NCBI GenBank assembly: GCA_963555995.3
Contig: OY821641.1
Span: 1,568,001-1,632,000, forward strand
DNA length: 64,000 nucleotides
Direction: 5' to 3'
Source of the DNA: Vicinamibacteria bacterium
Lineage (GTDB): Bacteria; Acidobacteriota; Vicinamibacteria; Marinacidobacterales; Marinacidobacteraceae
This document shows, piece by piece, positions 1-64,000 of the stretch. How positions within the stretch are numbered: position 1 is the first letter of the stretch; every line of letters starts with the position of its first letter. The translations under genes and the position numbers were made by a program. Under the pieces are notes generated by a model. That model was not told the origin of the DNA, did no database searches, and was given only the letters and a program-made list of their open reading frames with translations.

Positions 1-680
1 TCGCGGCCCTGACGCTCGCGATGCTCCTCGCGCTCCCGGAAGCGCGGTCGCGGGAGACGGTTCCCGAACCGCTCGGACGCAGGCTGGCCGGCCACCTGGA
101 GTTCGTGAAGAGCCCGGTCCACCGGACGGCGGCGCTCGCCGCGTTCTGCATGTCCGGGAGCCTGGTGGGGATTTCCGCCTACGCCTCGGGGTGGCTCCAG
201 GAGGTGCGCGGGTTTTCCCTCGAAGCGGTGGGTGTGCTCTACGGGGGACTTGGCGCCGCGATCATGGCCGCGCAGCTCCTTGCCGGACCGCTTGCCGACC
301 GCGTCGGGAAGCGTCGTTTCACCGTACTGGCCTCCGTCGCCGTGGCGGCCATGACCCCGGTCCTGCCGTGGCTCACGAGTACCCCACTGGTGGTGGCCAT
401 ACTTCTCTTCGGGTGCCTCGCGGTGGCCCGTATCGCCGCGTTCACCGCGCTCCGCAGCGAGCTGGTGCCCCCGACGCGCCGCGCGAGTTTTCTGGGGTTT
501 TCGAACGTCTTCTCACAGCTCGGCATCGCGGCGGCGGTCGCGGCCGGAGGGCTGCTGTATCCGTACGGGTTCGAACCGGTCTGCTGGCTGATGGCGGGTC
601 TCGGCGCACTCGCGGTGGTCCTGATCGCGCGAGTTCCGGAACCCGGATCGGCGCCGGGAACGGCGTCCGCGAACGGATGA
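1..680 (+). CDS. MFS transporter (5' truncated by window edge)
   Basis: Several hydrophobic helices; MFS motif A-like GPLADRVGKRR; frame open to the window start. Confidence 0.8.
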   Translation, partial: AALTLAMLLALPEARSRETVPEPLGRRLAGHLEFVKSPVHRTAALAAFCMSGSLVGISAYASGWLQEVRGFSLEAVGVLYGGLGAAIMAAQLLAGPLADRVGKRRFTVLASVAVAAMTPVLPWLTSTPLVVAILLFGCLAVARIAAFTALRSELVPPTRRASFLGFSNVFSQLGIAAAVAAGGLLYPYGFEPVCWLMAGLGALAVVLIARVPEPGSAPGTASANG

Positions 681-1644
681 CCTCGGCGGGGAATCGCCGC
701 CGGAGGGTGCGGCGGATCCTGTGCGGGCTGGCGGCTCTCACGCTGCTGGTCGCCCTGTCGCTCCCCACGGCGGTGGGGGTGCTGCTCGCCAGTTACTCGG
801 GGACGCGCCCCCAGGACCTCCTCGATCGGGCGACGCCCGGGGACTACGGGGTGTCCTACCGGACCGTCCTGCTCCGGAGCGAAGACGGAGTGCGGCTTGC
901 TTCCTGGCTCCTGAGGGCGCGGCGCGCGGGCGGGTGTTCGGTGGTGCTCGCCCACGGCCTCTTCCGGTCGCGCCGCGAGATGCTCGACCGCGCCGCCTAC
1001 CTGTCGGCGCGCGGCTGCCATGCCCTGACCCTCGACCTCAGACGCCACGGCGACAGCGCGGGGAGGCGAACGAGCCTCGGGTACTTCGAGGGGCTGGACG
1101 TGATCGCGGCGGCGCGGTTCCTCCGTCGCGAGTTCCCCGAAGATCGCCTCTATCTCCTCGGGGTATCCATGGGAGGAGCGGCGGCGGCGCGGGCGGGGGC
1201 GGCGATGACGGACGACATCGCGGGGGTTGTCCTCGACAGCACCTTCCGCAACGTCCCCGAAGTGGTGGATCGCTACGCCGCGCTCCTGGTCGGGCTGCCT
1301 CCTTTTCCGGCCGGGGACCTGACCCTGCTCGGGCTCGAGTTCGCCGCCCGTTTCGAACCACGGAAGATGGATGTGGAGCGGTTCTCCGCGCGGCTGGGGG
1401 AGGCAGGGGTCCCGATCCTGGTGATTGCGGGGGATGAGGACCGGAGAGCGCCGCTCGAGGCGCAGGCCGCGGTCTTTCGGGCAAACGGTCATCCCCGGAG
1501 CCGGATGAACGTCGTCGAGGGCGCGACCCACGGGCGGCCGTGCCTCCTGGAACCGCGGACATGCGAAGCGGCGCTCGCGGAATTCCTGGATCTTGCCCCG
1601 GAAGAGGCCGGAACGGCGATGAAACTGCTCTACGATCCCGGACC

Positions 1645-1648
<4 letters not shown>
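677..1648 (+). CDS. Membrane-anchored alpha/beta hydrolase
   Basis: ATGA overlap with the MFS stop; N-terminal TM; LAHG, DLRRHGDS, nucleophile GVSMG, GDED and GATHG triad candidates. Confidence 0.8.
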
Positions 1649-3075
<1,427 letters not shown>

Positions 3076-3107
3076 TCCGGCTCCGCCCCTGAGCGCCTCC
3101 TCCTCCG

Positions 3108-3641
3108 ATGACGATCGCCAATCAGCTCACCGTGCTCCGGCTGCTGCTGGCCCCGGTGGTGGTCATCTGCATCCTCTACGGACGCTTCGGACTCGCCCTG
3201 GGAGCGCTCGTGCTGGCCGGCCTCACCGACGTGATGGACGGGGTGCTCGCCCGCCGCCTCGGAGAGAACAGCCACCTCGGCGCGCTCCTCGACCCGCTCG
3301 CCGACAAGGTGCTGATCGTGTCGGCGGTGGTGACCCTGGCCGCGCCCATCGAGGCGGTCTCGGTGCGGATCCCGGCCTGGGTCGCGATCATGGTGCTGTC
3401 CCGGGACGCCACGATCCTGTTCGTGGCCGGGGCCTACAACCTGGCGGTCGAGCGCCGCAACTTCATCCCCAGCCGGCTCGGCAAGGCCGCGACCGTGATC
3501 AACGTGGTGGGCATCTTCTGGTTCCTGGCCGCGAACCTGCTCGGGCTCGACAGCGTCGTCACCCCGCTGCTGCTGGCGGCGATGGTGACCCTCACGGTGA
3601 TCACCTCGCTCCAATACCTCTGGCGGGTGCGCTTGCTCTAG
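3108..3641 (+). CDS. CDP-alcohol phosphatidyltransferase (PgsA-like)
   Basis: ANQLTVLR; DxxDGxxAR...GxxxDxxxD signature. Confidence 0.88.
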   Translation: MTIANQLTVLRLLLAPVVVICILYGRFGLALGALVLAGLTDVMDGVLARRLGENSHLGALLDPLADKVLIVSAVVTLAAPIEAVSVRIPAWVAIMVLSRDATILFVAGAYNLAVERRNFIPSRLGKAATVINVVGIFWFLAANLLGLDSVVTPLLLAAMVTLTVITSLQYLWRVRLL

Positions 3642-3660
3642 CAGGTTTCCCGGCTTTTCC

Positions 3661-5463
3661 TCACGGCCGGCGGCCCCGGAACTGGGGCAGGAAACCGAGC
3701 GCCGCCAACCCGGCGCCGATCAGGCGCAGTATGGGGTCCGGAAAGAGCAGGAGCAGCGCCGCCGCGGCCAGCAGCAGGCGCAGGGGCCAGGAGACGGCGC
3801 GCACGCCGTGTCCGTAGAGCGCCAGCGCGGCCGCCGCCATGGCGAGGAGGCCGCCGGCAAAAGCCAGACCCTGTGCGAAGCCCAGGGGTTCTCCTCCACC
3901 GGGAAGCAGCGGCGTGTAGGCCATGAGCAGCGGCACCATGAAGAGTCCGGCGGCCAGCCGCACCGCCTGGAAGGCGGTCGGCATCGGACGGCCACCCGCC
4001 ACGCCGGCGCCGGCGAAGGCGGCGAGCGCGATGGGAGGGGTCACGTTGGAAGTCTGGGAGAGCCAGAAGAGAATGAGGTGGGCCGTCAGCAGCGGTACTC
4101 CGAGCCCGGTGAGGGCGGGCGCGGCGACCACCGCGACGACGATGTAGGCGGCGGTCACCGGCAGACCCATTCCGAGCACCAGCGCCACCAGCGCGGACAA
4201 CCCCAGGGCAGGGAGGAGGGCTCCCTCGGAAGCGCTGAGCAGGAGTTCGGCGAACTGCAGGCCCACTCCCGTCTGTCCGATCACCCCGACGACGATCCCC
4301 GCCGCCGCGCAGGCGAGGGACACCGGGACCGCGGTCACGGCGCCCTGCGCCAACCCCTCGAGCAGTTGCCGGAGCCCCACCCGCGTGCGGCGCCGCAGCG
4401 CGCCGGTCACCACGACGGCGAGGCACCCGGCGGCGCCCACCAGCGGGGGCGAGTAGTTCATGAGGAGGAGCGCCACGACGACCGCGACGGCGGCCAGGAA
4501 GTGGGCCCCCTCGGCGAGCGTGGCGAGGACTCGGGGGCGCGAGGGCATGGCCTCGATCCCGCGCCGGACCGCGAGTCCGTGGACGAAGAAGAGGGTTCCG
4601 GCAAAGAACAGGACCGCCGGGAGGAGCGACACGAGGACGATCCGCGGATAGGGCGTATTCGTGAGTTCCGCCATCAGGAACGCGCCCGCTCCCATGATGG
4701 GCGGCATCAGTTGGCCGCCCGTGGAGGCGGCGGCTTCGATGCCGCCGGCTTCCTCGCGCGAGAAGCCGAGGCGCTTCATCATCGGAATGGTGAGCGCTCC
4801 GGTCGTCACGGTATTGGCGATGGCGGAACCGGAAACCGAACCGAGCGCCGCCGATGCCAGCACCGCCGCTTTCGCGGGTCCGCCCCGCGCCCGCCCGGCG
4901 GCGGCGAAGGCCAGGTTGATGAAGAACCGGCCGCCGCCGGTGCATTCGAGCAGGGCTCCGAACAGCACGAAGACGAACACCGTGCTGCTCGCCACGCCGA
5001 TCGGAAGGCCGAAGAGCCCCGCCCCGGTGAAGACCTCGAAACGGACGATCCGTTCGAGTTCGAAGCCGCGGTGCGCCAGGATGCCGGGGAGCGAGGCGCC
5101 GAAGGCGTTGTAGGCGAGGAACACGGCGACCACCGAGGTCATCACCGCGCCCACCCGCCGGCGGGTGGCTTCGAGCAGCAGCGCGATCAGAACGGCGCCG
5201 GCGGCGAGATCGGCGGCGTTCAGCCCGTAGAGGATGTGGTCAATCCCCTGCCGGTCGAAACGGATGACCATGACCCCGGCGGCCACGGAGAGCGCGGCCA
5301 GCAGGAGATCGGCGGCGCGCGCCCGCCGCGGACCACCGGCGGCGCTGGCCAGAAAACCGAGGGCGAGGATCCAGGTCAGGTGGATGGGCCGCATCCAGGT
5401 GGCTCCGAGGGCGCCGAAGACGGCCTGCCAGAGCTGAAAGAGCGAGAGGGCGGCTCCGGTCAA
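3661..5463 (-). CDS. TRAP transporter fused permease (4TM/12TM, TAXI-type)
   Basis: GGPAKAAV, SGSAIANTVTTG, EAAASTGGQLMPPIMGAGAF, SNVTPP; frame is open further upstream (possible CTG at 5541). Confidence 0.9.
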   Translation of the reverse strand: MTGAALSLFQLWQAVFGALGATWMRPIHLTWILALGFLASAAGGPRRARAADLLLAALSVAAGVMVIRFDRQGIDHILYGLNAADLAAGAVLIALLLEATRRRVGAVMTSVVAVFLAYNAFGASLPGILAHRGFELERIVRFEVFTGAGLFGLPIGVASSTVFVFVLFGALLECTGGGRFFINLAFAAAGRARGGPAKAAVLASAALGSVSGSAIANTVTTGALTIPMMKRLGFSREEAGGIEAAASTGGQLMPPIMGAGAFLMAELTNTPYPRIVLVSLLPAVLFFAGTLFFVHGLAVRRGIEAMPSRPRVLATLAEGAHFLAAVAVVVALLLMNYSPPLVGAAGCLAVVVTGALRRRTRVGLRQLLEGLAQGAVTAVPVSLACAAAGIVVGVIGQTGVGLQFAELLLSASEGALLPALGLSALVALVLGMGLPVTAAYIVVAVVAAPALTGLGVPLLTAHLILFWLSQTSNVTPPIALAAFAGAGVAGGRPMPTAFQAVRLAAGLFMVPLLMAYTPLLPGGGEPLGFAQGLAFAGGLLAMAAAALALYGHGVRAVSWPLRLLLAAAALLLLFPDPILRLIGAGLAALGFLPQFRGRRP

Positions 5464-5537
5464 CAGGACCGGCAGCGACAGGGCGGGCCGTGGCTCTTCC
5501 GGAAGCGCAACGGTCCCGGCGGGGCCGGGAGGACTCG

Positions 5538-6521
5538 TCAGGGGAGACTCCCCGGCGCTTGGCCACCCGGTGCCCGCGCTTCCTCGTAGAAGGCTCTCGC
5601 TCCCGGATGGAGCGGGAGACTCCCGACGTCCCCGAGGCTCTCGACCCGGATGAAGTCCGCGTTCCGGGTCACCGAACGGAACTCATCGCGGCCCGCGAGG
5701 AGTGAGGCGGTCAGCCGTTTCGCGAGATCGGCGGGCAGGTCGCGATGCACGAAGAGGATGTTCCAGAGCGAGGGCGTCAGCGTCGGAACGTCCACCCCGC
5801 GGTAGACCCCGGGCGGGACCTCGATTCCCTGGTACGCGGCGCCCGCCTTCTCGACGGCGGCGATCTCCTCCGAGGTGAACGGCACCAGCACCAGGTCGCG
5901 GGTGAGCCCCAGTTCGACCACCGAGGACACTCCCAGACCCGCGGCCAGGAACACCGCGTCCACGGTTCCGTCCTTGAGACCGTTGATGCTCTGGTTGTAG
6001 TTCATCTGGCGGACCCGGAACTCGTCTTCGGCGATCCCCACCGCGCCGAGCACGTTGCGGGCGGTCACTTCGTTCCCGGATCCCGGGGGGCCGAGCGATA
6101 CCCGTTTCCCCCGCAGGTCGGGCACCGAACGCACGTCCCGGCCTTCGACGCTCAGCAGGTGGACGATGTTCGGATAGATTCGGCCGAGGACCGCCAGCGG
6201 GAGCGGCTCCGGGAAGCGTCCCGTTCCCCCGAACGCGTCGGCGACCGCGTCCGCCTGGCCGAAACCGATGTCGCTTTCTCCCTTGGCGACCTGGATCAGG
6301 TTCGTCACCGAACCGGCGCTGACCTCCGCCTTGACCACCAGCCCGGGAAGGTCGCGCGTCCAGCGGCTCGCCATCGCGCCCCCGAGCGGGTAGTAGACGC
6401 CCGCCGTGGTCCCGGTCGCGAGCGCCAGAGGCCGCGGCCGCTCCGCTCCGCACCCGGCGAGGAGGGCGATTCCCGCAGCGGTGGCGAGAAGCGTCAGCGA
6501 ACGGCGCCGGCTGGTGAACAC
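5538..6521 (-). CDS. TAXI family TRAP solute-binding lipoprotein
   Basis: Lipobox LAGC; ATGTTAGVYYPLGG; SLGPPGSG; C-terminal PLHPGARAFY. Confidence 0.9.
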   Translation of the reverse strand: MFTSRRRSLTLLATAAGIALLAGCGAERPRPLALATGTTAGVYYPLGGAMASRWTRDLPGLVVKAEVSAGSVTNLIQVAKGESDIGFGQADAVADAFGGTGRFPEPLPLAVLGRIYPNIVHLLSVEGRDVRSVPDLRGKRVSLGPPGSGNEVTARNVLGAVGIAEDEFRVRQMNYNQSINGLKDGTVDAVFLAAGLGVSSVVELGLTRDLVLVPFTSEEIAAVEKAGAAYQGIEVPPGVYRGVDVPTLTPSLWNILFVHRDLPADLAKRLTASLLAGRDEFRSVTRNADFIRVESLGDVGSLPLHPGARAFYEEARAPGGQAPGSLP

Positions 6522-6574
6522 GGTTGCGCGACGAAGTATGGTCGAGATGCGGGGGCCGGGGGGCCGGGTCGCGC

Positions 6575-9319
6575 TCAGGGCTCGTCGGGTTCCACGCCCG
6601 GCTCGTCGTCGGGACCGCTTGCCGCGGGATCCAGTTGCCGCCGGAGGCGGTAGAGGAGATCGAGCGCCTCCCGGGGACTGAGCCGGTCCGGATCGCAGGA
6701 TCGCACCGCTTCGGCCACCTGGTTCTCGGCCGGTTCGAGCAGCGAGTAGGGCCCGCCCGGTTCGGGCGCGGGCAGCCGCGCCCCGCGTCCGTCGAGCCCC
6801 CCGCTGAGGCCCTCGAGCACCTCGTGCGCGCGCCGCACCACGGAGCGCGGGACCCCGGCGAGGCGCGCCACCTGGATGCCGTAGCTGCGGTTCGTTCCCC
6901 CGGGCGCCACCCGGTGCAGGAAGACGATCTCGCTCTGGTGTTCGCGCGCTTCGACGTGGAAGTTGACGACGCCGTCCTCGGCGCTGGCGAGCGCGGTCAG
7001 CTCGTGGTAGTGGGTGGCGAAGAGCGTCTTCATCCGCAGTCCGGCGTCGCGGGCGATGTGCTCGACGATGGCCCAGGCCAGCGAGAGGCCGTCGTAGGTC
7101 GCGGTGCCGCGGCCCACCTCGTCGAGCAGCACGAGGCTGCGGTTCGTGGCGTGGTGGAGGATGTGGGCCGTTTCCTCCATTTCCATGAGGAAGGTGGACC
7201 GGCCGCGCGAAAGGTCGTCGGACGCCCCGACGCGCGCGAACACCCGGTCCACCACGGGAAGGCGGGCGGACTCCGCGGGAACGAACGAGCCCATCTGCGC
7301 CATCACCGCGTGGAGCGCCGTCTGGCGCAGGAAGGTGGACTTCCCGCCCATGTTGGGCCCGGTCAGGATCATCAGGAACCGGTCCTCACCGAGGCTCAGG
7401 TCGTTGGGGACGAACTCGTCGGCGGACAGGGCTTCGACCACCGGGTGTCTCCCGCCGCGCACCTCGATCTCGAACCCCTCGTGGATTTCGGGTTTCACGT
7501 ACCGGTGGGTGATGGCGGCCTGCGCAAGACCCGCGGCGACGTCCGCTTCCGCGAGCGCGCCCGCCATGTCGAGGATTTCGCGGACGGCGTCCCCGACGTC
7601 GTCCTCGAGGGCCCGGAAGAGCGATGCCTCGAGTTCGGCGATCTTCTCGTCGGCCTGCGCCACCCGCGCCTCGAACTCCTTCAGCTCCTCGGTGACGTAG
7701 CGTTCCGCGCCCACCAGGGTCTGCCGGCGCACGTAGTCCGGCGGAACCCGGCCGGCCTGCGTCTTGGGGACCTCGATCGTGTAGCCGAAGACCTGGTTGT
7801 GCCTGATCCTGAGCGTGGTGATCCCGGTGCGCGCCTTCTCGCTGGTCTCCATGTTCCGGATGCACTCACGGCCGTGGAACCGGAGTTGCCGCAGTTCGTC
7901 GAGTTCCGGAGAAAACCCCTCCCGGATCACGCCGCCGTCGCGCGCCAGCACCGGGGCCTCCGGCGAGACCGTCTCCCGGATCCGCTCGAGCAGTTCGGGC
8001 AGTTCCCGGATCCGGGCGCCGATTTCCCGCAGGGTGGGCGCCTCGGCGGCCTCGAGCGCGGTCCGCAACGCAGAAGCGGTCCGGAGCCCGTCGGCGACCC
8101 GGAGGTATTCCCGAGGGCCGGCGATCCGGAGCGCCACGCGGGAAGCGAGCCGCTCGAGGTCGGGAGCGCCGGCGAGTGCTCCGGCGACCTCCTGCCGCAG
8201 CTTCCGGTCGCGGGTGAACGCCTCCACCGCGAGATGGCGTTCGCGAATCCGCTCCGGATCGAGCAGCGGGTGGGCAAGGCGCCGCCGCAGCAGGCGGGCG
8301 CCCATCGCGGTCGCCGTGCGGTCGAGGGTCTCGACGAGGGTGGCGCCGGGCGGAGCCCCCGACTCGGCCGACAGCGGCCGGAAGAGTTCCAGGTTCCGCT
8401 GGGTCAGGTGGTCGATCTGCATGCGCCCCGAGGTGTCGAGGCGCTTGAGGCTGCCGATGTGGTGAAGCTGGCCGCGCTGGGTCTCGGTCAGATAGCTGAT
8501 CGCGGCCCCCGCCGCGCAAACGGCGGCCGGGGTTCCCTCGACACCGAACGATTCGAGCGAGAGCGTCCCGAAGTGACGGCGCAGCGCGTCGCGGGCGTGC
8601 TCGAACTCGAACCACAGGTCGGGCCGCGCCGTGAGCAGGGGAAGGTCTCCCAGCACCGGAAGGAGGTCCCGGGGCGGGGCGCTCTCGGCGACCAGCAGTT
8701 CGCGGGGCCGGAAGCCCGCCATCGCTTCGGCGCACTCGCGCTGCCGGCCCCCTCCGGAGAACTCGGCGGCGGTGAACTCCCCGGTGGAGAGATCCACCCA
8801 CGCCGCCCCCAGCCGGGGCTTGCTCCGCGTTCCGGACTCGGCCACCACCATCAGGTAGGCGGCTTCCGGTCCCGCCAGGTAGGCCGGGTCGAGATACGTC
8901 GAAGGGGTAGCGACCCGGACGATCTCCCGCCGGACGGGTCCCTTGGAGAGGCCGGGCGGCTCCACCTGTTCGCAGACCGCAACCCGGACCCCGGCGCGGA
9001 CGAGGCGGGCGATGTACCCCTCGGCGGCGTGGTACGGAACCCCCGCCATGGGGATCGCCTTCCCTTCCGCGTCGTTCTGCCGGGAGGTGACCGCGATCCC
9101 GAGGAGTTCGCCCGCCTGCCTCGCGTCCTCGAAGAACACCTCGTAGAAGTCCCCCATGCGGAAGAACAGCATGGCGTCTTCGGCTTCCCGCTTGAGGTCG
9201 TGGTACTGCTGCATCGCGGGCGAGACGCCGCGCCCTTTCGGCTTTCCGCGCCGTGCAGCGGCCGCGGTCCCGGCCGGCGGCGGCTGAACCTCGGGGAAGA
9301 GCCGCGGGGCCGTGGTCAC
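6575..9319 (-). CDS. mutS: DNA mismatch repair protein MutS
   Basis: SPAMQQY, FFRMGDFYEVF, TGPNMGGKST, STFLMEM, LDEVGRGT, FATHYHEL; GTG 9319 chosen as start. Confidence 0.96.
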   Translation of the reverse strand: MTTAPRLFPEVQPPPAGTAAAARRGKPKGRGVSPAMQQYHDLKREAEDAMLFFRMGDFYEVFFEDARQAGELLGIAVTSRQNDAEGKAIPMAGVPYHAAEGYIARLVRAGVRVAVCEQVEPPGLSKGPVRREIVRVATPSTYLDPAYLAGPEAAYLMVVAESGTRSKPRLGAAWVDLSTGEFTAAEFSGGGRQRECAEAMAGFRPRELLVAESAPPRDLLPVLGDLPLLTARPDLWFEFEHARDALRRHFGTLSLESFGVEGTPAAVCAAGAAISYLTETQRGQLHHIGSLKRLDTSGRMQIDHLTQRNLELFRPLSAESGAPPGATLVETLDRTATAMGARLLRRRLAHPLLDPERIRERHLAVEAFTRDRKLRQEVAGALAGAPDLERLASRVALRIAGPREYLRVADGLRTASALRTALEAAEAPTLREIGARIRELPELLERIRETVSPEAPVLARDGGVIREGFSPELDELRQLRFHGRECIRNMETSEKARTGITTLRIRHNQVFGYTIEVPKTQAGRVPPDYVRRQTLVGAERYVTEELKEFEARVAQADEKIAELEASLFRALEDDVGDAVREILDMAGALAEADVAAGLAQAAITHRYVKPEIHEGFEIEVRGGRHPVVEALSADEFVPNDLSLGEDRFLMILTGPNMGGKSTFLRQTALHAVMAQMGSFVPAESARLPVVDRVFARVGASDDLSRGRSTFLMEMEETAHILHHATNRSLVLLDEVGRGTATYDGLSLAWAIVEHIARDAGLRMKTLFATHYHELTALASAEDGVVNFHVEAREHQSEIVFLHRVAPGGTNRSYGIQVARLAGVPRSVVRRAHEVLEGLSGGLDGRGARLPAPEPGGPYSLLEPAENQVAEAVRSCDPDRLSPREALDLLYRLRRQLDPAASGPDDEPGVEPDEP

Positions 9320-9434
9320 GCGGCGATTGTGCCTTGGAGTCGCCCCCTCCGGGAAGGGGGGAGCGGAGCGCCGGCCCCCAGCGGGCGCTCCGAATAGGAT
9401 TTCCCGCGCATTGCGAGAACGGGATTCCGGGTCC

Positions 9435-10148
9435 GTGGCGGCCGCACCGATCTCCGGGCCGGTGCTGGCCCTCGATACGACGGGCACGCTCGGCAGCGTC
9501 GCGCTGGGGTCCGCCGGCCCGGACGGCGCCGTGACCGGTGACGTCGTCGAGGCCTTCGAACCCTCGAACCTCCACGCGCGGAACCTCCTGCCCGCGATCC
9601 GCGGCCTCCTGGCGCGGGCGGGGCTCGAAACCTCGGACCTCGCCCTGGTGGTGGCGACCCGGGGACCGGGTTCGTTCACCGGACTGCGGATCGGCCTCGC
9701 CACCGCGCAGGGGTTCGCGCTGGCCGCCGGAGTCCGGGCCGCCGGGGTCTCGAGCCTGGATGCGGCCGCCCTGGCGGATGCGGCCGCGAGCCGTTCCGCG
9801 CTCCGCCGCCTGGTGGTTGTGGACGCGCTACGGGGGGAACTCTTCGCCGCCCTCTACGAGGGGGCCGGTCCCGACGCCCTCGTCCGGGGGCCCTGCCGCC
9901 TGCTCCCGGAAGACGCCGCGCGCCGGGCCGCGGAGCACGGGGCCGCCCGGATCTGCGGACCGGCGGTGCGGCGCTACCGCGGCGCGATCGGCCGAGGGCG
10001 CCCGGACATCGAGATCGTGGAGGACCGGCGGGCGCTCGCGCCGGCCGCGCTCCGTCTGGGGCTTCAGGCGGCGCGCCGCGGGGAAACCACCCTGGAGCCG
10101 CTCTACCTCCGGGAACCGGACATCCACGGCCGTTCCGTTACGCTATAG
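9435..10148 (+). CDS. tsaB: tRNA threonylcarbamoyladenosine biosynthesis protein TsaB
   Basis: VLALDT, GPGSFTGLRIG, DALRGE, C-terminal EPLYLR. Confidence 0.9.
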   Translation: MAAAPISGPVLALDTTGTLGSVALGSAGPDGAVTGDVVEAFEPSNLHARNLLPAIRGLLARAGLETSDLALVVATRGPGSFTGLRIGLATAQGFALAAGVRAAGVSSLDAAALADAAASRSALRRLVVVDALRGELFAALYEGAGPDALVRGPCRLLPEDAARRAAEHGAARICGPAVRRYRGAIGRGRPDIEIVEDRRALAPAALRLGLQAARRGETTLEPLYLREPDIHGRSVTL

Positions 10149-10155
10149 CTGCTTG

Positions 10156-10304
10156 CAACCTGTGGAAAAAGTCACGCGGCCCTCATCGTTGCGTTTCGGG
10201 AATGCATCCCGGCCGGTCCTCCCGGCAGGGGTTTCTCCCTCGCGGGGCGCCCGCGCCGGGACAACCGGCGTTCCCGGCGCCCGCGTCGCTTTCTCCACGG
10301 GCGG
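10156..10304 (+). mobile_element. Degenerate, internally deleted copy of the 179-bp MITE family
   Basis: Starts caacctgtggaaaaagtcacgcggc, contains cgttgcgtttcgg, ends ctttctccacgggcgg; about 30 bp shorter than intact copies. Confidence 0.65.
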
Positions 10305-10367
10305 CTCGGTGATGTTTGTCCGAGGCGGTTCCGGACCCGCGGTCCGGACGGCCTGGTGGAGGCCTTC

Positions 10368-10613
10368 ATGAAACACCAAGATGAGATCGAGACGGAACCC
10401 CGCGCATCGGCCGGGCCGGAGCCGGCAGCCCCGGCCGCGGCGGCGCCCGATCTTGAGGAATTGGTCCGGAAACACCGGGAACTCGACGAACAGCTCGAGG
10501 AACTCACCAGGTACGGCCACCTCTCTCCCCTCCAGCAGCACGAAGCCGCGGTCATGAAGAAGCGCAAACTGGCCCTCAAGGACCGGATCGCCGCGCTCGC
10601 GGCCTCGTCGTGA
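10368..10613 (+). CDS. DUF465/YdcH-like small coiled-coil protein
   Basis: GGAGG SD; KHRELDEQL...KKRKLALKDRI pattern. Confidence 0.75.
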   Translation: MKHQDEIETEPRASAGPEPAAPAAAAPDLEELVRKHRELDEQLEELTRYGHLSPLQQHEAAVMKKRKLALKDRIAALAASS

Positions 10614-10672
10614 CGGTCTGGAACGACGGACTGGAACGACCGACCTGACGCGGCACCCGGCCGCACGGGCGC

Positions 10673-11314
10673 ATGAGACTGCCGATCGCCCCGGAGGGCA
10701 GGGTGTTCGTGGCGGTCCCGCTCCTCGCGGCCATCCTCGCGCTCGCCGCGGCCGGCGCCGGCGGCGAGGCCTTCGCCTGGGCCGGCGGGGCGCTGTTCGC
10801 CGGCGCCGGGTTCTGCGCGTTTTTCTTCCGGGATCCGGAGCGGCGTCCGCCCCGTGATGCGGCGGTACTCACCGCTCCCGCGGACGGCCGCGTCACCGAA
10901 GCCGGACCCGCGGACGAAGGCGAGCCGGGGACCCAGCGCGTGAGCATTTTCCTCTCGATCTTCGACGTCCACATCAACCGGGCGCCGGCCGCGGGGGAGG
11001 TGCGGGCCGTGCGCTATCGTCAGGGCGCGTTCCGGGCGGCCTTCCGGAGAGACGCCGCCGAGCGGAACGAGCGGAACGAGTTGGAGATGACCACCGAGCG
11101 GGGCACGATCCGGATACGCCAGATCGCCGGAGTCGTCGCCCGGCGCATCGTGTGCCGGGTCCGGGCCGGAGACCGGCTCGCGCTGGGCGAGCGCTTCGGA
11201 CTGATCCGTTTCGGCTCGAGGACCGATCTGCTCCTGCCGCCGGGGGTCACCCTTTCGGTTCGTTCCGGAGACCGGGTGCGCGGCGGGCTGAGCGTCATCG
11301 GGAAGTGGGAATGA
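10673..11314 (+). CDS. psd: Phosphatidylserine decarboxylase proenzyme
   Basis: FFRDPER, APADG, FDVHINRAP, self-cleavage motif FGSRTD. Confidence 0.92.
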   Translation: MRLPIAPEGRVFVAVPLLAAILALAAAGAGGEAFAWAGGALFAGAGFCAFFFRDPERRPPRDAAVLTAPADGRVTEAGPADEGEPGTQRVSIFLSIFDVHINRAPAAGEVRAVRYRQGAFRAAFRRDAAERNERNELEMTTERGTIRIRQIAGVVARRIVCRVRAGDRLALGERFGLIRFGSRTDLLLPPGVTLSVRSGDRVRGGLSVIGKWE

Positions 11315-12126
11315 AACGCCAGCGACTCCGGACGCGCCGGGGAGTGTTCCTGCTTCCGGCCGTGTTCACCGTCGGCAACATTTTCCTGGGCTTTTTCTCC
11401 ATCGTGCAGAGCTTCCGCGGGGAGTTCGGCAGCGCCGGACTCATCATCGGGTTCGCCATCCTCGCGGACGTGGTGGACGGCCGGGTGGCCCGGTTCGCCG
11501 GCGCCGCCAGCGAGTTCGGCCGTGAACTGGATTCCCTCGCGGACGTGGTTTCCTTCGGAGTGGCGCCGGCGGTGCTGGCGTACGCGTGGGTTCTCTATCG
11601 CTGGCCGCAGACCGGATGGCTGGTGGCCGCACTGTTCACGATCTGCGCCGCCGTCCGTCTCGCCCGGTTCAACGTAGGGCGGTTGAGCACCGATCCCCGC
11701 TACTACACGGGGATGTCGTCGCCGGCCGCGGCGGCGGTGGTCGGGGCGGTGACCTACTGGCATCCGGCGCCGCCCGGGAACTCGCTGGCCGCGGCGGCCT
11801 GCCTCTTTGGAACCCTCGGGCTCGCCCTGCTGATGAACAGTCCGGTGCGCTACCCGAGCTTCAAGAACCAGACCGGACGAAAGCCCCAGTCCCACCGGAT
11901 GCTGGTCGTGCTGGCGGTGTTCATCGTGGCCACGATCGCGGAACCGGTGGCGATGTTCCTGGTTCTCGCCTTCGGATACGCGGCCTCGCCGCTGATCCGC
12001 GGGGTTCGCGGACTGGGCGGCCGGCTGGTCCGCTCGTCGTCGAGCGGTTCACCGAAGCCGGACCGGGTGGCGTTGGGGCGCGCCGGCCCTCGGGGAAGCG
12101 GGGACCGCCCGGCGGACCCTCCTTAA
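11311..12126 (+). CDS. pssA: CDP-diacylglycerol--serine O-phosphatidyltransferase
   Basis: ATGA overlap with psd; DVVDGRVAR...FGRELDSLADVVSFGVAP; RLARFN. Confidence 0.9.
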   Translation: MKRQRLRTRRGVFLLPAVFTVGNIFLGFFSIVQSFRGEFGSAGLIIGFAILADVVDGRVARFAGAASEFGRELDSLADVVSFGVAPAVLAYAWVLYRWPQTGWLVAALFTICAAVRLARFNVGRLSTDPRYYTGMSSPAAAAVVGAVTYWHPAPPGNSLAAAACLFGTLGLALLMNSPVRYPSFKNQTGRKPQSHRMLVVLAVFIVATIAEPVAMFLVLAFGYAASPLIRGVRGLGGRLVRSSSSGSPKPDRVALGRAGPRGSGDRPADPP

Positions 12127-12305
12127 CAGCCTGTGGCAAAACCCTCGCGGCGTTCGACGGGCGATGCATCCCGGCTGAACCGCGCCTCTGCGAGGCGCTC
12201 TGCGTTGCGTTTCGGTCGGAATACACCCGGTATTCCTCCCTCACGCGCCTTGTCAGCCGGGCGCCTCGCCCGTCTCGGCGCTCACGTGGGTTTCACCACA
12301 GGCTG
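12127..12305 (+). mobile_element. 179-bp MITE copy A, TTAA target duplication
   Basis: TIR cagcctgtgg...ccacaggctg; TTAA at 12123-12126 (includes the pssA stop) and 12306-12309. Confidence 0.85.
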
Positions 12306-12350
12306 TTAACTGGCCGCAAGGACTCCGGCCCCCGCGGGAGCGGGCGCCGC

Positions 12351-12845
12351 TCACCGGGTCCAGGCGGTGAACTCGCGAATCTGCCACCGGGGGGGCGAAC
12401 CGGCCGCCGGCTCGGCCGCGACCCGTTCCAGACCGATCCGAAAGGACTCCACCACGTAGCGGTCGGTGCCGGTGGCCATGCTGGTCCACTCGGGAACGAA
12501 CAGGACGTAGCCGCCGTCCGCGGAGCGGCGGATGGAGGGCGGCCGCTCCTGGTAGCCGATCGGCGTGCGGTTCCGGAAGAACCGTTCCAGCCCGCGTCGC
12601 AGTTCATCCCCGGAAGCGCTGCGGCGGGTTTCCCCGGCGAGCGCCACGAGCGCCCAACCCGACGGATAGAGACCCTCGAGATGGCCGGCGTCGGACTCTT
12701 CGAACGCAAGCCGGAACCGCCCGAGAATCGCTTCGAGATCGTCCGGAGGCGGTGGGGCGGGAGCGCACATCGCGCACGCGACGATCGTCGCGGCAAGCAA
12801 CCGGACGATCCGGGGTGCGCCCCGTGTCCCGCGGTTGACGCTCAT
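12351..12845 (-). CDS. Hypothetical exported protein (possibly NTF2/SnoaL-like fold)
   Basis: ATG overlaps the kinase stop; signal-peptide-like N-terminus; fold is inference only. Confidence 0.55.
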   Translation of the reverse strand: MSVNRGTRGAPRIVRLLAATIVACAMCAPAPPPPDDLEAILGRFRLAFEESDAGHLEGLYPSGWALVALAGETRRSASGDELRRGLERFFRNRTPIGYQERPPSIRRSADGGYVLFVPEWTSMATGTDRYVVESFRIGLERVAAEPAAGSPPRWQIREFTAWTR

Positions 12846-15800
12846 CCCGCCTCCTTCTCGCGCGGGCCGTCCACCGGAAGCTCCACGACCAGGAGCAGGC
12901 CGGACCGGCGCTCGGCGCGGGCGCGGGCGCTGACTTGCCCCCCGTGGGCCTCGGTGAAGCGGCGGGCGTTCGCGAGCCCGAGCCCCGATCCCCGGGTCCT
13001 GGTGGAGAAGGCGGCGTCGAAGATCCGTTCGCGGAGTCCCTTCGGGACGCCGGGGCCGTTGTCCTCCACCTCGATGCGGATCCATCGGTCCCGGCGAACC
13101 GGGCGCACCCGCACCGAGACCTCCGCCTCCTCCGGCGGGATCTCGGGAAAGTCGAGGGTGGCCTCGAGCGCGTTCTGCAGGAGGTTCTCGACGATCCGCG
13201 CCACGATCTCGGGATCAACCCGCGCCGCCGGGGTCGGTGAGCCCTGGAAACGGACCCGCGGCCGCGCGTGGGGGCGCCGATACGGGCCGACGGTGTCCTC
13301 GACCAGCTTCGTCACGTCGGTTTCCCGGAGCCGAAGCGGGGCTCCGAGAGCGGAAAACTCCGAAGAGATGCGCCGGAGACGCTCCACCTGATCGAGGATT
13401 TCGGAGACGCCTTCATCCACCGCCGCCTGCGGGTCCCGGCCGCGGGGTTCCCTGAACACCCGCCGGATGTAGTCCGCCGCCAGTCCGATCGGGGCGAGGG
13501 CGTTCTTGACGTCGTGGGCGACGCGTCTTGCCAGATCGGCCGCCGCCTCCTCGCGCATCTGCCGGCGGACATCGGGAATCCGCCGCACCAGCCGTTCCAC
13601 GCTGGCCGCGAGCAGGCGCAGTTCGGTCAGCGTGCCGTGCACGGGCACCCGGGCCTGGAGATCGCCATCGGCAATCCGGCCGGTCGCGCGCGCCAGCCCC
13701 CGCACCGGGGCGGCCAGGCGCCGCGCGACCAGCGCGGGCAGCACGATCGCGAAGATCAGCGCCAGCGACCCGCTCCCGAGAATGAGGGTCCGCTGGATGG
13801 CCCGGACGCTCTCGAGGCGGGCGGCCTCGTCCGCCGGCAGCGGGACGGCGAGAAGCAGGGGGCCGTGCAGGCGGGCGGGGGTGTCGAGGTGGATCCAGAC
13901 GATCCGATACCGGAGCGGGCCGGCGTCCTGGATGCTCAGGAACGGATCGGGTGAGGCGGTGGGCAGGATCGCCGCGGGCGGAGGTCGTGGCGGGAGGAGT
14001 CCCGTCTGCGCCAGTTCGGGACGGCTGACCGCAACCAGTTCCCCGCCGTTGTAGAGCGCGGCATCGGTATCGAGCTGGTCGGCCGCCTGGGCGAGGCGCA
14101 GGGCGAGTTCCTCCCGCGGAATGAGCGGATCGAGGGCGGCGAGTTCCTGCGCCACGCGCCGCACCGAAAACGACCGGGAGACGGCTTCCCGGTCGCTGGC
14201 GGACTCGAGGAGGACGCCGAGGCGCTGCTGCGCGAAGACCGCGACGCCCAGCATCGCGATGAGGACGGCCGCGGCGAGCGCCTCCGTCAACTGCATCTGG
14301 AAACTCCGCCTCCGGAACCGGCCCTCCCGATGCGGGAAGACGAGGCGGGCGCGCGCGGCGACCGCGACCAGCAGTGCGATCAGGGCGGCCAGGAAGCCCC
14401 AGCCGAGCAGCGCGCCGGCGTGGTCGGCGAGTCCGGTCCGCCGCCAGGAGACGACGAAGGGCTCGCCATGTACCAGGACACCGAGCTCGACCCGCCGTTC
14501 GCCGCGTTCCGGGGGCAGGGAAGAGCGGCGGCTGAGCCGGAGGTCTCTGCCGCGAAACACGGCGGGGGCCGCGTCGCCGCGCAACAGGAAGTGATCCGCG
14601 ATCCCCGCGGCCCGGGGCAGGAAGGGAATCTCCGACGCCCGGTCGGCGACCCGGAGGGTCACGCTGGCCCCCGAAGGGAACTGGCGCTCGGTCTCCAGGA
14701 CGGCCTCGATGCCGGAGGCCGCCTCGCATTCGGGGATGGGACTCCAGCGAGGGGGGGAGGGAGCGGAGGACGGAGGATCGGGCCGCCGGGGCAGGCCCAC
14801 CCCGAAGCGGGAGCGCTCACCACCGGGTCCCCGAACCTCCAGCGCGCTCGCCACCGTCAACCGGGGCAGCCCGGTCGAGAGCCACAGCCGGTAGGCGCTG
14901 TCCGGACGAAGTTGCGCGAGGGAAGCGGCTTCGCCGTCGAGCGTGCGCGTCGCTTCCTCCAGCGCGTGGCAGACCGCGAAGCGGTGTCTCAGGGCCTGGA
15001 GCGGGGCTGCGTCCGCCGCGTAGCGCTGCCGGACGTTGTCCTCGTGCCACGCCATCGCCGGGTAGAGAAGGACCCCCGGGACGGCGAAGAGCAGGAAGGC
15101 CACGAGGAAGGAGAAGCCGGGCTCATGGGCGACGAGCGGTTGCCGGAGGTGCCTGAGGGACAGCCGTCCGCGGCGCCAGAAAACCACCGAGGCGCCGGCC
15201 AGCAAGGGAAGCCCGGCAAACAGGAAGGAACCGCCCGGCAGGAATGCGACCGAAACGGCAACGACCGCGGCGGCGGTCACCAGTACCGGAACTTCCAGCC
15301 GGAGGAGACTCTGGAGGAGGAGCAGGAGTCCGGCGAGGGCGAGAAGCAGGGCGGCCCAGCCGAGGACTTCCGGCCACCGGGTATGGAGCGTCCAGGTCGG
15401 GGTGAGCGGCGCGCCGCCCGAGAACCCGGCGCTGCGGACGAGGGCGGCGGCCAGGACCGCCGCTCCGCCGGCGCCGAGGCCGCGCAGCAGGGCATGGATC
15501 CCTCCCGGTGTCCTGCTGCCGGAGCCGGGGCGGAGCCGGATGGCGACGATACGCGCCGAAGCCAGCACGGCTGCCGCGGTGACGACCGCCATGAGCGGCG
15601 AGTCGCCCAGCACCGGCAGCAGGGGCGCGTCCGAGAGGAAAGCCGGAAGCGCGGCGCCGGGTCCCGACGGGAGGGTTCCGAGCAGCGCGGCGAAACCGAA
15701 GGTCAGCGTCCAGATCGCCCCCAGCGTACCGAGGTCTCCGGAGCGCCGGAGAGCGGGAAGAGCGGCCAGGATGCCGAGCAGGAGCGCCAGGGTCGCGTAG

Positions 15801-16786
15801 AGCGCGGCCTCGGCTTCGCGTTCCGCGCGGCGCGCGGCCGCCGGGGCCACGGCAGTGCTGGCGGCGCCGAGCAACTGACCGTCGTAGGCCCGGAGGGCGA
15901 AGTAGTAGCGCTGCGCATCCCCGGCGCCGTCCACGAAACGGTCGCCGCGGCGCTCGAAGAGCTGCGCCAGCGCCGCGAGGTCGGCGGCGCCATCCACGAA
16001 CTGCGTCTCGATCCCTCGTCCGGCGGCGAACTCGAGCGCCGAGAGCGGGGCGGCGCCCGAGGAGGGGGGGGACGCCTCCCGGACGGGCACCTCCACGGTG
16101 ACCACCCCGAGCAGGTTCCGGGTGCATTCGGCGGCGGCCAGGTAGCCGCGCCGACCCCCCTCGCTGTACACGAAGAGCGGAAACGCCGGATCGGGGCAGC
16201 GCTCTTCGCGGACTCCGTCGGGGAACACCCCGGAGAGGGCGGCTTCGAAGTCCGGGTTGCCTCCCGACCACGCCACCGGACGCAACTGCCGGTCGTAGAG
16301 GGTCGCGCCACCGTCGCCGATCCCGGTTCCAGGGAGCGCCCACTCGGAGAGCGCGCGGAAGGCGCGGGCCTCCGTGCCGCCCGCATCCGAGCCTTCCAGC
16401 GCGGCGGCCACCGGCGCCGTCCGCGCGACCAGGTAAGCGGCATCCCCCACCTCCCGGGTGAGGTCGGCGAGAAAGGCGTCCACCCGGTCCGCCGCCCGGG
16501 AAGCGGACTCCGGGCCCGCGGTGATCGTCCGGCTGAGCGGAAGGCGGCACGAAAGCGCCACCAGGGCGGCGGCAGCCAGGCTCAGGGCAATTCGCCGGCT
16601 GCCGGGAGGCAGGAGGTCACGCCGGACCAGGGCGAAGAGGAACAGCAGCGCGGTGGCTGCCGTCAGCGTGGTGTGGACGGCGCCCGGGAAGGCGGCGAAC
16701 CGGTTGGCGGCGTCGGCAAGGGCGGCCCCGAACGCCGCGAAGGCGCCAGCGACCAACAGGAGCGGCGGCAGACGATCGGTCTTCAT
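12842..16786 (-). CDS. Large multi-TM sensor histidine kinase with HAMP (NtrY-like transmitter)
   Basis: H-box ARRVAHDVKNAL, N-box NLLQNALEA, DNGPG, GSGLGL; ATG 16786; the ORF-track extension upstream runs through a MITE. Confidence 0.88.
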   Translation of the reverse strand: MKTDRLPPLLLVAGAFAAFGAALADAANRFAAFPGAVHTTLTAATALLFLFALVRRDLLPPGSRRIALSLAAAALVALSCRLPLSRTITAGPESASRAADRVDAFLADLTREVGDAAYLVARTAPVAAALEGSDAGGTEARAFRALSEWALPGTGIGDGGATLYDRQLRPVAWSGGNPDFEAALSGVFPDGVREERCPDPAFPLFVYSEGGRRGYLAAAECTRNLLGVVTVEVPVREASPPSSGAAPLSALEFAAGRGIETQFVDGAADLAALAQLFERRGDRFVDGAGDAQRYYFALRAYDGQLLGAASTAVAPAAARRAEREAEAALYATLALLLGILAALPALRRSGDLGTLGAIWTLTFGFAALLGTLPSGPGAALPAFLSDAPLLPVLGDSPLMAVVTAAAVLASARIVAIRLRPGSGSRTPGGIHALLRGLGAGGAAVLAAALVRSAGFSGGAPLTPTWTLHTRWPEVLGWAALLLALAGLLLLLQSLLRLEVPVLVTAAAVVAVSVAFLPGGSFLFAGLPLLAGASVVFWRRGRLSLRHLRQPLVAHEPGFSFLVAFLLFAVPGVLLYPAMAWHEDNVRQRYAADAAPLQALRHRFAVCHALEEATRTLDGEAASLAQLRPDSAYRLWLSTGLPRLTVASALEVRGPGGERSRFGVGLPRRPDPPSSAPSPPRWSPIPECEAASGIEAVLETERQFPSGASVTLRVADRASEIPFLPRAAGIADHFLLRGDAAPAVFRGRDLRLSRRSSLPPERGERRVELGVLVHGEPFVVSWRRTGLADHAGALLGWGFLAALIALLVAVAARARLVFPHREGRFRRRSFQMQLTEALAAAVLIAMLGVAVFAQQRLGVLLESASDREAVSRSFSVRRVAQELAALDPLIPREELALRLAQAADQLDTDAALYNGGELVAVSRPELAQTGLLPPRPPPAAILPTASPDPFLSIQDAGPLRYRIVWIHLDTPARLHGPLLLAVPLPADEAARLESVRAIQRTLILGSGSLALIFAIVLPALVARRLAAPVRGLARATGRIADGDLQARVPVHGTLTELRLLAASVERLVRRIPDVRRQMREEAAADLARRVAHDVKNALAPIGLAADYIRRVFREPRGRDPQAAVDEGVSEILDQVERLRRISSEFSALGAPLRLRETDVTKLVEDTVGPYRRPHARPRVRFQGSPTPAARVDPEIVARIVENLLQNALEATLDFPEIPPEEAEVSVRVRPVRRDRWIRIEVEDNGPGVPKGLRERIFDAAFSTRTRGSGLGLANARRFTEAHGGQVSARARAERRSGLLLVVELPVDGPREKEAG

Positions 16787-16792
16787 GCCTAG

Positions 16793-16971
16793 CAGCCTGT
16801 GGATGAAGTGACGTGAGCACCGAGAACGCCGGGGCGCCCGGCTGACAAGGCGCGTGAGGGAGGAATACCGAATGTATTCCGACCGAAACGCAACGCAGAG
16901 CGCCTCGTAGAGGCGCGGTTCAGGCGGGATGCATCGGCGTTCGAATGCCGCGTTACTTTGTCCACAGGCTG
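16793..16971 (-). mobile_element. 179-bp MITE copy B, CTAG target duplication
   Basis: Near-identical reverse complement of copy D; CTAG at 16789-16792 and 16972-16975. Confidence 0.88.
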
Positions 16972-17007
16972 CTAGGATGGCCGGCGGTCGGCAGTCTGCG
17001 GATCGCC

Positions 17008-17040
17008 ACTCGAACGCCGCGAGGGTCTTGCCACAGCCTG
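17008..17040 (-). mobile_element. Truncated end of another MITE copy
   Basis: ctcgaacgccgcgagggtcttgccacagcctg approximates the reverse complement of the first ~32 nt of copy A; followed by CTAG. Confidence 0.7.
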
Positions 17041-17055
17041 CTAGGGTAAAGGTTC

Positions 17056-18576
17056 GTGCGGCCCTCAAGCGGGAAAACCGGGTCCGCCCGGCGCCTCTGC
17101 CGCGCCGCGGCGTGGCTCGCGACCTTGTCGCTGCTGAACGCGGGCATCGCGCTGTCTCGGGAAGGTCCTCCGGGGGTGCGCTCGGCCGCTGCGGGTCCCC
17201 GGCAACCTCCCGGGCAACCGCCGGAACAGCCCCCCGAGGAACCGCCTGGCGAAGCGGAGGAGGCGGAAGCGCCGCCGGCGCCGGTCGAGGAGGTTGTTCC
17301 GGCCGGGGAAGCGCCGGCGGAGGAGACTCCCGCCGGGGAAACCGCCGACGAACCGGTGGAGGGCGCAGCCGGCGAGGCGGAAGGCGAGGAGCCCGAGGAC
17401 GAGGGAGCGGAGCCGGCGCGCCGGGCGCCGGAGGTCGTGACCGCACCGGTGGGAATCCTCCCCGGACGGCTGGTGGCGACCCCCGCCCCCGTTCCCGGAG
17501 GGGCGATCATCGGGATGGTCCTGGGAGCCGACGGATTCCTGCTCCAGACGGCCGGCGGCGACGTCGTCGCCTACGCGCCCGACGGGGAACGGACCCGCTG
17601 GGGCCTGACGGGAGTCGGCGCGGCGTTCGTCGCCGAGGATGCGGGCGCCGTGGTACTGCTCGGCGAGAACGGCGACGTGGTCGTGCGGCAGCGCGCCGAC
17701 GGGGCGCGGACGGGAGGGTTCTCGACCGGTTTCGCGCCGGATCGGGCAACCCCTGCCGGGTCGGTGCGTCGTCCGGCGCCCGCCGCGCTGGCGTCCGGGG
17801 TGCTCTACTGGGTCTCTTCGGGAACGCTCCGGGGATACCGGATCCCGGCGGGGGGCCTGGTGATGGAAACGAAGCTTCCGGAGGGCGAAGCGACGAGCGT
17901 CGTAGTGGCGCCGGCTCCCGCGGATGGCGCCGGGGAGGTCCCGCCGCTCCTCCTGGTTTCGCTCGGCAGCGGCGGCGTGGCCGCGGTGGAAGCGTCGCCG
18001 GGAACGACTTCCGCGAGGGTCCGCTGGCAGGTGGCGGGGGCCGGTCCGGTGACCGGCCCGGTCCTGCCGTTTCCGGAGGAACGCCTGGCGTTCTTCGGAG
18101 ACGAGGGCGGCGACCTCACCGCCGTGGATCTGGAATCCGGTCGCGAGCGTTGGCGATGGCGGCTCGCGGAAGGGTTCCACCATCCGCCGCTCCTGAGCCG
18201 CGGGCGGCTCTACGCGGCCACCAAGGCGAACAGCCTCTATTGCTTCGACGCGAAGCGGGGGGGCGAGCGCTGGCGCGCGGGGCTTCCCGGCCGGCCGGCG
18301 GCGCCCCCGCTGCGAATCGCCGGCGCCATCGTGGTCGTCACGCGGGACGGACTGCTCGTGGAGCTGAATGCGGAGACCGGCGCGCGGATCGGCCGGGCTC
18401 GCGACCTCGATGCCGAGGTTGTCGGGGTGGTGCACCGGTTGGGCGACGGCGCCCGCGAGGATGGATGGCGTGACCGGCGTCTCTTCCTGGGCCTCCGCGA
18501 TGGACGGCTGGCCGTCTTCGGCCCCCGGATCGGCGGCGAGGACCCTCGACCGGAACCGTCCGGCGAGGGCGGCTGA
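17056..18576 (+). CDS. PQQ-like beta-propeller repeat protein (BamB-like) with acidic Pro/Glu N-terminal linker
   Basis: Repeats such as AVDLESGRERWR, CFDAKRGGERWR, ELNAETG; signal-like N-terminus. Confidence 0.75.
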   Translation: MRPSSGKTGSARRLCRAAAWLATLSLLNAGIALSREGPPGVRSAAAGPRQPPGQPPEQPPEEPPGEAEEAEAPPAPVEEVVPAGEAPAEETPAGETADEPVEGAAGEAEGEEPEDEGAEPARRAPEVVTAPVGILPGRLVATPAPVPGGAIIGMVLGADGFLLQTAGGDVVAYAPDGERTRWGLTGVGAAFVAEDAGAVVLLGENGDVVVRQRADGARTGGFSTGFAPDRATPAGSVRRPAPAALASGVLYWVSSGTLRGYRIPAGGLVMETKLPEGEATSVVVAPAPADGAGEVPPLLLVSLGSGGVAAVEASPGTTSARVRWQVAGAGPVTGPVLPFPEERLAFFGDEGGDLTAVDLESGRERWRWRLAEGFHHPPLLSRGRLYAATKANSLYCFDAKRGGERWRAGLPGRPAAPPLRIAGAIVVVTRDGLLVELNAETGARIGRARDLDAEVVGVVHRLGDGAREDGWRDRRLFLGLRDGRLAVFGPRIGGEDPRPEPSGEGG

Positions 18577-18767
18577 CCCTGTTTTGGAGACGAAGAAGCG
18601 GCTTGGCGGCGGTCGCTGCCGCACCGTCGCGCCGCACCGGACCGGGCGCCGGAAACCATCTCCACGAGCGGGTCGTCGCGCTTACAATGCGGGTGGATGG
18701 CGCGACCCCTTCTGCGACCCGGAGAGGGGTTGACAACCGCCCGCCCGAAGAGGGGCCGCCGTCGCTG

Positions 18768-20309
18768 ATGGATCCCGCGGAGTCGCTCCTCGTCCTTGAT
18801 TTCGGCTCGCAGTACACGCAACTGATCGCCCGGCGGCTCCGGGAACTGGGGGTGTACTGCGAGATCCTGCCGTGCACGACGCCGAACCGGGAGATCTGGA
18901 GGCGCAATCCCATCGGCGTGGTCCTCTCCGGGGGGCCCGAGAGCGTCTATGGGGATGGCGCTCCGGCGGCTCCGGACGGAGTCCTCGCGCCGCCGGTCCC
19001 GGTGCTGGGCGTCTGTTACGGGATGCAGCTCCTGGCGCGCGGGAGCGGTGGCGACGTGCGTCCGGCGCCGCGCCGCTCGTACGGCCCGGCGAACCTCGAG
19101 CACGACGGGAACGGACGGCTCTTTCGGGGGGTGCCGGAACGGTTTCGGGCCTGGGCGAGCCACGGAGATCTCGTCCACGCCCTGCCGGAGGGGTTCCGCC
19201 GCACCGCGGGGACCGGGCAGGCGCGCATCGCCGCCTTCGAGAACCCGGGCCGCCGGCTCTACGGGGTGCAGTTCCATCCGGAGGTCGTGCACACCGAGCA
19301 CGGCGCCGACATCCTGAGGAACTTCGCGTTCGAGGTGTGCGGAGCCCGCGGCGGCTGGACGCCCCGCTCGCACGCGGAACGGACGATCGCCGCCATCCGG
19401 GCGCAGGTGGGCGAGGGGCAGGTGGTCTGCGGCGCCTCCGGCGGGGTGGATTCGACGGTCACCGCCATGCTGGTCCACCGGGCGATCGGAGACCGCCTGC
19501 ACTGCATCTTCGTGGACAACGGCGTGCTTCGGAAGGACGAGGCCGCGCGGGTCCGGTCCTCGTTCGAGGAAGGTCTGGGGATCCCGCTCCAGGTCGTGGA
19601 CGCCGCCGACCGCTTCCTTGCCCGACTGAAGGGGGTGCGCAGTCCCGAACGGAAACGGAAGATCATCGGGCGCGAGTTCATCCGGGTCTTCGAAGAGGCG
19701 TCGCGGGACATCCCGGACGTGCGTTTCCTCGCGCAGGGGACGCTCTATCCCGATGTCATCGAGAGCGTCTCGGTGAAGGGGCCTTCGGCGGTGATCAAGA
19801 GCCACCACAACGTGGGCGGCCTGCCGAAGCGCATGCGGCTCGAACTCATCGAACCGCTCCGCGAACTCTTCAAGGACGAGGTCCGGGTGCTGGGACGGCA
19901 GTTGGGAGCGCCCGAGGGGCTCGTGAACCGGCATCCCTTCCCGGGCCCCGGCCTGGCGGTTCGGATGCTGGGCGCCGTCGAGGAATCCGGGCTCGAGGTC
20001 CTGCGCGAGGCGGACGCGATCCTCGAGGAGGAGATCCGGTCCGCCGGCTGCTACGACAGCATCTGGCAGGCGTTCGTGGTGCTCCTGCCGCTGCGCACCG
20101 TCGGCGTCATGGGAGACGCCCGGACGTACGAACGGGTCGCGGTCATCCGGGCGGTGGAGAGCCGCGACGGGATGACCGCGGACTGGGCGGCGCTGCCCCA
20201 CGAGCTGCTGGTGCGGGTCTCGAACCGCATCACCGGCGAAGTGCGGGGCGTGAACCGGGTGGTCCTCGACATCACCTCCAAACCCCCCGGCACGATCGAG
20301 TGGGAGTGA
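18768..20309 (+). CDS. guaA: GMP synthase (glutamine-hydrolysing)
   Basis: LDFGSQYTQLIARR, GVCYGMQ, QFHPEV, SGGVDS, IKSHHNVGGLP, KPPGTIEWE. Confidence 0.97.
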   Translation: MDPAESLLVLDFGSQYTQLIARRLRELGVYCEILPCTTPNREIWRRNPIGVVLSGGPESVYGDGAPAAPDGVLAPPVPVLGVCYGMQLLARGSGGDVRPAPRRSYGPANLEHDGNGRLFRGVPERFRAWASHGDLVHALPEGFRRTAGTGQARIAAFENPGRRLYGVQFHPEVVHTEHGADILRNFAFEVCGARGGWTPRSHAERTIAAIRAQVGEGQVVCGASGGVDSTVTAMLVHRAIGDRLHCIFVDNGVLRKDEAARVRSSFEEGLGIPLQVVDAADRFLARLKGVRSPERKRKIIGREFIRVFEEASRDIPDVRFLAQGTLYPDVIESVSVKGPSAVIKSHHNVGGLPKRMRLELIEPLRELFKDEVRVLGRQLGAPEGLVNRHPFPGPGLAVRMLGAVEESGLEVLREADAILEEEIRSAGCYDSIWQAFVVLLPLRTVGVMGDARTYERVAVIRAVESRDGMTADWAALPHELLVRVSNRITGEVRGVNRVVLDITSKPPGTIEWE

Positions 20310-20316
20310 GGCTCCC

Positions 20317-23300
20317 TTGAGCGGCGCCGCTTCCGGGGCCGTGGGGAACCGTCCCTTCGTCCACCTCCACACCCACACCGAGTACTCGCTGCTGGACGGG
20401 ATGAGCCGGCTCTCCGATGTCGTCGGACGGGCGGCGCGCGAGGGGATGCCGGCGGTGGCGATCACGGACCACGGAAACCTCATCGGCGCCCTCAAATTCC
20501 ACGAGGCAGCCCGCGAGGTCGGCGTGAAGCCCATCCTCGGGTGCGAGGCCTACGTCGCGCCGGGAAGCCGGCGCGAGCAGAACCCCGATTCGGAAAACCA
20601 GCACCTGGTGCTGCTCGCGAAGAACCGGACCGGCTTCCGGAACCTCATGCGGCTCAGCTCGATCGCCTACTCCGAGGGGTTCTACTTCAAACCGCGGATG
20701 GACTTCGAGCTCCTGGCGGAGCACCACGAGGGCCTGATCGCGCTGTCGGCGTGTCCCAAGGGGATCGTGCCCCGCGAAGTGGTCACCGGCGGCGATCCGG
20801 TCGAGTGGGCCGGCCGCTACCAGGAGGTCTTCGGCAAGGACAACTACTACCTCGAGATCATGGATCACACCCCGCCGGGCGGGGCCACTCCGGAAGGCGC
20901 CCGGCTCTCCGACCTGGAGCTGAGGATTCGCAGCGGGGTGGTCGAGGTCGCCCGGAAGACCGGGATTCCGCTCGTGGGCACGAACGACTCGCACTATGCC
21001 TCGGCCCGGGATGCGGATGCCCACGACCTGCGCCTGTGCATCAGCACGAACCGGCCGGTCAAGGACCCCCGGCGGCTGAAGTTCCATTCCGACCAGTTCT
21101 TCTTCAAGACCTCCAGGCAGATGGAAGCGGTGTTCGAGGACTGCCCGGAGGCGTACCGCAACACGCTCGAGATCGCCGGGCGGATCGAGGACTTCGAACT
21201 GGTGGACGAACGGAGTCTGCTGCCCGATTTCGAGGTGCCCGCGGGGACGACGCTGGACGCGCACTTCGAGGAAAGCGCCCGCAGCGGCCTCGCCCGGCGC
21301 CTCGACTCGCCGGAAGTGCATGGCGCGCGGCCGCCGCGCGGCGACTACGAGGACCGGCTCGGCGTGGAGCTGGACGTGATCCGGCAGACCGGCTACTCCG
21401 CCTATTTCCTCATCGTGCAGGACTTCGTGCGCTTCGCCCAGGACCGCGGGATCCCGGTGGGCCCGGGGCGGGGTTCCGCGGCCGGCAGCCTCGTCGCCTA
21501 CGCCCTCGGCATCACCGACATTGACCCGCTCCCGCACGGCCTGCTCTTCGAGCGGTTCCTCAATTCCGAACGGATCAGCCCGCCCGACATTGACGTGGAT
21601 TTCTGCGAGGTCCGGCGGGAGGAAGTGCTCGACTACGTCACGGAGACCTACGGCAGCGACCGGGTGGCGCAGATCATGACGCTCGGGACCATGCAGGCCA
21701 AGCTGGTGGTCCGCGACGTGGGCCGGATGCTGGAGTTGCCGCCGCCCCAGGTGGACCGGCTGGCGAAGCTGATCCCGGAGCGCATGAGCCTCGCGCAGGC
21801 GCTGGAGAGCGTCTCGGAGCTTCGGGAAGCGCGCCGGAACCCGGACTTCGACCGTCTCTTCGGACTCGCGGAAAGGCTCGAGGGGCTGCCGCGCAGCGTC
21901 GGGACCCACGCCGCCGGGGTGGTCATCGCCCCGGGGCCGCTCGAGGAGATTCTGCCGCTCTACCGCGACGTGGAAACGAAACGCCTCGATTCCGGCGGGG
22001 GCGCGGCGTCCGGGCAGGGGGTGATCGTGCGCCGCCGCACGCAGTGGGACATGAAGGACTGCGAGCGCGCCGGACTCTTCAAGATGGATTTCCTCGGGCT
22101 CCGGAACCTCACCCAGATCGAGGATTGCGCCCGCCGGGTGCAGGAGGATCCGAACACGGCCCGCACCGCCGGGGAAGGGGAGGCGCTCGCCCTCATCCGC
22201 GCCGGGCGCTTCGAAAAGGTGCCGCCGGATCCCGAGACCTTCCGGCTGTTCGCCCGGGCGGACACCGACGGGATCTTTCAGTTCGAGAGTCCCGGGATGC
22301 GCGATCTGCTGTCCCGGTACAAACCCGAAAACCTGGATGACCTCGCGGCCATGAACGCGCTCTACCGGCCCGGCCCGCTGGAGAGCGGGATGGCGGACGA
22401 CTTCGTGGCCGCGAAGGCCAACGGCCGGCTCTCCGACAAACTGGATCCGCGCGTGCGCAACCTCGTCCCGGAGACGCGGGGCCTGATCGTGTATCAGGAG
22501 CAGGTGATGCTGGTGGCGCAGAAGCTCGCCGGTTTCTCGTTGAACCGGGCGGACGGCCTGCGGAAGGCGATGGGGAAGAAGGACCCCGAGGCGATGGCCC
22601 GGGAAGAGGGGGGGTTTGTCGAGGGAGCGGTCGCCGGGGGGCTTTCCCGCCGGGTCGCGCAGGAGACCTTCCAGCAGATCGCCAAGTTCGCCGGGTACGG
22701 ATTCAACCGCTCCCACGCCGTCGGCTACGCGCTCGTCGCCTACGTGGCGGGTTGGCTCAAGACCCATTTTCCCCTGCACTTCATCGCGTCGCTGCTGACC
22801 GCGCAACACCGGGCGGGCGACAAGGACGAGCGGATCGCGCGGATCCGGCAGGGCGCCCTGGCGCGGGGAGTCGAGGTGCTGCCCGCGGACATTCAGCACA
22901 GCGGGGCCGAGGCGCTGGTGGAAGGCGGCGGCGTCCGCTACGGCCTCGGGGCGATTAAGCAGGTGGGTGATCGCGCCGCGCGGGAAATCGAACGGGCCCG
23001 GCGTGAATGCGGCCGGTTCGACTCGCTTCGCCATTTCCTCGAGGCGGTGGAACCGAAGTCGCTCAACCGCGCCGTCGTGGAGTCGCTCGCCTGCGCCGGA
23101 GCGCTCGATTTTCTCGGCGTGCCGCGCTCCCGGATCCTTCCCGCGATCCCGGACGCCCTGGACGCGGCGAACCGGGCGCGCGGCCGGCAGGAGGCCGGAG
23201 TCCAGTCGCTCTTCGGGGGCGGGTCCGAACCTCCCGTGGACGTCTTTCCCGAGGCGCCCGCCTGGAGCGATGCGGAGCGGTTGCGGCGCGAGCGCGAGGC

Positions 23301-23940
23301 GCTCGGCTTCTACTGGGAAGGACATCCCGCAACGGAATACCGGACGGCGCTCGAGACGATCATCACCGGTCCGGTGAAGGCGGCGCTCGATGCGAAGCCG
23401 AAGGCGGCGGCCGGGATCGTCGGACTCGTGCGCGAGTTGCGGAAGCGGACGACGAGGGCCGGCCGGCCGATGGGCCAGTTCAGCCTCGAAGATGAAACCG
23501 GGGTGATCGGGGTGGTGGTTTTCCCCGACCTGTGGGAGTCCTGCCCGACTCTCGACGGCGAGCCCGTCGTGGTGGTCCAGGGAAACCTGCGGGGGGACGG
23601 CCCGGAGGCCGCCGGAGGCGGCCGCCGCCGTAGCCAGCGGGGCGAACTGGCCGCTTCCGAGATTCTGCTTGCGGACGAGGCGCCCTACCTGCTGGCCCGC
23701 GAGGTGGAACTGCTGGTGGCGGAGCCGGAACGGTTGGCGGGCGCACTGCGGGACCTGCTCCGGGAGCACCCCGGGCGGAGACCGCTGCGCCTGCGGGTCC
23801 GGGTTCGCGGAATCGAGGTCCTGATCGAGACCGCGACGCCGGTCCGGCCAAGCCGGGCCTTCGCCCGCGCCGCCTGGGAGCTGCTGGGGCCCGACACCGT
23901 GCTCCTCGACGGCCAGGCGCCCCCTTCCTTCGCCCACTGA
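20317..23940 (+). CDS. dnaE: DNA polymerase III alpha subunit
   Basis: FVHLHTHTEYSLLDG, GPGRGSAAGS, PDIDVDF, KMDFLGL, FAGYGFNRSH; start is TTG 20317 or GTG 20341. Confidence 0.96.
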   Translation: MSGAASGAVGNRPFVHLHTHTEYSLLDGMSRLSDVVGRAAREGMPAVAITDHGNLIGALKFHEAAREVGVKPILGCEAYVAPGSRREQNPDSENQHLVLLAKNRTGFRNLMRLSSIAYSEGFYFKPRMDFELLAEHHEGLIALSACPKGIVPREVVTGGDPVEWAGRYQEVFGKDNYYLEIMDHTPPGGATPEGARLSDLELRIRSGVVEVARKTGIPLVGTNDSHYASARDADAHDLRLCISTNRPVKDPRRLKFHSDQFFFKTSRQMEAVFEDCPEAYRNTLEIAGRIEDFELVDERSLLPDFEVPAGTTLDAHFEESARSGLARRLDSPEVHGARPPRGDYEDRLGVELDVIRQTGYSAYFLIVQDFVRFAQDRGIPVGPGRGSAAGSLVAYALGITDIDPLPHGLLFERFLNSERISPPDIDVDFCEVRREEVLDYVTETYGSDRVAQIMTLGTMQAKLVVRDVGRMLELPPPQVDRLAKLIPERMSLAQALESVSELREARRNPDFDRLFGLAERLEGLPRSVGTHAAGVVIAPGPLEEILPLYRDVETKRLDSGGGAASGQGVIVRRRTQWDMKDCERAGLFKMDFLGLRNLTQIEDCARRVQEDPNTARTAGEGEALALIRAGRFEKVPPDPETFRLFARADTDGIFQFESPGMRDLLSRYKPENLDDLAAMNALYRPGPLESGMADDFVAAKANGRLSDKLDPRVRNLVPETRGLIVYQEQVMLVAQKLAGFSLNRADGLRKAMGKKDPEAMAREEGGFVEGAVAGGLSRRVAQETFQQIAKFAGYGFNRSHAVGYALVAYVAGWLKTHFPLHFIASLLTAQHRAGDKDERIARIRQGALARGVEVLPADIQHSGAEALVEGGGVRYGLGAIKQVGDRAAREIERARRECGRFDSLRHFLEAVEPKSLNRAVVESLACAGALDFLGVPRSRILPAIPDALDAANRARGRQEAGVQSLFGGGSEPPVDVFPEAPAWSDAERLRREREALGFYWEGHPATEYRTALETIITGPVKAALDAKPKAAAGIVGLVRELRKRTTRAGRPMGQFSLEDETGVIGVVVFPDLWESCPTLDGEPVVVVQGNLRGDGPEAAGGGRRRSQRGELAASEILLADEAPYLLAREVELLVAEPERLAGALRDLLREHPGRRPLRLRVRVRGIEVLIETATPVRPSRAFARAAWELLGPDTVLLDGQAPPSFAH

Positions 23941-24026
23941 CCGCACGGGTTTCCGTTTCCTGCGTCCCTTTCCGCGCGCCTGTTGGTACGAGATTTGCCT
24001 GACGCGCGCTCGCTACACTTCCCATC

Positions 24027-25082
24027 GTGCAGCGCGAGTTCCTCGACTTCGAGGCTGACATCCAGGCGATCGTTCAGCGGATCGAAGCACTGACCGGATA
24101 TCCCGACAGCCACCGGGCGGAGATCGCCGGGCTGGAACGGGAACTGCTACGCCGTCGTCGGCGAATCTATGCCGGCCTGACACCCTGGCAGCGGGTGCGG
24201 GTGGCGCGCCACCCCGAGCGTCCCTACGCGCTCGACCACGTGAACCGGATCTTCACCGGCTTCACGGAGATCCACGGGGACCGCCGCTACGCGGACGATC
24301 CGGCCGTCATCGGGGGGCCGGCGTGGCTCGCGGGAGCGCCGGTCATGGTGATCGGACAGCAAAAGGGCCGGGACACGGCCGAGCGCATCCACCGCAACTA
24401 CGGCATGCCGCGCCCGGAGGGCTACCGAAAGGCCCTCCGCCTCATGAAAATGGCCGAAAAGTTCGGCAGACCGGTGGTCGCGCTGGTGGACACGCCGGGG
24501 GCGTTTCCCGGTATCGAAGCCGAGGAGCGGGGCCAGGCCGAGGCCATCGCGCTCAATCTGCGCGAGATGGCCCGGCTCGACGTCCCGGTGGTGGTTGCCA
24601 TCATCGGGGAGGGAGGGAGTGGCGGGGCGCTCGGGATCGCCGTGGGCGACCGGATCCTGATGATGGAGAACGCGATCTACTCGGTGATCTCTCCCGAGGG
24701 GTGCGCCGCGATCCTGTGGAAGGACCCGGAACGCGCCTACGCGGCGACCGAGGAGGCGGCAGCGCGCATGCGCGTCACCGCACCGGAGCATCTCAGGAAC
24801 GGCCTGATCGACGAGATCGTCCCGGAACCGCCGGGAGGGGCCCACGCGGACCACGAGGCCGCAGCGGAACTCCTCGGGGAGCGCCTGCGCGCCGCGCTCC
24901 GCGATGTTTCGGAACGTTCTCCGGTGGACCGCCGTGAGACGCGCTACCGGAAGTTCCGGAGTATGGGGAACTCCGGTCTGGAGGAGGCCCCCTCCCTGGT
25001 AGATCGGGGTCCGTCCGCTCCGGTGGACCGAGAAGCGGGGGGAGGCCGCGCCGCGGGCCGCCGGCCGGCGAACCCGGCCTGA
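24027..25082 (+). CDS. accA: Acetyl-CoA carboxylase carboxyltransferase alpha
   Basis: ARHPERP, GMPRPEGYRKA, DTPGAFPG, GEGGSGGA, YSVISPEGCA. Confidence 0.97.
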   Translation: MQREFLDFEADIQAIVQRIEALTGYPDSHRAEIAGLERELLRRRRRIYAGLTPWQRVRVARHPERPYALDHVNRIFTGFTEIHGDRRYADDPAVIGGPAWLAGAPVMVIGQQKGRDTAERIHRNYGMPRPEGYRKALRLMKMAEKFGRPVVALVDTPGAFPGIEAEERGQAEAIALNLREMARLDVPVVVAIIGEGGSGGALGIAVGDRILMMENAIYSVISPEGCAAILWKDPERAYAATEEAAARMRVTAPEHLRNGLIDEIVPEPPGGAHADHEAAAELLGERLRAALRDVSERSPVDRRETRYRKFRSMGNSGLEEAPSLVDRGPSAPVDREAGGGRAAGRRPANPA

Positions 25083-25087
25083 TCCAG

Positions 25088-27220
25088 TTGTTCCCTCGCG
25101 CCCGTTCCCGCGCGCGCCGCCCGGGCGCGCCCGTCTTCTCGAGATGGATCGGCCCGGCGATCAGCGTGCTCCTCTTCGCGGGGTTCACGGTGTTCCTGGT
25201 CCTGCGGCTCCAGGAAGGATTCGAGCGGCGGGCCGGGGAATGGTTCGGATCGGCCGACGAGGTGCCCGTCGAACCGGAGGAGGTGGTCTCGACCGAGGTC
25301 GAGTTCACGCGCTTCGATGAACAGGGCCGGCTGGTGCTCGAAGGGCGGGCGGAGCAGGCGCTTGGCCGGAGCGATGGCCAGCAGCGCTTTCTCGAGGTCG
25401 AGGTCCGCCTGATCGACGTCCTTGCCGACGGAGATGCAGTGGTGGCCGCCGACGAACTCCTGCTCGATCCCCGGACCGAGGCGGTCGAGTTCATCGGCAA
25501 TGCCCTCCTCAGCGTCGAGGGTCTCGAGCTCTCGGGACCGCACCTCCACTTCCGGACCGCGCCGGACCGCCTCTGGTCACGCGACCCGGTGCAGTTCCGG
25601 AGCGACGACTTCGTCGGGATCGCCGCCTCGATGCAGTTCGAGGTCGCTGCCGGCAACGTGTCCCTGCAGGGTGTGGTGGCGGCCCCGGCCGCCGAGGACG
25701 GTTTCGCCGTCGTCGCGGAGCGGGTGCGCTTCGACGGCGAGACGGCCGACACGTCGCTCTTCGGCGATGTCGAGATCACCTCGGAGGCGCTCGTCCTCTT
25801 CTCGCAGGACGCGGTCATCGCCCGCCGCGACCGGGAGCGCGGCCGGATGCGTTCCATCGAAGCCGGGTTCGGAACCGAACTCACCTTTCTGGATCCGTCG
25901 GACCCGGCGGATGACCTCCCGGTGGCGGAGGCGGCCGCGGAGCCATGGACGCTGCGCGGAGACGCACTCGAAATCAGCCTCGAGGATGGACGGATTCCGC
26001 GCCGCGTGCGGGTGCAGGAGAACCCCTCGCTGCAGCAGGGCGCCGGAATCGAGCTGCGCGGCGACGAGGGAACGTTCGAGCTCGATCCCGGCGGGACTCC
26101 CGAGCGGCTGAGCCTGACGGGTGAGGTGAGGTCGCGTCTTCCCGGCGGTCCGGGAGCGAGGTATCTGGTCTCCGTCGAGTCGTCGGAGCTGGAGGTGGTT
26201 TTCGATCCGCGGGGGGACATCGCCGAAGCCGCGTTCCACGGGCGGGTCGGGGCGCGCCACGGCCGGGCGTCCGCCACCGCGGAGAGCGCCCGCTGGGACG
26301 GCGTGGACACGCTCGTGCTCGAAGGCAATCCACGGCTGGTGGATTCGTCGCTCCTGGAACTCGAGAGCGGCGATCTGCGGCTCGTGATCGCGGAGCCCAG
26401 TCGCGTCGAGGCGAAGGATGCGGTGACCGCCCGGTTCCTCCCGGCCCGCCTGGACTGGTTGCCGGGCCGGTTCGAAGGAGTGGTGCTGACCGGAGATTCC
26501 GCGGTGATGGAGACGGGCAGTGGGGTGGGCGTCTTCACGGGAGGGGTGCGGCTGCTGTTCGGCAGGAACCGGCTGCTGTCGGAGCGGGTCAACGTGGACG
26601 CGGAAGCCCGAACGCTGGAGGGCACGGGTCAGGTCGTCACGTCGCTCGAACTCGAAATCCCGCCCCCGGCCGCCCGGGAGCCGGATCGGCAGGATCTCGA
26701 TGCCGTTCTCCCGGCGGCGGAGACCGCCCCGGCCGCCGTCCCGACGGCGGGGGCGGATGCCGCTCCTCCCCCGGAGGGCGAGGCTTCTCCGTCGCCGTTC
26801 GTGTTCCGGGCCCGGGCCGAGCGGTTCCGCTACGAAGCGAACAGCTCGCAACTTTCCTACCGAGGGAACCCCGGGTTGGAACGGGTGGACGCTTCGGGTG
26901 AGGTCAGCCGGCTCGTCGCCGGGCGGATCGAGGCGGACCTGACGGAGGAGGGATCGCTCGGAGCGCTGCGCGGGGTTCAGGGAGCCCGCTTCGAGCGGGA
27001 CGGCGACCTGGTGCGCGGCTCCCGCATCCGCTACGAGCCCGGCGCCGACCTCCTGCTGGCGTGGGGTTCGCCGGCCGTGGTGAGGGTCGAGGGCAGGACC
27101 TCGGAGGGCGGCCTCCTGGAACTCGGCCTGGGCGACGATCGGACCGAGATTCACCCGACCCGGCGGCGGCGCGCGCTCACCCGAGCCCTCATCACCCGCG
27201 AGGAGCCGTCCCGCCGGTGA
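25088..27220 (+). CDS. Long LptC/LptA (OstA-like beta-jellyroll) LPS transport protein
   Basis: Single N-terminal TM, beta-rich repeats, directly upstream of lptB; call rests on context and composition. Confidence 0.7.
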
Positions 27221-27227
27221 ACGGATC

Positions 27228-28067
27228 TTGAGCGTACCGGTAGCGGGACTGCCCGCCGCGCGGAACGCCGGTAGCGGCGCGCCTCGCGTTGCGGCGGGCG
27301 GAGGCGGAGCGCCGGCGACGGACCGGGAAGCGGGCGCGGCGCACGTCCTGGCCTGTCACGACCTGGTCAAGAGCTACGGCATGCGCCGGGTCGTGGATGA
27401 GGTGACGGTACGGGTGGAGAGCGGCGAGGTGGTGGGACTCCTGGGACCCAACGGCGCCGGCAAGACCACCACGTTCCGCATGATCGTCGGGTTGATCCAG
27501 CCGGACTCCGGAACCGTCTCGCTGGACGAACGGAACCTCACCGGACTGGCCATGCACCGCCGGGCGCGCTCGGGCATCGGATATCTCCCGCAGGAACCAT
27601 CCATCTTCCGGGGCCTCACCGTCGAGGAGAACGTGCTGGCCATCCTCGAGGCGGTGCCCCGGATGGGACGGCGCGAGCGGCGCGAGCGGGCCGGGGCGCT
27701 GCTCGCCGAGTTCGGCCTCACCGAGCGCCGGCGCAACCTGGGGCACTCCCTTTCCGGGGGAGAGCGCCGGCGGGCGGAGATCGCCCGCGCGCTCGCGCCA
27801 GATCCCCGCTTCCTGTTGCTGGACGAACCCTTCGCCGCCATTGATCCGATCGCGGTTTCCGAGCTGCAGCGGATCGTCGGCAGCCTGCGCGACCGGGGAC
27901 TCGGCGTGCTCGTCACCGATCACAGCGTGCGCGAGACCCTCCGGGTCACCGACCGGGCATACATCATTGAAGAAGGCCGCATCCTGTTCGAGGGCACGCC
28001 CGCGGAACTGGTGGAGAGCCCCGAGGTGCGCCGGGCCTACCTCGGCGAGGATTTCGACTGGCAGTGA
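27228..28067 (+). CDS. lptB: LPS export ABC ATP-binding protein
   Basis: [39 protein letters not shown]; start uncertain. Confidence 0.95.
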
Positions 28068-29557
28068 GCACGAGGCCGGGAACCCGCACGGAGTTGCGGG
28101 TCGGGGCACGCCAGCAGCAGCGGCTCACGTTGACGCCGCAGGTGCGGCAGACCATCGAGATGCTCGTGCTGCCCCTCACCGAGCTCCGGGTTCGGGTGCA
28201 GCAGGAGCTGCTCCAGAACCCCGCGCTCGAGGAGGTGGCCGAAGAGGAGGAAGAGGATTCCGAATCCGAGGACCTGGAAGCGGAGGGGGAGAGCGAGGCG
28301 GAGGAGAGCGCGCCCGACGACGACCCCGACCCGATGGCGGAGATCGAGGCCGAGGACTTCTTCCAGGAGAACCAGGACAACACCGGAGGGCTGGCTCTCG
28401 GCGAGGAACCGCCCGCCCTCGAGCGGACGCTGGCGGCCGGCCGCACGCTCGCCCAGCACCTGATCGAGCAGCTCGGTCCGTCCGTCGAGACGGAACTCGA
28501 GCGGAGGATCGGCCTCGAGATCATCGGGAACCTCGACGAGCGCGGGTATCTCGACGCCTCGGTTGCCGAGATCGCCGCCGCCGTCGGAGTGCCGGACGAT
28601 CAGGTCGAGGCGATGCGCCGGCGCATCCTGCGTTTCGATCCGACCGGCGTCGCCGCCCTCGATCTGGCGGAGTGCCTGCTGGCGCAGCTCGAGGCGGCCG
28701 GCCAGTCCGCCGGGCCGCTCGGCAGGATCGTGGGGGAGCACCTGGATCTCGTCATCCGGGAGCGTTTTCGGGAACTCGCCCGCGTCATGGGCGCGGAGGT
28801 CACCGTCGTGATGCGTTGGGTTCGCCGGATCGGGGAACTGGATTTCCGCCCCGGCAGCCAGTTCGCGCCGGGTCCGGAGCAGGTGGTGGTGCCGGACGCC
28901 CGGGTCTACCTGTTCAACGGAGAGTGGCGGGTCGAGATGAGCGACGGGATTCCGAAGCTCCGCACCAGTCCGGCCTACCGGATGGTGTTGAAGAGTCCCG
29001 ACCGGCACACCCCGCAGGAGCAGGCGTTTGCGCGCGAGGCCTGGGTCCGCGCGAAGGGATTCCAGCGGTCGGTGCAGCAGCGCCAGGAGACCGTTCGGCT
29101 GGTCGCGGAGGACATCGTGCGCAAGCAGACCGCGTTCCTGAACCGGGGAATCGCCCACATCCGGCCGCTCGTCCTGAACGACGTCGCGCAGGACATCGGG
29201 CGCGCGGAATCCACGGTCTCGCGAGTGGTGAGCAACAAGTTCCTGGAGACTCCCCGCGGCGTCATCCCCTTCCGGCGTTTCTTCCACAGCGCCCTGGCGC
29301 TGCGCGACGGGCGCCAGGTGTCATCGGAGGCGGTCCGGGCTCGCGTGCAGCGGATCGTCGAACGCGAAGATCCCGAGCATCCGCTGGCTGACGACCAGAT
29401 CGTGCAGCTTCTCGACCGCGAGGGGATCATCATCGCGCGCCGCACGGTGGCCAAGTACCGCAAGTCCCTCCGAATCCCGTCCTCCAACGAACGGCGCGCC
29501 CGCTACCGCAACCGCGCCCCCGGACGGACTTCCGGCTGGGGATCCGCCAGAGGTTGA
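28064..29557 (+). CDS. rpoN: RNA polymerase sigma-54 factor
   Basis: Q-rich region [21 protein letters not shown], RpoN box ARRTVAKYR. Confidence 0.95.
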
Positions 29558-29590
29558 CCGGCAGCGGCGGCTCCCGGATACTGCCCGGCG

Positions 29591-30082
29591 ATGATCGGCA
29601 TCGTGGTGGTCACCCACGGGCAACTGGCGAGAGAGCTCGTAGCGGCCGCGGAAATGATCACCGGCGAGGACATTCCCAACGCCACCAGTGTTTCCATCGG
29701 CTGGCACGACGCTCCCGACGATGCCCAGCGAGCCATCGTGACGGCGGTGGAACGCGTCTCCGGAACGGAGGGGGCGGTCATCCTGACGGACATGTTCGGG
29801 GGGACGCCGTCCAACCTGGCGCTCAGCCTCCTCAACGAGGGCCAGGTGGAAGTCGTGACGGGGGTGAACCTTCCCATGCTCATCCGCCTGGTCTCGATCC
29901 GCGAGGAAGAACAGGTCGGCCCGGCCGAAGCGGCGCGGGCGGCGCTCTTCCAGGGCAAGGAGAACATCTATCTCGCCTCCGAACTGCTCGGGGGCGGGCT
30001 CCGGGCCGCAACGGCGAGCGAGGAGTCCGGCAAGGCGCCGGACACGGTTCCCGAGGATCAGGCCGGCCCGGACCGGGACTGA
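29591..30082 (+). CDS. PTS EIIA, mannose/fructose type
   Basis: IVVVTHG, TDMFGGTPSN, GVNLPML. Confidence 0.9.
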   Translation: MIGIVVVTHGQLARELVAAAEMITGEDIPNATSVSIGWHDAPDDAQRAIVTAVERVSGTEGAVILTDMFGGTPSNLALSLLNEGQVEVVTGVNLPMLIRLVSIREEEQVGPAEAARAALFQGKENIYLASELLGGGLRAATASEESGKAPDTVPEDQAGPDRD

Positions 30083-30100
30083 CCCGGAAAAGAAGGGAGC

Positions 30101-30409
30101 GTGCCGGAACGGATCGTCCTGGTCACGAACCAGTTGGGGATGCACGCCCGCGCGGCGGCGCGCTTCGTGAAGACCGCGGCGCGTTACGAAGCCGTGGTGA
30201 CGGTGACCCGCGGCGAGACCACCATTGACGGCAAGAGCATCCTGGGGCTTCTGTTCCTGGCCGCGGCCAAGGGCAGCCGGCTGCGGATCCACACCTCGGG
30301 GCGCGAGGCGGAACCGGCGCTCGAGGCCCTGACCAGGCTGGTCCGCGACGGGATCGGAGATCCGCCCGAGTCGGGGACCGACGGCGCCGGGGCGGGTGAG
30401 CGGCGATGA
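30101..30409 (+). CDS. ptsH: HPr phosphocarrier
   Basis: GMHARAAA (His15), DGKSILGL (Ser46). Confidence 0.92.
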   Translation: MPERIVLVTNQLGMHARAAARFVKTAARYEAVVTVTRGETTIDGKSILGLLFLAAAKGSRLRIHTSGREAEPALEALTRLVRDGIGDPPESGTDGAGAGERR

Positions 30410-32178
30410 TGGTCGCGGTCTCCCGGAGCGATGCCGGCCGGCCCCGCCCCGGGGAGACCGTTCTGCGCGGTGAACCGGCGGCGCCGGGAATCTGCGTGGC
30501 GCCCACGATCGTCTTCGAGCGGCGCGCCGTCCCGGTGTTCCGGGTGGAAGTCAGGCGGCGGGAGATCGGGCAGGAAATCCGCCGCTTCACCGAGGCCCGC
30601 GAGCGGGCAGCGGAACAACTCCGCGAGATCCGCGAGTCCACCCGGCGCGCGCTGGGACAGGACCGCGCCTACCTGTTCGAGGCGCAGCGCCTGATGCTCG
30701 GCGACCCGCTCCTGGTCGAGCGGGTGCAGGAAGTGATCCGGTCCGAGCGCGTGAACGCCGAGTGGGCGGTGCGGACCGTGCTGCGGGAACTCGAGGCGAT
30801 CTTCGACGGGCTCGCCGACGAGTACCTGCGGCAGCGGAAGGGTGACATCGCGGATGTCGGCGGGCGGCTGCTCCAGAACCTGGGCGGCGCCGCCCGTCCG
30901 TCCCTCGAACGCTGGGAACGCCGGCACGTGGTCGCCGCGGACGATCTGCGTCCCTCGGACACCGCCGAGCTCGACTGGGGCAAGGTCCAGGGCGTCATCA
31001 TGGAGGCGGGCGGGCCGACGTACCACACCGCGATCCTGGCCCGGACCCACGACGTGCCCTGCGTGACCGGGATTCCCGCTCTGCTCGACCACATCCATAC
31101 CGACCTGCCGGTCGTCGTGGACGGCTCCGAGGGAATCGTGGTAGTGAATCCGGCGCGGGAGACCGTGGCCGGGTACCGCCGGAAGCGTGAGCGGGAACGG
31201 GAACGCCGCCGCCGCCTGCTGGCCGCCACGGCGTCGCAGGCCCGTACCGCGAACGGCGAGCGGGTCGTCCTGATGGCGAACATGGACGAACCGGGCGAGA
31301 TTGATCTCGTCCGCCGCCACGGCGCCGAGGGGGTCGGCCTCTTCCGTACCGAACGGATCGCCGTCCAGGAGATCCCCTCCGAGGAGGAACAGTTCCGGAT
31401 CTACCGGGACCTGGCCCAGGCGCTCGAACCGCATCCGCTGGTGATCCGGGCGTTCGATCTCACCGCGACGGACATCGGCCGCGCGCCGGAGCTGAACCCC
31501 GCGCTCGGGCTGCGCGGCGCCCGGCTGCTGGTGATGGCGTCCGGCATCTTCGAGACCCAGATTCGGGCGGTGCTCCGTGCCGCGGTGCACGGCAAGGTCC
31601 AGTTGATGTTCCCGATGGTGGGCGGGCTCGAGGAGTTCCGGGCGGCGCGCACGCATGTCCGGGCGGCGATCCGGACGCTCCGCTACCGGGACGCGCCGTT
31701 TCGGGAGGTTCCGGTCGGCGCGATGCTGGAGGTGCCCTCGGCGGCGGCGACCGCCGACCTGCTGGGGCAGGAGGCGGAGTTCCTCAGCATCGGAACCAAC
31801 GATCTGATGCAGTACCTCTTCGGCGTGGACCGGGCGAACGAACGCGTCGCGCACTTCAGCGATCCGCTCCATCCCGCGCTCCTCCGCACCCTCCGGTTCG
31901 TGGCCCGCGTCTGCCGCCGTACCGGCCTGCCGCTGGCGGTCTGCGGCGAGGTCGCGGCGGAACCGCTCATGATTCCGCTGCTGCTGGGCTTCGGGGTGCG
32001 GACGTTCTCGATGAGTCCGAACGCCATACCCGAGACGAAGCGCCTGATTGCGGTTCAGGACACGCGCCGGGCCGAGGAGATCGCCCAGCAGAGCGTTCGG
32101 CTGACGACGTCGCGGCGGGTCCGCGCCCGCGTCCTGCGGGCCGTCCGGGAGAGGAGTTCCACAACGGATTCGGGGTAG
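30406..32178 (+). CDS. ptsI: PEP-protein phosphotransferase (enzyme I)
   Basis: GGPTYHTAILAR, GLFRTE, NPALGLRG, SIGTNDL, CGE. Confidence 0.93.
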   Translation: MMVAVSRSDAGRPRPGETVLRGEPAAPGICVAPTIVFERRAVPVFRVEVRRREIGQEIRRFTEARERAAEQLREIRESTRRALGQDRAYLFEAQRLMLGDPLLVERVQEVIRSERVNAEWAVRTVLRELEAIFDGLADEYLRQRKGDIADVGGRLLQNLGGAARPSLERWERRHVVAADDLRPSDTAELDWGKVQGVIMEAGGPTYHTAILARTHDVPCVTGIPALLDHIHTDLPVVVDGSEGIVVVNPARETVAGYRRKRERERERRRRLLAATASQARTANGERVVLMANMDEPGEIDLVRRHGAEGVGLFRTERIAVQEIPSEEEQFRIYRDLAQALEPHPLVIRAFDLTATDIGRAPELNPALGLRGARLLVMASGIFETQIRAVLRAAVHGKVQLMFPMVGGLEEFRAARTHVRAAIRTLRYRDAPFREVPVGAMLEVPSAAATADLLGQEAEFLSIGTNDLMQYLFGVDRANERVAHFSDPLHPALLRTLRFVARVCRRTGLPLAVCGEVAAEPLMIPLLLGFGVRTFSMSPNAIPETKRLIAVQDTRRAEEIAQQSVRLTTSRRVRARVLRAVRERSSTTDSG

Positions 32179-32219
32179 CCGAAGAACGTTCCCAGCCGTT
32201 TCGACCGTCTGCACCCGGT

Positions 32220-32490
32220 AGGTGGTGCTGTGAAAAACACGCGGTAAAGGAAACAGATGGAAGCGAACCCTCGGTTCGCTTCCGGCGATTTCGGGGGAAA
32301 GTGTGAAAGGGGGTTACCCCCTTTCACAAGAAAGTAACGACAAATCGGAACTCGCCGAAGCGTGCGCCAGCACGCGAGGGAGTTTCGATTTGCGGCGCGA
32401 AGCGCCGGGCGGTTCCCGGATGGGCCCCCACTTTCCATGAGCGATGGGATCCACCTTGGCCCCCGATCGTGGCCCATCCGGGGACCGCTC
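32220..32490. repeat. Cluster of consecutive hairpins between convergent ptsI and dnaE2
   Basis: Stems at 32259-32283, 32302-32328, 32341-32392 and 32409-32488; lower GC than flanks. Confidence 0.6.
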
Positions 32491-32496
32491 GACGGA

Positions 32497-35898
<3,402 letters not shown>

Positions 35899-35914
35899 GA
35901 AGCCTGATGGCTAG

Positions 35915-36093
35915 TAGCCGGTGGGCAAAGTGGCGTGAGCGCCGAAAGCGGTGAGGCGCCCGGCTGACAAGGCGCGCGAGGTAGGAATACCAGAGGTCTT
36001 TCGACCGATGCGCAACGACGAGCGCCGCGGAGCGGCGCGGTTCAGCCGGGATGCATCGCCGCTTGAACGCCACGCCACTTTGTTCACCGGCTG
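35915..36093 (-). mobile_element. 179-bp MITE copy C (divergent) between imuB and dnaE2
   Basis: TIR tagccggtgggcaaagtggcgtg / cacgccactttgttcaccggctg; flanks CTAG and CTGG; same length and internal motifs as other copies. Confidence 0.8.
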
Positions 36094-36104
36094 CTGGACA
36101 TCAG

Positions 36105-37751
36105 TTACTCGACACGGCCTTCAAGGAACCACGAGCGCCGTTCCCGGTCAAAGAAAACCCAGCAGACATCGCCGCGTTTCAGGCGGACGAAAAAGTAGTC
36201 CCGAGAGACCGGCCTTCCCGAAAGCAGACGCCACCAGCCTCCGGAGACGCGGAAGGGACCGGTGAAACTCTGAACGGGACCGTGGTCCACGCCCCGGAGC
36301 AGCCAACCATCGGGTTCGCCGGGACCCCGATGGGGAAGGATGAGCGGCTGGTCGTAGATGCGGCGAATCAGGCGAGGGGTCCGGGTTTCGAAAAAATCCC
36401 GCGGCGGGCTCTTGCCCGGAACATTCCGGACGGTGGCCTCTTCCGGAGAGACCGGCCGGCACCGGTAGCGTCCCCGCGGAAGGTGCGCATCCCGGATTTC
36501 CAGCCGGACCAGGGAGTCTTCGCCGAATTCGGCCTGAACCTGGGCCAGCGCTTCCGAAGCCCTCTTCGGGCCGGTGGAAAGGGCTTCCCCGGGGCGCTGG
36601 TACAGGCCGGGCTGTTCCGCGGCGTAGATACCGCCGCGAGCCCGGAGAACGAGGCCGAGGATCCTTCTCGGTTCCTCTTCCGGGCCTGGGGAGGGTCTCG
36701 GAAGCACTCGCGGCCCGGCGCCGGCCCGGTTCTCCAGCGAGCTGGCCCCGAGCCGCAGGCGGAGCAGGGAGAGGAGCTTCACGCCGTCCTCGGTGGGAAG
36801 GGCGGGACGGACGGACCCGGAAATGGGCGGAGCGTCTTCGCACTCCACCTCGTAGGCGAGTTCGACGACCGCGAGGCCCTGTTTCCCGAGATCGGCGAGG
36901 ATCCGGTCGAGCAGGCGCTTCGCGTGGAAGATGAGCCGCTCGATGTCGGTCTCGGGAGGTTCGAAGGAGACCCGCTGTTCTACCGGCGTCTCCCGGCGGA
37001 AGGTCTGGGAAACCGGCGCGGAGCTCTCTCCGGTGCCAAGGCGGTGGAGTTCCAGGACCTCCTTCCCGAAGCGGTTCGCCAGTCCTCGTCCGGACCGTCC
37101 CTCCCCGGCCAGGCGCAGCAGCTCCCGAAGCGATGAGATGCCGAGCTTCTCCAGACCGGCGAGGGTCTTCTCCGGCAGTCCGAAGCGGACGAGCGGGGCC
37201 CGGAGGGCAGCGGTTCTTTCCTCGGCGGGACTTTCGAAGATCTGGAGTCCGAACGTGGCCCGCGCCGCCGCAAAGGAGTGGAACCGGGTAAAGCCCACCG
37301 CGATCGAGACGCGGAACCCGTCGCCCCGGAGATCGTTCGAGAGCGCCTCGATCCAGTCCGAAAGCGGACCGAACAACCCGGTCAGGCCGGATGCCCGCAG
37401 CCAGAAGGTTCCGGCAGCGCCGCACCCGGACAGTTGGGGAGCGAGGGAGGAAGCCGATTCGACCTGGGGACTCCAGCGGTGGAGCCGTTCGGCCAGCCGG
37501 TGGACTTCCCGCGCTACTTCCGAAGCGCGGACATGACCGATCCGGAGCGCGGGGCAGCAGGCGGTCGCGGCGGCCTGCCGCATCCCCGGGCGCGCCCCGA
37601 GAGTGATCGCCCGGCGGTTCGCCCAGGAAATGCGTGCCCGCACCGTGTCCTCGGTGACCACCGCCACCGGTTCCTGCCGCCATTCGGGATGCCGCCGCAG
37701 CAGGATCTGGAGCGGCAGCGCCGGAACGTCAACACATGCCAGCCGGTTCAC
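36105..37751 (-). CDS. imuB: Y-family polymerase-like ImuB
   Basis: RLACVDVP N-terminus, GARPGM, WSPQVE, C-terminal GPFRVSGGWW...RDYF...WFLEG; cassette context. Confidence 0.88.
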   Translation of the reverse strand: MNRLACVDVPALPLQILLRRHPEWRQEPVAVVTEDTVRARISWANRRAITLGARPGMRQAAATACCPALRIGHVRASEVAREVHRLAERLHRWSPQVESASSLAPQLSGCGAAGTFWLRASGLTGLFGPLSDWIEALSNDLRGDGFRVSIAVGFTRFHSFAAARATFGLQIFESPAEERTAALRAPLVRFGLPEKTLAGLEKLGISSLRELLRLAGEGRSGRGLANRFGKEVLELHRLGTGESSAPVSQTFRRETPVEQRVSFEPPETDIERLIFHAKRLLDRILADLGKQGLAVVELAYEVECEDAPPISGSVRPALPTEDGVKLLSLLRLRLGASSLENRAGAGPRVLPRPSPGPEEEPRRILGLVLRARGGIYAAEQPGLYQRPGEALSTGPKRASEALAQVQAEFGEDSLVRLEIRDAHLPRGRYRCRPVSPEEATVRNVPGKSPPRDFFETRTPRLIRRIYDQPLILPHRGPGEPDGWLLRGVDHGPVQSFTGPFRVSGGWWRLLSGRPVSRDYFFVRLKRGDVCWVFFDRERRSWFLEGRVE

Positions 37752-38658
37752 GGCATTTCCTTTCGAACCGGACTCCGGGGAGAAGGCGGTCCCGGCCCCG
37801 GAGCGGCGGCAGTCCCGGAGAGGAGGGAACCCCGTTCCCCTTGTCCTTGAGCACGGTGATGACGATGTCGTTTCCCCGGCGGCTCGCGTCGAAGCGCTTG
37901 CCCACCCGAGGGTCGAGCGATGGGGCGGCCGGTGGTTTGTCGGTCAGCAGGACGACCGCGGTTCGGTACTTGTGCGCGAGTCCGGCAAGCCGCGACAGGT
38001 GCGGGAGCCCGGGAGGAGTGCCCGGACGGGACCTTGGAGTCCTCCCGGATGCCGCGGCGGAGTCCGGCCCCGATTCCCGAACCGATTGGCGAACCGATTG
38101 AGGACCGGAACGCTCCGGCGGGAGCGAATCGGCAAGGTCCACGACCACCAGTCCGAAAGCTCCCGAGTGGACAACCCGGGTGGCGGCGCGAATCTGCGCT
38201 CCCGGTGTTTCCAGCCGCAGCAGGACCAGCCGGTCCAGCGCGATCCCCGATTCCACCGCGTCCGGGGGAAAGAAGAGGCTGCGGGTCGTCGCGATCCAGG
38301 CGATCAGGGCGGGGTCTGGGGCGGGGCCCGCGCCATCCAGGTCGGTTGCGGCGCGCGTTTCGCGGCCTTCGGCCGCGTGCCGACCGGAGGTCGGCGTTCC
38401 AAGCCGGAGCTGATGATGCTGGGCCTCGGCGACCAGCGCCAGCGCCGAAGACAGGACGCCGGAATCCGCCGTCCCGGAGATTTCCACGAGGCTGCCGGCA
38501 AGCCGGGCAAGCCCCCACTTCGCGAGTTCCCGGCCAGGATGCGGTTCCTGGGTCCGGGCGGGGTGGGTTCGGCGGAGTCCGGGTTGTCCGGACGGAACGG
38601 CGGAGCGGGCCGCGGACGGAACCGGGGACCGAAGGGAGGCAAGGGTTTGTGGCATCAC
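37729..38658 (-). CDS. imuA: RecA-like ImuA
   Basis: GSLVEISG, FFPPD...GIALDRL, SGAFGLVVVDL; lies between lexA and imuB. Confidence 0.82.
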   Translation of the reverse strand: MMPQTLASLRSPVPSAARSAVPSGQPGLRRTHPARTQEPHPGRELAKWGLARLAGSLVEISGTADSGVLSSALALVAEAQHHQLRLGTPTSGRHAAEGRETRAATDLDGAGPAPDPALIAWIATTRSLFFPPDAVESGIALDRLVLLRLETPGAQIRAATRVVHSGAFGLVVVDLADSLPPERSGPQSVRQSVRESGPDSAAASGRTPRSRPGTPPGLPHLSRLAGLAHKYRTAVVLLTDKPPAAPSLDPRVGKRFDASRRGNDIVITVLKDKGNGVPSSPGLPPLRGRDRLLPGVRFERKCREPAGMC

Positions 38659-38709
38659 GGTTTTCTCTCGACCGGTATCGGACTCGTCAGGCAGACCTCA
38701 TGGGGGGAT

Positions 38710-39345
38710 TCAGCGAATCCGGCGTCGCAATTCCACAACTCTCCCGAGGATCCGGCAGGATCCGGGAGGTGGACGGAGCGTGTCGAAGCCGGGGTTTTCC
38801 GGCCGCAGCTCCATCCCGCCCGGTCCCAGGTGGAGCCGCTTCACCGTGGCTTCCTCTTCAAGGAGCGCCACCACGATCTGACCGGAAACGGGCGTTCCCC
38901 GCCGTTCGACGATGACGGTGTCTCCGGGCAGGATGCCGGCGCCGGACATGCTTTCCCCTCGAACCCGGAGGGCGAAGTAGTCCGCGAGATCCCGGGAATC
39001 GGGGATTTCCACCGGGAGGTTCCCCTCCGGGTTCTGGATGGCCTCTTCGAAACCGCCGGCGGCGACCTCACCCAGGAGGGGGACCGGCTGAAGGCGGCCC
39101 GTGGACCAGTCCGGCGCCGGAAAGGACGGCTGTTTGGGCAGGCGATAGCCGCGGGCCCGGCCCGGCTCCTTGACCAGGCGCCCCTCTGCGACGAGAGCGG
39201 CGAGATGGGCCCGGACGGTCTCGACGGCCCGGAAACCGAAGTGCCGCTGCACTTCGCGCAGGGAAGGGGAGTCTCCCCGCAGGAGACAGTCGCGCACGAA
39301 GCGGAAAACTCGGTTCCGGGTCTGTCCCGGAGGGGTCTTGGGCAC
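38710..39345 (-). CDS. lexA: LexA repressor
   Basis: HTH PSLREV...ARG; Ala-Gly cleavage site VAAG; catalytic Ser VRGESM and Lys ATVKR. Confidence 0.95.
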   Translation of the reverse strand: MPKTPPGQTRNRVFRFVRDCLLRGDSPSLREVQRHFGFRAVETVRAHLAALVAEGRLVKEPGRARGYRLPKQPSFPAPDWSTGRLQPVPLLGEVAAGGFEEAIQNPEGNLPVEIPDSRDLADYFALRVRGESMSGAGILPGDTVIVERRGTPVSGQIVVALLEEEATVKRLHLGPGGMELRPENPGFDTLRPPPGSCRILGRVVELRRRIR

Positions 39346-39351
39346 GCGCAC

Positions 39352-39379
39352 AGCATAACAGACATTTGTCTGGTATGCT
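39352..39379 (-). promoter_or_regulatory. 28-bp palindrome overlapping the extended -10 of lexA; putative LexA operator
   Basis: agcataacagaca-tt-tgtctggtatgct (1 mismatch); minus-strand TGTTATGCT lies 6 nt before the GTG. Confidence 0.75.
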
Positions 39380-39397
39380 AAAGCAAGGAAACGGCTG

Positions 39398-39515
39398 GGA
39401 ACGCCGGCTTCAGCCGGCACCCGCTGCGCGGAGCGCAGCGGAACGACATACCGTCGCTGCCCGCATGGCGCGTGGGCAGGCCGGTGGCGCCATCACGGCC
39501 GGAGGCCGGCGCTCC
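39398..39515. repeat. REP-like inverted doublet
   Basis: ggaacgccggcttcagccggcac (39398-39420) and inverted ggccggaggccggcgctcc (39497-39515); related to the pair at 54898/55072. Confidence 0.55.
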
Positions 39516-39529
39516 GAGGCTTCCCCTAG

Positions 39530-39708
39530 CAGCCTGTGGACAAAGTCACGCGGCATTCGAACGCCGATGCATCCCGCCTGAACCGCGCCTCTACGAGGCG
39601 CTCTGCGTTGCGTTTCGGTCGGAATACACCCGGTATTCCTCCCTCACGCGCCTTGTCAGCCGGGCGCCTCGGCGTTCTCGGTGCTCACCTCACTTTATCC
39701 ACAGGCTG
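39530..39708 (+). mobile_element. 179-bp MITE copy D, CTAG target duplication
   Basis: TIR cagcctgtggacaaagt / actttatccacaggctg; CTAG at 39526-39529 and 39709-39712 (includes the ssb stop). Confidence 0.88.
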
Positions 39709-40512
39709 CTAGAAGGGCACGTCGTCCACGTCGTCGCTCGTATTCACTCCGCTGGATCCCCAGGCGTCCGGCTGCTTCCGCTCCGCGCGCGACCCGGAGT
39801 CCTTTCCGGACCTCTGGCCGGAAGCCCGGCCCGCGGACTCATAGCCGCCGCGTCCCGAGCTGCCGCTGCCCAGGACCGAGTGGGCCCGGGTCTCGGTGAC
39901 CCGCCGTTCCCGTCCGCTGCGATCGTTGTACTTGCGGGTCTGCAGCATCCCCTCGACGAGGACCCGCTGGCCCTTCTCGAGCTGGCCCTCCAGCCGCTGC
40001 GCGGGTTCTCCGAACACCGCGACCTGGTGCCACTCGGTCTCCTCGTTGGTCTCCCCGTCCCGCCGGGTCCAGCTCTCGCTGGTGGCGATCCGCAGATTCA
40101 TCACCATGAAGTTGTCGAACTTCCTCAGTTCCGGGGTCTGGCCGAGGTTGCCCAGCACGATGGAGCGGTTGACCCCCGGCTCGGCGCCCTCGGACGCGCG
40201 CACGATGTCGGCCCGGACCTCCGTGGAATACATGTCCTCACCTTCCTGGTTCCGGTACTTGCGGGTCCGCAACTGCCCCTCGACGTACACCGGGCTGTCG
40301 GGCGCGAGTCCCTCGGCGACTGCCGCGTTCCGCTCGCCGCGAACCACGACCCGGTGCCAGGCGGGCCGCTCCCGCATCGCGCCGGTCTCGTCGTTTTCGA
40401 TGGTCACCGTCTTCACGTTCAGGTTGACCAGCTTCCGTCCGTCGTCGAAGACGCGCGTCCGCGGGGCGTCGGAAACCACCCCGCGCAGCACGATCTTGTT
40501 CACATCTCGCAT
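39709..40512 (-). CDS. ssb: Single-stranded DNA-binding protein with two tandem OB folds
   Basis: VNK..L.G...WHRV...VEGQLRTRKY repeated as VNRS..LGNLG...EWHQV...VEGMLQTRKY; acidic tail DDVPF; SD AAGGAG. Confidence 0.92.
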   Translation of the reverse strand: MRDVNKIVLRGVVSDAPRTRVFDDGRKLVNLNVKTVTIENDETGAMRERPAWHRVVVRGERNAAVAEGLAPDSPVYVEGQLRTRKYRNQEGEDMYSTEVRADIVRASEGAEPGVNRSIVLGNLGQTPELRKFDNFMVMNLRIATSESWTRRDGETNEETEWHQVAVFGEPAQRLEGQLEKGQRVLVEGMLQTRKYNDRSGRERRVTETRAHSVLGSGSSGRGGYESAGRASGQRSGKDSGSRAERKQPDAWGSSGVNTSDDVDDVPF

Positions 40513-40550
40513 TGCATCCACTCCTTCCGGCCGCCTCGAGCGGCCGGTTC

Positions 40551-41483
40551 TCACACGCCGGGGTCTCGCGGCGGCATGGCGTCCAGCTCCCTTTGCGCCA
40601 GACGCGCCGCCGTGGTTCCGGCAAAAACATCCAAGATGTCTTCAAAGATTTCGCGCGCATCGGACTCATGGCCCATTCGCCCGAAGATGAGGCCCTTCTT
40701 GTACCAGGCCTCGCCAATCTTGCTGCTGTCCGGGAAATCCCGAATCACGATGTCGAACTGTTCGAGAGCGTCCTCCAGCCGGTCCTGAGCCAGCCGGCAT
40801 TCTCCCATGAAGTAGCGGGCGTTGTCCGCGAGCTCGCCTCCCGACTCGGCGACCCGCTCGAAGCCGGCCAGGGCGAGGTCATAGCGCCCCTGGAGATAAT
40901 CCGCGTCGGCCTGCAGATAGATTTCGGAGACGCTCGGTTCATCCAGGACCGTGGCCCCTTCCGCGGCGCCCTCCTCACCGGAGCCTTCCTGCGGCGATGG
41001 TTCGTCCCCGGCCGCGGCTTCCGGCGTTTCGGCCTCCTCACCGTCCGGCGGCGCGGGGTCGCCGGCCTCCGCGGAACCGGCCCCCAGGAGCGCGGCGCGG
41101 CGCTGCGCCTCCCGTACCGACTCCACTTCCACCATCAGGGCCGAGAGGCGGCCATTCGTATCCCGGAAGGCCTCGCTCAACGTCGCGACGCTCCGTTCCA
41201 TGCGTTCGAGCGTATCCATCGTTTCGGCGCGGCTCTGGCGATCGGCGGTGAGCTGTTCCTCGCGGTCGGCGAGGAGAGCTTCCACGGCCTGGGAGAGGGC
41301 GGTCTGGGCTTCGACCAGCGTGGCGAGCTGCGCCTGGATCTGCCGGATCTCGGACACGATGCGGTTCTGGTCGCGTTGGGCGCCGGCCGGGGTCGCACCG
41401 AGGAGCGGCGTCGCGGAGAGGAAACCGAGGAGGACCGCGGCGACGAGCGCTGTGGTGGGGGACGCGGGTCGGAAAGACTTCAC
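40551..41483 (-). CDS. cpoB: Tol-Pal coordinator CpoB/YbgF (coiled coil + TPR)
   Basis: Signal peptide, coiled coil, TPR ADNARYFMGE; GTGA overlap with pal. Confidence 0.85.
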   Translation of the reverse strand: MKSFRPASPTTALVAAVLLGFLSATPLLGATPAGAQRDQNRIVSEIRQIQAQLATLVEAQTALSQAVEALLADREEQLTADRQSRAETMDTLERMERSVATLSEAFRDTNGRLSALMVEVESVREAQRRAALLGAGSAEAGDPAPPDGEEAETPEAAAGDEPSPQEGSGEEGAAEGATVLDEPSVSEIYLQADADYLQGRYDLALAGFERVAESGGELADNARYFMGECRLAQDRLEDALEQFDIVIRDFPDSSKIGEAWYKKGLIFGRMGHESDAREIFEDILDVFAGTTAARLAQRELDAMPPRDPGV

Positions 41484-42121
41484 TTGGCGACGATCTCCAG
41501 ATGGGCGCGGCGGTTTCGCCGCCAGGCGGCTTCGTTCCGGCCCGGGTCGAGAGGGAATTCCTTGCCGTAGCTGATGATCCGCATCCGGCCGGAACCGACG
41601 CCGAGATCCCGCAGGTAGTCGCGGACGGCCCGGGCGCGTTCCTCCCCGAGCGCCAGGTTGTACTCCACCGTGCCGCGTTCGTCGCAGTGCCCTTCGACGA
41701 GGATGCTGACCGAGGGATAGCGGGACAGCCACGCGGCGTTCTCTTCGAGGGTGGCCCGCATCGCCGGGGTGAGGTCGGCGCTGTCGTAGTCGAAATGCAC
41801 GTCCTCGAGGTATCCCTCGGCGTTCAGCTCCTCGAGGCTCTTGGCCCCGATGTCCAGCAGGTCGGTCTCGCTTCCGACCTCGGGCGGGATGGCCAGGATC
41901 TCGTCCTCGGTCAATCCGCCGGAATCCGAGGGCCCCGGATCGGATTCGCGTTCGACAGCGTCCTCCGAAGCCTCGGGAGGAGGCATCGGGCCGGGCGCCG
42001 GGTCGCTCCCGGTTGCCGGGGTGCGGTTGACGGAAGAACAGGCGAACCCCGCCAGCAGCGCGAGCAGGAGGGCGGCCGGGAGCGCCCGGCGGGTCGGAAG
42101 GAGTCTCGAATCTGGTCTCAT
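41480..42121 (-). CDS. pal: Peptidoglycan-associated lipoprotein
   Basis: Lipobox GFAC; FDYDS, EGHCDERGTVEYNLALGEERA, NRRA. Confidence 0.95.
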   Translation of the reverse strand: MRPDSRLLPTRRALPAALLLALLAGFACSSVNRTPATGSDPAPGPMPPPEASEDAVERESDPGPSDSGGLTEDEILAIPPEVGSETDLLDIGAKSLEELNAEGYLEDVHFDYDSADLTPAMRATLEENAAWLSRYPSVSILVEGHCDERGTVEYNLALGEERARAVRDYLRDLGVGSGRMRIISYGKEFPLDPGRNEAAWRRNRRAHLEIVAK

Positions 42122-42131
42122 GGGGGCGACT

Positions 42132-43670
42132 TCATTGCGGGTTTCCGGGAGGGTTGCCCCAGCGCGGGGTGGTGTTGCTCCCCTCGCGCGTGAGCTGCTT
42201 CAGATTGGAGCCGTCCCGGTGCATGGTGAACACCTGGTCGCTGCCGGCCCGGTTGGAGGCGAACGCGAGGTGCAGGCCGTTGGGAGCCCACGAGGGACTC
42301 TCGTTGCTGCCGCGGCCGGTGGTGAGCTGGCGGGTCTGCCGGGTCTCGAAGTCATGGACGACGATGTCGAAGGGGCGGCGCTCGATCCGGGAGGCGTAGG
42401 CGATCTCGCTGTGCTGGCGTGACGGGGACCAGGCGGGGGAATCGTTGTACGAGCCCTCGAAGGAAACCCGCCGCAGGTTCAGTCCGTCCCGGTCCATGGT
42501 GTAGATCTGCGGGGCTCCGGTCCGATCCGAGGTGAAGGCGATCGTGCGTCCGTTCGGGGACCAGGTGGGGGCGACATCAATGGCGCGGTTGTCGGTGAGC
42601 CGCCGCAGCTCGGCGCCGTCCACCGCAGCCAGATAGATCTCCGACTGGCCGTCGCGATTCGAAGTGAACGCGATCCACCTCCCGTCCGGCGACCACGCCG
42701 GGGTGAAGGACTGGAACTCTCCCACCAGCTTCTCGCCGCGGCCCTGATAGAGGAAGGCGAGATAGAGGGCCGGAGCGCCTTCGCGGTAGGAGATGTAACT
42801 GAGCGCCCGCCCGTCCGGCGACCAGCTCGGGGTGATGTTCAGGGAGCCGTTGGCGGTCACCGGGCGTTGCCCGTGACCGTCGTAGTCCATCAGGTAGATC
42901 TCCTTGCTGCGCGGGCCCGAGCGGCTGGTGGAGAAGGCGATCCGGGTGCGGGCGACGCCCTGGTAGTTCCCGGCGTGCTGCAGGATGTCGTCCGCGATCC
43001 GGTGGGCGAGGGTGCGGGCGGCGCCGCGGGCGGCCGTGTAGCGGCGGCCGAAGACGTTCTCCTGCGCCCGGACGGCGTGCATCCGCACTTCGGCAACGAG
43101 AAACTCGCCATCAATCCGGAGGTCTCCACGGATCAGGATGTCGGCGCCGATGGATTCCCACTGGTAGTAGTCGAGAACGCCTTCCGGCGATCCGGCTTCG
43201 GCGATCCGGTAGAAGCGCTTCGGAAGCATCCGGTACACCCCGGCGTACTCGATGTCGTTCCACAGGACTTCGCTGGCCACCGACGCCGATTCGGCCGCTT
43301 CCCCGGCCACCGTGGATCCCGCGTCGGAAAGCGGTTCCGCCGGGGCGGCGTCCGATCCCTCGGCCCGGATCCCGCCCTCGGAGGCTTCGGGCGCCGCCCA
43401 CCGGAAGTCCGGGATGGCCATCCGCACCGGAGCGCCCGGACGGGTGATGTCGAGGTACCAGTCGCCGGTGTCCTGGGTCGCGGCCTCGGCCGGGAACGCC
43501 CCGAGACTCGTGACTTCCACCTCCGGAGCGCCGCTTCCGGGCTCGGCTGCCGGACCGCTACCCGCGAACCCGGCGATCCCGGTCACCGGGACGAAACCCG
43601 AGGCGACTCCGGTGGCCAGCGCGGCGCCCAGCACCGGCAGAACGAGGCGAGGCAGGCGGGGAGATTTCAT
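42132..43670 (-). CDS. tolB: TolB beta-propeller protein
   Basis: AHRIADDI, TRIAF, repeated PxWSPDG (PD40). Confidence 0.92.
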   Translation of the reverse strand: MKSPRLPRLVLPVLGAALATGVASGFVPVTGIAGFAGSGPAAEPGSGAPEVEVTSLGAFPAEAATQDTGDWYLDITRPGAPVRMAIPDFRWAAPEASEGGIRAEGSDAAPAEPLSDAGSTVAGEAAESASVASEVLWNDIEYAGVYRMLPKRFYRIAEAGSPEGVLDYYQWESIGADILIRGDLRIDGEFLVAEVRMHAVRAQENVFGRRYTAARGAARTLAHRIADDILQHAGNYQGVARTRIAFSTSRSGPRSKEIYLMDYDGHGQRPVTANGSLNITPSWSPDGRALSYISYREGAPALYLAFLYQGRGEKLVGEFQSFTPAWSPDGRWIAFTSNRDGQSEIYLAAVDGAELRRLTDNRAIDVAPTWSPNGRTIAFTSDRTGAPQIYTMDRDGLNLRRVSFEGSYNDSPAWSPSRQHSEIAYASRIERRPFDIVVHDFETRQTRQLTTGRGSNESPSWAPNGLHLAFASNRAGSDQVFTMHRDGSNLKQLTREGSNTTPRWGNPPGNPQ

Positions 43671-44620
43671 GGAATCCGGGGCGCCGGTCCGTCCGGACTC
43701 CCGGCCGCTTCCTGCTCGTAGGTGAAGAGGAGGTGCACGCCGACACGGTCGCGCGGATAGCTGTCGGGAAGCCGCGGCAGGGGTTCGGCCAGCACGACCG
43801 CCCGGAGCGCCGCCCGGTCGAGGAGCGACTGGCCGCTCGAGGTCTCCACCTCGGCGTCACTGATGGCCCCATCGCGGAAGATCGTGAACCGGATGACCAC
43901 GGTGGCCCGGCCGCGAACGGGGATCTGCTGCCAGTTCGCCTGGATCCGGGCGATCATCTGGCGCTGGTAGAAGGCGTACTCGAAGTCCTGGTCGAAGCGC
44001 GTGCCGCCCGGGGTCCCTCCGAGGCCGATGCCGGTGTTGCCGGAAGCCTGCCGGTTGGCCACCCCGGCGCTGGCGGCTCTCCGGGTGGGCCGGGACTTGG
44101 TATCTACGGGGCGGCGGGTCTCGAGCCGGGCCGAATCGGCCCACGCGGCATCGCGCCCCCGGAGCCCGGATTCCGGGCGCTGGGGGCGCGCCGCCCGGCG
44201 GCGGGCGCGGGCGTCCGGAACCGGCATGCGGTCACGGTTCTCGACGGTCGGGCGCACCACCTCCGGACGGGACGCCGGAGGTTCGGGGACGGGTTCGGGC
44301 TCGGGCGGCGGAGGCTCGGGAGCGGGCGGCTCCGGTTCCGGTTCCGGGATGGGCTCCGGGGCAGGGGGCGGCGCCGCGGCGCTCCCGAGGCTCGGGGTCG
44401 GACTCGGGCCCGACATCCCGAGTTCGATGAAGGCGGCGGAGGGAGGCGCCAGATCGCGGCCCGAATCCAGCTCCAGACCCACGGCGGCGCCCCCCAGCAG
44501 CACGACGTGGGCGGTCGCGGACCAGATCAGGTGGCGCCGGAACGGTTCGTCCCCCCGGCCCGGCCGCGAGGATGCCGCCGGCCCTTGCCGGGTTGGCGGA
44601 GTCCGGGGAGGATCCGGCAC
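43667..44620 (-). CDS. TolA/TonB family protein
   Basis: TM with SxxxH (WSATAH), Pro/Glu linker, C-terminal SSG..LLDRAALRAV...PLP. Confidence 0.85.
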   Translation of the reverse strand: MPDPPRTPPTRQGPAASSRPGRGDEPFRRHLIWSATAHVVLLGGAAVGLELDSGRDLAPPSAAFIELGMSGPSPTPSLGSAAAPPPAPEPIPEPEPEPPAPEPPPPEPEPVPEPPASRPEVVRPTVENRDRMPVPDARARRRAARPQRPESGLRGRDAAWADSARLETRRPVDTKSRPTRRAASAGVANRQASGNTGIGLGGTPGGTRFDQDFEYAFYQRQMIARIQANWQQIPVRGRATVVIRFTIFRDGAISDAEVETSSGQSLLDRAALRAVVLAEPLPRLPDSYPRDRVGVHLLFTYEQEAAGSPDGPAPRIP

Positions 44621-44626
44621 GAACAG

Positions 44627-45118
44627 CTACCTTTGCCGTTGTTCGCCGGGGTAGGCGTACACGAGACCCACACGGTCGAAACCCGCACGTTTCATCGTGT
44701 CTATTACCTCGATGACCTGTCCGTATTCTAGCGAGACATCCCCCTGCAGATAGCCTTCGCGAGCCCCCTCCAGATCAACGATTTCGCGGAGCCGCTCTTC
44801 CAGCAGCAGCGGGTTCACCGCCCGCTCGCCGACGAAGGTCCGGCCCTCGGCGTCCACCGTGACGATGACGCGCTCGGTGGCCTCCGCGGACCGCATCCGG
44901 GCGGTGGGCAGGTTCACCTCGAGGGAGCGGACGAGGAGCGGCGCGGTCACCATGAAGATGATCAGCAATACCAGCACCACGTCCACGAAAGGGGTGACGT
45001 TGATCTCGGAGAGCGCGCTCCCCGCGCCCGCTCTGCGGCGGGCGCCGAGCCGGGCCAGGGCGGAGCCGGAACCCGGTCCCGAAGTTCCCGCGGCGCCGCC
45101 GGCGGTTCCCATCCCCAT
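44627..45118 (-). CDS. tolR: TolR/ExbD
   Basis: EINVTPFVDVVLVLLIIFMVTAP. Confidence 0.9.
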   Translation of the reverse strand: MGMGTAGGAAGTSGPGSGSALARLGARRRAGAGSALSEINVTPFVDVVLVLLIIFMVTAPLLVRSLEVNLPTARMRSAEATERVIVTVDAEGRTFVGERAVNPLLLEERLREIVDLEGAREGYLQGDVSLEYGQVIEVIDTMKRAGFDRVGLVYAYPGEQRQR

Positions 45119-45122
45119 GCCG

Positions 45123-46004
45123 TCAGCGGGCCAGGTGCCGTTCCAGCATGGCCACGTACTCCATGGAGAAGTCGTCCATCGTGGTGGTGATCCGGCGAAT
45201 CTGGGCCAGGAAGGCGTTGTAGGCGATGACGGCCGGGATCGCCGCCGCCAGTCCCGCGGCGGTCGCGATCAGGGCTTCCGACACGCCGGGGGCGACCACG
45301 CTGATGTTCGCCGACTGGGTGAGCGCGATGTCCCGAAAGGAGTTCATGATGCCCCAGACGGTCCCGAAGAGTCCGATGAACGGGGTGGCGCCGCCGGTCG
45401 TCGCCAGAAACATCATCCGGTGCTCCAGCACCGCCGTCTCGGTGGACGAGGCGCGGAGCAGCGACCGCGCCACCGCTTCCATGTTGGAGACCCGCAGGCG
45501 GACCGGTTCTTTGTCCTCGGCGTCCTGCCGGGACTGGTAGCGGACTTCCTGGTAGCCGGCCTGGAACAGCCTCGCCAGCGGGCTGTCGGGATGTTTCCGG
45601 GCCCAGGCGACGACGTCCGCGAACCGCTTGGCGGACCGGAAATGGTTCAGGAAGGCGGCCGAACTCCGCTCCACCCGGCCGAGCCGCCGCGACTTGTGCA
45701 GGATGATGGCCCAGGAGACGAGACTGAAGAAGAGCAGGGTGGCGAGCACGAACCAGGCGACCGGCCCGGCCTCCACCACGAGCGCGAGGAAACCGCCCTC
45801 ATCGAGGAATCCCGCGGAGGGATCGAGTTCGACGGTGGTTACCGCCTCGTCCACAATCTCGGCGGCCTGGGGTTCGGGCGGCGTCTGTCCCGCCGCTGCG
45901 GCGAGGGGGAACAGCAGCGAGACCCCGGCCCCGAGGAGAGCGCGAAGGGAAGCCGTGAACCGGGCGAACACGTAGAAGCGGCGGGAGACCCGAATACCCA
46001 ACAT
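45123..46004 (-). CDS. tolQ: TolQ/ExbB (MotA family)
   Basis: PFIGLFGTVWGIM, VVAPGVSEALIATAAGL; start is ATG 46004 or GTG 45971. Confidence 0.92.
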   Translation of the reverse strand: MLGIRVSRRFYVFARFTASLRALLGAGVSLLFPLAAAAGQTPPEPQAAEIVDEAVTTVELDPSAGFLDEGGFLALVVEAGPVAWFVLATLLFFSLVSWAIILHKSRRLGRVERSSAAFLNHFRSAKRFADVVAWARKHPDSPLARLFQAGYQEVRYQSRQDAEDKEPVRLRVSNMEAVARSLLRASSTETAVLEHRMMFLATTGGATPFIGLFGTVWGIMNSFRDIALTQSANISVVAPGVSEALIATAAGLAAAIPAVIAYNAFLAQIRRITTTMDDFSMEYVAMLERHLAR

Positions 46005-46156
46005 ATAGTAGCCTAACCCATGCTCAACCACTATCCATTGGGGTTCCGGCCGTTTCGGGCGCCGATCCGCCGCGGGGAGGGTTCCGCGGGTCCAGGGGGC
46101 GCACCCCTCCGGTACTGACGCAGAGTCCGGACTTCCCGTTCCCACTGCCGGCCGCG

Positions 46157-47944
46157 ATGCTCCACTGGCTCCGGGCGCGAAACGTCGCCCTCCTCAAGGA
46201 CGTCTCGCTCGAGTTCGAAGCGGGCCTGAACGTGGTCACCGGCGAGACCGGGGCGGGCAAGAGCGTTCTGCTGGAGGCGCTCGGGCTGATTCTCGGGGGG
46301 CGCGGACGTTCGGCGCTCGTGGGTCCGCTGGCGGACCGCGCGGTCGTCGAGGCAGGGTTCACCGCTCCCGGAGCGGGAACCGCGGACGGGGAGCGATTCG
46401 GGGCGCTCGCCGAGGAGGCGGGAGTCTCCGCCGAGGACGGCGATCTCGTGATCCGGCGGGAGCTGCGGCTCGGGCCGGGACGGCGCTCGATCGTCAACCG
46501 GGTCACCGTGAACGGGACGGCGGCGCCGGTGGCGGTGCTGCGCGCGCTGGGCGCGATCCTCGCCGAGGTCTACAGCCAGGGCGAGTACCTGGCGCTCCTG
46601 CAGCCCGGCGCCGCCCGGGAGGCGGTGGACGAGGCGGGTGGCCACGCTCCCCGGCGGCGTGAACTGGCGGTCGCCTTCCGCGACCTCCGTGCTCGGGAAG
46701 CGGAGCGCGACGCCCTCCAGGAGCGGCTGACCGCGGCGGCGGCGCAGCGCGCCGAGATGGAGAGGGCCCTCGAAGCGATCGAACGGGCAGCGCCGCAACC
46801 GGGCGAGATCGGGGGCCTGCTGGAAGAGCGGCGAACGCTCGGCCACGCGGAACAGCTCGCCGGCCGCCTCGAGAGTGCGTACCAGGCGCTCTACGGGTCG
46901 GACTCCGCGGCGGGCGCGCAGTTGGCGGTTGCGCTCCGCGCCCTCGAGGACGCTGGCGCGATGGACCCCCGGACCGCCGGTCTGCTCGACGGACGCCCGG
47001 ACCTGCTGGTCGAGGTGGAGGACCTCGCCGCCGCGGTGCGGGACCGGCGCGACCGCGTCCGGGCGGCGCCGGAGCGGCTCGCGGAAATCGAAGATCGCCT
47101 CGCCGTGCTGCGAGGTCTCGAGCGCCGTTACGCCGGAGGAGCGGGCGGCGCGGACGCCTTGTTGGAGCGGGCTGCCGAGATAAGGGGCGTCCTCGCCGAA
47201 TTCACGGACCAGGCCGCCGAACGCCGCCGCGCGGCAGCCGCGGCCCACGCTGCGGCTGCGCTCTACCGGGAGCGGGCGGCGGCGCTCCGCGCGGCGCGCG
47301 CCGCCGCCGCGAAGGCGCTCGCCGGCGGGGTGCGGGGTGAACTTGCCGGCCTCGGGATTCCCCGCGCCCGTTTCTCCATCGGGATCGAACCGCTCGCGGG
47401 AGAATCCGGGTCCGGGGAGGCGGAAGGCACCGGGCACTTCACGGAACACGGCCTCGACCGGGTGGAGTTCCTGTTCAGCGCCAGTCCCGGGATGGCGCCG
47501 GCGCCCATCGGAGAGGTCGCCTCGGGAGGGGAGTCGTCGCGGTTCTTTCTCGCGCTGAAGGCCGCCGGGGCGGGGAAGGGGGGTGCGGCGACCCTGGTCT
47601 TCGACGAGGCGGACACGGGGACGTCCGGCCGCATCGCCGATGCCGTCGGGCGGCGCCTGCGGCGGCTCGCCACCTCGCACCAGGTCGTTTCCGTCACCCA
47701 TCTGCCCCAGGTCGCCGCCCTTGGGCGGGTCCACCTCGTTGTCGAGAAACTAGAATCCGGCGATGCGGTTCGGGTCTCCACCCTCGGTGGCGACGCCCGG
47801 ACCGAGGAAATCGCCCGTATGCTCGCCGGCCCCGAGGTCACCGACACCGCTCGCCGACACGCCTCCCAACTGCTCGCCGGCGCGGACGCCGAGGCCCCGG
47901 GCAACGAGACCGGAGGCCTCGCGCCGGGGCCGGCGGGGCGCTGA
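46157..47944 (+). CDS. recN: DNA repair protein RecN
   Basis: TGETGAGKS, coiled coil, VASGGESSR, FDEADTG, VTHLPQVAA, EIARML. Confidence 0.95.
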   Translation: MLHWLRARNVALLKDVSLEFEAGLNVVTGETGAGKSVLLEALGLILGGRGRSALVGPLADRAVVEAGFTAPGAGTADGERFGALAEEAGVSAEDGDLVIRRELRLGPGRRSIVNRVTVNGTAAPVAVLRALGAILAEVYSQGEYLALLQPGAAREAVDEAGGHAPRRRELAVAFRDLRAREAERDALQERLTAAAAQRAEMERALEAIERAAPQPGEIGGLLEERRTLGHAEQLAGRLESAYQALYGSDSAAGAQLAVALRALEDAGAMDPRTAGLLDGRPDLLVEVEDLAAAVRDRRDRVRAAPERLAEIEDRLAVLRGLERRYAGGAGGADALLERAAEIRGVLAEFTDQAAERRRAAAAAHAAAALYRERAAALRAARAAAAKALAGGVRGELAGLGIPRARFSIGIEPLAGESGSGEAEGTGHFTEHGLDRVEFLFSASPGMAPAPIGEVASGGESSRFFLALKAAGAGKGGAATLVFDEADTGTSGRIADAVGRRLRRLATSHQVVSVTHLPQVAALGRVHLVVEKLESGDAVRVSTLGGDARTEEIARMLAGPEVTDTARRHASQLLAGADAEAPGNETGGLAPGPAGR

Positions 47945-49471
47945 ATGACCGCCCGCGCGCCCATCCCGCCGCCGCTCCGGACCGGTCCGGCCGCCGGGCA
48001 TCCCGCCGCGGCCCCGGCCGCCGGGCATCCCCTCCGGTTTCGGATCGAGACCTGGGGTTGCCAGATGAACGTCCACGACTCGGAGAAGATGGCGGCGGCG
48101 CTGGGGTCGCTCGGTTGCCGGCCGGCGGACACGGAGCCCGCCGAGGTCGTGGTCCTGAATACCTGTTCGGTTCGGGAGAAGGCGCAGGAAAAGGTCTTCG
48201 CCCGGGTGGAGCAGCTCCTCGGCCGGGGCGGCGAGCGCCCGCGACTGATCGGGGTGGCGGGATGCGTGGCGCAGCAGGAGGGGGAGGCGATTTTCGGCCG
48301 GGCGCCGGCGGTGGACTTCGTCCTCGGCACCCAGAGCCTGGTGCTCCTGCCGGACATCGTGCGCCGGCTCCTCGACGGAGAGACCCGGATCGTCGAGACC
48401 GGGCGCCATCCGGACAACCTCGACATCCCCCCGGAGCAGATCGCCCGGATTCCCGGGGTCAAGGCGTACATCACGATCATGGAGGGTTGCGACAACTTCT
48501 GCTCGTTCTGCGTGGTGCCCTTCACCCGCGGGCGCGAGCGCTGCCGGAGCGTGTCTTCCATCGTGCGGGAAGCGGAGTCGCTCGCGGCGTCGGGGTTCCG
48601 GGAGGTCCAGCTTCTCGGCCAGAACGTGAACTCCTACCGGGACCCGGAAGACGGAAGGGGCTTCGCCGAACTGACCGACGCGGTGGGCGCGGTGCCGGGC
48701 ATTCGCCGGATCCGCTTCACGAGCCCGCATCCCAAGGACTTCAGCGACGCGCTGATGGACCGCTTCGCCGCCGGGGGTCCGCTGATGCCGCACATGCACC
48801 TCCCCGCGCAATCGGGTTCGACGGCCGTGCTGGAACGCATGCGGCGCGGCTACAGCCGTGCGGAGTTCCTGGACCTGGTGGGGCGAGCGCGGGAGAAGGC
48901 TCCCGAACTCGCCCTCTCCACGGACCTGATCGTCGGCTTCTGCGGCGAGACGCGGCGCGAGTTCGAAGACACCCTGACGCTCCTCGACGAGGTGCGGTTC
49001 TCCTCGGTCTATTCGTTCAAGTACTCCGAGCGCCCGCACACGCTCGCCTCGAAGCGGTTGCCCGACGACGTGCCGGACCCGGAGAAGACGGACCGGCTCG
49101 TCGAACTCCAGGCCCGGCAGCGGGAGATCCAGCTCGCCCTGCACCGCGGCCTGGTCGGCCGCGAGGTGGAAGTGCTCGTCGAGGGCCCCAGCCGCCGGGG
49201 TGATGGCCTCGCCGGACGGGGGCCCGACAACCGCATCGTCAACTTCGACGGCCCGCCGGAGGCCACCGGGAGCTTCGGCGAGGTGCGGATCACCGGGTTC
49301 GGCCCGAACAGCCTGCTGGGTGAGCCCGTGAGTTCGCTGACGCCGCGCCGGCTCGCCGGGGCGCCGGCGGGCCTCAGCAACGACCCGGGTGACGGGGGCG
49401 CCCCGATCCCCCTCCCCGTCGTCCCGGCGGCCCCGGGAAACGGCGCCTGCGAGGCCATGTCCGCCGGATGA
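47945..49471 (+). CDS. miaB: tRNA methylthiotransferase MiaB
   Basis: TWGCQMNVHDSE, NTCSVREKA, GCVAQ, CDNFCSFC, LLGQNVNSY, TRAM domain. Confidence 0.95.
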   Translation: MTARAPIPPPLRTGPAAGHPAAAPAAGHPLRFRIETWGCQMNVHDSEKMAAALGSLGCRPADTEPAEVVVLNTCSVREKAQEKVFARVEQLLGRGGERPRLIGVAGCVAQQEGEAIFGRAPAVDFVLGTQSLVLLPDIVRRLLDGETRIVETGRHPDNLDIPPEQIARIPGVKAYITIMEGCDNFCSFCVVPFTRGRERCRSVSSIVREAESLAASGFREVQLLGQNVNSYRDPEDGRGFAELTDAVGAVPGIRRIRFTSPHPKDFSDALMDRFAAGGPLMPHMHLPAQSGSTAVLERMRRGYSRAEFLDLVGRAREKAPELALSTDLIVGFCGETRREFEDTLTLLDEVRFSSVYSFKYSERPHTLASKRLPDDVPDPEKTDRLVELQARQREIQLALHRGLVGREVEVLVEGPSRRGDGLAGRGPDNRIVNFDGPPEATGSFGEVRITGFGPNSLLGEPVSSLTPRRLAGAPAGLSNDPGDGGAPIPLPVVPAAPGNGACEAMSAG

Positions 49472-49493
49472 GCGCGGCAACGAGGAGCTGACC

Positions 49494-49994
49494 GTGGAGA
49501 TCGAGGTAAGCATCAAGGCGATCCTGATGGTGCCGCGGACCAGCGCCGCGGTCGTGATGCTCAAGGAGGAGTCCGGCGATCGGGAAGTCCCCATCTGGGT
49601 GGGACCCATGGAGGTCCGCGCGATCGGCCTCCAGATCGAGAACTACGAGCCGCCCCGGCCCTTCACGCACGACCTGATCCGGGAACTGCTCCGGGAGCTG
49701 GATGCCCGGGTCACCAAGGTGGTGATCCATGACGTGCAGGACAACACCTTCTACGCGCATGTCCATCTCCAGCGCAAGCGCCAGCGGCTCGCGGTGGACG
49801 CGAGGCCGAGCGACGCCATTGCCCTCGCGCTGCGGACGCGGGCGCCCATCTTCGTCCATTCCCGCGTCATCGAGCGCGGCGCCCGCCGCGCCGAGGAGCT
49901 CATGGCGGAGGACGTCGAACCACCGGAGGACAGCGAGGCGCTCGGTGACTGGCTGGAGGCGCTCGACGAGGACGACCTCGGTGACGCGCACTGA
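49494..49994 (+). CDS. Bifunctional nuclease family (DUF151)
   Basis: SD GAGGAG; PIWVG..E, PRPFTHDL, DARPSDAIALA. Confidence 0.9.
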   Translation: MEIEVSIKAILMVPRTSAAVVMLKEESGDREVPIWVGPMEVRAIGLQIENYEPPRPFTHDLIRELLRELDARVTKVVIHDVQDNTFYAHVHLQRKRQRLAVDARPSDAIALALRTRAPIFVHSRVIERGARRAEELMAEDVEPPEDSEALGDWLEALDEDDLGDAH

Positions 49995-50770
49995 TGCACG
50001 CCACCATCACCGTTGCGAACCAGAAGGGCGGGGTAGCCAAGACCACCACCGCGGTCAACCTGGCGGCGGCGTTCGCCGGCGCCGGACACCGGACGCTGCT
50101 GGTGGATGTGGATCCCCAGGCGAACGCCTCGGTGAGCGTCATCGAGCCGGACCCGTCCCGTCCCTCGATGCTGGAGGCGCTCACCGGCGAGGTCCGCTTC
50201 GCGAAGATCATCAGCCCTACCTCGGTGGAAGGCCTGTCGGTCGCCGAGGCGCGTATCTCGCTCGCGAAGCTGGAGCGGCAGCTCCTCGGCGACATTGATG
50301 CCCACTACCGGCTCCGGGACCGCCTCCAGTACGTCCGGGGGGAATTCGAGTACGTGGTGATTGATACCCCTCCCACTCTCGGGCTCATCACGGTGAACGC
50401 GTTGGTGGCGAGTGACTACCTGCTGCTGCCGCTGCCGCCCACCTACTACGCTCTGGAGGGCGCCGACGACCTGCTGGACACCCTCGAGCAGGTCCGCCGC
50501 CGCCCCAATCCCGATCTGTCGCTCCTCGGAGTGGTGGTCACGATGGCGGATCAGCGCACCCGGATCGCCCGCGACGCGATCCGCAAGATCCGGGGACACT
50601 TCGGAAAGGCCGTCTTTCGGACGCTGATCGGCCGGAACGTCCGGCTCGAAGAGAGTCCCGCCTACAAGGAGTCCATCTTCGCGTTCGCCCCCGACTCCCG
50701 GGGAGCCGAGGACTACGGACGCCTGTCTCGGGAGGTGCTTGCCCGTGTCCAAGCGAACTGGTCTCCCTGA
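49994..50770 (+). CDS. parA: ParA/Soj family ATPase
   Basis: NQKGGVAKTTT, DVDPQAN, IDTPP, NVRLEESP. Confidence 0.9.
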   Translation: MHATITVANQKGGVAKTTTAVNLAAAFAGAGHRTLLVDVDPQANASVSVIEPDPSRPSMLEALTGEVRFAKIISPTSVEGLSVAEARISLAKLERQLLGDIDAHYRLRDRLQYVRGEFEYVVIDTPPTLGLITVNALVASDYLLLPLPPTYYALEGADDLLDTLEQVRRRPNPDLSLLGVVVTMADQRTRIARDAIRKIRGHFGKAVFRTLIGRNVRLEESPAYKESIFAFAPDSRGAEDYGRLSREVLARVQANWSP

Positions 50771-51614
50771 AAAAGTCGCTCTGAAGCCGCGTGAGAGCCA
50801 CTACGTGGCGGGGCTCGCTCCCGAAGAGCCGCAGGTCCGGCACCGGATGATCCCGACGGCGCAGATCCATCCCAATCCCGATCAGCCGCGCCAGCGCATC
50901 GGGGCGCTGGAGCCGCTCGCCACCTCGATCCGCGACCAGGGCATCCTCCAGCCGATTCTGGTCCGCCGCCTGGGTCCCAAGGACTTCCAGATCATCGCGG
51001 GCGAGCGGCGCTATCGCGCCGCGGTACTCGCCGGGCTGCGCGAAGTGCCGTGCGTCGAACGGGAGGCCGAGGCGGGGGACGCGCTCGAGTTGGCCCTCGT
51101 GGAGAACCTGTTGCGGGACGACCTCTCCGCCTTCGAAGAGGCTGCCGCCTACGAGGGGCTCATCCGGGAGCATGGACACACCCACGACTCGCTCGCCCGC
51201 CGGGTCGGCAAGGGACGCACGTCCATCACCGAGACCCTCGCCCTCCTGAACATACCGGAGGAGATCCGGGAACTCGCCCAGGCCTCCGGGATCGTCTCCC
51301 GCCGCCAGTTGCTGCGGGTGGCCCGCGAACCGAATGCGGAAGCCATGCTGGCCGCTGTCCAGCGGCTCGCCCAGGGGATCGGGGAGCCGGCGCCCAAACG
51401 CCCGAAGGGCAGGGGAGAGCGCGCGCGGCCCTTCGTCTTCCGCTACGCCCCGAAAGACGGTCCTTTCCGTCTGCAGTTGACCTTCCGCCGCAGCGAGGTC
51501 GAAGAGGCGGACGTGGTGGAGGCGCTCCGAACCCTGCTGCGGCAGCTCGAAGAGGCGAGCGACGATGTCGGCGCGCCGACATCGGACGCAAGCGACAGCG
51601 AATCAAAGAGTTAG
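50745..51614 (+). CDS. parB: ParB/Spo0J family protein
   Basis: PNPDQPR, GILQPILVR, IIAGERRYRA, ENLLRDDL, HTH. Confidence 0.9.
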   Translation: MSKRTGLPEKVALKPRESHYVAGLAPEEPQVRHRMIPTAQIHPNPDQPRQRIGALEPLATSIRDQGILQPILVRRLGPKDFQIIAGERRYRAAVLAGLREVPCVEREAEAGDALELALVENLLRDDLSAFEEAAAYEGLIREHGHTHDSLARRVGKGRTSITETLALLNIPEEIRELAQASGIVSRRQLLRVAREPNAEAMLAAVQRLAQGIGEPAPKRPKGRGERARPFVFRYAPKDGPFRLQLTFRRSEVEEADVVEALRTLLRQLEEASDDVGAPTSDASDSESKS

Positions 51615-51693
51615 ACCGGGTATCGGTCAGTTCTTCCGGTATCGCCGGTCGAATGCCGGACGATTTCCGGGACGCCACAATAGAATGCCGCGC

Positions 51694-52266
51694 ATGTCCC
51701 GATTCTCAGCTTCCGCACTCTTGGCAGCCGGTCTGGCCACCGGTCTCGCCGCCACCGCCGGGTCCGCGCAGGACACCGACACGCCGACCGTGAAGGTCGG
51801 TGACCCGGCCCCCGATTTCGAACTCGAGGACGCCCACGGCGCCTCGTACCGTCTTTCGGAACTGCTGAAGCGCGGCCCGGTCGTCCTGGAGTTCTTCCGG
51901 AGCGGGGGTTGGTGACCATTCTGCATTGCGCAACTCGGCGAGTTGCAAGGATCCCTGGCTGAGTTCGAGGCGGCGGACACGACCGTGCTCGGCATTTCGA
52001 AGTACGGGACCGGGGAGACCCTGACGTGGCTCTCGAAGAACGACTGGTCCTTCCCGATCCTGGTGGACGGAGGCCCGGTCATCCGCGAGTACGGCATCCC
52101 CAACCCGGATCACGACGGGACGGACCGGGAAGGCATACCCCATCCCGCGACCATCATCGTGGATCCGGACGGTGTCGTCCGTTTCGTCAACGTCTGGGTG
52201 AACTACCGTGACCGCACGGCGCCCAACGAGATCCTCGCCGAGATCTCCCGTCTCGGGGGGTCCTGA
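51694..52266 (+). CDS. Exported AhpC/TSA (peroxiredoxin-like) selenoprotein, UxxC motif, Sec at TGA 51913-51915
   Basis: Read-through gives VGDPAPDFEL...GPVVLEFFRSGGW-U-PFC...HPATIIVDPDGVVRF, one 190-aa thioredoxin-fold protein; signal peptide; SECIS-like hairpin follows. Confidence 0.88.
51916..51950 (+). promoter_or_regulatory. Putative bacterial SECIS element
   Basis: Stem gcaactc/gagttgc (51930-51946) with G-starting loop ggc 21 nt after the UGA. Confidence 0.75.
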
Positions 52267-52298
52267 TGACCGCCCATCACCAAAAGGAGTTCCGGCCC

Positions 52299-52835
52299 AT
52301 GAAACGCCGTCTCACGCTGTCCGCCCTGCTGTTGGCCGTGTCCGGCGGTCTTGCCGCCGGTCAGGCGCCGATGATTCCCGACTGGGAGAACGCGGCGAGG
52401 TTCGAGCTGGTGGCCTCGCAGTCCCCGGTCCGTCCCGGCGACCGCCTCGAAGTGGCGGTGGTCGCGGAACTGGACGCGGGGTACCACCTCTACGGCCCCG
52501 AAGAGGCCTTCCCGACCGCCACCGTGGTGGAACTCGTCGAGGGAGGAGCCTTCGAGAGCGGTGAGCCCGCCTATCCGCCGCCGATCCGGCGGGATCTTTC
52601 GGGACTCGGGGAATACGACCTCTACGAGGGGACGATCGCCATCCGGATCCCGGTCACCTCCGTTCGCGAGCGGGGCCGGTCCGCGGACGCCGAGGTGCTG
52701 GTCCGCTACCAGCTCTGCACGGACAACGCCTGCAGCGCGCCCACCAGCACCACCCTGGAGCTGTCGCTGCCGACCGCGAGGGCCGGGGCCCCGGTGAAGG
52801 CGCTGCATTCCGAGATCTTCGGGGAATCGCGATGA
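52299..52835 (+). CDS. Exported DsbD N-terminal (alpha) domain-like protein
   Basis: SD AAGGAG; signal peptide; GYHLY, YPPP, YEG, YQLCTDNACSAP Cys pair; alternative start 52266. Confidence 0.8.
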   Translation: MKRRLTLSALLLAVSGGLAAGQAPMIPDWENAARFELVASQSPVRPGDRLEVAVVAELDAGYHLYGPEEAFPTATVVELVEGGAFESGEPAYPPPIRRDLSGLGEYDLYEGTIAIRIPVTSVRERGRSADAEVLVRYQLCTDNACSAPTSTTLELSLPTARAGAPVKALHSEIFGESR

Positions 52836-53317
52836 GTCGCGTGGTCCATACCTGCCACGCCCGGGTCGTCAAGGAGGCCGGTCCGGTCCGGCAGGCCTTC
52901 CTCGAGGACTTCGAGGCGCCCGTCCGTTTCGGCGTCCACAGCGGGATCGCCGCGTTCTACGGGGTCACCCCGGCGGAGGAGCTGCCGGCGACCCTCGACT
53001 ACGTGGTGGCCGCCACCGGCGGTTGAATGGTGGGTACGTTCGGGCGGGCGCTCGAAGTACGCGGCATTCCGAGCCAGCCGGATCGGCTTTCGGCCGATAT
53101 CGAGGGCGACATTGTGGACGAGAACGGGGTCATGGCGCTGCGGGCCATCCGCATCCGGTACCGGGTGGCGTTGCCGGCCGGCAAACGCGAAGAAGCGGAA
53201 CGCGCGCTTCGCTTCCATGAGCGCGGCTGCCCCCTGGCCAACACCCTGAAGGACGGCGTGGACATCACGTATACGGCCGACTTCGAAGAACTGGACGGCG
53301 CGGGCGCGGCTGGATGA
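52832..53317 (+). CDS. OsmC/Ohr-like selenoprotein, Sec at TGA 53024-53026
   Basis: Read-through gives TLDYVVAATGG-U-MVGTF...FHERGCPLANTL, placing Sec at the first OsmC Cys with the second Cys intact; SECIS-like hairpin follows. Confidence 0.82.
53027..53060 (+). promoter_or_regulatory. Putative bacterial SECIS element
   Basis: gtac-g-ttcgggc [gggc] gctcgaa-gtac stem-loop; loop starts 19 nt after the UGA and begins with G. Confidence 0.7.
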
Positions 53318-53832
53318 GCGACCCGGCGTCGGCGATCCGGGCGCTGATGCGCCGGGCGCCGCAACTGGTGACCGTCGTGACCGCCCGTGGTCCGGACGGG
53401 CCGAGGGGAATCACCGTCAGTTCCTTCACTTCGGTGAGCCTCGACCCGCCGCTGGTGCTCGTCTCGATCATGAATTCGGCCCGGGCGCACCCCGCCATCG
53501 CCGCGGGCGCTTTCCGGGTGCACCTGCTGGCGTCCGACCAGGCCGATGTTTCCGGGCACTTCGCCAAACCCGGGCTCGACGCGAACACCCAGTTCGGAGG
53601 CCGGTTCGCCGAAGCCGTGGAGGCGGGCGGAACGGAGGATCCGCCCCGGATTCCCGGCTGCATCGGCTGGCTCCGCTGCGTGACCGCCGGGTCCCATGCC
53701 GAGGGCGACCACACGCTGTTCATCGGAAGAGTGACGGAGGGCAGGGTGGAGCGGGCCGAGGCCGCTCCCTTGCTTTACTACGACCGGGGCTATCGCGAAG
53801 TGGGAGGCGTCCCGGGTGATTCGCCGGGCTGA
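53314..53832 (+). CDS. Flavin reductase (HpaC/RutF family)
   Basis: VTVVT, GITVSSFTSVSLDPPLVLV, GDHTLFIG, PLLY. Confidence 0.92.
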   Translation: MSDPASAIRALMRRAPQLVTVVTARGPDGPRGITVSSFTSVSLDPPLVLVSIMNSARAHPAIAAGAFRVHLLASDQADVSGHFAKPGLDANTQFGGRFAEAVEAGGTEDPPRIPGCIGWLRCVTAGSHAEGDHTLFIGRVTEGRVERAEAAPLLYYDRGYREVGGVPGDSPG

Positions 53833-53836
53833 TCCG

Positions 53837-54718
53837 ATGCGCATTCCGGGAGCCGCGCTGCTCTTCCTGCTGGGAGCCGGAAGTCTCGCCGGCTGTGGGG
53901 GCGGCGAGGAAGCGCCCCCGCCCGCCGAAGAACCGGCGCCGGTGGAAGAGGCCCCGCCCGCCCCGGAGCCGGAGCCGGCGAGGCCCGCCCCGCCGCCGCC
54001 CCCGCCGCCGCCGACAACCGGCGGTCTGCAGGTGGAGGGGACCGAGGGGGCGCGCGTGGTGCTGGACGGCCGGGTGCTGGGCACCGTGCCGGGCGCCTGG
54101 GAGGATCTGGACGCCGGGGAGTATCCGGTTCGGGTGGAGAAGGAGGGCTTCCACCCGCTGGAGGTGAGCATCACGATCCGGGGCGGCCGCACGCGGTCGC
54201 TGGCCGCGGAGCTCGTCGAAATGCTGGGGTCCATCACGGTGGAGAGCGACGTGGCGGGCGCGAACGTTTTCCTGAACCGGAACTTCAAGGGGAACACGCC
54301 GGTGACCATCAGCGACCTGAGCCCGGGTGAATACAGCCTGACCGTGTCGGTGGAGGGGCGCGACGTGGTGTCCCGGAAGGTCGAGGTGGGCCGGCGGCGG
54401 GTCCCGGTCCGGGTGGAGTTCGGCGACCCGGCGGCCTCGCTGGACGTCCGGGTCGCCGTGGTCCACAAACACCGCTTCGGGTCGTGCGAGGGGACGCTGG
54501 TCGCCACGCCGGAGGGGTTCGACTACCGGACCGATCACAAGGACGCCTTCCGGCTGTCGTTTGGCCAGACGGAACGGTTCGAGATCGATTACCTGCAGAA
54601 CAACCTGCGTCTCAAGGTGCGGGGCGGGCGCACCTACAACTTCGAGTCGCCGACCGAGGACCTGGACGCGCTGTTCGTGTTCCACCGCGACGTCGCCGCG
54701 TTTCGCGAGCAACGGTAA
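53837..54718 (+). CDS. PEGA-domain lipoprotein
   Basis: Lipobox LAGC; Pro-rich linker; two PEGA-like repeats (GARVVLDG..LG; GANVFLN...GNTP...LSPGEY). Confidence 0.8.
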   Translation: MRIPGAALLFLLGAGSLAGCGGGEEAPPPAEEPAPVEEAPPAPEPEPARPAPPPPPPPPTTGGLQVEGTEGARVVLDGRVLGTVPGAWEDLDAGEYPVRVEKEGFHPLEVSITIRGGRTRSLAAELVEMLGSITVESDVAGANVFLNRNFKGNTPVTISDLSPGEYSLTVSVEGRDVVSRKVEVGRRRVPVRVEFGDPAASLDVRVAVVHKHRFGSCEGTLVATPEGFDYRTDHKDAFRLSFGQTERFEIDYLQNNLRLKVRGGRTYNFESPTEDLDALFVFHRDVAAFREQR

Positions 54719-54734
54719 CGGGCTGATCGCTAGT

Positions 54735-54762
54735 TCTTAACATAATCATCCTTATCGGAAGT
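54735..54762 (-). other. dif: XerCD dif site (chromosome dimer resolution)
   Basis: Minus strand ACTTCCGATAA-GGATGA-TTATGTTAAGA, 11-6-11 architecture; XerD arm resembles E. coli TTATGTTAAAT, XerC arm resembles B. subtilis ACTTCCTAGAA; KOPS-like octamers switch strand here. Confidence 0.85.
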
Positions 54763-54843
54763 CGCGCGAGCGACCCTCGATAAGGATCGAAACCGCCGTG
54801 GGCACCTCCGGAGTGCTCGCGCGCCGTCCGATCAGGGGGCCGT

Positions 54844-54879
54844 GCTTATCCGAAGTTGCTGCCGCAACTTCCGATAAGC
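54844..54879. repeat. Hairpin containing an exact inverted copy of the dif XerC arm
   Basis: gcttatccgaagttgc-tgcc-gcaacttccgataagc; ACTTCCGATAA at 54867-54877. Confidence 0.75.
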
Positions 54880-54897
54880 GGGCCGGACGCCAGCGAT

Positions 54898-55098
54898 TTG
54901 GAACGCCGGTCTCCAGACCGGCACCGCGGGCCGGAGGCCCGCGCACGTCGTTTCGCTATGGGCCGGAGAAGGCCTCACGCACGGGGAGGATCCAATCTGT
55001 CCGGATTCGCAGACGGGAAAAAGCCACCCAGCGGGACGGCGAGGCGCCGTGCGCGGCGCGGAGCGCCGCGCGTGCCGGTCTGGAGACCGGCGTTCCAA
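54898..55098. repeat. REP-like doublet: perfect 27-bp inverted repeats
   Basis: ttggaacgccggtctccagaccggcac (54898-54924) and its exact reverse complement (55072-55098); each is internally palindromic. Confidence 0.8.
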
Positions 55099-55119
55099 GC
55101 CGTTTCCGCCGTCATTCCG

Positions 55120-55584
55120 TCAGTCGTCCGGCGACCCGAACCGCTCTTTGAGTCTGGCCGTCCGGTACCTGAAGATCCGCCGCACGTCGGGCGTGACCAG
55201 CAGCCGCTCGACGAGGGCGCCGCCCGGCGCCCGGTAGTGGACCTCGTCGGAAGCGATCACCACCGCTCCCCTGCCCGGACGCTCCTCCACCTCGAACCGG
55301 TGCTCGTGAACCCAGCTCCGGTAGGGGCCGGCCACCTGTTCGTCCACGAAGCGGTGCGGCGGCTCCCAGGCGGTGATCTCGCTGCGCCAGCGAAGCGGGA
55401 TCCCGTGGAGGCGCAGCCGATAATCGATCTGCGCGCCCCGCGACATCGGGATCTCGCCTTCGGTCAGGACCTGGAAACGGAGCCAGGGCGGGGTGAGCAC
55501 CTCCAGATTCCTGGCGCTCGAAAAGAATGCGAAGACGGTCTCCAGCGGAGCCGCCAGCGCGACGGAACATCGAAAGACTGGCAT
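55120..55584 (-). CDS. SRPBCC/START-like family protein
   Basis: VFAFF...NLEVLTPPWLRF, FVDEQ..GPY..W.HEH.F, IFRYR. Confidence 0.85.
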   Translation of the reverse strand: MPVFRCSVALAAPLETVFAFFSSARNLEVLTPPWLRFQVLTEGEIPMSRGAQIDYRLRLHGIPLRWRSEITAWEPPHRFVDEQVAGPYRSWVHEHRFEVEERPGRGAVVIASDEVHYRAPGGALVERLLVTPDVRRIFRYRTARLKERFGSPDD

Positions 55585-55723
55585 CCGTTCCTGATGGTAA
55601 CCTTCCCCGGTTACTCCTCTTTCGACGCGCTGAGCGGGCGGCGCCAGACCGGTGGCCATCCCACCCGCCGTCCTCCGAAACGAAGTCCCGGCCGCGAGCG
55701 GCGGGCACGAGGCAACATTCGGC

Positions 55724-56149
55724 ATGGCGGACAACGTAGCGGCCCCCGAGGCCCCGATTCCCGGCATTGACTACGAACCGAAGCCGGGCGGGAGCGAAAA
55801 CGCCGGGCAGAAGGCGAACGGCTCGGCCCCGGCGTCCTATTCGATGCTCGAGCCCCGGATGAAGGCCATCTACGGCCAGTTCTACAAGGAAACCTACTTC
55901 TCCGAGAACAAGCACCTCGATCCGAAGGTTCAGGAACTGATCGCCCTCGCCTGCTCCCTGATTGCCCAGTGCGAGGGCTGCCTCGACGGGCACGTGAAGA
56001 AGGCCCTCAAGCTCGGGGCGACCAAGGAAGAGATCAGCGAGGCCATCGTGATCGCCATCGGCATCAACGCCGCCGCGATCGTGGACCAGACGGACCGCAC
56101 GGCCACGCGCCTCGGGCTGAACCACTTCCCGGCGAAGGTCCGCCTGTAG
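55724..56149 (+). CDS. Carboxymuconolactone decarboxylase/AhpD-like protein
   Basis: LDPKVQELIALA...QCEGCLDGH...GATKEEISEA. Confidence 0.85.
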   Translation: MADNVAAPEAPIPGIDYEPKPGGSENAGQKANGSAPASYSMLEPRMKAIYGQFYKETYFSENKHLDPKVQELIALACSLIAQCEGCLDGHVKKALKLGATKEEISEAIVIAIGINAAAIVDQTDRTATRLGLNHFPAKVRL

Positions 56150-56177
56150 CCAGCGACCCCTGGTCGCTCAGGGGTTT

Positions 56178-57275
56178 TCAGGGAGCGAAGACCCCCTCCC
56201 CCGCCCCGGCGGGGTCGGGTCGCGCGGACCGGTGCGATTCCAGCGCCTCGCGCGCGGCGGTCTCGATTTCCGCGTCCACCCGCGCCTCGATGTCGTTCAG
56301 GACGGACTCCGCCACGGGCTCGTTCCCGGCCCCGCCCCGGCGCAGGAAGGCGCGGTAGGTGCGGACCGGATCGCGCCGGCCATAGTGCTCGAACAATGCG
56401 GCGGGAAGGATCCTCCGACTCTCGCCCTCGTCGTGGGTGGCGTGGCCCCCCATCCGGAACGTCTCGGCAAGCAGGAACGCGGGGCGCCGGTGTTCCCGCA
56501 CATCGGCCCGGGCGAGCCCGGTGGCGGCGAAGACGTCCAGCACGTTGTTCCCATCCACCCGGAAGGTGGGGACGCCGTATCCGGCGCCGAGCTGCGCGAG
56601 CCGTTCTTCCCCGCCCTCCGCCAGCGGGGTCCCGAGCGCGATCCGGTTGTTCTGGATCACCACGATGAGCGGCGCCCGGAGCGCCACGGCGGACACCACC
56701 CCCTCGTGGAACGCGGCCGTTCCCGTCGTGCCGTCCCCGGCCCAGGTCAAGGCCACCCGCGACTCCCCCCGGAGCCGGAAAGCGAGCGCCACACCGGCGC
56801 ACACCGGCACGAGGGAACCGACCATGCTGATCGGGGCCAGGATGCCTCGCTCCAGGTCCCCGAAGTGGAGGTCCCTGCCCCGCGCCGGTCCGTCTCCGGT
56901 GCCGAGGGCCCCCCGGAACATGGAGGCCAGGCTCATCCCCCGTTCGTGACACGCCCCGACGTTGCGGATCATCGGTCCGACCACGTCGTCCGGTCCCAGC
57001 GCGTGGCAGGCGCCCACCGTGACCGCTTCCTCCCCTGCCCCCAGCCACGCCTTGGACAGGACGCCGGACCGGACCCAGCGCTTCAACTGGAGGTCGTGGA
57101 GACGATTTCTTACCAGGCCCTCGTAGAGGCGTAACCGCGCGGCCTCGTCGAGCGTCCCGACGACCCGCGCGCGCTCCGGGTCGGCCAGGACGGCGGTTTC
57201 GTAGTCCCGCAGCAGCCCGGCGTCCTCGCGCCAGGCCACGTATTCCGGGGGGTCGAGCCCGGGGACGCCTCTCAC
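56178..57275 (-). CDS. TPP-dependent 2-oxoacid dehydrogenase E1 alpha-like subunit
   Basis: GEEA, GDG...NN TPP motif, VDGN, TFRMGGHATHD. Confidence 0.88.
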   Translation of the reverse strand: MRGVPGLDPPEYVAWREDAGLLRDYETAVLADPERARVVGTLDEAARLRLYEGLVRNRLHDLQLKRWVRSGVLSKAWLGAGEEAVTVGACHALGPDDVVGPMIRNVGACHERGMSLASMFRGALGTGDGPARGRDLHFGDLERGILAPISMVGSLVPVCAGVALAFRLRGESRVALTWAGDGTTGTAAFHEGVVSAVALRAPLIVVIQNNRIALGTPLAEGGEERLAQLGAGYGVPTFRVDGNNVLDVFAATGLARADVREHRRPAFLLAETFRMGGHATHDEGESRRILPAALFEHYGRRDPVRTYRAFLRRGGAGNEPVAESVLNDIEARVDAEIETAAREALESHRSARPDPAGAGEGVFAP

Positions 57276-57288
57276 GCCGAGCGGTGGG

Positions 57289-58794
57289 TCAGGCGGAAAC
57301 GCCGTTCCAGCGAACGAGTTCCCCGGCGATCCGGTTTTCGACGGCGTCGGCGTTCCACGAGTTCCGGAGGCCGTTCGTCATCACCGAAAAACCCAGGGCG
57401 CGGCCTTCGGCGGCGAGCGGGAACGCGACCCCCGAGAGGGAGCTGACGCCGCTGAGGGTGCCGGTCTTGGCGATCACCCGTCCGAGGGTCTCTTCTCCGA
57501 ACAGCCGCCGCGAGAGCGTGCCGTCCACGCCCGATACCGCCAGGGAGCACAGGAAGTCGGTCCGCAGTTCGGGCTGGCTGTAGAGGTCGCGGACCACCGC
57601 CACCAGCAGGCGGGCGCTCAGCTTGTTCTCCCGCGAGAGCCCCGAGCCGTCGTCCACGGCGAAGGTCGAGGCCGGAAAGCCGAGCCCCACGAGGTATTCC
57701 TCGAGGGCCCGCACGCCCTTCTCGCGGGTGCCGGGCGGCCCCCAGCGGTGGGCGCCGACGGCGAAGAGCAACTGCTCCGCCGACCAGTTGTTGCTGTACT
57801 TGCCGAGGGCCTCCAGCACCTGGGTGAGCGGCGCGGAGTCATGGCGGTACAACAGCAGTTTCCGCTCGGGATGCTCCAGCGTTCCGCGGCGCGGTGCGCC
57901 GGTCACCGCGACGCCCCGCTCCACGAGCTTTCCCTTCAGCGCGTACCCGAAGTAGAGCGCCGGTTCCGTGGCCGTGAACTGCGCCACCCGCTCGTTGCCG
58001 TTCCGCAGGATGCGTCCCTGGAGCCGGATGCGACGGGTTCCCCGGCGCTGGGCGAGGATGTAGGGGCGCCCCGAGTTCCGGAGCACCATCCGGTTCTGGA
58101 CCTCGTAGTAGCCGTAGCCCTCGTCGCGGACGCCGGGACGATTGCCCTCTCCGGGCACGCCGGCGACCTCCACCCGGTTCCAGTGGTAACCGAGGGCGCT
58201 CTGGATGGGCTCGCGGTAACGAATGCGCCGCCGCACGAGAGCCTGGTCCGTTTCCTGGACTTCGAAGAACGAGTCGTCCAGCACGATGTCGCCCCGGATT
58301 TCGGTGATGCCGGCCGCCGCCAGCGAGTCCGCGACGTAATCCAGGTCGTGCCGCTGCACGCTGGGATCGCCGGACCCGAAGACGTGGACCGGACCCTCGA
58401 TCACCCCGGCCCCGGTCGGTGGCGCATCCACCAGCAGGCGCGTCGGGAAGCGGTAGCTCGGTCCCAGGTAGTGGAGGCAGGCCCCCATCACCGGCAGCTT
58501 CATTCCGGACGCCGGCACGTAGGTCCGGTCCGGGTTGTGTCGAAAGAGCGCCGCCCCGGTTTCGAGGTCCTCCACGTGAATCCCGATCGCCCGGTTCAGG
58601 CCGAAGCGCCGCCGCACCGCATGGAGCCTCCTCCCGAGGTCCGCGAGCGAGTCCTCCGAGAACGGCGCCGTCCGTTCCCGGCCCCCGGCCGGGCTCGCCA
58701 GCGCGAGTCCGGGCGCCCCCGCAAGCACCCGCAGCGCGCGGCGGCGGTCCAACCGCCAGTCGGCGGCGCCGTGTCGCGGGCGGGGCGGGTTCAC
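57289..58794 (-). CDS. dacB: D-Ala-D-Ala carboxypeptidase/endopeptidase (peptidase S13, PBP4)
   Basis: PASGMK (SxxK), GSGDP, SNN, DGSGLSR, AKTGTL; twin-arginine-like RRRAL N-terminus. Confidence 0.9.
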   Translation of the reverse strand: MNPPRPRHGAADWRLDRRRALRVLAGAPGLALASPAGGRERTAPFSEDSLADLGRRLHAVRRRFGLNRAIGIHVEDLETGAALFRHNPDRTYVPASGMKLPVMGACLHYLGPSYRFPTRLLVDAPPTGAGVIEGPVHVFGSGDPSVQRHDLDYVADSLAAAGITEIRGDIVLDDSFFEVQETDQALVRRRIRYREPIQSALGYHWNRVEVAGVPGEGNRPGVRDEGYGYYEVQNRMVLRNSGRPYILAQRRGTRRIRLQGRILRNGNERVAQFTATEPALYFGYALKGKLVERGVAVTGAPRRGTLEHPERKLLLYRHDSAPLTQVLEALGKYSNNWSAEQLLFAVGAHRWGPPGTREKGVRALEEYLVGLGFPASTFAVDDGSGLSRENKLSARLLVAVVRDLYSQPELRTDFLCSLAVSGVDGTLSRRLFGEETLGRVIAKTGTLSGVSSLSGVAFPLAAEGRALGFSVMTNGLRNSWNADAVENRIAGELVRWNGVSA

Positions 58795-58927
58795 CGGGCG
58801 CCCTCGATGGCTTCCCGAAGCAGCACGGGGCGAAAGGATACCCCGGCCCGCCCGCCGGGAGCCGGGCCCGACCGCGCCGGGGCCGCCGGTAGAATGCGGA
58901 ACCGGCGCGCGCCAACGGAGGTCCGTG

Positions 58928-59233
58928 ATGACCAAACGCGATCCGAAACACCTGACCCGCCGGCAGTTGCTGGGGGGCGCAGTGACCGCTCCCCTGCTGC
59001 TCGCGGGCTGCAGTACCGGCCCGAATCCGGGCGAGGGGCCGACCGTCGCGGCGCTCGAATACGCGAACAGCTTGCTCGACCATCCCCTGCCCGCCGAGCG
59101 GCTCCCGGCGATCCTGCCGGCGGTGCGAATGAACCACGCTTTCTTCCGGGCCGTCCGGGAACTCGAGATCCCCGATCTCGTGGAGCCCGGCGTGATGTTC
59201 GTGGCGCGCGGTCCCGAGGCCGGGGAGGACTGA
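58928..59233 (+). CDS. Small Tat-signal lipoprotein, probable amidase partner
   Basis: SD GGAGG; TRRQLL twin-Arg; LAGC lipobox; C-terminal EPGVMF; ends 3 nt before the amidase. Confidence 0.65.
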   Translation: MTKRDPKHLTRRQLLGGAVTAPLLLAGCSTGPNPGEGPTVAALEYANSLLDHPLPAERLPAILPAVRMNHAFFRAVRELEIPDLVEPGVMFVARGPEAGED

Positions 59234-59236
59234 GGC

Positions 59237-60661
59237 GTGATCCCCGAACTCTGCCGGCTCAGCGCCCGGAGGCTCTCCGAGCGCATCCGCACCGGCGGCC
59301 TTTCGCCGGTCGAGGTCGTGGAGGCCCACCTCGCCCACATCGAGGCGACAGACCCCGCGATCAACTCGTTCATCACCGTGACGGCAGACCACGCCCTCGC
59401 CCGAGCCCGCGAAGCGGAAGCCGAGATCGCGGCGGGCAACTGGCGCGGCCCGCTCCACGGCATCCCTTACGCCCCGAAGGACATCCTCGCGACCGCGGGC
59501 ATCCTGACCACGAACGGCTCCCGGGCCACCGCCGACTGGGTGCCCGACTACGAATCCACGATCACGGCGCGGCTGAACGACGCCGGCGCAATCCTGATCG
59601 GCAAGCTGAACCTGCTCGAGTTCGCCATGGGGAGCGGCGTGCTCTCGGGCTTCGGCCCGGCAAGAAACCCCTGGGCCACCGACTACACCCCGTCCGGTTC
59701 TTCCTCCGGCTCCGGCGCGGCGCTCGCCGCCCGTCTGACGCCCCTGTCCATCGGCACCGACACCGGGGGGTCCATTCGCGGCCCGGCCGCCGCCTGCGGC
59801 GTCGTCGGCCTGAAGCAGACCTACGGCCGCGTCAGCCGGTTCGGGGTCACCACCCTGAGCTGGACGCTCGACCACGCCGGTCCCATGACCCGGACGGCCT
59901 GGGACGCCGCCGCCATGCTCGGCGCCATCGCCGGGCCGGACCCGCGCGATCCGACCGCGGCCGAGGAACCCGTGCCGGACTACCTTGCGGGGCTCACGCC
60001 CGACGTTGCCGGCTTGCGGATCGGCGTGCCGGTATCCGGTTTCTTCGAGGCGGCGACCGACGAGGTCCAGGCGGCGGTCCATGCCGCGATCGCCCTGCTC
60101 ACCGCCGACGGCGCGGAGATCGTCGAGGTCGAAGTGCCCCACGCGGAGCTCGCCGGGAGCGCCGGCTGGATCGTCGCGATGGCGGAGGCCGCCACGTTCC
60201 ACGAGAAGCGTCTCGCCGAACAGCCGGAGGATCTCGATCCGCTGGTACGCGAACGGCTGGAGGTGGCCAGGTTCTATCCCGCCACCGACTACATCAAGGC
60301 GCTGCGGCTGCGCACCCTGTTGCAGCAGGAGATGGCCGAGGTCTTCCGTAGCTGCGACGTGATGATCGTGCCCAGTTCCCTCTTCCCGGCCGACCCGCTC
60401 CGGTCGGAGGCGGCGGCCATGAGCGACGTCCGCGCCGGGACCGATCCCGATGCGCTGGACAGCCGTCCGGGAAACACCTTCATCGGGAACATGACCGGAT
60501 ACCCGGGCCTCACCATGGGATGCGGGTTCACCGCGGAGGCCCCGAAGCGGCCCCTCGCCCTCCAGATCTACGGGCCGCCTTTCTCCGAGGGCCGCCTGCT
60601 CCAGGTGGCCCACGCCTACCAGGAACGCACCGCCTGGCACGAGGAGCTGCCGCCGATCTGA
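59237..60661 (+). CDS. Amidase signature family protein (GatA/AtzE-like)
   Basis: GPLHGIPYAPKD, GSSSGSGAA, GTDTGGSIRGPA. Confidence 0.93.
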   Translation: MIPELCRLSARRLSERIRTGGLSPVEVVEAHLAHIEATDPAINSFITVTADHALARAREAEAEIAAGNWRGPLHGIPYAPKDILATAGILTTNGSRATADWVPDYESTITARLNDAGAILIGKLNLLEFAMGSGVLSGFGPARNPWATDYTPSGSSSGSGAALAARLTPLSIGTDTGGSIRGPAAACGVVGLKQTYGRVSRFGVTTLSWTLDHAGPMTRTAWDAAAMLGAIAGPDPRDPTAAEEPVPDYLAGLTPDVAGLRIGVPVSGFFEAATDEVQAAVHAAIALLTADGAEIVEVEVPHAELAGSAGWIVAMAEAATFHEKRLAEQPEDLDPLVRERLEVARFYPATDYIKALRLRTLLQQEMAEVFRSCDVMIVPSSLFPADPLRSEAAAMSDVRAGTDPDALDSRPGNTFIGNMTGYPGLTMGCGFTAEAPKRPLALQIYGPPFSEGRLLQVAHAYQERTAWHEELPPI

Positions 60662-60746
60662 CCCCGGCCGCGCTGCGGGAGCGCCGCATCCCGGCCGGCT
60701 GTTGCCCGGCCGACGCGCCGCGGGAAGGTGCGGGTATGCTTGAAGC

Positions 60747-61349
60747 ATGTGCGGAGCAGGAAAGCGCGCGGCGCTCGCCCGAAGGATCGCCGGGTTGGTT
60801 CTGGTGGGCGCCGGCGGACTCTTCGGCTCGGGCGTCTTCGCGGCGGCGCAGCACGGGGAGTCGGGTGAGCCGGAGGCGTTCCGGAACCCGTACGCGTGGC
60901 CCTCGCTGTCGCAGTTGGTGGAAAGCTCGGACACCATCGTCGCCGGTGAGGTCCTCGACCTCCGCTCGGCCTGGACCGCGGACCGTCGCGAAATCTTCAC
61001 CACCGTGACGCTCCGCACCGAGCGGAGCTTCAAGGGCGCCGCCCGACACCTCGTCCGGTTCCGGGTCCCCGGCGGAACGGTCGGGGACACCCGGATGATC
61101 GTCACGCACTCGGCGCAGTTCATGACGGGCGAACGGGCGCTGGTTTTCCTGGCCGGCGAGAGCGGGCGGCTTCCCCGCGTGACCGCCGGAGAGGCCGGCA
61201 AGCGGCACCTGCGCACCGACGCGGACGGCGCCGAGCGCATCCTCCCGGGATTCACCCTCGCAGACATAGACCCGGGCACATCGGGGCTCGACACGCTGGA
61301 CGATCTGGCCGAAGCCCTCGCCGGCCCCTTGGCGGCCGCTTCCCGTTAG
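60747..61349 (+). CDS. Hypothetical exported protein
   Basis: Signal peptide; LSQLVESSDTIVAGEV...VPGGTVG...GERALVFL; TATGCT 6 nt upstream of the ATG. Confidence 0.65.
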   Translation: MCGAGKRAALARRIAGLVLVGAGGLFGSGVFAAAQHGESGEPEAFRNPYAWPSLSQLVESSDTIVAGEVLDLRSAWTADRREIFTTVTLRTERSFKGAARHLVRFRVPGGTVGDTRMIVTHSAQFMTGERALVFLAGESGRLPRVTAGEAGKRHLRTDADGAERILPGFTLADIDPGTSGLDTLDDLAEALAGPLAAASR

Positions 61350-61359
61350 CCGTTCCCTC

Positions 61360-62352
61360 GTGTCCTTCCAAACATTCCCCCGTGACGTTCCCCGTGCGCT
61401 CGTTCGCCTCTGCCTGCCCCTCCTGGTCCTTTTCGGGTGCGGAGGCGGAGACGGCTCCACCCCGACATTTCTGAGCCTCGGGACGGCGCCGCCGGGCGGG
61501 GCCTTCTTCGTGGTCGGCGGGGCGCTCGCCGAAGTGCTGGACGAGGCCGGGATGCGCGTGACCGCCGAGGCCACCAAGGGATCGGGCGAGAACATCCGGC
61601 GGCTGGCTTCCGGCGAGCTGGATTTCGCCATCTCGAACGCCGCGGTCACCTATTTCGCGGCGCGCGGCGAGGACGGCTGGGGCCGGGCTTATCCCGTCCA
61701 GGCGGTCATGACCCTGGCGCCCAACGTGGCGACCTTCGTGTCTCCCCGGCGGCACGAAGTGCACCGGATCCAGGACCTCGCCGGGAAACGGGTGGTCGTG
61801 GGGGTGGCGGGCGCCGGGTTCGAGCACTTCATCCGGCCGATCGTCGAGGCGCACGGGGTCACCTACGAGGACTTCATCCCGCTCTACAACACCCAGGCGG
61901 GCGCCGTGGACATGCTGAGCGACGACTCGGCGGCGGCCGCCTTCCTCGGCGGCGCCGTTCCCACCGCCTCCATCGTGCAGGCGACCGCGGGCATGGACAC
62001 GCTGCTGGTGCCGCTCGATCCCGACGTCAGGAACTCCCTGCCGGAGCGGTATCCCTTCTATCGCGAGGCCGTCATTCCGGCGGAGACCTACCGGGGGCAG
62101 GACGAGGACTACCTGGGTCTCGACGTGGGTTCGATGCACGTCATCACCCGCGCCGACGCCGACGAGGAGACGGTCTATCGGGTCACCCGGACGCTCTGGG
62201 AGCGCCGGGAGTCGGTGGTGGAGAAGCACCCCGCCGGGCGGGCGATCAACGAGAACAACGCCTCCCGGAACACCGGCGTCGTCTTCCATCCGGGCGCGGA
62301 GCGCTTCTATCGGGAGATCGGGATCTGGCCGGACTCCGCTCCCGAGCCCTGA
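61360..62352 (+). CDS. TAXI family TRAP solute-binding lipoprotein
   Basis: Lipobox LFGC; LGTAPPGGAF; TKGSGEN; FHPGAERFYRE. Confidence 0.9.
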   Translation: MSFQTFPRDVPRALVRLCLPLLVLFGCGGGDGSTPTFLSLGTAPPGGAFFVVGGALAEVLDEAGMRVTAEATKGSGENIRRLASGELDFAISNAAVTYFAARGEDGWGRAYPVQAVMTLAPNVATFVSPRRHEVHRIQDLAGKRVVVGVAGAGFEHFIRPIVEAHGVTYEDFIPLYNTQAGAVDMLSDDSAAAAFLGGAVPTASIVQATAGMDTLLVPLDPDVRNSLPERYPFYREAVIPAETYRGQDEDYLGLDVGSMHVITRADADEETVYRVTRTLWERRESVVEKHPAGRAINENNASRNTGVVFHPGAERFYREIGIWPDSAPEP

Positions 62353-62375
62353 GTCCGCTCTGAACCTCGCTCCTG

Positions 62376-64000
62376 GTGGCTGAGTCGGGCCTCCCGGCGT
62401 TCGAGCGCGCCCGCGGGGTCGCGGTCGGCGTCCTCACCCTCCTGCTGACCGGCTTCGTGCTGGTCGAGGTGAACCGGCCGGCGCTCACCCCCCAGGCGCA
62501 GCTTGCGGCATTCGGGCTCGCCGGCCTGCCGCTCGCCTTCCTCATCCGGATGAAGCCCGGCGATCCGTGGTGGCGGCGCGGGACGGACATCCTGGGTCTG
62601 CTGTCCGCGGTGGCGGGCTGCGCCTACGTCCTCTACTGGAGCGGTTTCGGTCCGGAGGCGCTCGGCGACCGCGCCGGCGGGGAGACCGGCCTCGACATCG
62701 CGCTCGGGCTCCTCGGGCTGTTCGGCGTGCTCGCGGCGACGGCGCGGGTGATCGGGCCCGCCCTGCCCGTCCTCGCGGGTCTCTTCCTCGCCTACGCCCT
62801 GATCGGCCCGCACCTTCCGGAGTTCCTCTTCCCCCACCGGGGCTATTCGCTCGCCCGCATCGCTTCCCAGGGGTTCCTGCAGAGCCAGGGGGTCTTCGGG
62901 ATCGCGATGAAGGTCATGTTCGCCTACGTGTTCCTGTTCGTGGTGTTCGGGGCGATGCTGCAGGCGACCGGGGCCATCCGCTTCATCACCACCTCGGCGC
63001 GCCGTCTCTTCCTCGGCACGGTGGGAGGCGCGGCCAAGGTCTCGGTGGTCGCGAACGCGATGATGGGGTCGCTGTCGGGGAGCGCCGTCGCCGACGCGGC
63101 GACCACCGGCACGGTGACCATCCCCCTGATGCGGAGCACCGGCTTCACCGCGCGCGCGGCGGCCGGGATCACGGCGGCGGCCAGTTCCGGGGCGGCGCTC
63201 GTGCCGCCGGTGATGGGCGCCGCCGCCTACATGATGCTCGAGCTGGTGGACCCGCCGGTGAGCTATCTCCAGGTGGTGCAGGCGGCGATCCTCCCCGCCC
63301 TCCTCTACTACGTGGCCCTCATCGCCATGGTCCACCTGCACGCCCGCCGCCATCTGGTGACGGCCCCGGCGGACGGCGAGGCGGAAGGGAACGGCGAGCA
63401 GGTCCCCCTCCAGGCGGGCATCGTGTTCGGGGTCGGCCTCGTTTCGCTGGTCGTGGCCCTCCTCGCCGGACGGACCGTGTTCCGGGCGGTCAGCGTCGCC
63501 TTGCTGATCGTGGTCCTGGCCTCCCTCTGGCACCACAGCACCCGCCCCGACCTCCGGAAGCTGCTGGATTCGCTGAGGCGGATCGCCCAGGGGGCCGCTC
63601 CCCTGGTCGCGGCGGCCGGAGCCGTCGGAATCATCCTCGGCATGGTCACCCTCACGGGGCTCGGCACCCGCTTTCCGGCGGCCGTCCTGTCGGTCGCCGG
63701 CGAAGGGCTGCTCCCTGCCCTCCTCCTCATCATGGTGGGTTCCATCGTCCTGGGGATGGGGCTCCCGTCGGCCGTCTGCTACCTGCTGATGGCGATCCTC
63801 ATCGGGCCGGTGATCGGCCAGCTCGGCGTGCCCCCGCTCTCGGTGCACTTCTTCATCTTCTACTTCGGGATGATGTCCATGGTGACCCCGCCGGTGGCGC
63901 TCGCCGCCTACACCACCGCGGGCATCGCCAACACCCCGATCATCCCGGCGGCGCTCACCGCCTTCCGCTACGCGCTGGCCGGGTTCGCCCTGCCCTACTT
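62376..64000 (+). CDS. TRAP fused permease (3' truncated; absent from the ORF track because no stop is in the window)
   Basis: Own translation from GTG 62376: GGAAKVSVV...SGSAVADAATTG...ASSGAALVPPVMGAAA...MVTPPVALAAY. Confidence 0.88.
   Translation, partial: MAESGLPAFERARGVAVGVLTLLLTGFVLVEVNRPALTPQAQLAAFGLAGLPLAFLIRMKPGDPWWRRGTDILGLLSAVAGCAYVLYWSGFGPEALGDRAGGETGLDIALGLLGLFGVLAATARVIGPALPVLAGLFLAYALIGPHLPEFLFPHRGYSLARIASQGFLQSQGVFGIAMKVMFAYVFLFVVFGAMLQATGAIRFITTSARRLFLGTVGGAAKVSVVANAMMGSLSGSAVADAATTGTVTIPLMRSTGFTARAAAGITAAASSGAALVPPVMGAAAYMMLELVDPPVSYLQVVQAAILPALLYYVALIAMVHLHARRHLVTAPADGEAEGNGEQVPLQAGIVFGVGLVSLVVALLAGRTVFRAVSVALLIVVLASLWHHSTRPDLRKLLDSLRRIAQGAAPLVAAAGAVGIILGMVTLTGLGTRFPAAVLSVAGEGLLPALLLIMVGSIVLGMGLPSAVCYLLMAILIGPVIGQLGVPPLSVHFFIFYFGMMSMVTPPVALAAYTTAGIANTPIIPAALTAFRYALAGFALPY

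Follow-up and report, generated by a model that had tools for sequence, protein, structure and literature searches.

Selenoproteins of the peroxiredoxin-like (Prx-like) UxxC family have been known since about 2005. Table 1 of PMC13188914 enters the family as 'Prx-like thiol:disulfide oxidoreductase, PF00578, UxxC'. It appears also in PMC1794560, and Prx-like selenoproteins are among the commonest in the GOS data ('Prx-like 1', Table 2 of PMC2398784). A related pathway is that of Caulobacter, in which the reduction of the exported protein PrxL (cd02969) depends on ScsB and PrxL has no detectable peroxidase activity (main text of PMC3322552). For organisms in which the ScsB alpha domain is free, the same text proposes an order leading from CcdA through an exported thioredoxin-like protein to the separate alpha domain, the gamma piece not having been found, and states that CcdA reduces CcmG homologues.

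The gene described here lies in a window of 64,000 nucleotides, the whole stretch of DNA that was analysed. It shares with the Prx-like UxxC family the PF00578 domain, the UxxC motif, an in-frame UGA followed by a SECIS element and the existence of Cys homologues, whereas it differs in that its subfamily is confined to one order, has a probable signal peptide and is regularly accompanied by a DsbD-alpha neighbour. Taken alone it is a further, ordinary member of this known family; the new aspect is the association of the Prx-like protein with DsbD-alpha, as a pair here and as a fusion in relatives. Neither the pair nor the fusion has an entry in the review table (2026) of PMC13188914 or a corresponding term in the main text of PMC12013277, and a literature search covering result listings and the starts of abstracts returned no description of the pair. 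Like Caulobacter PrxL, the protein is probably exported, Prx-like, devoid of the Prx catalytic residues and encoded near a DsbD-family reductant. However, PrxL has Cys and depends on a complete ScsB of three domains, whereas the present protein would carry selenocysteine (Sec) and is accompanied by a free DsbD-type alpha domain and a membrane-only CcdA; the two are likened by their position in the pathway, which does not imply that they belong to the same subfamily. In the wider comparison with DsbD, CcdA and ScsB systems and their TlpA, ResA and CcmG partners, the CcdA-type membrane domain, the C-x4-C alpha domain and the probably exported thioredoxin-fold protein are all found in the genome, but as three separate genes at two loci and with Sec in the thioredoxin-fold member.

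The in-frame TGA and the read-through product

The gene occupies 51694..52266 (+). As the preliminary description had proposed, the ORFs 51565-51915 and 51943-52266 form one frame in which TGA 51913-51915 is the sole break. Read-through from ATG 51694 yields a product of 190 aa containing FFRSGGW-U-PFC, with U as residue 74. The W-U-P-F-C motif spans 51910..51924 (+), with the putative Sec codon at 51913-51915 and a Cys codon at 51922-51924. The read-through product matches the AhpC-TSA family of Pfam (PF00578) with 97.9 bits against a cut-off of 26 (E 5e-28).

Searches of 41 genomes (the own genome and 40 relatives) gave a match in every one, and the relatives with orthologues all belong to Candidatus Marinacidobacterales (Acidobacteriota, Vicinamibacteria). 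The TGA is present in all of the 30 best orthologue loci, the own genome included, which argues against a sequencing error; these loci reach down to ~51% identity, and in each the frame stays open for 114-116 codons beyond the TGA. In 33 loci drawn from a genome collection of largely the same organisms, TGA occupies the column in 32 and a stop in the 33rd. A contig from a second sample (X2) covers the whole stretch with nine differences, none of which affects the TGA. Among the best 120 of 258 database matches, 20 represent one or the other half of genes of this family, while the remaining 100 are full-length homologues, all of which carry Cys at the U column, where the orthologues have TGA. 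The orthologue is interrupted by a frameshift in two assemblies (L087 in genome G032 and L096 in genome G030), through either assembly error or decay, and the OsmC-like gene described below is partial in G030. In one close full-length relative of 183 aa with a signal peptide (P0261), the UxxC motif is replaced by SGSWSSQC, which places Ser at the Sec/Cys position.

The genome contains selA, selB, selD and the gene of tRNA-Sec (selC), each above its curated cut-off. The tRNA-Sec has a UCA anticodon, a long arm and a G before CCA, and selB was detected in 38 of the 41 genomes. SelD (L011, G000 C1 ~2910700-2913000, -) is of the Cys type (CGGC, no Sec) and stands behind an NADH-dehydrogenase-like (Ndh) domain as a fusion. 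General recoding of TGA was rejected because TGA ends 994 of the 1,536 long ORFs and is the main stop codon of the genome.

The bacterial SECIS hairpin at 51930..51946 (+) has a perfect 7-bp stem (GCAACTC-GGC-GAGTTGC), and its GGC loop at 51937-51939 begins 21 nt after the TGA, in agreement with the first account of the locus. The SECIS model given in the text of PMC13188914 calls for a loop of 3-9 nt with G in loop positions 1-2, a stem of 4-16 bp, a spacing of 16-37 nt and an MFE of at most -7.5; the hairpin agrees with all five constraints, having a 3-nt GGC loop, a stem of 7 bp, a spacing of 21 nt and an energy of -7.7 kcal/mol when folded alone, a value that marks it as weak by itself. 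Counted as perfect stems of at least 7 bp with a G-led loop of 3-5 nt starting 16-24 nt downstream, such hairpins follow 381 of the 66,976 TGA trinucleotides of the genome (0.57%). Four longer stretches folded around the hairpin were about as stable as their shuffles (z of 0.19, -0.22, -0.86 and -0.41), and their minimum-energy folds are alternatives lacking the hairpin. Folding stability was set aside as a proof of SECIS, being not significant against shuffles. In one stem pair both partners are synonymous codon positions; this pair is A-U in 19, G-C in 10 and G-U in 1 of the 30 loci, and the A-U form requires the codons CAA and TTG, whose genome-wide usage is 6.5% and 4.2%. In ten hand-picked loci 98.6% of the cells pair and the covariation score was reached by 1 of 500 shuffles, although these counts come from non-independent kin and possibly reflect one or two events only.

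That the TGA is a true stop, the gene being split or dead, or that it encodes some other residue, is very improbable: its use as the main stop codon, the storage of the halves as separate database proteins and the unexceptional local folding speak for such a reading, but the codon is fixed down to ~51% identity, lies between two stretches of undisturbed reading frame, falls exactly at the Cys column of the homologues, is followed by a stem pair never mismatched in 30 loci and is matched by a tRNA-Sec with the expected UCA anticodon. Sec is very likely inserted at UGA 51913, as judged from comparative sequence evidence.

ATG 51694 is the likely start. A -10-like hexamer, TAGAAT, at 51681..51686 (+) ends 7 nt upstream of it; TAnnnT recurs 5-11 nt before an in-frame ATG or GTG in 28 of 30 orthologues, and at exactly 7 nt in 16 of 16 from the own genus, suggesting a leaderless transcript that starts at 51694. 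The spacing of this box disfavours the alternative starts 51565 and 51685, and a sigma-70 scan gave no full site upstream of the gene. No Shine-Dalgarno sequence is present at 51681-51694, where the box stands 7 nt before the ATG. Across the 2,969 ATGs of the genome, -10-like boxes peak at 6-7 nt (17-18 vs. ~4 at other gaps), and some leaderless mRNAs are suggested for the genome. Rfam and tRNA scans of the 64-kb window gave no match.

The first 25 codons, 51694..51768 (+), encode a probable Sec-pathway signal peptide. Its features were recognized by eye and by hydrophobicity: the N-terminus MSRF, a hydrophobic core and cleavage after AGSA, before Q. A similar N-terminus, with a basic start, a hydrophobic core and a small-residue cleavage site, was seen by eye in 28 of 30 orthologues, whose N-termini diverge in sequence yet keep the signal pattern. 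The signal peptide would probably carry the selenoprotein to the periplasm.

Fold and family of the probable selenoprotein

The gene had been described as encoding an AhpC/TSA-like protein. The fold bears this out, but the catalytic residues of peroxiredoxins are absent, and thus 'Prx-like thiol-disulfide oxidoreductase' is a more fitting name than peroxidase. The structure model predicted from an alignment of 22 orthologues has a pLDDT of 89.6 (40 for a single-sequence prediction) and places U74-P-F-C77 at a helix start within a thioredoxin fold. The solved folds nearest to this model are the BCP/PrxQ and AhpE peroxiredoxins (2cx3, 5epf and 1xxu; TM ~0.8, 23-27% identity). In the alignment to 2cx3, Cys77 occupies the column of the peroxidatic Cys, U that of the Prx Thr/Ser, Arg69 that of the Pro and Pro151 that of the catalytic Arg. 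The selenoprotein thus has RSGGWUPFC where these peroxiredoxins have PxxxT/SxxC, and lacks the catalytic Arg. Pro151 (52144..52146, +) is invariant in the 22 orthologues aligned; we take it to be the thioredoxin-type cis-Pro.

No NCBIfam model reaches its cut-off with this protein; the SelL-related model (NF040769) gives 41.4 bits vs. 120, ResA 38.9 vs. 170 and PrxU 27.4 vs. 270. The nearest full-length homologues among the matches listed are Cys proteins of ~220 aa named 'peroxiredoxin-like family protein', with 31-42% identity and the same motif, which reads GGWCP[YF]C in 97 of the 100; presumably they correspond to the CDD label PRX_like2. They have Cys instead of Sec and are longer, with an N-terminal extension instead of a signal peptide in the seven inspected. 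A class-wide sample of 201 genomes gave no strong matches to the gene outside the order Candidatus Marinacidobacterales.

The DsbD-alpha neighbour and the fused family

The preliminary description had not mentioned the adjoining DsbD-alpha gene or the second gene with an in-frame TGA. Directly downstream, 52299..52835 (+) encodes a free DsbD N-terminal (alpha) domain protein (PF11412, E 6e-12) with a probable signal peptide and a C-x4-C motif (CTDNAC) at 52716-52733 (+). It is followed by an OsmC-like gene at 52832..53317 (+; NF041052, below cut-off), which contains an in-frame TGA at 53024-53026 (GG-U-MVGT), a distal Cys133 and a SECIS-like hairpin at 53039..53056 (+; stem of 7 bp, loop GGGC, spacing of 19 nt from the TGA). 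This TGA stands at the same column in 30 of 30 loci, and a match was found in 39 of the 41 genomes, each with an internal TGA; the OsmC-like gene probably encodes a second selenoprotein, in which no signal peptide was seen. A flavin reductase gene (53314..53832, +, PF01613) overlaps the OsmC-like stop and belongs to the same gene string. About 3 kb downstream, at 55655-56149 (+), lies a small CMD/AhpD-family gene (CxxC), also found near the locus in L098; an ORF resembling a thiamine-diphosphate dehydrogenase E1 follows it.

Comparisons of 33 loci, mostly from the genomes of the 41-genome search, showed that the DsbD-alpha gene is directly downstream in 32, that in 30 the OsmC gene is no more than 4 kb away and that a ParB gene upstream and the flavin reductase gene downstream are found in all 33. 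The exception is the orthologue at L142, which has no DsbD-alpha gene within 4 kb. Because the whole neighbourhood is kept in the 33 loci, the adjacency is partly plain synteny among kin. In two other families of the order, however, extra genes sit between DsbD-alpha and OsmC and displace the latter, while the Prx-like and alpha genes still abut, often with overlapping stop and start; since the extra genes enter after alpha, the link between the Prx-like protein and alpha is the tighter one. A second, weakly DsbD_N-like exported protein with C-x4-C (ACTDRLC) is encoded at L101:1375-1962 (+), beside a beta-lactamase-like gene.

In 5 of 12 loci with weaker matches (L102, L103, L104, L106 and L111), relatives encode a single chain composed of a signal peptide, a Prx-like domain (RSADW-U-P[YF]C) and DsbD-alpha, and these genes have a 7-bp hairpin with the loop likewise 21 nt after the TGA. 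A query built from a four-sequence alignment retrieved 2,190 such proteins at E<=1e-20 among 7,996 scored. Among the best 120 of these (P0140-P0259), 46 are complete and carry W-C-P-[YF]-C, 67 lack everything up to and including the motif, the form expected of a gene split at a TGA, and 7 have other forms; the alpha C-x4-C is kept in 119. No NCBIfam model scored above cut-off for this AhpC-TSA + DsbD_N family, and a fusion match, mostly with an internal TGA, was found in 14 of 151 genomes of the phylum, one of which, the unpublished G063, was used for this count alone. The two proteins of the window match the two halves of the fusion profile (E 8e-27 and 9e-10, two-sequence search). They nevertheless fall outside the fusion clade, being two genes that have ~33% identity to the fusions and branch apart from them in the trees of both domains; in these trees the deep branches are long and the basal support is weak (83/89). 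The fused family, as a separate lineage, serves as an analogy and not as the ancestor of the window gene, and a recent split of a fusion finds no support in either tree. The free pair and the fusions are, on this phylogenetic evidence, a parallel association. When the alignment of the window gene itself was used to look for longer fusions, none of the 16 matches contained DsbD-alpha (7,992 candidates scored).

As a stand-in for the pair, a naturally fused Cys protein (P0189, alignment of 46 rows) was divided into its two domains, and their dock scored 0.79, compared with 0.00 for the best of three controls. Of 157 solved complexes 116 attain the mark applied, as do 2 of 215 mismatched pairs; these figures are rough for a run with its own alignment. 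The runs share at least 85% of their contacts with a partner pLDDT of at least 87, one of the three scoring 0.31. Complexes of DsbD-alpha of a like kind have been solved, and since the dock joins two parts of one chain, an intrachain signal or likeness to such complexes could pass the mark. The predicted interface comprises alpha residues 209-222, 284-293 and 333-338, uses the alpha S-x4-PG-x-R loop, which also occurs in the free alpha proteins (25 of 33 loci parsed), and the helix beside the CxxC, and excludes the alpha cysteines 311/316. Thus, the pose is not one of electron transfer, and the model supports association of the two domains rather than electron transfer between them.

The only DsbD_TM gene of the genome encodes a 243-aa membrane-only CcdA with both cysteines kept and adjoins genes for a cytochrome c and a TlpA lipoprotein. 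DsbD_TM matches were found in 40 of the 41 genomes; two of the short genes were inspected in full, and ccdA has a TlpA neighbour both here and in the relative G031. In four relatives from one genus the DsbD_TM match lies in a frame of 577-578 aa, a full alpha-beta-gamma DsbD in the one inspected, and the Prx-like/alpha pair is retained. The pair is therefore not simply a substitute for DsbD, and the idea that it replaces DsbD is weakened.

Candidate selenoproteins and possible routes of electrons

A coding-potential survey gave 110 in-frame TGA sites in the genome, of which nine were taken by eye as likely Sec, a list that may be incomplete; two survey candidates, at 2089063 and 2390446, turned out to be ordinary adjacent genes. 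Seven of the Sec-like sites lie beyond the two of the window, and three of these genes score above NCBIfam cut-offs. The candidates at L147, L149, L150, L151 and L152 (G000) include a MerB-like protein (FT-U-ANM), a CYCXC protein, two tandem rhodaneses, one of which is a lipoprotein, a Trx7/PDZ protein and an AhpD-like protein. A further candidate is an exported peroxiredoxin with a TGG-U motif and the conserved Arg (L148:530-1156, G000 C1 1183397, -), which has a match with TGA in 28 of the 41 genomes; the loop of its best hairpin, ACA, contains no G and so departs from the SECIS consensus. Six of the nine candidates have export or membrane signals by eye. Outside the window's family, a candidate selenoprotein sensor kinase joins membrane segments, a Prx-like W-U-PFC domain, a GAF-like region and a histidine kinase in one frame (L107:1746-3839 (-), L108:844-3003 (+), L109, L110 and L112). 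It has an in-frame TGA with a SECIS-like stem. Of 55 genomes of the order, 21 gave matches, although none from the window's family did, and 19 of the 22 matches have an internal TGA; Table 1 of PMC13188914 has no such entry, and a literature search at the abstract level gave nothing relevant.

A functional partnership between the selenoprotein and DsbD-alpha, in either direction, is rather likely. Our main reading, to which we give a probability of roughly 0.45, is that the gene encodes an exported UxxC Sec disulfide reductase that is recycled via DsbD-alpha and fed by CcdA. SelB would recognize the hairpin and decode UGA 51913 as Sec, and the signal peptide would deliver the chain to the periplasm. 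In proteins of the TlpA/ResA type, the first residue of the motif attacks and the second, a Cys, resolves the mixed bond; correspondingly, Sec74 would attack oxidised targets, one candidate being the exported TxxU peroxiredoxin, and Cys77 would resolve the mixed bond. It counts against this likeness that the closest solved structures are those of BCP/AhpE peroxiredoxins and not of TlpA. The C-x4-C of DsbD-alpha may then re-reduce the oxidised U-C bond with electrons that would pass from cytoplasmic thioredoxin to the membrane-only CcdA and on to alpha, probably through the neighbouring TlpA lipoprotein. The direction from alpha to the selenoprotein is itself put forward tentatively, at somewhat less than an even chance. 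We infer by analogy that the proposed reductase would hold the position of PrxL in the Caulobacter pathway.

Electrons could also flow in the opposite direction, the selenoprotein being the missing DsbD gamma, reduced by CcdA and in turn reducing the free alpha, which would then serve other periplasmic thioredoxin-fold proteins; DsbD would thus work in three pieces. The order from CcdA to a thioredoxin-like protein to a separate alpha is that proposed in the main text of PMC3322552, which also has CcdA reducing CcmG homologues; the genome has CcdA only, and the fusions would act as soluble gamma-alpha shuttles. However, ccdA has its own TlpA neighbour in this genome and in G031, relatives with a full DsbD retain the pair, and the fold is Prx-like rather than that of a minimal thioredoxin. 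We regard this direction as unlikely.

The selenoprotein may instead be a Se-dependent periplasmic peroxidase without the Prx triad, which DsbD-alpha would at most recycle. Selenolates are reactive toward peroxides, the best structural and sequence matches are BCP/AhpE peroxiredoxins (TM ~0.8), and an OsmC-like gene belongs to the operon. This role is less probable still: none of the Prx residues Pro, Thr and Arg is present, the genome already encodes an exported TxxU peroxiredoxin with Arg, and PrxL lacks detectable peroxidase activity according to the main text of PMC3322552. To a similarly low degree, the protein may be a genuine exported selenoprotein that has no functional tie to DsbD-alpha and is its neighbour by inherited synteny, as the flanking ParB and flavin reductase genes in 33 of 33 loci, the origin of all orthologues from one order and the different lineage of the fusions would allow. 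Against this, the Prx-like and alpha genes stay abutting in other families that insert genes after alpha, and a large family combines these two domains in one chain.

With the recycling of the selenoprotein by DsbD-alpha as the preferred reading, the Prx-like UxxC family gains a named candidate partner in the free DsbD-alpha encoded beside it, a proposal strengthened by the many proteins in which the same domains are fused. Because such genes are stored as two database fragments, at least nine candidate selenoproteins are hidden in this 3.8-Mb genome. The pairing is also relevant to the proposal that three separate proteins gave rise to DsbD and can do its work. In its furthest form, which we consider doubtful, marine Vicinamibacteria would possess a selenium-based three-piece DsbD, made of CcdA, the UxxC selenoprotein as gamma and the free alpha, that feeds an envelope redox network made up largely of selenoproteins and comprising the exported TxxU peroxiredoxin, the Trx7/PDZ protein, the rhodanese lipoprotein and the CYCXC protein. 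If true, the selenoprotein would be the free gamma piece that was predicted, and not found, by Cho et al., with the Sec/Cys fusions, a family lacking annotation, as the corresponding gamma-alpha form throughout the Acidobacteriota.
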